Part shown: piece by piece, positions 1 to 45,957 of the stretch | Numbering within the stretch: the first letter of the stretch is position 1 | How the letters are laid out: each line of letters begins with the position of its first letter | NCBI GenBank assembly: GCA_001724265.1 | Contig: MEDY01000362.1 | Coordinates: forward strand, 1 to 45,957 | Source of the DNA: Rhizaria sp. SCN 62-66 | Taxonomy: Eukaryota | Length of the DNA stretch: 45,957 bases | Direction of reading: 5' to 3' | The notes under the pieces: generated by a model | Database searches by the model: none | Seen by the model: the letters and a program-made list of their open reading frames with translations, nothing else | What the model was told of the DNA's origin: nothing | Program-made: the position numbers and the translations under genes

Positions 1-833
1 TAATTCGAATTATATTCAGATAACAGATACTTTAAACACAGAAAACACACACTTTAAAGACAGAATCCTTCTGTGTGTGTTCACAGAAAACACCACCCTT
101 GTATCCATAGCTTGGTAGGTCGTTGGGTGCCGTTTCTCTGTGGTTTTCTTGTGAGAGAGTCCCTTTATGTGACATCTCGCGCGTAACACAGCTGTACCTC
201 TGCAGATACCTTGCTAGGGGGTAACGCAAGACATGGCTTGTCTCAACGTTGCACCAGCTGCATTGTTGTCCGGAACACGTCTTCATTCTGCACGCAGGAG
301 CATTAAGGCATCAGCACTCCGCGCCTCAGTGGCGGTAAGAACGTTTTGTCTCAACTAGCAACGTCAACATGACGGGTCCGCGACGAGGTTTGTTAAGAGT
401 CTTTTTTTCATGTTGACTTCAGAGGCGACATTCTAACCTGTGCAGTTTCGGTCAATGCAGATTAACGTTCGCTGTCGAGCTGGAGTTTGTAGATCTAGCT
501 GAATTATGAACACAATCAGTGCGCTGTGCACATTTACTATCTAATTGGTGTTTTTATCGGTCTTAACGGTGCTACTCCTGAGATTGGTTTCTTTTTGACT
601 CATTCTCCGGAAAGCACGACTGCCCCACTACAAAACTCTGCTTAAAAACACCTAGTTGCACCCAATAGCATCACAACTAACACGGCTAGCGGCAATTAAT
701 AAAGATCACAACGTTGATGTTATTGAATTCCTTGAAAACACTGGTCGTTTACGTTAAATTCTGCATCCAACTAATTCCCTCCCATCCTCCTTCTCTGTTT
801 CCGTGCACCTTTTCCAACGTGTCCCGGCTCAGC

Positions 834-3823
834 ATGGCAAGTACACTCTCAGAATGTACATTTTGCGGTAGTGCCATTAGCACTCCTGCAGGGAGTCGCC
901 CTGCGCGCATCTGCGACGCCTGTTTTCAGGTCCGTGTTCATTTCCTTCCAGCCCACCTGCCCTGGTTTACCACACGCGCACCTCCTGACCGCCATTGACT
1001 TGACAAACATTCACAAAACCAAGCCGCATCTCCTCACTAGCTACCCACACGCCCATTTTATCTCTTAAACGCAGTCTGAGAACGAGCTTCGCGGCTCAAC
1101 CACTCCCGCAACAGCTAAGTCAGCATCGTCATCATCAGCTAGCTCAAGCCTCACAGCCTCTGCAGCCGCAGCAGCAACACAAACCGCGCGCACCCCCAAC
1201 GTATGTCATCTAGTTAAATGGACACGCCATGTTGCTATATCCACTAGAGCGCCCTTGTTGCTTGGAATGACAATTACCATCCCTCAGAATTCTCGCCCCC
1301 ACATCACTCACAGACTCGTTCGCTAAGCTTTGCCATCTGCTCGCTTCTCCGCACTCACATGCACCCACACAGTTCTGCCACAAGCACGGCGAGCCCGTGC
1401 CCTTGACGTACTGGTGCGACACCTGCTCGTCGGTCTTTTGCGCCCACTGTGGCGTCCTCAACGGCGACCACAGCGGCCACGTCTGCCGCACCGTCGCCGA
1501 CAAGCACGCCGAACTCCGCACCCACGCTGCCACGCTCACCCCGCGCATCGCCACACTGGCCGCGCAGCTCAAGGACGAGACCGCGCGTACCACCATGCTC
1601 CGCGACCGCGCTGAAGTGCTGCAAACCGAGCTGCAGATGCGCGCTGCATCGTTTAGCGAGCTCGCAGTTGCGCCGTACATCGCGCAGCTGGAGTTGCTCA
1701 AGACGTTCATGTCGCAGACGGCGGCGCGCGAGGCTAAGGCGCTGGTAAGTGCCAAAAAGACTCTCTCGGCCGTTGACGACTTTAAAGATGCTTTGAGCGT
1801 CGCCAGGTTACACCGTGTTCTGACCCGCCCGCCCGATGGTAGCAACAACAACAGCAACAACAACAACTGCAACGGCGGTTCAGAGAGTGGTGAAATGCGG
1901 ACTCTGGCCCGCACACCGTGGGCCACCGCGCGCGCCGCCTTTGAGGCCTCGCTTGCGGATGCTGTGGAAACGGTCACCCCGCGCACCGCCGTCTGCGAGG
2001 TCGACGTGCCGCTCTCCGCTCTGGCCTCGCCCGCGGCCGCTGTGGAGCTGGGCACGGCGGAGCTGTGCGGCGTGGCGTTCGTCTGCCGCGTCCGCCGCGG
2101 CTGCAGCTGCGGCACTGCGCCGCTGTTGCTGCAAACAAACCCGCAGAGCAGCGCATCCAGCGCAAGTGCCAGTGCCAGCGCCAGCGCCAGTGTCAGCGCC
2201 ATCGAGTGTGCCAGTGCGAGCGCGAGTGTTAGCGAGAGCGTTGCCGCTGCTGTAGAGGGCGCGGATGCGAGCCGCGCGCTCGCGCTCTGTGCCTGCGCAA
2301 TCGTGGGCGAAATCGAAGCGCGCACTGCGTCGGACGCCATTGCGCTGCGGTATAACGAGTGCGCGGCGCGTGTCAAGGCCGTTGCAGAGCTTATCGACAC
2401 TGGCGACGACGCCGACGATGGCGAAGACGGCAGTGGTCGTGCTTGCAGCAGTGCTTCAGTTACCAAGGATGTTGTGTTTGGCACGGTTTGCGCCGAGTTT
2501 GCGCTTGTTAACCCCCCTGACGCCGCCGCCACCGCCGCCGCTGCCGCTGGTGCTGCTGCTGTTGCTGCTGTTAACCAGGCTTTCCCCAAGTGCAATGTAC
2601 TCCTCACGGACCCGAACAAACGTGTTGCCGGAGTCGCGCTCGCTAAGTATGCTGATCTTAGCTCTGCGTACGGTCACAGCGGCGACGGCACTGCGAGTGC
2701 GGTGCGTGTCCGCTGCGCAATCGCGTTTCCTGACGTGTTTCACCAAGCGCGCGCGCTACAGCTGTGCGTGGACGCTATGGCGGTTGAGTTTGTTGCCGCG
2801 CAGCAGGCGCTGGCACAGGGCAGCGCTGCGGCTGAGATGGCGCTGGCGGGCAGTCGGCGGGAGACGCAGAAGATGCGGATCCGCGTTGAGATGATGGAGG
2901 AAATGCAACAGTTTGTTCGGTCAGAAGAGACAACACGAAAGGCGCTAATGAATTTTTTAAATGCGCATGTTGAAATCGTGCAAAGGGACGGCGGTTATTT
3001 TTTACGGTGCACCTGCACTTCGTCACGGTGTCAAACCTGGGGATCGCCACATTCTTCTGCGGTCCACATCAATGTTGAACCGTCGGCAACTGTACTGCTG
3101 AAACTGCAAGAAATCGCGCGCGAATGCGTCATTGCTGATGCCCGCAAAGCTTTAGACGAGCTGAAAATGACCTCCGATGTCATTATGATTGCACACTTGA
3201 GATCTCGAATTTTTACCCTTGTAATTCGGCCTGACGATGAAAATGCTCCTTCTAACGCTGCGCACTTCCGTACGGCTGCCGCTCAAACTCGTCTGTGTCA
3301 ACTGATTCACAAGTGCTATGCGCCCCCCAACCAATTTGCGTCCACTCTACCATTCATTACAATGTCAAAAGAGTGTAGCACAAGGCCGATAACAGTGCCC
3401 GTCGGAGACCTTCTTTATGGAGAGAACAGCCTTTTGTCAACAACTGCTGCCTCAGATCCAGATATTGTTATCGAACACGTGTATCCCAGCGGAACTGTGC
3501 TGATGTGCGCTCGCGCCGTGCCAAACTTTCAAGTCGTCAAACAAAGCGGTTCAGCCAACACGAACAACACGAATCTCGAAGGATGTGACAATCCCACTGG
3601 TACGTCTGACACGCCATGGTTCATTGTCATCGAGGCCTGTGCCGCAAAGCTCCTCCCCGGCGGCGCTGTCCCCGTCGGCCGTGTGATGTCGTGCGTTGAG
3701 GCACAGACCCCGGCTACTGAGGACTTTGGTGACGCGCCTTTCACCCCGTTTAACTCTGAGTGGACTCGAACGTATTGTCATGGTGTGACGAGTATTGCAT
3801 TTGCCAAGTTTTGGTCTCGGTGA
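834..3823 (+). CDS. B-box zinc-finger/coiled-coil protein, TRIM37-like with a probable degenerate MATH domain; exons 834-929, 1075-1200, 1373-3823; ~890 aa
   Basis: ATG at 834 (MASTLSECTFCG...CDAC). GT-AG introns 930-1074 (gtccgt) and 1201-1372 (gtatgt) keep frame into ORF 1397-3823. B-box2 pattern CHKH...YWCDTC...CAHC...HSGH is followed by a coiled coil. Segments 'LCGVAFVCRVRRG' and 'VRVRCAIAFPDVFHQAR' recall the TRIM37 MATH region by eye. Stop TGA. Confidence 0.7.
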
Positions 3824-4253
3824 GTGCTGTGTTGTGCGTTACCCTCAGGTCTAGTCTTGCTTTCTGCCACTGGCAGTCCTTTACTTGTTGGCAGTCCTCT
3901 ACTTGTCCCATCTCAGCCGCATTTGTCGCAGCCGTAGTTGCGCGTCCAAGTGAAGCGATCTCAGTGGCAGCTGCAGTTACCGCCGTTGCAGTTCGAACAA
4001 GTCATTGTAAGCGATTCTTTGATGGATCTGCAATCTGTGAGCTTTCATCGTGCAACCTCAACACATTTTTTTAAATTAATATCCACAATGTGTATTTTAT
4101 CTTACAATGTTGACCACACAAACAAAAACATTACAAAAAAAACAAACACATTTTAAACAAAAACAAACGCAGTCTTTCCAACGACAACTCTGTTTCTTTC
4201 AAGAAGACTTTCGACGACTCAAACTTCACAAGACGTTATTTGTTTGCTGTCGC

Positions 4254-6760
4254 TCAGTACTCCTTGGGCGGGGGCACGACGAAGCGGTGCGCGAGCTTGG
4301 CTAGCGCGCGCGCCCAGCAGGGGTACGGCAGCGACCCGTCGGCCTCGGCCGTCACGACCTTGCTCTCACACTCACCTGCGCTGCCGCTGCGGGCACTGCC
4401 CACAGCCACAGCGGGGGCGGTCTGAGCGGCAGCGGCGGCCCTCTGCTGGTCTTGCTGCTGCTGGCGCACGTAGGCGTAGGCCGCGCAGCCGGCGATGGTG
4501 GCCACGGTGCCGGCAGCGGTGGCCGCCGAGACGTCGTTGCGGTACACGACCCAGCCCAAGAGCGACTGGAGGGTTGCCTTGGCCGTGCCGGAGACGTTAT
4601 GGGTCAGCGCCGAGGTGTACTGGAGCTGCAGCATGGTGGCCAGGGAGAGGAGGTACGCTGCCAGCGCGACGGCGGCGGCGGCGAGCCAGAAGGGCGCCGC
4701 GGAGGCAGCGAGGGGGGGGATAGCGGCCTTGATCCCGGGGGTGGCGAGCAGGACGAGGCCCAAGAGGGCCGTGGCGTTGGCGTTGACGTAGCCGACGAGG
4801 GCGGCGTTGGAGACCGGGAGCGCGGACATGGCGCGCTTGATCATGAGGGAGTACAGCGACAGGAGCAGGGAGCCGAGGACGCCATAGGCAAGGCCCCAGA
4901 GCGGGGCGCTCACGCTCACGCCACCGCAGCCAGTTACCGCGGCATGCGCAGTCGCAGCGGCGGCGGTGGACAGGCCGAGGTTGGTGGCGGCGGCAGAGAC
5001 GGCAGCGGCGACGGCCGGGAAGCGGGCCGCGGTGGCGGGGATGAGGCACGTGGTCGCAAGAGTGCGGACCTCTGTGAGGACCGTGGGGACGGCGCCGTCG
5101 CAGGCCAGCGCGTAGCCGCCGGCGATAATGAGGCAGCAGAGCGTTTCCTTAAAAGTGGGGCGGGCGCCGAAGAGGGCCGCGGCCAGGAGGATGTTGAATA
5201 CAACGGTCCAGGCGCGGGCAACCTATCGGAGTACGCGCAAACGATAAAATAGAGTAGATATAGCATGAGATAGAAGAGTTCTGGGGTGAAAATTGAATTT
5301 TCTTTTCAAAAGGTAAATAAATCAACATTAATCAACTCTCGAATCATGATATATCAATGTTATGAAAAACAACAATTAATAGAGAAATCGAGTTCTTTCT
5401 CTTCCTAGTTATACTGTCAACGTACTTGGTAGAAGGAGATGTGGACGTATGCGAGACAGAGGTTATTTGCGAGCAGCAGCAGCACAAACACAACCGACAC
5501 GGGCAGCGTGTGCAGCGCAGCGGGGAGCGACAAGTTAAGCCGCGGGAAGAGCTTAATGAGCGCAGGGCAGCCCGAGAACGAGGCGATGGCGCCCGCGATA
5601 GCGGTGAGCGCGACGGCGGCGACGAGCTGGGTCCAGGTGACAAACAGGGTCAGCTCGGGCAGCGCGGCCGTGCCGACCCCAGAGCCAGAGAGACCGGTGG
5701 CGCCAGTGAGGGAGGTTGCGGAGAAGAGGGCCTTGTTGAGGAAGACGACGAGGAGCGAGGTGACAAAGTAGAAGGCTACAACCGCGGCCACCGTAGCGCG
5801 CGGGGGCAGCGCCGACATGCACGACAGCGCGCGGGCAATGACGCCTCCGTGGTGGGGATCGGAGGAAAAAGGGCAGCCCGAGGCGGGAGCGTAGGCGGCG
5901 GGGTACGCGGCGGCGCTCGTGTCGAGGGTCAGAGACGCGATGCTACTGGCACTGCCACTGCCGTACGAGTGCGACTGAGACTGCGAGTGATAGGGCAACT
6001 GCGGCTGGGGCTTCGAAGGGGTGGCCGCGGGGGGACGCATGCGGAGGTGCTTCGCCGAGTAGCCCTCACCGCCACTCGGTGCAGCGGCAGAGCCCGTGTA
6101 GCCGGGAGTGTGGTTGTCGAGGTCCGAGTCCGAGTCGTTGGCGTCGTAGTCGCGGTCGTCATCGCCATAGAGAGGAGCCGGGGGCTGCTGCGAGCGCGAG
6201 CGAGAACGGGTCGTACGACCCGTAGCGGCGGCGGCGGCGGCGGTGGTGGTGGGGGCAGCGGCGGAGCCCTTTCTGGAGGTGGCATTTGAGATGCGGTAGC
6301 GGCCGCCGCGGGGGCCTTGCTCCTGCTCGGCCTCATCGTCGTCGTTGTCGCTGTCGGAGACGGGGAGCGCGGCGCGGGAGCGGGAACGGGATCGAGTCAC
6401 ACGGCTAGAGCCAGAGCCAGCAGATGCGGTGGCGGCTGAGGCGCGGGGGGGGCGGGCGGGGGTGGCGTCCTTGTTTTTATTCGCAGCGGCGGCGGCGGTC
6501 GCAGCCTTGGAGCGGGAGGCGGCCTTGCTGGGCGTCGGCTCGGGCTCGGCGGCGGCGGTGCGGCCGCGGGAGCTGGAGCGGTTGCGGGCAGACCGGGACG
6601 CAGCAGTGGCGGTGACGCGGGCGGGGGTGGGGGCAGAGGGACGCGCGCGGGAGCGGGAGCGGGAGCTGGAGCGGGTGCGTTTGGAGGCGGCGGCTTTGGA
6701 TGCGGCGGCGGGGCGCGCGGGGGAGCGGGAGGAGGAGCGGCCGCGGGGACGGGGAGGCAT
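4254..6760 (-). CDS. SLC35C1: GDP-fucose transporter-like nucleotide-sugar transporter (SLC35C1 family) with a ~320-aa Arg/Ser-rich N-terminal extension; exons 6760-5426, 5222-4254; ~767 aa
   Basis: Motifs 'YFVTSLLVVFLNK', 'LFVTWTQ', 'NNLCLAYVHISFYQVARAWTVVFN' (restored across intron 5425-5223, gtacgt...tag) and 'TSALTHNVSGTAKA' match SLC35C1-type transporters. Stop TGA. Confidence 0.85.
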
Positions 6761-7458
6761 CTCTTTCTCTGCAGCTGCGACAGCGGAGGCAACAGCAACA
6801 GCAGCAGCAGAACAACAGCAGGAAAAAGTGTAACGAGGTGAACAAGTGTTAAATGTGTAGCATACGTAAGAATTGTGCTTAAACAGCGCGCCACAGAAAG
6901 AACAAAGCTTAGGAGACGCTAGTGAAGCGAAGATAAACATTGCGTGCCGAGGCCGACGATAACGGAGACTACTGAGGGACTTGAAACAAGAATTTCATGG
7001 CTTAAACATTCGGCTGTTGCAGAATAGTTAAAAGCAAAGATGTGCTGTCATAATTTAATACTATTCATGCTCATAAGAACTCCTGCCTTCGACTGCGTAA
7101 ACGTGCCACAAGCTCGATAATGTTCGCGCCCAAAGCTCGGCACACCATGCACCCACCGGTCAGCAAAGCCACGTTGCATAAATCATGAATGCTTTCTTGT
7201 TGATAGCCACCACGAAGCGTAACAAGCGCGATTCCTCAGTATGTGATTATACAATATGTGTTCTATTAATATCTATCATTATTATTTCCACTTGTGAAAT
7301 TATATCTCGTCATTGTGTTAAACTAGTCAAACAATCACGGCAACATAGACTCGATACTTAACGCATCAGTTACGCAGCAAGCTTTTCCTTCTCATAATTA
7401 CCTGAAACGTGCACGAATCACCGCATGCTTCACTATCTCTCCCTCATAGTTCAAATAT

Positions 7459-8711
7459 TTACATAGGGAGAGACATCTTGGTGCCGTCGATTTGCGCCTT
7501 AAGGTAATACCAGAAGAAGTCGCAGTAGATGGCCGTCTGGACCAGGCCCGCAATCCACACGATCCAGTTGGAGTAGCCCTTTTCGGTGCAGAGGCGGTAG
7601 ATCCAGTTGAGCAGGTACAGCGCGCGGTAGCCGCCGAGGGCGAAGACGTAGTGCGAGGACAGGGTGTCGACGAAACCACCAGTCTCGCGGGCCTGTATTC
7701 CAGCAAGCCGAGACGAGACAGAAAACAAGTGAGAGAGAATGAGTGAGCGTGAAAGTTTGGGACACAAGAGTAAAATGAGCATAAATTGAACATCATGTAG
7801 TACTGTTCCATCATATGACTTAATAGCACAAATATATGTTGTTTTAGCTTTCTAGCAATAGCAACAAATGCAGTATAAGCCAGCAAATTGTTGCTGTTGT
7901 TTGAAACACGAACCCCAACACCTAACAAATCACCGAAAACATAAACCGCGTTTAAATCACTGCAATTGCGTTGAATACGCCGCAATTAAGAGAGATATAG
8001 AAAGAGAGAGTGTTTGTGTGACGTACGTGCTTGTGGACGACGATGAGCTGAGGGATGATGGCGACGGCCTCGAGGTAGATCGAGAAGGTCCAGAGCACTT
8101 CGAACACCGAGAGCTGCTCGTTAACGAAGCAGGCGAGCAGTAGCGAAGGCACGATGAGGAAAAGGACGTTGAAGTCGTCGAACGAGGGGTCGTAGGTCTT
8201 GCAGTACGGTGACTGAAACTTCATGACGTAGATGATGACGAGGGAGAGAGTGATGAAAACGACCTTCATGACCCAGTTGTACAGGGAAGCAAAGTTCCAG
8301 AACAGGTCGATGTAGCGCGTGAGGAACACGAGTGCGTACAGGGCCTAAAGGGGATCCGGTTGTGATTAGGAACAAAGCAGCGGAAGGGTTAGTATGACGA
8401 CACGAAAGAGAAACAAGTGCAATGAAATGAGGAGCAAAGAAGGGGTATATGTGAGCCTCATAATTCAAAACTAATGTTATAGTGTTAAAACTAGTTCACC
8501 TGTGTGCTAGTAAGAAAAAGTGCCGAGGAATAAAGATATAAGCGAGATATCTTAAAATAAAGGAGTTGGTTGAAGGAGTGGTGTGTTTAAGACGGACCTG
8601 AGTCTTGAGCGAGACGCCTTTGACAGAGCGGGTCGAGTACATCTTGAGGAGAAGAATAAAGAAAGACGCGAGGTGAAGAAGATCACCCGCGTAGCGGAAC
8701 ACGTTGAACAT
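7459..8711 (-). CDS. ERD2: ER lumen protein-retaining (KDEL/HDEL) receptor; exons 8711-8598, 8344-8027, 7692-7459; 221 aa
   Basis: MFNVFRYAGDLLHL..., 'GVSLKTQ', 'VFLTRYIDLF', 'WTFSIYLEAVAIIPQL', 'HYVFALGGYRALYLLNWIYR' and 'QTAIYCDFF'. Two phase-0 GT-AG introns. Stop TAA. Confidence 0.95.
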
Positions 8712-9552
8712 GGTGGCAACGGTGGGGGCAGTGCAGCAGCAGCCAGTCGAGTTTGCGAACGGGAGCTTGAGTGAGGGTGAAAAGCTTGGTCTATATAAAG
8801 GCAAAGAGTATTAGCAAGAGGACAATAAAGTTAGCCAAGAGTGAAGATACAAAAGGGAAGAAGTCTTGGTATGAAAACAGAGCTAAAGAGAGACAGGGAC
8901 GGGAGTTGGAGGTTGATTAATGGGAAGCCAAGGTGACGTTGCTGGGTTTCAAAGGACGAAGGTGAAGCTCGACCAAGACGGCACTCTATGGGCGTCAAAA
9001 ATGAAGAATCCAAGCATACTTGTTGTATATTTCCCCTAAATCTCACTAACAGTGTGTACTGACGAGCGCAAGACCATGATCTGGCTGTGTCAGCAGCCCA
9101 CAGCAATAGATCACCTGGACGACTGTGAGCTCCGGTTGGTCGAGTCAGTGATCAAAAAGTGACCGTGTACAGTGCCATTTGGTCAAAACTGGAGAAGGCT
9201 AAGCCAAGCCGCCCCCTTGGCTCGGGTCTGCTCGGGGATCAATATCTCCGTTCCCTCATCGTCAAACGCGTCATAAATGCTTGAAATAGTGCATACCCGT
9301 GTTATTATATCTTGCCCAAAACTTACCACTGCTAAAAATGCCTGCTTCCCCTTCAAACTTGCCACTCCAACAGTCGCTTAGGGTTCCTTTGTGTGGCAGC
9401 TTAAACGCAGTACCCCCCTCTGCTTATCCCCTTCCAGCGGCGGCTTCTTTCCACCTCCGCAGCCGGAAACGCGCGTGCGGGCCCTGTATTTTGGCCTTTC
9501 AGCCTGTTGCCTGGTTTTTGCGCTCTCACCTCGCTTCCACGCCTCTGCCTCG

Positions 9553-12500
9553 ATGGGTTTCCGTCCCTGGTCCTTCGTGGTGGCCCTCGCTGTGGCCGTC
9601 TCACTCGCCGCAGCCACTGCAACTGGTTCTGCGCCGCCGCCTGGTGTGACTGCCCCGCGTTGGGAGATGCACTCTGTTTCCACCGCTCCCAATTCTTTCC
9701 TGGCCAGCTTCTCCCCTCTGCTCGTCTCGGTGGCGTCCACCCTCACTGCGCCCTTCACCACCGCTGCCGCCACCGGCAACACTGCTACTGATGCTTCATC
9801 GTCGCTGTCTTTCGCTGACTCCGTCGCTGCTGCCGCGCACACCAAGCACTCCCGTCCCCCGCGCCCCGCCCGTAGCAACTTTGCTGCTCAGGCCATCGCG
9901 AACAACGCTAAGACGAACCATGCTGTTGAGAGTGGATTCTCTTTACAATCCATCGCCGTCTCCGCCGTGACGTCCATGGCCTCTCTCTCCGCCTCCGTTG
10001 CCTCCACCCTGGCTTCGACCCGCGCTTCCTACTCTGAGCCCGCTCCCTTGCGCGCCAAACTCGTGACCGACGACATCAACTGCTCCGCGGGCCTCTGCCG
10101 CAGCGGCATTAACGTGCTGCATGACTCCCCGCGTCCGTACTCGAACGGCCAGACACACATCCCCATGTCGCTCATCGAGATGGACTTTTCCAGTTCTGAC
10201 TCCACGAATTACCTCACGGGACTCGCGGTCATCGGTGCCGGTATCCCTCTGCTCTTCGCCATCCTGACCATCATCTCCTGCTGCTCCTTCTGTTGTGCCC
10301 GCTCGTGCTGCAACTGCTGCGGCCAGCGGGTCGCCACACAAAAGTACTCGGCCAAGTCCGTCTTTTGGGTCAAGGTCGGCCTTGCAGTCTGGCTTGCTGC
10401 TATGATCGTCGTCACCGTGCTCGCGGTGTACCTCAACCACGCCATGTCCTCGGGCCTCAACGCCACCGTCGACGCCGGTGACGCGACGGCCTGGCACATC
10501 GAAGCCCTGTCCTCCTCCGTCGCCGCCGTGGCCGAGCCGGTCCGCATGCGCGCGGACCAGCTCGCTGCCGTCGACGCCATTCTCACGTCGCTGCCTCTTA
10601 CCGCCGAGGCCGACGAAGTGCGGACGTGCTTCAGCGCCCACTCGTCTCCGGTGCTCAACGCGCAGGGCACGGCCGCCGTAGCCGTCCGCAGCGTCCCCGT
10701 CTCCGCCGCGGCCCAGCTGAGCGGTCTCCCGCAGGCCGCCGCCGCGCTCACGCCGCCCGCCCGCGCCGCCGCAGCCCTGCTGGCCTCCCGGTCAGATCTC
10801 TACGACACGAGTGCGGGCACAGCCGCGCAGCGGTTCAACCTCGCCAGCTCCGTGCTCTACGATGTCAAGACGTACAACGTGCTCGCCGTGGTGAACACCA
10901 CCAACGCCGCGGCGTTTTTCGACAACGCCGCCAACGCAGCGCTGCGGGCCCGGATCGGCTCGGCCCACGCGCTCACTCTGGCGGCCTCGCTCGACGCGCC
11001 GACCACCGAGGCGCCGTCGAGCGGGTCCGTGCGCGCGTACTCGAGCCTTATCACAGCGCTGAAGAACAACGCCAACGTGGACCCGAACTACGTGCAGACG
11101 GCGCTTGCCGGCATGTCGTCGGCGTCCCCGCTGGATAAGGGCACCTGTGACACGGTTGTGTCAAAGCTCACCGCTATCAAGGCCCTCTACGACGCCGTCA
11201 CGGCTGTGGAGACGAATTACCTGGGCAGTGAGTCCTCGTCGACCTGGGTGCGCGCCACCTTCTCCCCCGCTTATACGACCCTGTGGCAGTCCGCCGATAT
11301 CGCCGACAAACAGCTCAGCGCGACGCAGACCGCCGCCGTTGACGCTAACACTGCCGTCAAAGCCAACGCGCGCGCCGTCCTTATCGCGCTCGAGCGGCTT
11401 GACTTTTCCTCCGACGCCACGCAGTTCCCTTTTGCCGCCGCTGTCGTCCGGGCCGTGGCCACGCTGCGGGCCGCGCTCATGGCCGTCGACTCGCACGCCA
11501 CCACGTTCACTACGGCCATCAGCACGTTCAACACCGAGCTGACCAACTTGCATGACTCGTCGAGCGGCGCGACGCTGATCGACAACCCGCTCAAGCAAGG
11601 GTTGGACACCGCCGCCGCGGCCCCGGCTGCCAACATGGCCGCTGCCGACTGCATGCCCGACTCGCTGGGGACCATTCAGACTGCGGCCGCCGCGCTGGGG
11701 TCGATGCCCAGCCCGCTCGACACGACGTTGCAGCCCGCGCTGCCGGCGCTTAAGGCCCAGTTCGCGCTGGCGGCAGCCTGGGACGACGCCCTCACCGCGT
11801 TCGCCAGGGCTGTCACTGCGGCGCAGACGGCGCTCGCCAGCGCCAGCGCCAGCGCGGCGGCATCCAAACGCAACTACACCCAAATGGCGGCGTCGACCCA
11901 GGCGATGGGTATCCAGTTGAACACCAGCTCCGCCAACGCAGTGGCAGTTGACGCGGCGGCCGCGGCGGCTACGCAGGTTGTGACTGCCGCGCGGCTTATG
12001 CTCACGCCGACGCTGCTGGCCGCGTACAACACCACGTACAGCGTGCTGTCGAGCGCGCTGACGGCCAGCACCACGGCCTTGTCGGCGAGCACCGCGCTGA
12101 CTTCCGTCAACACCTACTTCACCGACGTCATGACGGCCGTGACGGACGTGCGCAGTGCGCTCACGGCCACGGCGTCGCACGTCGCGGCCACCCTGGCGGC
12201 CGTCGACTGCACCCGCGCGGCCACCAGCGGCGGCGACGGCTTCGCGGGCGTGTCGTCGGTCTCTCTCTCTGTGCTCGCCTCCAGTACGGGCGGGCTGCGT
12301 CTGCTGGTACCCTTCACTGCTACGGGCGCGCAGACCGGCATCACCAAGACGGCGACGGCGCTGACGAATTTCTCCTCCGCAGTTGCCCAGTTTAGCTCGC
12401 AATCGCCGTCGCTGTCCGCGTTGTCGGACGCGGCGACTGCGATGGCGCCCTTTTCGGCCGACGCACTGCCCGCAAGCCCCACGTCGCTGGCGAGAGACGT

Positions 12501-14445
12501 GCTCGAGGCGCAGAAGACGACGCCGGCCACCACGCCGTCGCTCTTCGCTAAGTTCCTCGACTCGACTGCGACCATCGACTCTCTGGCATCCGCGCTTGCG
12601 GGCAACCTCGGCTCCGCCTCGATCGTGTGCTCTGACGTCCTCTCCCGGCTCGACCCCAACGGCAGCTCTGGAACTGCGGGCTCGGCCAACATGCTGCCTG
12701 TGCTGGGCGCCGGGCTCGAAGTCACTGTCAACGGCACGCTCGACTCACTGCAGACGGAGGCGATGGCGGCGACCACGGCGCCGTTTCCACACCCGCCGCT
12801 GTATAGACACGCGTTCGGCACGCCTGAGTCTGCGAAGCTCAACGCCTACCTCACCGTGGCGTCAAAGATCGCCGACTCGCGGCCAGACAACCTGGCTGAC
12901 GTGCGCGCCACGCTTGACTCGGCTCTGAGCGCGGTGGACACCACCGTGACCAAGATGAATGACTTCGTGGACGGGTATTTCGACGCTCGTGTGACTGTCA
13001 AGCGCGACGTCTACGTGGTCGATGAACAGCGCCTCATCATCGTCGACGTCTTCGTGCTTGCCACTATGCTGTTTATCCTTATCGCGCTCATCACCTGCCT
13101 CAACCGCAAGCATAAGCCGATGATGATGCTGGCAATGCTGCTTTTCGGCATGGCTTTTCTCATCTTCATCATCTCCGTCGTCCACATTGCGCCTGGCATC
13201 CTCGTCTCGGACTTCTGCTACAGTGTGCCAGTGTCGATGACGCGCATCGCCGGCGAGTACGTCTCCCCCTCGACTCTGGCTGGTCTGTCGGCTTTCCTTG
13301 GCGAATCCTCCGCCGAGCCCCTCAGCGTCGAGGAGCTGTACGAGTACTTAGTCGACTGTAAGGGTCCCACCCCCGACGTCATCCAGCAGGTCCAGAACGC
13401 CTCCACTGACAGTGCAAGCATGCAGGAGCAGGCACTGGGCTCTCTGCGCTCCTCCGTCTCGGACACACTCGCCGGCGAGGACATTACCCTGGGCGGCACG
13501 CTTGCCGACGCCTTCAGCGGCATGGACGACCTGTCTGCCCAGATGGTCGCCTCGGCCAAGGCCATCGCGGATGAGATCCGGTGTGAGACCACGCAGGTGT
13601 ACCTCGACCCGCTGATCAATATCTCGCTGTGCCGCGACTTCTCGGGCGCCTTCGCCACCGTCGGGTGCGTGTTGTTCCTCTTCGCGCTGTGTTTGTACCC
13701 CGGTATTGTACTCTCCGTGCTGGCGTTTAAGCGGCTGAACAAGCGCAACGGGCTCGAGTGGGTCCCCAAGGCGCCCAAGGGCAAGTACAAGCAGCACCAC
13801 GCCGTGACTCTCAAGCCCGGCATGCAGGCCGCGCAGCTCAAGGGCTTTACACCCGCCGCCGTGGCCGCCATGTCGACGGCCTTCACAAACCCCATGGCCG
13901 ACAACGGCGGCGACGGCAGCGCGGTGGGCCGGTCCAACTCGGCCAACCAGCCCCTGCAGTCGCGCGGGTCCGCCATCCGTTCGAGCTCCGGCGTCGGCGC
14001 TGGCGCGGGCGCTAATGCCGCCCCGCGCGCGAGCGGCGTCTCGCTCGGCCTGGGCCCCGGGCCGCGGCCTTCGCAGAGCACGGTCGCCGTGGGGGCTGTG
14101 GGGGCCGCGCCGGGGCCGAACGCGCCGTCGTCGCCAGCGAATAAAAACGCGGCGGTGCAGCGCGGGACAGTCTACCAGGTCCCGAACACCCCCTCTCAGC
14201 AGCAGCAGCCGCAACAGCAGCAATCGCAACCGCACACGCCGCAGACGCGCACGCCCTCGGGGTCCTTCTCTCAGTCGCGTTCCATCACGACTCTGTACAC
14301 GCAGACGGCCAGCGGCAACGATATGCGGGCGCGCGTCCAGCCCGGAGCGGGTGCGCCGGGCCCTCAGAGGGCGAACATGGCCGGGACCCCGCGGGCCAGC
14401 ACCAGCGGCGCACCTGGGTCCGCGGTTGAGATGCAGCGCTTTTAA
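9553..14445 (+). CDS. Tweety/prominin-superfamily 5-TM membrane glycoprotein with signal peptide and greatly enlarged first extracellular loop; ~1630 aa
   Basis: Single long ORF with a signal peptide from ATG 9553 (MGFRPWSFVVALAVAVSLAAA). TM1 is followed by a Cys cluster (SCCSFCCARSCCNCC), then TM2, a ~865-aa loop, TM3/TM4 ending in the Tweety-type 'SDFC' motif, a ~145-aa loop, TM5 and a disordered cytosolic tail. Stop TAA. Confidence 0.7.
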   Translation: MGFRPWSFVVALAVAVSLAAATATGSAPPPGVTAPRWEMHSVSTAPNSFLASFSPLLVSVASTLTAPFTTAAATGNTATDASSSLSFADSVAAAAHTKHSRPPRPARSNFAAQAIANNAKTNHAVESGFSLQSIAVSAVTSMASLSASVASTLASTRASYSEPAPLRAKLVTDDINCSAGLCRSGINVLHDSPRPYSNGQTHIPMSLIEMDFSSSDSTNYLTGLAVIGAGIPLLFAILTIISCCSFCCARSCCNCCGQRVATQKYSAKSVFWVKVGLAVWLAAMIVVTVLAVYLNHAMSSGLNATVDAGDATAWHIEALSSSVAAVAEPVRMRADQLAAVDAILTSLPLTAEADEVRTCFSAHSSPVLNAQGTAAVAVRSVPVSAAAQLSGLPQAAAALTPPARAAAALLASRSDLYDTSAGTAAQRFNLASSVLYDVKTYNVLAVVNTTNAAAFFDNAANAALRARIGSAHALTLAASLDAPTTEAPSSGSVRAYSSLITALKNNANVDPNYVQTALAGMSSASPLDKGTCDTVVSKLTAIKALYDAVTAVETNYLGSESSSTWVRATFSPAYTTLWQSADIADKQLSATQTAAVDANTAVKANARAVLIALERLDFSSDATQFPFAAAVVRAVATLRAALMAVDSHATTFTTAISTFNTELTNLHDSSSGATLIDNPLKQGLDTAAAAPAANMAAADCMPDSLGTIQTAAAALGSMPSPLDTTLQPALPALKAQFALAAAWDDALTAFARAVTAAQTALASASASAAASKRNYTQMAASTQAMGIQLNTSSANAVAVDAAAAAATQVVTAARLMLTPTLLAAYNTTYSVLSSALTASTTALSASTALTSVNTYFTDVMTAVTDVRSALTATASHVAATLAAVDCTRAATSGGDGFAGVSSVSLSVLASSTGGLRLLVPFTATGAQTGITKTATALTNFSSAVAQFSSQSPSLSALSDAATAMAPFSADALPASPTSLARDVLEAQKTTPATTPSLFAKFLDSTATIDSLASALAGNLGSASIVCSDVLSRLDPNGSSGTAGSANMLPVLGAGLEVTVNGTLDSLQTEAMAATTAPFPHPPLYRHAFGTPESAKLNAYLTVASKIADSRPDNLADVRATLDSALSAVDTTVTKMNDFVDGYFDARVTVKRDVYVVDEQRLIIVDVFVLATMLFILIALITCLNRKHKPMMMLAMLLFGMAFLIFIISVVHIAPGILVSDFCYSVPVSMTRIAGEYVSPSTLAGLSAFLGESSAEPLSVEELYEYLVDCKGPTPDVIQQVQNASTDSASMQEQALGSLRSSVSDTLAGEDITLGGTLADAFSGMDDLSAQMVASAKAIADEIRCETTQVYLDPLINISLCRDFSGAFATVGCVLFLFALCLYPGIVLSVLAFKRLNKRNGLEWVPKAPKGKYKQHHAVTLKPGMQAAQLKGFTPAAVAAMSTAFTNPMADNGGDGSAVGRSNSANQPLQSRGSAIRSSSGVGAGAGANAAPRASGVSLGLGPGPRPSQSTVAVGAVGAAPGPNAPSSPANKNAAVQRGTVYQVPNTPSQQQQPQQQQSQPHTPQTRTPSGSFSQSRSITTLYTQTASGNDMRARVQPGAGAPGPQRANMAGTPRASTSGAPGSAVEMQRF

Positions 14446-14872
14446 TGTAAAAGGTACACGGAGCGGCGCCGTTGGTATGCTTCTTCTGCTGAGGTCTACT
14501 AACCTCTGTGTTTCATTTTGTTCATTTTTGGAAGAAAACGAGAGTTGGTTTTTGATGCGTGCTACAGCGAGAGCGAGAGCTAGAGCTGGAGAGAGCGCGC
14601 GATAAAGCCAACGGGAAATGCAGGAACAATCGTGAAATAGCAAGAGCGCGAGAGACTGGGGGAACGAGGACTAAAGGCAGTCAGGGCGGTGCTAGCGTAG
14701 CATCGCCCCACCACCCTCAAATTCTGAAGCTTCACCTCGGTCCCGTCTTGACTTGAACTTTGTTTTCTGGCTCAAATTAGAGATGATAGATCGTAGATTT
14801 TATAAGATATGTTTTTTCATTCTTTTTGTATTTGTTTCAATATTTCTTTTCCGCCAATTATCCTCTTTTAAA

Positions 14873-14889
14873 CCCCCCCCCCCCCCCCC
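14873..14889. repeat. C17 homopolymer (G17 on minus strand)
   Basis: Run of 17 C read directly, in the AT-rich region between two convergent genes. Confidence 0.9.
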
Positions 14890-15402
14890 TCTGCTGTACG
14901 TTTTTCGTTATCTTCTCCCTTAATAAACACACCTATCTTTGCTTTTTTTTTAGACACATTCCAAATACAAACGGTTGCAGGTAGCAAGAGGTTCTACGGA
15001 ACACTAGTCGAAACATCAGCTCAGTCCTCACCTTAAACTTCTCTACCACCTTTTCTTTCTTAATGCTAGAAACAATGTGAATGAGTGTTACTTGCTTGAT
15101 TGAGTAACATGTCAGTTTTTTACACTCCATGACGCACAACTTCTTCCGCAAATTGCTACAACACATATTTTGACACTGTTTCCCATGTTTCGTCGATGTA
15201 TTTGACATGATATTCATATTGTCATGAACTCGCGTGTTTGTTGCTTGATATCTATCTTTTTATTCTTGTTTGCATTGTTTTCGAATGCAAATACTTCGTG
15301 TTTTCATTTCGTATATGTAACACACCAAATCGTTTTTCCTATACAAAGGTTCATTATTTTTGGTTCAAACAATCATCACCATTCAACATCGTCAACAAGA
15401 GA

Positions 15403-15424
15403 ACACACACACACACACACACAC
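15403..15424. repeat. (AC)11 microsatellite
   Basis: Read directly from the sequence. Confidence 0.9.
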
Positions 15425-15701
15425 TATCCATACACGTAGTAAGTTATCTAAGCCAACCATGGCGTCAACAGCAATGCCAACGGAAACCAAACATGTCCGC
15501 AAAGCTTCCACTGTAGTCTAGCTTCACTGAGCTTTACGGGCTCTGTTTTTCTGTTCTCTCTGCGACTACAACTCACTACACTCTCTCTCTCAGCCTCAGC
15601 TCATCCACAATCCGTCTCCATGCACAGCAGCAACACACACCTTTATATCGCATCCTTGCTCACTGACTTAGACTGTGTTTAGTTGGACTTGTTTTGCTTG
15701 C

Positions 15702-16550
15702 TTACTTCGACTTGTTGAGCGTCGAGAGATCCTTGCCACGCAGCGACTGCGCGATCTCAGCCCACGCTGCGTCACGGGCGCCGGTGGAGGAGCGGGCGCC
15801 CGAGAGCACTTCACGCGTCTTCTGGATGTAAATCGCCTCGATCTGGTTGCGGAGAGCGAACTCCATGTTCTCCAGCATCGTGCCCATGTTGGCGATGTGA
15901 CCGGTGAACTTATCGGTCCCGCGTACCTTAGTGGTCTGCTGGGTCATGGAGCCCGAGAGGTCGACGTCGCCCGTGGCGGCCTCGGCGAGGTTCATCGAGA
16001 TGATGACCGTGGACGTGAGCGTGTACTCGAACTCACCGGCCGTGGCCGTGGGCGAGACCTTGAAGATGTGGGTCGACTCCCAACGACCCTTACGGAGGGT
16101 CTTGCTGGCCGCGACGTCCTTCTTGACCAGGAACGCGGCGCCGAAGTCGCTTTCGGACTCGGAGGACTCAAAGAAGTACACGGAGGAGATGCCAGTGTCG
16201 TAGTAGAGGTGACGGTAGACGTCGAAGATGCGGTTAGCCTCAACCTCGAGCGCGCGGAGGTTGGCCGGAAGCACGAACCCTTCACCGGCCTCGCCGTCGG
16301 GGAAGTAGAAGGCGTTGGACCAGGGCGAGCGGTACGCGTCGCCGTCGCGGTTGTAGTCGCAGAGGATGAAGTCCTTGCCCGTCTTAGGATCAGTGAGCGT
16401 GAGCAAGGGCTGGTCGACATTGGCCAGGATCTCCTCACTGAGGTCCGGGCAGAGCTCCATGACGCCCGCCAGGGACTTCATCGTCTGCGCCGGGGGCATG
16501 CGGCGCATGAGGTTGTACACGGACGTCAGGCGGTCCTCGTCGGATGACAT
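15702..16550 (-). CDS. CAPZB: F-actin capping protein subunit beta; 282 aa
   Basis: 'LMRRMPP', 'LANVDQPL', 'GKDFILCDYNRDGDAYRSPWSN', 'YYDTGISSVYF', 'LSGSMTQQ', 'HIANMG' and 'IYIQKTREV'. ATG at 16550, stop TAA. Confidence 0.95.
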   Translation of the reverse strand: MSSDEDRLTSVYNLMRRMPPAQTMKSLAGVMELCPDLSEEILANVDQPLLTLTDPKTGKDFILCDYNRDGDAYRSPWSNAFYFPDGEAGEGFVLPANLRALEVEANRIFDVYRHLYYDTGISSVYFFESSESESDFGAAFLVKKDVAASKTLRKGRWESTHIFKVSPTATAGEFEYTLTSTVIISMNLAEAATGDVDLSGSMTQQTTKVRGTDKFTGHIANMGTMLENMEFALRNQIEAIYIQKTREVLSGARSSTGARDAAWAEIAQSLRGKDLSTLNKSK

Positions 16551-17596
16551 GCGGGGAGCGACTGAGCGGGGCGCGATGAGAAGAAGAGAGCACAGGTGGC
16601 GGGGCAAGAGAAGCGGGAGGGGAGGGATGTGGGAGCGAGAAAGGAGAAGACACAGAGTATTACAGAAGGATTAAAGGAGTGTGATTAAGACAAGGAGATA
16701 TATTACATGTTGATAAAACAGAGATGCAAGGCTACAGTTGCATACAGGCATGTGCAGGGACAGGGCAGAGAGCAAGAGAGCGCTGACGAGAGGGTACTCC
16801 AAGCGCGAGTGAGAGCGACGTCGTATCTTTGCCCCCAAACCCAACGGAAGCAACTCGTAGAAATCAACATTAATACCCAGAGAGATCCAGAGTCGTAGAT
16901 TCTAGATTAACCGACACATTAACGTTACATGATCGCAAAAGAGTACAAGATAGCCTCAGAAATCGCCCTCTAGAGGGGGGCGTGCCCACCCCACGACCGA
17001 GGACCGAGCGAGCGAGCGAACGAGCGCCGAGTCAGACTTCGACTGGTGGCAGACAGACAGACCGACACTTAGCCCAGTCCACGCGCCGCCTGCCCACGGT
17101 CACTTGCTCGTCCCAGTGAATCTTGAGGCTGGTTTCGAAAACAGAGGCCAGTGCGACCGGGATAGATTTGGGCGGTGTGGAGTATATTTCACAATGATGT
17201 TGAAGCAGCGGCACATGTGTGGCTGGTCTGTTAGCGCCGTTGACGGTGGTCTTTGCCTCCGTCGAATCGCGTAAACTCCCTTGTTTCGTAACCCACACAA
17301 CGATGGGTTTAGGCGATAATCCCGCTCTGTCCTGGAGCTTCACCTTTCTCACTCATTAGATACCGTTTTGAGTTACACCGCGCTTTTTGTTATTCCATAT
17401 ACGCGTTTTCTGTCCTGCTACTGTTAGTTTACCCCTCTCTTTCTGTGCCTCAAAGCGGGCACTTCAGCCTTGTCGCCTCGCCCCACCCCCCTTCGCTCTC
17501 TTTTCTTGCCCTACTCACCCTTCTCTTCTCTCTTCTTTTTTCTGTCTTGCCCCTCGCCACTGTTTTCTTTATCTCCCACGCAGGGTTGCGCTTAGC

Positions 17597-18908
17597 ATGG
17601 GCGGATCCTGGTCGTTTCTCGGCGGTAACTACGCCCCGAGCGTCCCGATCGGCCTGGACGGGACAGGTATGCTTTTCCCTCCTTCCATCCTCTACATTTA
17701 TCACTCTCTACCGCCCCACACTCTCAACAAATCCGACGCAAACATTGAGCTTTGTATTGCACATCTATTCTTACAGATCTCAGTCAAATTTCGCTTTATT
17801 CAGCCTTCATCTCACTCCATTGCATCCCTTCCCTATGTCCCCTCGCTCGTAACTTGTTTGTCCTCTTTTCTTCGCTTCTTCTCTCCCCTACCTGCTCATC
17901 TGCTTTGCGCTTTGTCCTCCTCACCCAGCGACGCCGGCCGCGTCCGACGCAGTGCTGGTCGAGGCGCTGGACTCGGTTCTGAGCCACAAGCAAAAGGTCT
18001 TCTCCGTCATGTCCGAGTATAAGGGCGTCGAGTCTGAGATGCGTGCCGCCATCCAGAACCCGTGCGAGGAGACCGAGCTCACAGCCTTCTTCAAGCTGCT
18101 GGCCAACGTCGACGCCATCTCGATTATCTACAACTATTCCCTCGCCCTCGAGCAGGTTCTGCCCCCCGCACTGGACGCTCTGGCTACCGTAGCCCGCGCC
18201 TCGGCCGGTAAGCGGGGCACGGCGCTCGAGGCCGACCTGGCCACCAAGGCCGCGCTCAGCAGCCGCCTGGTGGAGCTCTTCGGCTTCGTGCTCAGCTTCG
18301 ATACGATGCGCATGATGCGGCCGCTCGTCACCAACGATTTCTCCTACTACCGCCGGCTGCTGCCCAAGTACGCCTCGCACGCGCAGACGCAGGCGCTGAT
18401 CAAAGTCCATCCCGACGACACCTACGCCATGTCTAAGTTCACCGCCGTCACGTCGCCCATGCTTGAGGCCGTCATTTCGGCCGCCAAGGCTGCGTTGGCC
18501 AACACGGCCCTCCCGCTCGCCGCGCTGCCCTCGTTCGGCGGCGACGGCACAAACCACGGCGCGGGCATCGGCGGCGGCACTGCCGTGTGCGATGTGCTGG
18601 CCGTCGTCGCCAACTCCTGCCTCGCCTGGGTCAAGGCCGAGGCCAAGCGCGCGGGCGCCAGCGGCGTCGAGCGGTCCGAGCGCGCCCGCGAGGTGGGCCG
18701 CGCTATGGTCGTCGCCATGACCGTTTACGACCATGTGGCGCCGCTGGGGGCGTTTTCGCGCAAGACGCAGGTCCGCGCCAAGGAGGTGATCCAGTGCGCA
18801 CAGAGGGACTTCCCCAGCGATAAGATCCTTCTCACGACGCTCAAGTTCGCCACCAAGACGCACTCGTCCGCGCCCTCGGACATCCAGCGCATGCTCGAGT
18901 CCGCCTAA
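17597..18908 (+). CDS. CYRI: CYRI/FAM49 (CYFIP-related Rac1 interactor); exons 17597-17666, 17929-18908; 349 aa
   Basis: N-terminal MG (possible myristoylation). 'EYKGVESEMRAAIQNP' and 'FVLSFDTMRMMRPLVTNDFSYYRR', the latter with the Rac-binding RR pair. 'TLKFATKT' near the C-terminus. Phase-1 intron 17667-17928 (gtatgc...cag). Stop TAA. Confidence 0.9.
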
Positions 18909-19297
18909 GGCAGGGGCTTAGTACGTATCAAGCCAGCGTCTGCCGTGTCGTGCCGTGTCGTGGATGCGTAAATATAATGTTTATGTGTGGGTGCAATGTT
19001 CTGCGTTCAATAGGACTTATTTTTATGTATAATAATCTTTATAACGCATAAGCACGTATGTTTGATGACTCAGCGGAGGCTATAGTGATAGTTATAGTTT
19101 CTGGTTGTGTGTTGTTTTTGTGCCAAGGTTCCGAGGCAGAGGATGCCTGGGGCTCGGGTCATTGAACAAAAGCACAACTAAACTGAGCATATTGACCGAC
19201 ATTTTGACTGGATGATGTTCTTGGTTGTGAACGAGAGAGATCGATGCAGTTTATGTACAGATTACACCTAGTCGATGCTTTGACACTCACGGTCACT

Positions 19298-19301
<4 letters not shown>

Positions 19302-19340
<39 letters not shown>
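19302..19340. repeat. (CA)~19 microsatellite
   Basis: Read directly from the sequence. Confidence 0.9.
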
Positions 19341-19344
<4 letters not shown>

Positions 19345-20357
19345 GCGCAGATACGCAGACACCGCTGTTATGATAAGAACACAAAAGTAGCAAAAGATGG
19401 TTTTAGTAGTAAGATTTTCGATTAGTTTTTTTCATATAATTCATCAAAAAAAGGAACAAAAAAGAAGTCGTATGACGTTTATATTGCCCAGTTTTAGTTT
19501 TCATTTTTTTTCAGTGAGGAAAGTCTATTATAAGTATCAGTGCCAATCAAGGAACGTTTTGAGCGTCGTTGTCATGACAAACATGTTGTCGTTTGTCGTT
19601 GTTCTCTAAAATTAGCGTGCTCACTTACTTAGCTTACCTAAACGCGCTTGTGCTTATTTACTTGCTTGCTGTTCGCCACTTTGTCGTGGCAACCTTGTCA
19701 GTACAACAATACAAAACAATACGTTATTTCATACACATTGATACACACTGATGTCATACACATGGATGTTTCCTTACTGACGATGATCAGCGAACAGCAC
19801 CGGTTAAGATTGCATATGACGTGAGACCAGTGTAACTGCGCAAAAGCAGATAGCAAGGTAAACTATCAGATGTATGTTTGATGTTTGTTTTAAGACAGAA
19901 AGTGGCTAATGTTAAACGGTGGGAAACTGGTTTGGAGACTCGAGAGTTTTAACGATGCTACATTGAGCGTTGTCGCTTGAGTTCGATGATCGCAGATGTT
20001 AGTTTTGGTATGATATGGAGAAAAGTACGGGATTACAGAGCGTTTGAGGCACAGAAAAGCAAATTACAAGTGATATTAAGTCGCAAAGTTGTGTCAAGAT
20101 AGATATCAAATTTAAGGACAAATGCGAAACCGCGGAGATACAAACCACAGATGTTGAAATGACGCTAGTGTCGTAGAATTGGACGGGTGAATATAAGAAA
20201 ACAGTGCACAGGAGTCGTTGTGGCAGTGATGTAATATGATAGTATCTGTGGCAATGGCATTGTGTGTCTCGAGCAGAGTTGCGTGTGGGGTTGTTCTAGT
20301 GGGGCTGTTGTTGAGAATAACGTGCTTTAATAGTCAATCCATCTACAGATCGCAAAG

Positions 20358-20596
20358 TTAAGCCGCAATATCACTTGCCTCAGTCTCAGCTGCCTCAGCC
20401 TCAGGCCCAGGCTCAGAGTTGGAGCTTTCAGCCACAGACACGGTCACAACAACCGCAGTCGCCGTCTCAGTCGCATCGGGGGTAGACTTGGCCCCAACCT
20501 CAGGTTTCGACACAGATGCAGATGCAGTCACGGGCTCAGGCTCAGGCTCAGGCCCAGAAGCAGCGGCAACATCAGTGTCTTTGTCATTGCTGTTGC

Positions 20597-20628
<32 letters not shown>

Positions 20629-23600
20629 CTGCTGGCATTCTCAATGTGATTCACGCTGGGATTCTCACCAGGACTGTCACTGGGACCAAGGCTAGCGCGG
20701 GCGCCGCCCGGCTGCCGTAGCTTCGACGGCGCCCTCACGGCACTGGTGCCGCTGCCACTTACACTTACATTGACACTTCCACTTCCACTGCCACTTAGAC
20801 TTGCACTGTCACTTACACTTGCACTGCTGCCACTGCCACTGCTATTGGTGCTGGAATTGCTACCCCTGCTGCTGCTGCTGCTGCTGCCACTGAGGGAGCT
20901 GCGGCGGCTGGCAGGCCGACTGGCGGCAGCAGCGCCTCCGGAGCCAGTAGCCTTACTAGCTATGGTCTTAGTGACAGCAGGCGCGGCGGCGGTGGCGGTC
21001 GCTCCAGCACCAGTGGCAGACACCAACCGCGGCCCCGTAGCAAGTGTGCCGTCACGAGTACTGGCACGCGCGCTGCTTGCACTTAAGGTGGCGCTCGCGA
21101 CGGCGGCGGCGCTCGCACGGGCCCTGGTGAGGGGGCCGTTGGCCGCAGCGCCGCCTGAGACAACACCCACGCTCCCAGTGGTAGAGGTAGTCTTACTGAT
21201 GATGCTGTTGTTGTTGTTGATGTTGGTGTTATTGCTGGGTGATAAAGCCAGGGCAAACGACTTGAACGACACCGATACTGACGACGCCGCCGACGGCTGC
21301 GTGGTACTGTGACTCGCACTCGTCTTGCTCGCAGCAGGACTGATTGCAGACGCAGATGCCCTGGCATTTGCAGTGTGATTCGCAGTGTGAGAAGGTGCGG
21401 GTGACAGCGACCGGGGCAGCGGCAAGCGTGACGGCGTGGTCGACCGAGCCGAAGCGGTGCTTACACCGGCTGAGGAGGTACTCACATTGCTGCTGCCGTC
21501 TGCTGAAACCATACGTTTGTTTCCCCCCGTAACACTCGCACTCGAATTGGTCTTGGTAGTGCTGCCGCCGCCGCTGCTGATGCTGTTGCCGCTGAGACTA
21601 GTCCGCCTACTGCCAGCGCTGGCAGTGCTTGTGCTAGTGCTAGAGAGTTTACCACCAGCGCCAGTGCCAGCGCCAGCGCCACTGTGAGTGAGTTTAGCAT
21701 CAGCGCCGCCAGTCAAGCTCGTGCGTCGGCTGCCAGCGCCACCGAGACTCGTGCGAGTGTTGGCGCTAGACTTGGCTACAGTGCTAGTGCCAGCGCCCGC
21801 GGCTGTCACCACCCGCGCTCCGCCAGCGGCGCCCGAGCCCACGCGGCTTACACTCCCGCCGCCGCCGGTGCCAGCGGCGGCACCCATGCCAGTGCGAGTT
21901 ATACTGCTACTGCGGCTGCTGCTGGCCGCGACACCGGTGCGCGTGATGCTGTTGCTGCGGCTGCCGGCCCCGCCCCCGCCAGCGAACGCACTGCCGCCGC
22001 CACCGCCACTGCCGCTGCCGCTGCGGGAGGCTGAGGTTGAGGCTGAGCAGGCGCCCGGGCCAGGGCCGAGGATACTGAGTGTGCGGGCATCGGCGCTGCT
22101 GCTCGAACTCAACGCAGCCACAGCTGCGTTCGTGGCGGCGTTCGAGCTATGGTTACCGCCACCGCCGCCGCCACCACCGATCACGATGCTATAGTGACTA
22201 CTGGGGTGACCGACGTTGGCAGTGCCCGTGTCGTTCAGGTTGAGGGCGGCGCAGAGGCCGCCGGTGCGGCGACTGGGGCTGGGGCTGGAGGAGACGCGTG
22301 GACTGGCGGTACTCATGGGGGCACGCCTGGGGGTACTGGAGCCGGTGCTCATGCCAGGACCAGTACTCGTTACGGAACTCGTGGTGGTCCCAGTAGTCCT
22401 CGTGCGCAGACTGGGGCTAGGGCTCGCAGCTGCGGCGGTGGCCGCCGAGCGCGCGTTTGAAGTGCGTAGACTGGGACTGGGGCTGGAGCTGGGACGAGCG
22501 AGAGTGTTGCCGCGCAGACTGGGACTCGGACTGCGAAGGCCCGTGCCAGCGCCAGCGCCAGCGCCAGTACGAGTGCGGAGGCTGGGACTGGGGCTGGGGC
22601 CACGACTGGTCGAACCAGTGGTCCCGGCAGTGCCCATGCCGGTACTCGGGACTGGACTCATGGTGGTGGGGGCGCGCGTACGCGTGGGCGTCGCAGCCCT
22701 CGCACTGGCGCCACTTGCGGTACTTACACTGGTACTTACACTGGCACCGCCGGTGCTGGTGACTGTGCGCAGTGGCGTGCGCGCCGCAGTGCCCATCCCA
22801 GTCCCTGTGAGTGGGGTACCTGTGACACTGCCGCGGCTGCTGCTGTTGCTGCGGACAGGAGTGGTACTCCGGACAGGAGTGGTGCTGCGCACCGGCGTTG
22901 TGCTGCGGGCCGCCGCTGCCGCCACATTTGCACTGCCATTGCGCACTGGCGTTGCGCTGCGCTGAGTAGCGGTGCTGCCAGTCCTCGAGAGGGGACCCGT
23001 GTTCGCGCGAGTGCTGCTGTTACTACGGCTGTTGACCCCAGTGGCAGTGGCAGTGGCTGTCGCAGTGATGCGGCTGCGGGCCGGGGAGGGCGAAGGGAGC
23101 CGCGACGTTGGCGTGCGCACCGAGGTACTTAGACCTGGCGCGGTATTTACATTCGCAGCTGTGGAAGTGGCGCCACCGAGACTCGTGCGCCTCGATGCCG
23201 GCTTAACTCCAGCAGCAGCAGCAGCAGTGGCTGCCGCGGCGGCGGCGGCGGACGGGGTCGGGGCACGGGCCGGGAGGCCGAGGCCGCCGGCGCCAGAGAG
23301 CCTCCTGTTGTACCCTGCACCGGAGGCGGCGGCGTTGGCGTCGGCGCCGAACACACTGGCCACACCACCACCACCACCGCCGCTGCTGTTGTTGTTGTTG
23401 AAGAGTGACGTCGGCGACAGGAGCGTGTTCAGGGTGGTGTTGATGCGACTGTTGCGGGATAAGGGAGTCGCCGATTCGTTAGCGCCAGCGCCAATGCCAG
23501 TGCTCGTGCTGGGATTGCCGAGGCTGAGCCGTGCGGGTGCGCCCAACGAGCGTCGCAACAGCTGCGCGGCCCCGGCGGCTGTCACGGCGGCTGTGGCGGA

Positions 23601-25880
23601 AAGGGGCGCGGCGCGGGCGGGGGGGCCGAGCCTGGAGCCAGCGCCAGAGCCAGAACCAGCGCCAGAGCCGGAGCCGGAGCCGGAGGTGGCAGTGTTGAGA
23701 GTTAGGAGACTGTTGTCGGAACGGCCGTTGCGGGACCGGAGAGGGGGCGAGTAGCTGCTGCCGAACTCCTCCAGCCCCGCCATAGTAGAAGCGTCCCCCG
23801 CCCCCGCCATAGTTGCGGAGTCCGAGTCCGAGAAAGCCGGTAGAGCGAGGACGGGGACGAATGACGGCACCGGCAGCGAAACCGGCACGACTGCGTCGCT
23901 GTCATCAAAGTGACCGTGCGCAGTGGAGCGACCGTGGGCAGCGGAGTGACCGCGGGCAGGCGTGTCAGGTGGAGTGAGATTGGACTGAAAAGGCAGCACA
24001 TCAACAACCTTACCACTATCAATGCTCTTATCACTGTGATCATCACCGCAGTCGTCGTCGTCATCATCATCGTCATCGTCGTCACTGTTGATTTTGGTGT
24101 TGCTATTCCCCAGACTCGCAATTGCGTCGATGGTGGCATGTGCGTTCAGATAGCTGTCGCCGACACTTTTGTGCCTGCTGTGCAGCCCCCTTGCACCCGC
24201 ACCCGCAGTCGGCGTCGCGGGGACAGGGATTGAGTCCGCTGCGTTATTAGCAGTAGCAGTAGCACTAGGACTCGGTTTGGTGCTGCTATTCTCCACATTC
24301 GCGTTCGTATTCGAATCGATGTTGTTGTTGTAGTCGTCAACACACTCTCTGAACAGAGCCCTGCCAACTGGAGCAGCATTTGTACTCGCAGTCGCCTCAG
24401 CCTCAGCGTCAACGACAGCGTCACATTCGTTCACAGCATTATTACCGCTAGCAACGTTAACCATTGGGTCAGTATTCCCTGCATTCGCCCTTGTAGCAGC
24501 GTTGTTGGTGTTGTTATGACTTGAGTTCTTTGCCTCAGCGCCCGCGCCCGCCCCTGTGCCCGTGCCGGTGCTTTTAGGCGATGACACCGTCGGGTTATAG
24601 ATGGCCGCGTTGTTGTTGTATGTCGGCAAACTGAGATCTAGCACGGTCAGCGGCTCTTCCTCGCGTGGCCGCAGCAGCGATGACGGCGTGCACGGCTGCA
24701 GCAGGACGCTGTTGGAGCGACTGGCGGCGGCGCTGACCGCTGAGCTGTTGCAACGACTCATAGCAGTGCTATTCGCCGCATTCTGCGTATTCTGTGCAGT
24801 GGCATTAGCTGGGGTGGTGAGCGTGTGGGAAAGAGTGGGTTTGTGGGCGGGAGTCACAGGAGCACTGCCCACGTTGACACTTAAACCGGAAGCACTTACA
24901 TTCGCAGCACTTAGAGTCACGCTGAAAGTGCCAGCGGCGCTCGCACTGTAGCTGTGTGGGTTGATGATGGTGGTGGCGAGGCTGGGCGGCGCTGGCAACG
25001 GCAGGGGCCCATAGAGAGCAGGCGGGGGCGAAGTTGTCAGGGCGGTGAGGAGGTCCGCAGACTCGCCCTCAATGTCGTCGCCAAAGGAACGTTCACGGTC
25101 ATTTGTCGCTGCTGCTACCGCAGCAGAGGCGGGGGGGTTGGATGCGTGTTTGCTTGTTTTGACAGGAGTCCTCAGTACGTCAGCATCAACGGCAGAAATC
25201 GTATTCGCATCATCACAGTTGTTTTTGTTGTTGTGGTTGCTGATGCTGCCGTTGATGTGGCTGAGACTGTGAGTTGAAGCGGTGACTGAAGCAGCATGGG
25301 CAGCAGCCTCGGCCGCGGCCGCTGCAGTCATGGCTGCTTCCAACGCCTCCACCCCTTCGTCCCCGCCCCAGACACCGCCGCTGCTACTGCTCGCGTTGCC
25401 GTTGCCGTTGCTGTGGCCAGAAGCCGGGAAGAAGCCTGGCGAAGCTGGGGAGGCAGCCGTGTTGTGGGGGGTGGCGGGAAGAGAGGTGAGAAACTCTGAG
25501 GCGTCGGGCTCGCTGCTGTCGTAGTTGTAGTCGCACTCACTGCCTCTGCCGCTCGCAGCCCCAGCTGCAGCCGTGTTCGGGCCAGTCACCGTCGCGACTG
25601 CAGCTGCGTCGGAGATGTAGTTTGCAGGAGCAGCAGCAGTGGCAGTGGTAGTGGCAGTGGCAGAGGTGCAGACAGCGGGCAAGTCGATACTTAGCGAGGG
25701 AGATCCGTTAGCAGCAGGGCGGGCAGTGTCAGTGCCAGGGCGAGAGCTCGAGGTAGAGGCAAGTGCTTTGGGAGTCGAGTTAGTGGCTGTGATACTTCTC
25801 GTGCTGAGGTCTTTGGGAGACGTCGCGGGGGGTGTCGATACTGCCTGAGCGCCAAGGGGCGCGGGAGTGGCGGCACTCAT
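20358..25880 (-). CDS. Large intrinsically disordered Ser/Thr/Ala/Gly-rich protein (acidic N-terminal half, basic repeat-rich C-terminal half); ~1840 aa
   Basis: Uninterrupted 5.5-kb ORF with ATG at 25880. Internal repeats RSTTPV x3, SPSPSLR x4 and SRRTSL x3. No globular domain recognised. Stop TAA. Confidence 0.75.
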
Positions 25881-26486
25881 CGTGGCAGACGTGAAAACTA
25901 GCAAGGCGGTAGTATAGGGACGCAGCAAGAGCGCCGGAGGGGGATGGAAGCGTCTGGGAAGAGAGGAGGAAAAGGGGAGCTAACTGGGCGCGGGAGAAGG
26001 ACTAGGAGGTACATAAGATAGTGAGTTATAGAAACGCAAAACAAATATTATAATGGAAACACGCGCTAAATTTGCTTTTCATCTTCAGGTTTACTGCTAG
26101 CGGAGAGTATATTGAACACGGTCAGGTGATTGCAACACGCGAATCGACATCGACCCGGAGCCAAGAGCGGGCGGCTGTGACCGTGAGCCAACCGTTGAGC
26201 TGAAAGGTGCGTGATGAGTTCAGCAAAAGCAGATGCGCGACTTGATAGGCACATGAAGTAGAGTAATATTAACATATTTTGTATTAATACTAGATAAATA
26301 ACTTAAACGTACTATTGGTGCGTCGTCCCCCAAACAGGAAGCGTGATAGATATCGCGCGAAAGTAGCCGAAGCAGAAGCGGAAGATTTGCTCCGCTTGCT
26401 CGCTTTTCTCTCACACCTCTACTCTCAACCGATATTCTCTCTGTTTGCGTCCGAGCTCTTTATACCTCACAGATCTAGCCACCGCT

Positions 26487-27788
26487 ATGCGCTTTAAGTT
26501 CCCGCGCGCGTGCGCAGCGTTCGCCCTGCTTGTCGCAGTCGCGGTACTGGTGCTCGCTTCCGTCTCCTCAGCCTTTGCCTCAGCGTCGAGCTACTCGTTC
26601 AAGGGGGGCAAGGGCGGCCTCGCGAAGGGCGGCGTCGCCAAGGGTAGCAATTTAAAGGGCGCTGTTGTCAAGAACACACCGTTCAAGGGCTTTGCCCCTC
26701 AAATCCAGAGCAAGAAGGAGCCTGTCATCATCCATAGCCAGAGCCAGAGCCAGAGTCAACAGGTTGAGAGCCAGAGCATGAGTCCTGTGGCGAAGAGCAG
26801 CAACGTCAAGGGATCGACTCCTGTTGTAAAGAGTGCCCCTGCTGTCAAGAGCACTCCAGCTGTCAAGAGCGCACCGGCTTTCAAGTCTCAAGGTCGAGCC
26901 CCTGTTCAGGTGCAAGCGCAGACGCAGGCGCAAGCCCCGCAGGTCCAAGCCCAGGCACAGTCGCAGCCGCAGTCAGTGCCACCGTCTCAGGTGCAGTCTC
27001 AGTCTGTACCGCAGACCCAGTCCCAGTCGCAGGCGCAGTCAGTGCAGCAGAGTCAGTGCCAGTCGCGGCCCCAGGCGCTGTCACAGTCAGTGCCACAGAC
27101 TCATTCTCAAGCGCAGTCGATGCCGCAGACGCAGGCCCAGTGCCCCCGAGCTCAGAGCCCTTGCCAGGCACGGTCTCAGTCCCAGTCGCAGTCTCCGCAG
27201 TTGCGGCCGCAGTGCAGCTCGATCCGCCACAGTGCCACAGTCTCCCACCCCAATCCCATCTTAGACAGCGCCAGCTCTAGCGCGAACATCAACACTTACC
27301 CTGACGCGACTCCGAGCGCTGAGAGTGGTGCAGGGACGGAGGCGGAGACGGGGGCGGCGGGCGGGAGTAGCCGCGCCGCAGCGACGGCGGCGCAGACCGG
27401 CATGCTGCGCTGGCTGCCGCGGGACCTCCTCATGGCGCCCTGCATCCAGCATGGGCACGAGGGGCTGGACGCGAATGCTAACGCGGAGGATGGCAGCGGC
27501 GGGTCAACAGAGCGCCAAGGCTGCGTGATCCTGCCTCCGTCTCTTCGTGACCCTAGTGACCTGACCGAGACGGACCTGAGCCGGCTGTCCTACTGCGACG
27601 TCTACATCCGCCTCGTCAGTCTGCGGGCCCGCGTTGCGTACGACCCCGACGACTTCGTGTGCGCGAATGAGCTCGTCTGCCCTGTGGGTGCCGCGAGCCG
27701 GTGCGGCGACGCGTGCTATGACAGTGATAGGTTCCGCTGTGTCGGGGGCAGTGAGTTGCGACCAGTGCCCGACTTGGTCGCGGACTAA
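26487..27788 (+). CDS. Secreted protein: signal peptide, Lys/Gly-rich block, VKS(A/T)P repeats, Gln/Ser-rich linker, C-terminal CBM52-like Cys module; 433 aa
   Basis: Signal peptide MRFKFPRACAAFALLVAVAVLVLASVSSAFA. C-terminal 'YDPDDFVCANELVCPVGAASRCGDACYDSDRFRCVGGSEL'. Stop TAA. Confidence 0.75.
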   Translation: MRFKFPRACAAFALLVAVAVLVLASVSSAFASASSYSFKGGKGGLAKGGVAKGSNLKGAVVKNTPFKGFAPQIQSKKEPVIIHSQSQSQSQQVESQSMSPVAKSSNVKGSTPVVKSAPAVKSTPAVKSAPAFKSQGRAPVQVQAQTQAQAPQVQAQAQSQPQSVPPSQVQSQSVPQTQSQSQAQSVQQSQCQSRPQALSQSVPQTHSQAQSMPQTQAQCPRAQSPCQARSQSQSQSPQLRPQCSSIRHSATVSHPNPILDSASSSANINTYPDATPSAESGAGTEAETGAAGGSSRAAATAAQTGMLRWLPRDLLMAPCIQHGHEGLDANANAEDGSGGSTERQGCVILPPSLRDPSDLTETDLSRLSYCDVYIRLVSLRARVAYDPDDFVCANELVCPVGAASRCGDACYDSDRFRCVGGSELRPVPDLVAD

Positions 27789-28137
27789 GTGCTAGCGCAA
27801 GAAGTCTAAGTACCTGCTTAGGCAAGACTAAGGAGCTGAGGTCCATCTTTTGTAACTTGGGGTACATCTGTTGTTGTTTTTGCTTATGATACGATTGAGT
27901 GAACAAAATGTAAAAAGTAAAGCAAATGCAAAAACAAAAGAAAACAACCAGCAGTTGCAGCATTGACGACAAGAATACAAAACGATTGTCCGCGTAACTT
28001 GAAACTTGATTCTACTAACTGGGACCGTTGCGAGATGAAGTGCAACATCATAAAGCGTAACAAGCATGACTTTACTGACATCTCGTTCGATAGCAGTTTG
28101 CAGCCGTAATAACCGTAGCAGTGACGACCTGAATGAA

Positions 28138-31100
28138 TTAATTATAGTTCATGTCATCGCGGTTGTCATTATAGCTACTATACCGTTCCTTCGCGTCCCG
28201 AATCAGCACATCATAGTCGAGGTTCACATACCCCAGGACCCCTTCTCGGAACTTTTTCAAGAACAGGGCCTGCGCACGCCGCTCCGTGTCCGGCGACAGG
28301 TCAAACTTCTCCTCCTCTCGCGTCAGCGGTAGCAGGTGTGGATCCACCCGTTCCCAGTCAACCTCGGTGCCGTGGCTCCGGTTGGCCCAGCCAGCTTCCG
28401 CCGCAGCGGTAGGCACAGACGCAGAATGGTGAGGCTTTGACTGGGGCGTGGACTCGGACATTGACTGGGACGGGGGCAGGTCACAGTCACTAATGGAGGA
28501 CGAGGAGTAGGTTTTGCGGGGTAGTTTATCTGCCCACGCTCCGGCCGCCCCGTGCCGCAGTCGGTCCTGCGCGAGCCTGACGCGCGCCCTAAGGAACCGC
28601 GCCCGCGCCTCGGGCTCCGTCACGGGCGCGCCCCATAGTGCGTGCGTATAGATGTGGTGCCAGGGCTTGACGTTGCCGTCGCGCCACTTATTGGCGCGCG
28701 CGATGGCTGAGTAGAGGGTGCTGACGTCGGCGGTCGGCAGCCAGTCGGGCAGGGAAAAGACGCGTGTGTACGAGAAATAACCTAGGGAATCGAAACATAT
28801 GCAACAAAACAAGGGTTATTAATTATACCTGTGAGTTAAATGTCAATTTATGAGCGCGTGATGAATAAAAACATGAGAAATATGCTTAATTCAACTTATC
28901 AGCAAAGCAAACCGTAAGTAATAGCGAACATAAAGCAAAAAAGTAATAATGATAGTAATGCAAGTAATGCAAGAGTGAACAAAGCGTACCCTGGCTGTTA
29001 AGCTCTTGTAGCAGCGCGGCGCACATCGCGTCGGGCTCCACGGCCTTGTCGGCGACACAGCCTGCGAGCGCGAGCCTGGCCGCCGCCGCGGGGCCGGCCG
29101 GAGATGCCTCGAGGTGGGGTGCCATGACGCCGGGCGTATCCAACACCACGACGGGGGGATCCTCGCAGACGCGGAAGCCTTGCACGTGGCGGGTCACGCC
29201 CGGCTGGGGACCCACGCGGGCCTTGCCGCCGGTGCCGGAGGCGGGGAGGTAGACGTCGCCCAGGCCCGAGAGGCCGTAGCCGTCACTATTTGATGTGTGA
29301 GAGAAAAACAAAGAGGAACAGTAATACAACACAGTCTAGATGAGAATTAAACAAAAATAAGTATATCAATTGAATGATAATATTGTTTTCCATTTAATTA
29401 CTAGGTTTCATGCTAGGTAATCGACATATGCGCGAGATACAATTGTTTTAGAGTGTGATGAAGGGACGCGTACCTGTAGGCACCAGCAACAACAGCAGAG
29501 CGCTTGAGAGCGTTGATGATTGTGCTCTTGCCGACGTTGGGGAAACCGCAGATCAGCACAGCGGTGGGCACGGCGCGAAAGCGGCGCGGCGGAGCGAGGC
29601 GCTGGATGATCGCGAGCAGCGTTTGCGGGGCAGCTGCGGAGGAGAGGGAGTCCGTCAGCACGACTGCGCCACGACCACCTAAACGCAAAGTTCATGAAAA
29701 ATGAATAAAATAAGATACTGATGTTTAAGCCTTTAATTAAAATTAAATGAACATTTAACAAGACATTATTTCCATCTAAAGTACACCATTACTATTGTAA
29801 GGCGCTTAAGATATACGTGTAATATGCGAATGTTGCAGTTCGCGAGTCGTACCTGGCAAGATCTTGTACGGGCACCACGCACGACCGCCACCAGTGAGGA
29901 GCTTGTTCAAATCCTTCTTGTCAGCAAGGGGGCTGACCCACGCGGCAGCAGGGTTGCTGATAGTTTTATTCTTACCCCCTTTGCCACTTGCACTGCTGTT
30001 GCTGTTGCTGTTGCTGTTTTTGCTGGTACTCTTGTGGTGGTGGTGATGGGAGAAGCTGCGGGGAGCGAGCCCTTCCTTCACCAGCTGCGTCTGGTACTGC
30101 CGCGATTGTTCTGCACTCACTGCAGGCCCCTCGGGCAGCCGGAGCAGGGCTGCTACAGCGCGGGCGCGGGCCTTCTGGCGAACCGCCTCCCAGTCTACAT
30201 TCGATACAGTCTCAGTGTTTGTCAGGCCCGTAGTCGAAGTTGCAGCAACGTCATTTTGACTCTGGTTTTGGTTCTGGCTGTTTTGAGCTTTGTTGAGCGC
30301 CCTTTGAATTTTCGCATCAACTTCAGCGTCTGCCCCGGCCTCCGCCGCCGCCACCATTTCCCTCCAGTGCAGCGCCGGCGCACCCAACCCCAGCGCGTTG
30401 TTAGACTGCGACTATGATTGGGAGCCGTTGACCGTGGGCAACTGACCGTGAGCCCGCAGCAGTTCCCTGGCCACCGCGTCAAGCAGCCCGGTCCCGGCCC
30501 TGGCAGCGGCGCGCGCGGCGGCGGTGGCGCTGTTTCCCGCCGCAGCCCCGCCCGTGGGTCCCAGCGCCAGGTCGGCTTTGTTGAGTACCACGACGCGCGG
30601 TTTCCCCGCGGCTACGCGGTCCAGGAGCGGGTTGGCCGACGACAGCGCACACCGGGCGTCGCGGACCTCGATCACCAGCTCCACGTCCTTGAGCTTCTCG
30701 GACATCGCTTGCACCGCGGCAGCCATGTGACCCGGGAACCAGTTGACGCCCGCAGCGGCGTCGGCTGTGAGGGCCGCCGCCGAATACGCTACGGCGGCGG
30801 CGGTGGCGGCCGCGGAGGCCGAGACGGAGGGGGAGGCGGCCGCAATGTTGGAGCCGTGGACGCCAGGTAGCTGGGCAAGGATACGATCCTTCTTCTCCCC
30901 ACTTTTGTTCTGAGAGTTTGCGATATTACTCCGCGCACTCTTGCTGTTGCTATTGCAGTTCATGCTGCTATCGGAATAGTCGAGGACCGCGTCGGCGTCG
31001 CTGTCGGACGCATACGGGTCTCGGCCCACGGCACTTGATGCACCCGCGCCGCCCAGCAGTGACGGTAGGGCCCCTGCGGCCACGGCGGCGGCCAAGCGCT

Positions 31101-32124
31101 TCGAGGCCTGCACACCGCGGGGCACTGTCGGACCCTGACTATAACTGTGAGCCTGATTGTGTTTGTGTGCATTGCTAGACTAGCCCTGACTCTGGTTTTG
31201 ACTCTGACCGAGGCTGTCGTGGTGCGGCGACCGGGCCAGCGCGTTCGAGGCCGCAGCCAGCGCCGCCGGCGACAGCCTCTGCTTGGTCGATTTGTTAAGC
31301 CGCCTCTCTCGTTCCGCTTTGCTAGCCCGCCTGGCCTCGGCCCGGTCCAGGCGGGTGTGCTGTGCGGCGTCGGCCGCGGCGCTGAGCCCGCCGATGCCGC
31401 CCGCGAAGGCGCTCTCGTCCGCGGTGATGACGTGGCCCGATTCTGTGATGTAGGTCGGAGCAATACCCGCAGTCGTTGTAGCGGCAGCAGCAGAACCAGA
31501 GTTGGTGTGGGCAGAGCTATTGGGGCTACTACTGCTATTGATGTGGCTGCTGGGGAGGATGCGTGCAGTGCGGGAGGAAGCTAGGGGAGTGTACTGAGCA
31601 AAATATGCATCATCGCTGGTAGTACTGGCAATGCTAGCAGAAGCAGAGCTGGGGCTCGTGTCTAAGCCTGAGTTAGGGATGGAGACAGAACCAGAGTCCG
31701 TGCGAGAGTGAGAGCTTGATCTCTTGCTCGATTTTGACAGCAGAACAGCCGCAGATGCATACCTAGTGGCGTTAATTTGCTTGCTATGCTGTTGCTGCTA
31801 TTGCGGCTGCTCTTGTTCCAGTTCTTGCTGTTGCTGTTGCTGATGCTGATGCTGTTGCTGGTGCTGCAGCTTACGGAGTTTCTCTTCCCTGGAGAGCGGG
31901 CGCGCGGGGCGGGCAAAGGCGGTCGGGTCCAGCGTCGCGTGTCGGCGGGACTCGGATAATACGGCGGCGTAGGCCGAAGCAGTCGAGGCATGCGCATTAC
32001 ACACAGCCGATGCAACGGATGTTGCCGTAGTTACTGCTGCCGAGAGCCCGCCGACTGTGGCGACAGTACGGGCAGCCCCGGTCGTGACGAGACTGCCATA
32101 GAGCGCGGTGGAACGGGAAAGCAT
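28138..32124 (-). CDS. MTG1: Mitochondrial ribosome-associated GTPase (MTG1/RbgA/YlqF family); exons 32124-29853, 29678-29474, 29285-28990, 28781-28138; ~1138 aa if three in-frame TAGs (31798, 31180, 30412) are read as Gln
   Basis: Circularly permuted GTPase motifs in order: 'NWFPGHM', 'VIEVRDAR', 'NKAD', 'GFPNVGKST', 'PGVTR', 'LDTPG', 'LALAG', plus C-terminal 'FLKKFREGVLG'. N-terminus MLSRSTALYGS resembles a mitochondrial presequence. Three GTACG introns with compatible phases. Stop TAA. Confidence 0.85.
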
Positions 32125-32932
32125 AGCAGATGCAGAGGCGTGGTGCTTGCAGCAGTGGAAAAGAAGCGAGGGGGAGCGCGCGGGGCCGGTAGTGCGGCGG
32201 TGGGGCGGAGAGAGGGCGACTTTGCGCAGTGGAGTCGAATAGAAGTAGGCGGCTTGCGCGGTAGGCAGACCTTTACTAGAAATAACATTGGAAAAAAGAC
32301 GCAAATTAGTTAAACATTATCATATTGCTTTTATGCGTTAACAGACGGTTAATTGAGACAGATATACATTATTTTATGATTTGCACGTAGTCTCCTCCTC
32401 TAGCTCAAATCCAGAGCCGAGAATGACACAGTTTCGGTGCATCCTACTATGAGGAGTACTCGATGTATATGAGTGCGTATATAGTTTCCATATAATACTC
32501 CGACGAAGATACACATACACTATTATTTGGGGGATATATGACGTGATCAGCGCAACACGAGTGCGAGAATTGCGACGTCGCGCCTCGAATCCCTCGACAG
32601 CTGCAGTCGCAGCGGCGGCGACAGCAGCCACTATTTTTGAACACGGACATGGGTTAGATGGGGCGAGGGTGCCGACTACGGACTGCGCAATGCGACAATC
32701 CTTGCGCTTGCGCTGTTGCATCCACCACGCCTGGGCACTGGAGCTGAGAAAGACGAACGCGGGCTCGCTGCTGTGGGCACAAACGTATCATTAGTGCTGA
32801 GAATAAGTAATCAAAACTTTCGTAGTAGTAAAAAATCGTGTGTTGTGCTAGTAAGCGTTTTCTTTGATTACAGGCAGACGCTTTAGCAGCTCCTACTCAG
32901 CCACTTCCTTCACGATCCAATCGACTGATGCA

Positions 32933-33238
32933 ACCGCGGCGCGATACATCCTCTCGCTGTCGCGCGCGCTGGACCACTGTCACTCGAAGTACATCAAGCG
33001 CCGCGCCATCAAGCCCGAGAGTATCCTCTTTTACGCGCGCGGCGGACTCAAGATTGCTTACTTTGGTTGGTCGGTCCACGCGTTGCAGAACGCAGCGGCA
33101 CGCTGTGCTGCACGTTCGACTACCTGCCGCCCGAGATGGTCAACAGCAAGCGCCACTGTTCACACGCACGCTGTTGACCTGTGGTCAATCGGCATATTGC
33201 TGTACGAGTTTTTGTTGGGTCCACTGCCGTTCATTTAG
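32933..33238 (+). pseudogene. Aurora kinase pseudogene fragment (subdomains VIa-IX)
   Basis: 'TAARYILSLSRALDHCHSKYIKRRAIKPESIL...LKIAYFGWSVHA', then a shifted frame giving 'TLCCTFDYLPPEMV', then 'VDLWSIGILLYEFLLGPLPF'. HRD is changed to RRA and DFG to YFG, with frameshifts and no N-lobe. Confidence 0.85.
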
Positions 33239-33628
33239 GATGTCTGAGTTCAGAAGATTCAAGTCCAGCTGGAATAGGTCGATTTGTATTGCGTGATTAC
33301 AAGGTCATGAATTGCTCAACACCATATGGGCACAAATTCCATCGGTTTGTTCGAGTCACTTTTCTAACATTTTCTGTACTACATATATTAATATCATATC
33401 AAGTCCTACCTGAAGGCGGGGCGCACAACGAAATCAGAGACCACCACCTGGGGAAAAAACGCCAAAAACCCTGGTTCGTACAAATACACAAACATAAAAA
33501 GAAAGAACAACTGACCATGTTTTGAATATCATATCTTGGAACGAACTCAAACTAAAAAAACAAACAATAAACAAAAACAAAACTTAAACAAGACTGTAAT
33601 ACATGGGTGCCGATTCGCCCTTGATGAC

Positions 33629-33781
33629 GGATGCAGGTGGGCACGCGAGCGCAGTAGTTGTCTTGGTAGTGCTGGCCGAAAAACCTTTCCAGCGGGACTT
33701 TCTCGGTGCGAATGCGGTCGACGATGGATTTTAATGCTTCGGCGGCGTAGGCCACGGCGCAAGAAGGGTGCAGAAGCATGA
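33629..33781 (-). pseudogene. Degenerate duplicate of the last ICMT exon
   Basis: Aligns by eye with 36919-37068: MLLHPSCAVAYAAEALKSIVDRIRTEKVPLERFFGQHYQDNYCARVPTCI versus MLLNPFCAVAYAAVAWKFFDDRIRTEEVPLERFFGQEYRDYRARVPTRI. Confidence 0.9.
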
Positions 33782-33785
33782 AATG

Positions 33786-36428
33786 TCAGCTCTGCCACTC
33801 CTTCTTAAGAGAAAAGTAACTGTGGTATTGCCTTGCAGTTTGCTGACCCTTTGCAAAGGCCTTCACGGTCTTCGGTTCTTTCGCATTTTTTAGCACGTTG
33901 ATGAGTTCTGGAAGCTCTTGAACCGGTTCAGTCTTAAGATCTTTGAGATATCCTAAGATTGTTAATGACACATTTTTTTCGAACTCTGGTGCCTGCTGCG
34001 TCTCTATGGAGTGAAATGGCTGACACTGCAACGTACCAGTGGTAATCATATCCACAATAACTTCCTTAGAGGGGATTTTGAGCTTAGTCTTGGTCACTAA
34101 ACTAATTACGCTTGTTAAGTTATCTTTTAAGATTGCATCATGGAACGCAACCGGATCAGTTACAGCTTTTAAGGCATAACGGAAGCTGCCTTGAACAGCT
34201 TTGGAAATACTTCTTACCTCGGTGAAACCCAGAGTATTGAGCCCTGTGATAATCTCGTTATATGACCAGGCATACGACCATAACGGAATGACGCAGATGT
34301 CTTTCGGCATACAGTCATGCTTTACCAGATTAACGCAGTTGTGACTTATTTTAGGAGAGGTCGTAATTACATTGGTTGCCTTATTCATCAGGCTGTAGAT
34401 AGGACTCAATTCACCCTTTTCGTCGGAATCAAAAAGATACACCGTATTCCACTTTAATAACATAACCTTTGCTCCGTTCTCGTCTAAACGTTCCACAGTG
34501 CCACTGCCGTTACGGTACAGATCAATGTCATTCCTTGGCATGTGACAAATGACATCCATTCCGAACTCAAAAAGCGCGACATACCATATGAGGTTGAGCA
34601 TAACTGATTTCCCAATGCCAGGCGGGCCGCTCACAACAAACTGCCTCCCGAACTCTTCGTGTCCAAACTCCGTGTGTTTAAAACCCGCATGGATTAACTT
34701 AGACACGCCCAGTTGAACCAAGATAGTCTTGTAAAGATGATAGTGTGACACCCGCAACATCAACAAACGAACGGCTTCAGAGTTGTAACCTGTGCCTCCA
34801 AAGGGAAAGTGGGGCATGGTGTCGGTGCTATTTGGGTTCTCAGGGACCTCAAGGATCTGAAAGACTTTGTTCTCACCCGTAGCATCATTAACAGTCCCCC
34901 ATTTCATATTAGGCTGCAACATGGCGAACGTTGCAAAGTTAACTTTGACTTCAGTTAAATGCTTAAGCAATTTAAGTTCCGTAATTTCCTTCAGCTCTGC
35001 TTCGGTTGCACTCCGCTGATTCTAACGCAGCTATGCCTCAGCCATCTTACGTTCGCCAACAGCCCACTGAAACATATCATTCGCATGACGCAACGTCTTT
35101 TGTGCAGCACGCAGTTGCGCTTTGGTGCTCTGAAGAATCTTGATTTGAGCCGGCAGCAGCCCGTTATGGTTGATTGGCAGCGTTTTCATTCTGAGTTCAG
35201 CATCAGTCACTTTGATCTTGGCCGTCACCACATTGTGCTTTTGTTCCGCCTCTCGGAACACATCTTGCGCCAGTTGGCGCTTATCCTTGGCCAATTGTAA
35301 CTAGGCATTGACCTTCCTGTGCTGGGCCTTGGCCACGGTATACTAGTATTGATATGTCAAAAGGTCCGACTGTGAACCTACTTTTTCAGGTTTGGGTGCG
35401 CTTGTGTTCACTACAGCTTCAGCAACGTCCATCAACTGCTTAGCTTCTTCTTTACTTCGCTTCGCCTCAATACAAGCCTACTCTGCCGCAAGGGTCGCTA
35501 ACTCGGTTTCTTTCTTTGCCAGGTTGGCTTCTTCCTTCACCAACGCAGCCTTAGCCATGTCGAGTTTAGCTTGAGCGACTGTCACATCTAGTTCAGCCTT
35601 CGCCTTCTCAGCAGCAACACGGTCGCGTTCAGCTTCTGTGTAGGGTTGTGTAGTCGTAATAATCTTGACAAGCTTGGAACTCGCTGATTTGAGCTACTTT
35701 TCGCAGCGTGCAACGCTCAACATCTCCCTGTCGATAGACCTCTTTGTAATCTCGATTAGCGACTGATACCACACGCGTTCTTTTTCATTTTCTAAAAAAA
35801 GAAGAGGGAAAGCAGATTAAATGGGGTTAAATCATGTGAGGTACTCGTATACTTTAAATAACCAAGGATTAACTTTAAGAATATCCCTTAAGATCAAGTG
35901 ATGATTATAAAAGTCAACAGACAAATGTTAGAGCCTCAATGCAAACAGTAACGTACGACTCGGAGCTTTGTTCTTGTCTTTGTCTCGAGCGCTGTTGTAA
36001 CAGTGCTGTGGCGACGCGGCCGATCGCTTGACGCCACCTGTAGTAACTCTGGTCGCTGTGGCGCCCGCATCTGCCTTGCCAGCAGTGGTGAACGCGCGGG
36101 CGACGGCGCCGACCACCGGCGACGCAGCAGCTGCCAGCGTCTGCTGCGGCTGCGGCCAGATCGGCGGCGCCGAGGCCCACACTTCCGCCCGAACGCGGGC
36201 CAGCGCGGTGTTAAGTGATGGGGAGGGGTGAGGGTCCGCAGTGGGAATTGATGGAAAGGCTAGGAGAGGGGGGCTTGGAGCGGAAGAGATTGCAACGGCG
36301 GACATCTGGATGCCGACTGAGCCGGATTGGGGTCTAGGGGTGGCAGAACGACTGCAACTAGCAAGTAAAAAGGTGCAGGATGTGTGCGGTGCAATGCAAC
36401 GCATTAGACGCTTGCTAGCATATGACAT
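33786..36428 (-). CDS. Coiled-coil plus Crinkler/RHS-type P-loop NTPase protein; exons 36428-35957, 35791-33786; ~825 aa if six in-frame TAGs are read as Gln
   Basis: A phase-1 intron 35956-35792 (gtacgt...ttttttag) joins ORF 35928-36428 to a frame that runs to 33786 broken only by TAG. It encodes an Ala/Glu/Lys-rich coiled coil, then 'FVVSGPPGIGKS' (Walker A), 'VYLFD' (Walker B), 'ITTSP' and 'IPLWS', a layout typical of CRN/retrotransposon-hot-spot NTPases. Stop TGA. Confidence 0.65.
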
Positions 36429-36904
36429 TATGCCGAGCAGCGGCGATTCGGCTTGAGGGTATCATTGCGACAAGAGTTGTGCCAAGCGGTCATTTGGAGG
36501 GTTTGGAAATGAAAATGAAAACATGGAAGAATTGGCTTAGAGGTGAGATACAGCAAACGTTTATGACGTGGAAAACACAATATACAACCATTTAAACAAA
36601 CCTATATGACATTAAAACGTTCGCCTAGTTCGCTAACTGGATCTTTTAGAAGGACTTGTCGCCGCACGTTGAAAGAGCAGTAGCAGTCGTGGGCAAAGAA
36701 AAAACAAACCTGTATCGATGTGCTTTGAGGAAGGTGAATCGACAGCAGTGAAAAACTAAGCGGTGATTGTGTATTGGCCAGATCACTAAAATGGCGTGCA
36801 GGCAAACCGCGACCCTGTGTAGTTTCGAATGTGCTATGTACGTACTACAGTCAGTAATAGAAGTTTATTACTGACTCTACGTATCCATGATGTTTTTATG
36901 GACT

Positions 36905-38422
36905 TCACGCGATAAAGGGGATGCGAGTGGGCACGCGAGCGCGGTAGTCCCGGTACTCCTGGCCGAAAAACCTCTCCAGAGGCACTTCCTCGGTGCGGAT
37001 GCGGTCGTCGAAGAACTTCCACGCTACGGCGGCGTAGGCCACGGCGCAAAAGGGGTTCAGCAGCATGACTTGGAGTCCAACGGCCCAGAAGAACCAGCCG
37101 CAGTAGCTATAGACACACAGAGAGAGTATGGCATGTTAGATCTTATCAAATTTACATAAATATTGCACGGGTTACACAAAGTTATATTATTTACGTGATA
37201 TACTGACTAAAACGCTCATAATATCAATTCATGTTGTTAGATATAAAGTTAAGTGAATATTAGATGGTTTCACTTGTAACCCCGCTCAGTTGATCTTGCC
37301 ATCCCTTTGTTCGAGGTTATAGAACAGAGATATTATTTTCTTTTCAGGTCTAGTTCACTGGACGTACGACGGGTGGCGCGAGAGCGCGTAGACCCCACTG
37401 GTCACGAGCACGTGTTCCGCGCGCTTCGAGTGCTGGATCAGGTGCGTGAAGCTGGCCCCGGCCTCCCACATCGCCAGCGACCGCATCAACTGTCCCGCTG
37501 CGGCCACGGCAGCGCCCGCCGCGGCGAGGACCGTGAGCAGGGAGAGCGTGCCGGTGGTGTCGGTGGAGGCCCGGAGCTTCCACCCGGGGCAAAGGAGCAA
37601 CTCGAGAAGGTACTCGACGACGGCGGCGCGGACGGCGTACTTCATCTCGACGGAGTCAGAGAGCAAAAACGCTACAGGTTAAAACATGCAAAAGCAAGTG
37701 AAAATAAAACATATTCACAATTGAAGGGCGTGCATTGATGAGAGAGAAATCGATTGTGAGAGCAAACGGAGCGATGAGGAAGTGGTTAAAACGAAGAGAC
37801 AGAGAGATGTATATGAGAGCATATTTCAGCATATTTCGAAAATAAAACTTGAAGCTGAAGAAACCAAGCGAAACAAGAGTGTGACATAGACACATTATTT
37901 AGATAAGACACCGTTTATGGATATGCCAACCGTACCTTTGGTGGTGAGGTCCTGCGGGTGCGCGAGGCCCTGGAGCATGAACTCACACCAGTGGAAGACG
38001 CACATCGCGAACACAAACAGCGCGATGTTCCAGTACGCGGGCCACGCGAAGGCGGCCCAGAGCGCGGAGGCCCCCACAGCGCCCAGCGCAAGCCCGGTGA
38101 GCGCGGCCTGGCCGAGCCCGCGAGGGGAATACTGTGGGCATGCGCGGAAGGGGGCGGTGAAGCGTTCCCAGGCGGCGCTGGTGTGGGACAGGCCCGGGAC
38201 CGCGAAGAGGGCGGCTAGGGCGCGCGTGGATGCTTCGCCAGTGGTGCGCAGCCCGCGCTGCGCAAGGGACATCCACGCGGGCTGTTGCGGGCGGGCGGTG
38301 GTCGCGGTGGCGGCGGCGGGGCGGGCGGAGGCAGAGGCATACTGCTGAGACTGGGACTGGTACTGCTGAGGGAAGGCGGGGGAGCCGCCGCTGTCGGAGT
38401 CGGAGTTCTCGGAGTCGGACAT
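36905..38422 (-). CDS. ICMT: Protein-S-isoprenylcysteine O-methyltransferase; exons 38422-37936, 37671-37368, 37106-36905; 330 aa
   Basis: 'FHWCEF', 'AFLLSDS', 'MRSLAMWEAGASFTHLIQ', 'HVLVTSGVYALSRHPSYCGWF' (restored across an intron) and 'RIRTEE...FFGQEYRDYRARVP'. Stop TGA. Confidence 0.92.
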
Positions 38423-38875
38423 CGGCAGAGACTCTGCGGTGTGAAGAAGTGAGAATGGGGCGCGAGGGTCACAAATGAGAAGGACAGGTCGGGTGAGCGA
38501 GTGATTGGATTGTTGTTGGTGTGACTGACGTGACAGTTTATGAGTTTATGATAGAGTTCTTTTGGGATGTAGAGGCGATAGTTTGAAATCCATTATTAGT
38601 ATAACGAAGATTTAAACTGGCCTAACATTCACACGTTATTCTACAGCATTTGACAGTCACCTCATCGCAAGCGTCGCGCGTTTTTGCATCTTAACTTCAA
38701 CGACCACTCGCTGTGTCATCGACCTGCCCGTCTTCCCTTATCTTCTCGTCTCTTCTCGTTATCTCTTGCCATCAATCAACAAAATCTCGAAGTTCTCAAA
38801 CTAACATTGATGTACCTCTATTTATATTGTTTAATTTTCCTATATGCTTTTGTATCCGAAACTTTTGTGCCTAGA

Positions 38876-39379
38876 ATGAACGGCAACCGCAGTCTCCGCG
38901 CCTCTGGCACCGACGGTTCGGACCACCAGTTCCGCCAAGTCCTTGACGCGCGCTACTCCATCATGGCCGCGAGCAAGGCTCGTCTGCAATACGTCAGCTA
39001 CGCACATTTTATTGCCGCCGCCCTGCTGCTTCTGCTGTGTTTCACCCAGCCTCTTGCCCTGGGCTTCGACTCCGGACTCGCTTTGCGGCTGCTGTGGGCC
39101 GGGCTCGTCTGCGCCACCGCGCCCTTGGGCACGCTGTACACGGCCCGCGGTGTCACGGACGCGATCGGCGGCTACATAATCGCCATGGCCGTCACCGCTG
39201 CGCTCGCCACCGTCCTCGCGCTTACCGCCCTCGCCCATAGTGAACAAGCGGGGATCGCGCCCCTGGGCGTGCACGCGCTGACGGCGGCCGTGGCGGCGGC
39301 GGGCGCGATCACGGCCAAGACCCTGCAGGCTGCCGCGGCCAAAAAGCCCACGGGCGGTGTGCGCCAGCGCGTGGCGTGA
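38876..39379 (+). CDS. JAGN1: Jagunal homolog (ER membrane protein); 167 aa
   Basis: N-terminal 'RASGTDGSDHQFRQ...RY' matches the Jagunal GTDGSD motif, followed by about four hydrophobic segments. Stop TGA. Confidence 0.8.
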   Translation: MNGNRSLRASGTDGSDHQFRQVLDARYSIMAASKARLQYVSYAHFIAAALLLLLCFTQPLALGFDSGLALRLLWAGLVCATAPLGTLYTARGVTDAIGGYIIAMAVTAALATVLALTALAHSEQAGIAPLGVHALTAAVAAAGAITAKTLQAAAAKKPTGGVRQRVA

Positions 39380-39995
39380 GCGGTGTGCATGGTTATTTGT
39401 ACATTATACACAGAGAAAAGTGAGTGTGTGACCGTGAGAAGAGAAATTACAAGTTGTTATTTTTTTTATGAAATAGAGTGAGTGAGATAGCGGTCAAATG
39501 TTGAGACTTTGATGTGGTCGTGTCAGGACTGTCCTTATCGTGTCAATATGAAGTGAATACATGAGGTAAGTTCATGCTCCAGAAGCAAAACGGTGCGCGT
39601 GATTTGATGAGTAAAAGCGACTGCTTGCTTGTTTACTTTCTCACCTCTCATGAATTAGATGAAACATTTTTCTTTATACTATCTAAATATACACTTATAC
39701 GTTTATCACATAATACCAACAATACCCAAGCAACGCGTATTCAGTATATAATCAAATCACGACTAGGAGTTGATATCAACGCACGTTTGCCTTGCTTCAC
39801 TTTGCTTTGTTTTGCTTTGCTTGTTATGCGAATAGTTACTGGCCCTCGTGTCACTCCTCATATGTCTTTTACGCACGCAGTTATATTCATGTCTGTGATA
39901 TCATCAACTTGCACAAACAGTCAAAAAGTCATTGAGAAGCTAGGCTAGTAACTCTTCGTAAGTCTTAGTCAAGCTTCAGATGAGCTTTTCCTAAC

Positions 39996-41018
39996 TCAGC
40001 AACAGCCGCCCTTGTTGGCGTCCCCGCTGCCGCCGCTGCCGCCAGCGAGGTCGACGGGCGCCATCAGGTCCACGCCGCCGCCACCCATGCCGCCGCCGCC
40101 GCTGCCGCCGCCACCGGCCGCGTCGATCTGCTCCAACGCCTTAGAAGCTAAGAGAGTGAAGACGTGCTCGACGTTTTGCGCAGTGCGGGCTGACGTCTCA
40201 ACGTACGGCATGCCGCGCGCACTGGCCCACGCGCGTGCGGCGTCAGCGGGCACCTGGCGGCGGTCCTCGCAGTCGGCCTTAGTGCCGACCAGGATGCAGT
40301 CGACGGTCGAACGCGCGTACATCTGGATGTCGCCGTACCAGATGTCGAGCGATTTGAACGTGCTTGCTTCGGTGATGTCAAACGCGATGATGACGGCGTC
40401 GCCGGAGCGGTAGTAGGAAGTGGTGACGGTGCGGAAACGCTCCTGACCGGCACAGTCCCAGAGCTAAGCAAGGGAAAGGAGGTAGAGAGTGTGTTAGCAA
40501 AAGGAGCAACAGAGTTGTGAGGTGTTGTGAGGATATATGAATGGGAAGACGAGGACTTGTTCGAACAAAATGAAAAAATATGAATAGAAAAATCACTTAT
40601 TATCATACAAGCAAGGCTGCGGTCTTAAATAGGGATAGTGCGGTCGCTTGGTGGCGGGGGGAGACTCAAAGGAATGGACATACCTGAAGGTGAACGTTGC
40701 GGCCGTGGATGACCATGGGCTTGATCTCGAAGTCGATGCCCACAGTCGACGTGTACATGTTGTCAAACGGGTCGCCCATAAAGCCCTTGAGCAGGCAACT
40801 CTTGCCGACACCTGCTCAGAGAATAGGAGGAAACAGATAAGGGGTGTTGGGGTGAGTGAATGTCACGGGCGACGAGGCCACGAGGCAAAGCGATGCAGGG
40901 TATGTAAAAAAAAAGAAGGGATTATTGCAATAAATCCATCGTCAACAAGACAGAAGAGAAACGTACCAGAATCGCCAATCAAAATGCACTTAATAACAGT
41001 CACCGGAGCTCCAGCCAT
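39996..41018 (-). CDS. Rab GTPase (divergent Rab1/Rab8-like); exons 41018-40967, 40811-40684, 40463-39996; 215 aa
   Basis: GDSGVGKS, TVGIDF, LWDCAGQERFRTVTTSYYR, GTKAD, ETSA and a C-terminal GGCC prenylation motif. Two GT-AG introns. Stop TGA. Confidence 0.9.
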
Positions 41019-41377
41019 CGTGTTATACTCCTTGCAAAGTCTCTCACAAGAATCAGACCATGACTCGTGTGACCGAGCTGACTGGCGGTGGCGAGCGACG
41101 TGTGAGCCACAGTCAAACGACCACAAATACTCAAACAGAGCGGAAAGCACCTTATACCGTAATTTATGCAGATAAATTCATGATTTCATAATACCTGACT
41201 TTTTAGACTACGTGTTTTCGGTATTGTGTCCATGTACTACTACAACATAGCAAGATGTATTCAAGGAGAGATTAGAATCTTAGATAGAGAAGAGAATCAC
41301 ACGCAACCTCATCAGTTACGAGAACGTCCGTGTCAAAAGGAAGGAGAAGAAGCAGAGGCAACAGCGCGTTGCTTACT

Positions 41378-42571
<1,194 letters not shown>

Positions 42572-43238
42572 TCAGGGCAGATTAGAGATACGTAACAAGG
42601 CACCAGAAAGGGATGACAAATGAAACGAGATACAAACAAGGCCGGACTACACGGGGAATAAAAAAACCTGTGTTTTTGTGTTGTTTGATGCGGTAAAAGC
42701 GTGCATGGCGGAGTGCAGAGACCCCACGTGATGATCAATGTCCGGCAGAGGCAGATTTCACACGAAAACCCTCTGCTCAGACGCCGCCAATAAATAAAAA
42801 ATACTCTAGCATCACTGTCCTTGCGCAATATATTCCAGTATGCAACTCTGCAACGCGCACAAGCACCAGAATACTATTTTTCGTTCCTTGACCATAAGAT
42901 TTACCACTGATCTTGGTCGACAGGCGGTCAAATGCATTTCGGCGTGGTTCGTAAAAAGTCTCCGCGGATGGAAGCTGCAACCAACTTGAAGCGAGTATAT
43001 CAAACAACATACATCGACTTAATATGAAAGTGTTATCAAGCAAAGGTTCTTTAATCGCATTATTTAAAAGACTCTAAATGCGGTTGCAAAAGTATAACTT
43101 GAGTGGATGCGGTTATTACTACTATATTCTCTATCTTTTCTCATGCGGAATAACTTGAACATTGTCGTATTCTTCAAACTTTGCGTGCTGTTCATGACGT
43201 TTCCTTGCTCTGCCATGGCCCAGCTACGTTACGGCACG

Positions 43239-43586
43239 ATGAACAAGTCCTACTTGCTCTGTCTGATTTTTGCGCTGCTTGCTGCCGCCGCGAGCGCGTC
43301 CTTCTGCGGCCCCAGCGAGCGCGAGTGCACCGTCGAGCTGCGCGGTCAAACCCACATCGCGTGCTACTCGCCCACGACGCACCGCTGCCTCGAGTCGGCG
43401 CGTATCCTTGCCCCGCGCGAGCACGATACGCGCTGCGGTGACGGCACAATTTCCTCCGAGACCCACGTGTGCCACCGCGGCGGACTCGTGTGCCCCGTGT
43501 CGAACCCCGACGTGTGCGGGTACTCATGCTACAACAGCAACGAGCTGGGCTGCAACCGTGGCGTACTGACCGTCCTGCGCCACTAA
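43239..43586 (+). CDS. Small secreted Cys-rich protein built from CBM52-like repeats; 115 aa
   Basis: Signal peptide MNKSYLLCLIFALLAAAASA. 'ACYSPTTHRC', 'CGDGTISSETHVC' and 'LVCPVSNPDVCGYSCYNSNELGCNRGVL'. GC-rich island in AT-rich flanks. Stop TAA. Confidence 0.75.
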   Translation: MNKSYLLCLIFALLAAAASASFCGPSERECTVELRGQTHIACYSPTTHRCLESARILAPREHDTRCGDGTISSETHVCHRGGLVCPVSNPDVCGYSCYNSNELGCNRGVLTVLRH

Positions 43587-44246
43587 AGCAACAGAAGTCA
43601 CACAAACGCACTAAATCCACATAGTCGACGCGTTTCTGTGTTTACATGTGCCGCAGTCGAACTCCGAAGTCGCGTTTCAAGTGGTAATGTTCGAGCAAAT
43701 AAGCCATTGATTTCACAAACGTAACGTAAAACGACAATACGACTTTGCTTTAAACGCTAGGAAGTTCAAACACAAATAAATAAACCCATTTACAAAAGCC
43801 TTTAGCTTATGAGTTTAGATTGCGAGCATCGAGCGAATCAGCATCCTTTTATTATTTGACTCTGTGCATATTGGCACCGTTTCAACATTTGTTCGTACCT
43901 GACAAGCGAGAGCTCAGCTATCCTGCATTAATTCTATTTGTAACACTTGTATAATACATGGCGTGCGTGTGTCAGTTATTTCGCGGAGATACACACATTT
44001 GTCGTGTACAGTCAAACAAGAAAATGAACTTTTCACTGTGAGCAGTACGTCGCAATGAGTCATTAAACTTGAAAGATACTTAGTAAAAATATCAAGAAAG
44101 CACGCATTATGCGATTGTATTTTGATCGAAATGTAAACAACAACTAGTCACGATATTAAGGAAAAGATACACGAATATGGACACTGCCTTGCAGTGTTAT
44201 GTTGAAATGCAGCAAGGCTGCGAAATTGTGAAGGGGGTTGGGATGT

Positions 44247-45957
44247 TTAATTGGAAGCTGCGTTGAGATCCTTGTGAATAACGATGACAGGGGCAGAAGC
44301 CGCTGAGCCAACCTGATAAGGCGTCTCTGCTTCGTTAACAGTCGTCTCGCTATTGAAATCCTCCGGCGCTGTGTCCTTCTCAGCGGAAGCAGCGGAAGCC
44401 TGAACCTGGTTTGGGGCTTCGTTGCCGTTGCTGTGGGCCACTTCGTCAGGCTCTTTTACACATACGTTAGCAGTAGCGGACGCAGGCTTGTTATCGGGCT
44501 CCGCAGCACCGAGGTGCGCGCCGTCTTCGTCAACGATGTGATTACCGGCACATGCGCCCGCGTTTACTTCAGCGTTGGTGTCAGTGTAAATGTTGCTCCC
44601 GGTGTTCTCGTTAGGGGTGATCACGGCGACAACGACAGGAGCGTTAGGATCAGTATCACCTGGGGCGGTCATGTTCTTGTTTTCTGCCTTGTCGTCTTTG
44701 TCGGCCTTGCGGCGGCAGCAAAGGCAGTACAGCACGACGATGATGATGATAATCAGCGCGACACCACCGACAGCAGCGCCGATGATGATCGCCATATCAA
44801 TGCCGCCGCCACTTCTGGAGGACTTGGTGCCGCCGTTGTCAGTGCCCGTGTCAGTGCCACTGACGGTGCCGGTGCCAGTCTCAGTGCCGCTTCCGGTGCC
44901 AGTGTCTGTGCCACTGCCACCTCCGGTGCCAGTGTCAGTGCCACTGCCGCTGCCGGTGCCAGTGTCTGTGTCGGTGCCCGTGTCAGTGCCACTGCCGGTG
45001 CCTGTGCCAGTGCCACTGCCGGTGCCAGTGTCTGTGTCTGTGCCGGTGCCGCTTCCGGTGCCAGTGTCAGTGTCACTGCCGGTGCCATCTTCGGTGCCAG
45101 TGCCAGTGTCAGTGCCGCTGCCGGTGCCACCTCCGGTGCCAGTGTCTGTGCCGCTGCCAGTGTCTGTGCCGGTGCCAGTGTCAGTGCCACTGCCGGTGCC
45201 GGTTTCAGTGCCACTGCCGGTGCCAGTGTCTGTGTCTGTGTCTGTGCCTGTGCCGCTTCCGGTGCCAGTGTCAGTGCCACTGCCGGTGCCGGTGCCTGTG
45301 CCAGTGCCGGTGCCAGTGTCAGTGCCACTGCCGGTGCCAGTGTCAGTGTCTGTGCCGGTGCCAGTGTCAGTGCCACTGCCGGTGCCGGTGCCAGTCTCTG
45401 GAACAGCGGGAGCGCTACACATGGCGTCCGACGTCAAAAACCCGGCACTACATGTCCCGCTTTCGGCGCCCATAACGTAGCAGCTCTTGGTGGCGGCGCA
45501 GTACGAGCAGCTGACCGAGGCAGTGCTGGCGGCCATGCACGAGGCGCATGTGTCAGCAAGCGGGAGACAGACTGCGTAGTCAGCGAGCGAGGTCATGGTG
45601 GAGCTGCTGGCCTGATTTGAGATAATGCCGACGTACTGCTGGTGCAGCGCGCTGCTCGTTGCCGTGTCGGTAGTGCTGGCGCTCGAGTCAGCGCCGATGA
45701 TGCGCACGTTAACCGTCACCACGGAGAAGTTGCGCGCCGTCGCGAGGGTCGAGAACCCGTACGGGCTCTCGTCTAGGCTGTGGCCGGCAGCGACGCTGCT
45801 GTCAGTAAAGGTATTGGACGAAATGTATATCACCTGCACGCGCGTCGTACTGGTGTTAATCTTTACGGCAATGTGGTTTGCCAGCATTGATTCAAACGCA
45901 CTGACGACAGCGGCGTCGTTCTTGCTGGCCGGCGCAAGCTCGCCCTGGCCCGCCTTG
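44247..45957 (-). CDS. Type I membrane protein, 5'-partial: PSI-like Cys module, Gly/Thr/Ser/Asp mucin-like stalk, TM helix, acidic cytosolic tail
   Basis: Frame is open from the window edge to TAA at 44247. '[24 protein letters not shown]...C...C', then a (GT/GS/DT)n stalk, then TM '[26 protein letters not shown]' followed by RRK. Confidence 0.8.
44837..45395 (-). repeat. Coding minisatellite (6-nt-based units, ~24-nt higher-order unit such as GCCGGTGCCAGTGTCAGTGCCACT) encoding GTGSGTDT repeats
   Basis: Tandem degenerate repeats read directly; they translate to (TGTGSGTD)n. Confidence 0.85.

Follow-up and report, generated by a model that had tools for sequence, protein, structure and literature searches.

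To our knowledge, the stop codons UAA and UAG nearly always change their meaning jointly. According to two reports (PMC5304391, PMC11687900), the UAG-only nuclear codes in print amount to a handful, namely those of Iotanema, of Rhizaria sp. exLh and of certain phyllopharyngean ciliates. The fornicate Iotanema spirale is described as using nuclear UAG for glutamine, with UAA and UGA kept as stops (PMC5304391), and the ciliates Hartmannula sinica and Trochilia petrani as likewise reading UAG as Gln, with suppressor tRNAs found in a Leu lineage related to them (PMC11687900). Rhizaria sp. exLh (Sainouroidea) is reported to read UAG as Leu and to stop at UAA (56) and UGA (15); across 71 of its genes, 384 UAGs lie in frame, most of them at conserved Leu (PMC5304391).

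The window, i.e., the whole stretch of 45,957 nucleotides analyzed here (contig MEDY01000362.1), comes from an uncultured GC-rich eukaryote sampled in wastewater and bioreactors, and a preliminary description, made from the letters of this DNA, had proposed that UAG stands for glutamine in it. On the evidence presented below, UAG is probably decoded as a sense codon of rare use, with Gln the likeliest meaning and UAA and UGA serving as the stops. The likeness to Iotanema would lie in the UAG-only change, the retention of UAA and UGA, the proposed Gln and the scarcity of UAG, whereas Iotanema has UAG at conserved Gln columns in many genes, with its meaning inferred by likelihood (PMC5304391), and here no TAG falls at a conserved column and just two genes in 46 kb contain it. 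Unlike Iotanema, moreover, the organism sampled here is GC-rich, intron-bearing and equipped with MTG1, and since MTG1 is present, mitochondrial ribosomes may be presumed. With Hartmannula and Trochilia, it would share a UAG-only change to Gln and UAA as the preferred stop, but UAG is reported as a widespread sense codon in those ciliates (PMC11687900) and is very sparse here. With exLh, it would have in common a UAG-only change in a protist outside the ciliates, a preponderance of UAA over UGA (12:6 here) and a UAG use that is uneven across gene classes (PMC5304391). If true, the reading would provide a further independent UAG-only case beyond the ciliates and a data point on the uncoupling of UAA from UAG.

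In-frame TAGs of two genes

The first gene, encoding a YlqF-type mitochondrial GTPase (MTG1), occupies four exons of the minus strand (exon boundaries are marked below by a slash): exon 1 (29853..32124), which starts with ATG, has a presequence-like N-terminus (MLSRS...), carries NKAD (G4) and is limited at its 3' side by the 5' splice site G/GTACGA; exon 2 (29474..29678), with the G1 motif GFPNVGKS and a match to Pfam MMR_HSR1 (E = 3.3e-6); exon 3 (28990..29285), with the G3 motif DTPG and the splice sites AG/ and /GTACGC as read from the sequence; and exon 4 (28138..28781), closed by a TAA at 28138-28140. The motif order G4, G1, G3 is that of a circularly permuted GTPase of the MTG1/YlqF type, and the named matches of its core are Aphanomyces proteins called 'Mitochondrial GTPase 1 / YlqF' (58-61%). 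Together with a CapZ-beta whose best organism-labelled match is from Paulinella (59%), these matches leave the earlier label of a "probably SAR protist" standing as a weak one.

The MTG1 frame of 757 codons contains three TAGs, no TAA or TGA and no frameshift. Exon 1 had been described as a single frame broken by three TAGs in glutamine contexts, and both positions and contexts were confirmed: the first TAG (31798..31800) lies within a CAG/CAA run (CAA TAG CAG CAA CAG), the second (31180..31182) at the alternate-Q position of GQSQNQSQG_SS (CAG GGC TAG TCT), and the third (30412..30414) in an SQSQS repeat (CAA TCA TAG TCG CAG). The placement of the last one between NKAD and GxxxxGKS also holds, with NKAD upstream of it and GFPNVGKS in exon 2, and because this TAG falls between the GTPase motifs G4 and G1, read-through is required for a working MTG1 protein.

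An MTG1 ortholog from a relative, P0130, is a TAG-free continuous ORF of 517 aa that is about 85% identical to MTG1 in the core and 81% identical in exon 2 (our own count on the alignment); its collinearity with exon 1 begins at residue 141 and lasts until that exon stops, after which it continues directly into exon 2, being intronless there. All three MTG1 TAGs are opposite gaps in the alignment with P0130, and each is flanked on both sides by P0130-conserved islands in one common frame, the islands being LxREEKL, YFxxYxPLxSSR, RLNK, GALPSL, RDPYA, the GTPase core, AALLRLPxGPA and WCPY.

The second gene, also on the minus strand, consists of exon 1 (35957..36428; ATG at 36428, 3' limit C/GTACGT) and exon 2 (33786..35791), which encodes the P-loop GPPGIGKS and ends with TGA at 33786-33788. 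Over 676 codons, six TAGs are met, all in exon 2 and all at the positions reported earlier (35694, 35478, 35343, 35301, 35031 and 35022), and neither a frameshift nor a TAA or TGA precedes the terminal TGA. The C-terminal 411 aa are similar to Crinkler (CRN) and trypanosomatid retrotransposon-hot-spot (RHS) P-loop proteins, with a TM of 0.62-0.67 for the predicted fold and values of 0.96-0.97 for language-model features, whereas the long N-terminal coiled coil and the separate first exon set the gene apart from them. A search of the protein (P0001) with hmmscan returned 0 families, the RHSP (PF07999) and Crinkler (PF20147) profiles being unmatched, and the C-terminal part had a weak AAA_10 profile match as its sole hit; the gene thus resembles Crinkler/RHS by predicted fold and features only.

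In-frame homology of this coiled-coil/P-loop gene to L001, L002, P0138 and P0139 is unbroken across all six TAGs, and L002 additionally has a homologous exon 1 and intron. L001 and L002 contain one in-frame TAG each, at columns other than those of the window, and no TAA or TGA; L001, whose gene terminator is TAA, has its TAG in the column that forms the exact end of three more family proteins (P0149, P0152 and P0150). In both genes, then, UAG occurs in frame within bona fide coding sequence, and the frame is kept across it relative to P0130 in the one case and to the four family members in the other.

Between the two genes, on the plus strand, lies a protein-kinase relic (32855..33244), a true pseudogene of which Pkinase positions 95-198 of 263 remain. 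Its catalytic motifs are gone and its frame shifts, by our reading against kinase motifs, and TGA, TAA and TAG are all present in it. Flanked by the two TAG genes, it serves as an internal control displaying mixed stops and frame shifts.

Inactivation, artefact and the stop spectrum

The main rival to a sense reading of UAG holds that the standard code is in use and that both genes are recently inactivated pseudogenes, their TAGs being nonsense mutations (CAG, GAG, AAG or TTG to TAG) fixed under relaxed selection, either in a decaying chromosome stretch or in a duplicated block with working copies elsewhere. We hold this to be unlikely, even though TAG is confined to these two genes, with 0 in 7,319 other codons, and every TAG lies in an unconstrained segment. 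The second gene, furthermore, belongs to a small multi-copy Crinkler/RHS-like family (15 representatives) that is fast-evolving and weakly constrained (dN/dS 0.5-0.7), families of this kind being rich in pseudogenes, and its GC/GC3 (0.46/0.51) is unlike that of the neighbouring genes; and because a real pseudogene, the kinase relic, sits between the two TAG-bearing genes, the neighbourhood may be decaying. What argues against inactivation, however, includes the uniformity of the stops: the nine in the window and the two in independent family members from relatives are all TAG (11/11, P ~ 3e-4 under a neutral nonsense spectrum). No mutational signature favouring TAG accounts for this, as CpG depletion, CWG depletion and a RIP-type signature, any of which could make TAG specifically, were looked for and none was present; the TAG-only pattern is poorly explained by undirected decay and by directed C-to-T mutation alike. 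Not a single frameshift is seen over 757 + 676 codons, an argument that is weakened for MTG1 because slippage in trinucleotide-type repeats is mostly in frame. Identity to the relative has also stayed at 81-85% in the MTG1 core and exon 2, where the changes are conservative, and the core GC3 is 0.8-0.88; MTG1 is found in polyA RNA (assembled X6 contigs), and TAG ends none of the ORFs considered in the next section. In both TAG-bearing regions, TAA and TGA number 0 in the sense frame vs. 7-50 in each of the other five frames, and position-wise shuffles were free of in-frame TAA/TGA in 8/2000 cases for MTG1 and in 0/2000 for the coiled-coil/P-loop gene.

A second way of keeping the standard code would be to regard the TAGs as assembly or sequencing errors, or as parts of unrecognised introns, the mature mRNA being TAG-free. 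The exon models do come from sequence alone, and RNA covers a single TAG of the nine, through an assembled contig, which falls short of proving a mature mRNA and for which DNA carry-over in the library is possible; nevertheless, such an artefact is largely refuted and highly improbable. All nine TAGs are unchanged in the listed DNA contigs of runs X2 and X4 taken together (dated 2017 and 2025), which belong to runs and studies other than the likely source run; three of them, including the first TAG of MTG1, occur in listed pieces from each of the two runs, and the listed contigs show no alternative letter at any TAG place, which speaks against assembly error as the source. The polyA-RNA contig X6 record 28 (30262-30687) bridges TAG 30412 unspliced, with no differences and no gap (a further one from X6, 27948-28210, extends over the 3' end of MTG1), and the homology of the second gene in relatives is continuous through the TAG columns. 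The introns that could be delimited are AT-rich, measure about 165-330 nt and open with GTACG; the sequence around the TAGs, by contrast, is GC-rich, exon-like and in coding phase. Calling the organism "long-intron", as was done at the outset, overstates these lengths. Introns of this size and type, combined with the high GC, are presumably not ciliate-like.

Gene ends and TAG use across the window

Eighteen ORF ends were examined, of which about eight have homology-backed C-termini (ERD2, CapZ-beta, CYRI, GAPDH, ICMT, Rab (ends in CC), TPT and MTG1), and they comprise 12 TAA, 6 TGA and 0 TAG. In this small sample, UAA and UGA are used as gene terminators and UAG is not, and the observation first made on 16 gene models thereby holds for these 18 ends as well.

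Nor does TAG appear in frame in the 11 other ORF segments counted (7,319 codons with 164 CAG and 34 CAA); ERD2, ICMT, Rab and others are TAG-free too, by ORF construction. Had TAG been an ordinary synonymous codon with the T/C preference of TTG vs. CTG (17.6%), its absence from these ORFs would have P ~ 2e-14, and the TAG:CAR ratio of 9:76 in the two TAG-bearing genes differs from the 0:198 of the 11 other ORFs (Fisher p = 1.5e-5). The caveat that Gln-rich genes here lack TAG was well placed, the ORF at 26367-27788 having 43 CAG, 8 CAA and 0 TAG. Widespread sense use of UAG is thus not seen in the window, where two genes in 46 kb contain it, and since 11 other ORFs with 164 CAG have none, its general use as a sense codon is unsupported.

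Such unevenness might also arise if UAG were ambiguous, i.e., if it terminated partially and were frequently read through by a suppressor or near-cognate tRNA-Gln, possibly depending on context, with low-dose genes tolerating a few TAGs and other genes purging them. This would account for the presence of TAG alone in the two genes as well as for its strong avoidance in the others, and the next base is a pyrimidine for 7/9 in-frame TAGs vs. a purine for 10/15 true stops (a small sample). However, losses would multiply over the three leaky stops that follow one another in MTG1, and over the six of the second gene, unless read-through were very efficient, and TAG terminates 0/18 ORFs, which makes the ambiguity quite improbable.

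The residue at UAG and the stage of the proposed change

At the eight TAG columns of the coiled-coil/P-loop family, relatives have H/K, L, A, E, S/T/N, E/K, E/K/Q and E/K/Q. The codons in two of these columns are TAG/GAG/CAG and TAG/AAA/CAA, so these columns vary freely among polar E, K and Q. None of the TAGs falls at a conserved Gln column of orthologs, all being in variable or lineage-specific segments, and since no TAG is at a conserved column, the alignment fixes no amino acid. What favours Gln is the repeat context, as the MTG1 TAGs interrupt CAG/CAA runs or take the place of a Q in SQ repeats; five of the six coiled-coil TAGs are at polar positions (our own heptad reading). The column of TAG 35478, at a heptad 'a' core position, is Leu (TTG in L002), a detail reminiscent of exLh, although, unlike in exLh, the other TAG columns here are polar and the MTG1 TAGs are in Gln repeats. 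Of the proposal that UAG = Gln, therefore, a coding frame across the TAGs, their fixation in independent samples, the presence of one in polyA RNA and the absence of TAG from 18 ORF ends were borne out, whereas neither the residue (columns with E, K, Q, H, L, S/T and A) nor a general sense use (0 TAG in 11 ORFs) was.

Under the sense reading of UAG preferred here, the codon would be ineffective as a terminator and would be translated by the ribosome, in all likelihood as glutamine, with UAA and UGA ending the genes. It would be rare, being met in the window only in low-complexity inserts of MTG1 that expanded recently and in the fast-evolving coiled-coil part of the Crinkler/RHS-like NTPase gene, and conserved genes with a strong codon bias would avoid it. 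What we infer is which residue is inserted, a tRNA able to read UAG, e.g., tRNA-Gln(CUA), and an eRF1 with weakened UAG recognition; a search for tRNA genes in the window, L001 and L002 found none.

The sparse and uneven TAG pattern fits a young or inefficient reassignment, and the low, uneven use of TAG could show a genome in the course of one. More tentatively, and with less confidence than is placed in the sense reading as such, the change might be an early, still costly UAG-only (Gln) reassignment in a deep-branching non-ciliate eukaryote widespread in wastewater reactors, for which TAG is readable and non-terminating. TAGs would then have arisen so far from CAG, GAG or AAG codons, and only within low-complexity inserts of young age and a gene family that evolves fast, the conserved genes staying TAG-free, and the organism, if so, would offer a natural example of the intermediate state postulated by codon-reassignment models. 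Because standard-code gene callers split such genes, eukaryotic wastewater bins would be mis-annotated; pieces of the split genes are present in the database as P0003 and P0129.

In-frame TAG codons in two genes

Two minus-strand genes of the window carry TAG codons within otherwise open frames, and we lean towards UAG being decoded here as an amino acid, most likely glutamine, with UAA and UGA as the terminating codons, as the preliminary description had proposed. Under such a code, a UAG-reading tRNA would insert the amino acid (most likely glutamine), termination at UAG would be weakened, presumably through a change in eRF1, and genes would end at UAA and UGA. The steps of this mechanism that are observed comprise TAGs lying in conserved frames and fixed in independent samples, one of them present in polyA RNA, and the lack of TAG terminators.

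The stronger case of the two is MTG1, the gene of a YlqF-type mitochondrial GTPase with the permuted motifs NKAD, GFPNVGKS and DTPG (exons 32124-29853, 29678-29474, 29285-28990 and 28781-28138, minus strand, ending in TAA). Its exon 1 frame (32124-29853) is indeed, as had been described, broken by TAG at 31798, 31180 and 30412 and contains zero TAA or TGA. The TAG-free ortholog of a relative, P0130 (a database protein of 517 aa encoded on a 17-kb JGI contig, with a core identity of about 85%), is a single unbroken ORF in which, from residue 141 on, a series of conserved islands runs collinear with the window frame; as such islands flank each of the three TAGs on both sides, the MTG1 frame is homologous to coding sequence across the TAGs and has been maintained there. 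The identity to P0130 is 81% in exon 2, and P0130 lacks the first MTG1 intron (CPYEVLLGGRGAVVL), which confirms the splice site. With regard to this intron (29679-29852, minus strand), the fusion of exons 1 and 2 into one ORF in P0130 means that close relatives differ by the gain or loss of an intron.

The MTG1 TAGs themselves all (3/3) lie inside Q-rich or SQ-type low-complexity inserts that are missing from P0130 and whose DNA context is rich in CAG/CAA. It is here that the earlier claim of UAG = glutamine stands only in part: the TAGs do occur in kept frames and TAG ends none of the 18 ORFs examined, but no TAG falls at a conserved column, so that glutamine is deduced from the repeat context alone.

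The second gene (exons 36428-35957 and 35791-33786, minus strand, ending in TGA) codes for a protein made up of an N-terminal region, a long coiled coil and a domain with the P-loop GPPGIGKS. Its C-terminal domain resembles Crinkler/RHS-type NTPases by predicted fold (TM 0.62-0.67) and language-model features; the Crinkler/RHS Pfam profiles did not match the gene, and a Pfam search of the full read-through proteins of both genes (P0001 and P0002) found nothing. The six TAGs previously listed for exon 2 (35694, 35478, 35343, 35301, 35031 and 35022) were all recovered in a frame otherwise stop-free until the TGA. Only 15 representatives of this small family occur in 1.84 billion proteins, several paralogues being present per metagenome, and two metagenome contigs, L001 and L002 (2 of 166 pattern matches), encode relatives, L002 retaining the arrangement of exon 1, GTACGT-intron and exon 2, and the L001 gene ending in TAA. 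All six TAGs are crossed in frame by homology to L001, L002 and the database proteins P0138 and P0139. Furthermore, both L001 and L002 contain a single TAG in frame, in different columns, with homologous flanks and zero TAA/TGA. The L001 TAG column (L001 45-47) holds E in L002 and P0138, K in P0139 and Q in the window, and three family members from ENA contigs (P0149, P0152 and P0150) end right after ...KLDKTS, i.e., at this very column. Codons found at TAG columns include TAG/GAG/CAG and TAG/AAA/CAA, others pairing TAG with GAG, TTG, CAT, AGT/ACA or GCG; the residue opposite TAG 35478 is Leu (TTG), at a heptad core position, and that opposite several TAGs is Glu.

Decay, directed mutation and artefact as possible sources of the TAGs

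That both loci are simply pseudogenes is unlikely, albeit a reading to be taken seriously: a kinase pseudogene sits between them, and the dN/dS of the second-gene family (0.5-0.7) indicates weak constraint, too weak to separate a functional gene from a decaying one. Undirected decay, however, would hardly be expected to yield stops that are TAG in 11 of 11 instances with no frameshift in either TAG-bearing gene, given that TAG makes up 43-57% of stops in the neutral nonsense spectrum calculated from the codon content of five sequences, which puts the probability of 11/11 at about 3e-4. The other five frames of both TAG regions contain 7-50 TAA/TGA each, and position-wise shuffles were free of in-frame TAA/TGA in 8/2000 (MTG1) and 0/2000 (second gene) cases.

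The kinase relic next door shows frame shifts and mixed stops instead. This decayed protein-kinase gene (32540-33300, plus strand; Pkinase relic 32855-33244) has only Pkinase positions 95-198 of 263 left (E = 1.4e-15) and contains TGA, TAA and TAG; by our own reading, it is probably Aurora-like, with the VAIK lysine, HRD and DFG replaced and two compensating frame shifts round the activation segment. Judged from its sequence, it is an internal control for the local pattern of decay, namely, lost motifs, frame shifts and mixed stops.

Directed C-to-T mutation (5mC deamination at CpG/CWG, or RIP) was rejected as a source of the TAGs, as the AT-rich non-coding part of the window bears no signature of it (o/e of 0.99 for CpG, 0.95 for CAG/CTG and 0.80 for TAG, with CpA undepleted). 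Hidden introns round the TAGs were likewise rejected, the surroundings being GC-rich, in coding phase and devoid of GTACG-type sites, and the RNA contig being unspliced. Several further TAGs (5223, one by the Rab exon at 40464, and those 5' of the ORFs at 9382, 20358 and 26367) proved to be splice acceptors or to lie upstream of ORFs, and are thus not in-frame sense codons.

An artefact is highly improbable: the listed contigs of two DNA metagenome runs (X2 from 2025 and X4 from 2017) jointly cover 9/9 TAGs with no differing letter reported, which disposes of the assembly errors the preliminary description had allowed for. Its other proviso, that the TAGs might be spliced out or edited in RNA, could be addressed in part: TAG 30412 is unspliced and unchanged in an assembled contig of the polyA-metatranscriptome run X6 (record 28; 30262-30687, depth 5.3, no difference or gap), but usable RNA cover is limited to this one of the three MTG1 TAGs and, coming as an assembled contig, leaves its presence in mature mRNA unproven. 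X6 depth is zero over 33992-35989, i.e., most of the second gene, a gap in contig cover that is uninformative both ways, and run X13 contributed no usable cover. A second X6 contig (27948-28210) covers the MTG1 3' end, and its low-coordinate end, where 10 letters are unmatched, adjoins a stretch at which reads "seem cut" (27913-27947) and could mark a poly(A) site common to two convergent genes.

Stop codon usage and the scarcity of TAG

As had been noted for the initial gene models, no gene ends in TAG: the 18 ORF ends examined comprise 12 TAA, 6 TGA and 0 TAG, an outcome with a probability of about 0.02 were TAG the terminator of about 20% of genes (an assumed share), and this lack is suggestive, though only that, of a non-terminating UAG. 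In raw counts from a small sample, a pyrimidine follows the in-frame TAGs in 7/9 cases, and a purine follows true TAA/TGA stops in 10/15.

What sits uneasily with a plain UAG = glutamine code is that eleven other ORF segments contain 0 TAG in 7,319 codons (164 CAG, 34 CAA), a count that does not include ERD2, ICMT, Rab, MTG1 exons 3-4 or four additional ORFs, all open, and hence TAG-free, under the standard code. With TTG vs. CTG (17.6% TTG) as a yardstick for a free first-position T/C choice, the probability of zero TAG in these segments is about 2e-14, and they differ significantly from the two TAG-bearing genes (Fisher p = 1.5e-5). Most genes hence show strong avoidance of TAG; if the codon is read, it would be one used rarely and probably at a cost, or else the change would be young. 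That UAG is instead ambiguous or leaky we consider rather improbable.

UAG-only nuclear reassignments are described for Iotanema spirale (UAG = Gln) and Rhizaria sp. exLh (UAG = Leu), the latter with 384 in-frame UAGs in 71 genes and with UAA (56) and UGA (15) as stops (PMC5304391). Literature searches, supplements aside, found no report of UAG reassignment for a non-ciliate wastewater eukaryote. If true, the window case would be a further UAG-only reassignment in a different non-ciliate lineage, unusual among its kind in that the codon is used very sparsely and unevenly.

The source organism and its chromosome

The window covers 46 kb of a eukaryotic chromosome rich in GC, whose exons are 60-70% GC (GC3 about 0.8), whereas the delimited introns are AT-rich (about 30-40% GC), 165-330 nt long and start with GTACG; the second gene, with a GC of 0.46 and a GC3 of 0.51, falls far below its neighbours. 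Nearly all 5' splice sites read GTACG(N) (e.g., 29852, 29473, 28989, 35956 and 5424, as well as about 3291 in L002). Other genes include those of a KDEL receptor (ERD2), a TPT-type transporter, CapZ-beta, CYRI, ICMT, GAPDH and a Rab-like GTPase with a CC end, alongside a Jagunal-like ORF. Neither the window nor L001 or L002 contains tRNA genes, and no Rfam family matched in the window.

Metagenomes from bioreactors and wastewater, produced by several studies, contain this DNA, with at least 0.93 of its sampled words present in four runs. A relative in metagenomes has a CapZ-beta 88% identical, the next matches being at most 64%; of the six matches looked up, the two carrying an organism were Paulinella chromatophora (59%, the best) and Ploeotia (54%), and the MTG1 core is 58-61% identical to that of Aphanomyces. 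The CapZ-beta Atlas search gave no informative taxonomy, and scans of genome contigs (with CapZ-beta and the second-gene family alignment) and of viral contigs found no relative. On this sequence evidence, the source organism has no close match among labelled references.

The GAPDH core (41318-41983) stands out with a depth 5-10x that of the rest of the window in four runs, with many joints and loose ends; as this core is conserved, contigs of other organisms probably map to it.

Follow-up and report, generated by a model that had tools for sequence, protein, structure and literature searches.

The nuclear genome to which contig MEDY01000362.1 belongs almost certainly reads UAG as a sense codon throughout. 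We consider it probable, at roughly two chances in three, that UAG is read as glutamate while UAA and UGA are kept as stops, a reading that we base on sequence comparisons. A copy of tRNA-Glu would have undergone one anticodon base change (CUC to CUA) and would be charged by glutamyl-tRNA synthetase; it would decode UAG but not UAA, and an altered eRF1 would bind UAG poorly. If correct, this combination would be a further nuclear code, and one outside the ciliates. A first-pass annotation of the window (the whole stretch of 45,957 nucleotides that was analysed) had already proposed that UAG is a sense codon, and the frames that stay open after TAG, the gene ends, the CUA tRNA, and eRF1 now provide more evidence for this than that annotation had.

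A minus-strand gene with six in-frame TAG codons

The frame that runs from 35792 to 33786 on the minus strand comprises 668 codons, and TAG is its sole interruption: there is no frameshift, and no TAA or TGA occurs ahead of the terminal TGA (Table 1). All six TAGs lie within the 274 codons of the coiled-coil segment, in which 10 CAA and 7 CAG codons remain intact. The donor (C/gtacgt) and the acceptor (tttag/A) give an in-phase junction with the codon CAA, and the spliced gene model has 825 codons. Paralogue L011 has the intron in common, with an identical donor context (CGAGTC followed by GTACGTTA) and an identical acceptor phase; no intron-spanning contig was found among the contig joints listed. 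Pieces of exon 1 are 44-58% identical in paralogues L005 and L011/L012. In residues 51-130, the best of seven heptad registers has L, I, V, M, or A at 17 of 22 a/d positions, as compared to 5-14 for the other six registers. The continuous frame, the matching phases of donor and acceptor, the coiled coil, and the restriction of the interruptions to TAG with CAA intact had all been described in the first-pass annotation, and they hold. In the downstream part of exon 2, we take GPPGIGKS (34605-34628) to be the Walker A motif and VYLFD (34428-34442) to be a Walker B-like motif.

Table 1. Features of the window that bear on the reading of TAG (positions are those of the window).
Feature	Position	Strand	Remark
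Three TAGs in Q/S-rich inserts of the gene called MTG1	31798-31800, 31180-31182, 30412-30414 (30412..31800)	-	
Degenerate duplicate (82%) of the upstream ICMT 3' end (36919-37068)	33629..33781	-	
P-loop NTPase part of exon 2	33786..34970	-	TGA end five codons past the last homology to L002
Coiled-coil segment of exon 2 (TAGs 1-6)	34971..35791	-	Homologous to the coiled coils of L002, L003, L005, L010, L011
In-frame TAGs 5 and 6	35022..35033 (35033-35031 and 35024-35022)	-	Homologue alignment poor
In-frame TAG 4	35301..35303	-	Glu in the three best-aligned homologues; elsewhere Asp (2), Leu (1)
In-frame TAG 3	35343..35345	-	Glu, His, Ala in homologues
In-frame TAG 2	35478..35480	-	Common to paralogue piece L010 (70% identical)
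In-frame TAG 1	35694..35696	-	TAG aligned at the equivalent site in L011 (35% identical)
Intron, 165 nt, GT-AG, phase 1	35792..35956	-	Donor context and acceptor phase common to L011
Predicted exon 1	35957..36428	-	157 codons + 1 nt, low-complexity N-terminus, putative start ATG

Contigs from run X2, which belongs to a separate study, have the same letters at all six TAG sites. Contigs from runs X3 and X4 (probably one data set) also agree at six of six. Four runs contain most of the stretch; two are labelled as bioreactor (one of these is a possible source of the genome), one is labelled as wastewater, and one has no label. Among the listed runs that contain the stretch, none is labelled as RNA. 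Run X7, whose RNA nature is only a guess, covers three of the TAG sites with two records of 151 nt (depth 2), and we did not count it as evidence.

The gene is one of at least 16 family matches in the genome. Among the other 15 matches, six contain stops, and every stop is TAG. A search of 1.84 billion representatives identified 14 relatives, some of them from the same genome. In these proteins, a coiled coil separates the low-complexity N-terminus from a P-loop NTPase domain. For exon 2 and for L002, a paralogue that is free of TAG, there was no significant Pfam match. The language-model neighbours of L002 (0.98-0.90) are unnamed eukaryotic clusters along with Crinkler and RHS clusters (at 0.98 and 0.94, respectively). 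A structural model of L002 (pLDDT 74) has an alpha/beta C-terminal domain and weak matches to AAA+/STAND-type NTPases (best E 3e-4), and no nuclease was among the listed whole-model fold matches.

The window copy aligns with L002 up to residue 495 of 765, where the homology ends, and it lacks about 270 C-terminal residues of its closest paralogue, which the first-pass annotation had overlooked. The point of truncation directly adjoins the duplicate of the ICMT 3' end. Because the homology stops there and the duplicate comes next, we view the gene as a truncated CR-like element, and its position between the ICMT 3' end and the copy suggests insertion with local duplication. As judged from its sequence, the gene is a putative C-terminally truncated Crinkler/RHS-like coiled-coil NTPase. 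The part that was lost is probably a nuclease domain, by analogy with the CR proteins (PMC11342252), which have an ATPase + REase architecture and likewise form a multi-copy family with a P-loop NTPase. The gene differs from these proteins in having a long coiled coil in front and, in the window copy, no C-terminal domain; also, exon 2 and L002 have no Pfam match to CRN or RHS. It behaves as a CR-type element, and we do not class it as a Crinkler effector. Nearby, the remnant of a frameshifted kinase gene (32921-33232, plus strand) is 83% identical to an intact kinase in L068; we presume it to be Aurora-like from its look.

In-frame TAG across the genome

In a test that covered about 0.9 Mb of the 34.9-Mb assembly, coding frames continued open for at least 60 codons past 11 of 13 TAGs, as compared to just 4 of 41 TAA or TGA codons (p = 2e-6). 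Fifteen hand-picked gene ends use TAA (nine) or TGA (six) and never TAG, and TAG accounts for none of 15 stops with AT-rich DNA following. Of 142 kinase matches, nine have a lone TAG, one has a lone TAA, and four have mixed stops. Of those nine lone TAGs, four fall in domains that align well, and two or more are intron acceptors. In-frame TAG is also found inside eRF1, a UBE2J1-like gene, and MetRS, and some TAGs are common to paralogues that are 70-73% identical. The TAGs in DEAD and kinesin genes (1 of 43 and 1 of 54 matches) were rejected as sense codons, as both are intron acceptors. Codon-model screens were too strict or noisy. As for the gene at 30412..31800 (Table 1), we presume the name MTG1 from its motifs, since the three pieces that we scanned had no Pfam match.

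Under the standard code, the TAGs would result from errors of assembly or from nonsense mutation of decaying copies, and the CUA tRNA that is described below would be a weak suppressor or a pseudogene. It is true that the window copy is truncated and lies beside two gene remnants, and that one paralogue TAG stands opposite Trp, as is typical of a TGG-to-TAG change. However, if six random nonsense changes had occurred in this gene, the probability that all of them would be TAG is 0.007-0.010, which agrees with the earlier claim that neutral decay is unlikely to give TAG alone. The identical letters in the contigs of another study, the frames that remain open past TAG, the TAGs that paralogues have in common, and the presence of TAG inside eRF1, the UBE2J1-like gene, MetRS, and four kinases all argue against the standard code as well, and we consider it very improbable.

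TAG is rare as a sense codon. Among 29,679 aligned dynein codons, there was no exonic TAG (five TAGs were found and all were read as intron acceptors); the same codons include 116 GAA, 11 TTA, and 5 AGA. The window gene's family has 29 TAGs per 9,848 open-frame codons, some of which are outside exons. Because UAG is very rare, it would be visible chiefly in genes that evolve fast and are richer in AT, the window gene being one. The rarity fits a recent or inefficient reassignment with one tRNA gene, and it may mean that the reassignment is at an early stage.

The CUA tRNA, eRF1, and the amino acid

A T-loop-anchored CTA pattern matched five places in the genome, and one of these is a tRNA, the single gene that we found with a CUA anticodon (L189:109-181, which is G000:C84:76008-76080 on the minus strand). 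It is followed by a T-run, and contig C84 also carries kinase and kinesin genes. In a comparison to 22 isotypes, tRNA-Glu(TTC) not among the genes compared, it aligned without gaps to the genome's tRNA-Glu(CTC) (score 21), with which it has the acceptor start and the T-stem in common; the next isotype scored 9.5, and tRNA-Gln scored -5.5 and -14. Among the best 30 of 130 matches in a phage collection (E 0.004-0.6), 17 are tRNA-Glu, four are other tRNAs, nine have no label, and none are tRNA-Gln. The best plasmid match is tRNA-Glu(TTC) (E 7e-6). The D and T arms are letter-identical to those of tRNA-Glu(TTC) of an actinobacterial plasmid, by ancient conservation or by transfer, and the acceptor stem matches that of the host's tRNA-Glu(CTC). 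The suppressor pattern had no match in viral contigs. ARAGORN yields a cloverleaf for this tRNA, while by energy folding the cloverleaf is incomplete (z -1.5).

The CUA tRNA has U11-A24, U13.G22, A46, and no base 47, which are Glu elements in E. coli (PMC9976931). The genome's tRNA-Gln(CTG) also has U11-A24, U13.G22, and a short variable loop, and C36, a Glu determinant, is absent from the CUA tRNA. In E. coli, amber anticodons can attract charging with Gln, so mixed decoding is possible.

The only eRF1 gene that we found in the genome itself contains an in-frame TAG, in a gap-free alignment, at the position of human E107. The TAG is repeated in metagenome contig L191 (100% identical over 1626 nt), which is possibly the same data as the genome. 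Across 120 homologues, this column has 109 Glu, 10 Asp, 1 Val, and no Gln. E107 is the only highly conserved TAG site that we found; the closest relative, P0126 (84%), has Val there, so constraint on the site may have weakened in this lineage. The exon (L047:1500-1830, in G000:C63) has strong codon bias (GC3 of 0.89), yet it contains one UAG, which may possibly reflect autoregulation.

The motifs of eRF1 that recognize stops are also altered. GTS has become GSS (T32S), and we see G57S and T58K as well, while L69 and S70 are unchanged. T32 and G57 are present in all 120 homologues, and K58 is present in one; P0126 has T58K but not T32S or G57S. T32 contacts and bonds the G of UAG, and it is changed to Gly in Iotanema (PMC5304391). 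In a scan of metagenomes for eRF1, L191 represented this genome again, nine other loci were distant, and there was no close relative. Separately, in-frame stops occupy Gln positions in the metagenome eRF1 genes L195-L200, a pattern of ciliate-type codes; these genes are unrelated to this genome.

We compared candidate amino acids site by site. For Pfam domains, 36 windows were scanned, 10 matched, and 8 sites were used, and the summed bits were 500.8 for E, 500.6 for K, 499.3 for Q, 495.4 for S, 488.6 for Y, 485.3 for L, and 483.7 for W. The values for E, K, and Q are nearly equal, so this test does not split them; Leu, Trp, and Tyr were rejected at 12-17 bits lower. A likelihood test on 14 paralogue sites leans slightly towards Gln (E minus Q = -1.5, versus +7.7 +/- 2.6 for true-E controls and -9.1 +/- 3.3 for true-Q controls), and seven kinase sites, a set that retains low-complexity sites, gave +0.4. 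The likelihood test omitted four duplicate shared-TAG sites and also four kinase loci (L127, L128, L133, and L135). At individual sites, the UBE2J1 column (120 homologues) has 8 Glu, 36 Asp, and no Gln, and the TAG of a NEK-like gene is opposite Gln in one homologue, human NEK1. Two other sites were discarded as uninformative: a USP5-like TAG opposite Cys in one structure match, and a CaMK-like TAG opposite Tyr or Lys. Several TAGs sit in Q-rich runs. Nevertheless, of 525 positions in polyQ runs, one is TAG and 80 are CAA.

The first-pass annotation had predicted that TAG would alternate with CAG or CAA in paralogues. Gln is indeed seen at these sites, but so are Glu, Asp, His, Leu, Trp, and Lys, which refutes simple alternation with Gln codons and leaves read-through itself standing. 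Since most young TAGs would derive from CAG or TGG through a transition, mixed partners would be expected even if UAG encodes Glu. Glu and Asp partners are more numerous than Gln and His partners, which would be hard to explain if UAG encoded Gln, as mutation from CAG together with selection would enrich Gln partners.

These results bear on the earlier proposal that UAG encodes Gln (translation table 15, as in Iotanema), for which GlnRS would have to charge the Glu-like CUA tRNA, or a Gln suppressor would have to have been missed, given that 63 of 506 tRNA candidates were scored. The tRNA's U35, its pair 1-72, and its discriminator are GlnRS elements in E. coli, and the NEK1 site, the slight lean of the paralogue likelihood, and the TAGs in Q-rich runs point the same way. 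Conversely, the body of the only CUA tRNA is Glu-like, the pattern search returned no second tRNA, the eRF1 and UBE2J1 columns hold no Gln, and TAG is nearly missing from polyQ runs. We consider Gln unlikely, and annotation with table 15 probably inserts the wrong residue; under table 1, eRF1 is among the genes that are cut short.

Alternatively, UAG could be ambiguous, with a mixture of Glu and Gln, or with Glu competing against residual termination by eRF1. The E minus Q score between the two sets of controls, the near-exclusion of TAG from long conserved genes such as the dyneins, the single tRNA gene, and an eRF1 in which T32S retains the hydroxyl and L69 and S70 are intact would all fit. 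However, even a clean code would leave recently arisen codons with mixed partners, TAG ends none of the 15 genes, six leaky stops in the window gene would leave little protein, and eRF1 carries UAG itself. We view an ambiguous intermediate as quite unlikely.

Lineage and related codes

The GAPDH of the window has as its nearest named matches a protein labelled Lygus hesperus (78%) and Paulinella (73%); two relatives have a GAPDH that is 89% identical. In the tree, it falls in a 13-row clade (support 100/97) with the Lygus-labelled protein, and the neighbouring clade has the Paulinella row. The Lygus transcriptome is known to include exLh, a sainouroid rhizarian in which UAG encodes Leu, and we infer that the Lygus-labelled row is exLh. 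A search of the supplements of PMC5304391 gave no GAPDH. From this single gene, the host is likely a rhizarian and probably a sainouroid, and exLh is a probable relative. An insertion at the polyubiquitin junction is a marker for this group (Sainouroidea / Rhizaria), and a search for the junction pattern gave zero matches. The genome paper for Rosculus vilicus contains no passage on the genetic code.

Given this relationship, UAG could encode Leu as in exLh, and Leu does stand opposite 2 of 14 TAG sites in the window gene's family. But Leu is 15.5 bits below Glu at the Pfam sites and 19-20 log units below Glu and Gln in the paralogue test, the CUA tRNA lacks a long variable arm, and eRF1 keeps L69, which is Ala in exLh (PMC5304391). 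We regard Leu as close to excluded.

UAA and UAG nearly always have the same meaning. In exLh and in Iotanema spirale, as here, UAG alone is reassigned and UAA and UGA are stops, and a CUA tRNA is predicted there too (Panek et al. 2017, PMC5304391). The details differ: exLh has Leu with L69A in eRF1, Iotanema has Gln with the Thr of GTS altered (T32G), and here we find a Glu-type tRNA with T32S, G57S, and T58K. UAG is also far rarer here than in exLh, which has 384 UAGs in 71 genes. Panek et al. had transcripts only, whereas both the tRNA and the eRF1 changes are in hand here.

Another likeness is to the ciliate Oligohymenophorea sp. PL0344 (McGowan et al. 2023, PMC10553269), in which conserved columns and a Glu-like tRNA-Sup(CUA) also indicated that UAG encodes Glu. 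In PL0344, UAA encodes Lys, UGA is the sole stop, and there are ten CUA tRNA genes; the present genome has a single CUA gene, and its most frequent stop among those seen is UAA. In phyllopharyngean ciliates, UAG alone has likewise changed, several times within one clade, to Leu or Gln, and is used by 78-91% of genes (McGowan et al. 2024, PMC11687900). The lone-UAG codes listed in that paper are Leu, Gln, and Ser (Scotinosphaera), with no Glu. We did not find a code in which UAG encodes Glu and both other stops are kept in the literature that was searched, which did not extend to subscription journals, theses, or bioRxiv supplements.

A fuller scenario, which we hold as rather doubtful, is an early code change in which UAG is read as Glu by one suppressor that competes with eRF1. 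The suppressor was possibly acquired from outside, and the UAG in the eRF1 mRNA would tune the level of release factor by feedback. Because a relative in the same clade gave UAG to Leu, UAG would have been weakened first, with two later captures by different tRNAs. If the host is a sainouroid, then two relatives have different residues for UAG, and the codon-capture and ambiguous-intermediate models could be compared directly.

Besides GAPDH, the window contains, at 44717-45404 on the minus strand, a long repeat of Gly-Thr-Asp/Ser that belongs to a membrane protein with one predicted pass. On the plus strand, a 1687-codon open frame (9382-14445) has a weak Prominin match under the curated cut-off, and two genes (26367-27788 and 43098-43586) match the Pfam family Carb_bind (PF10645).
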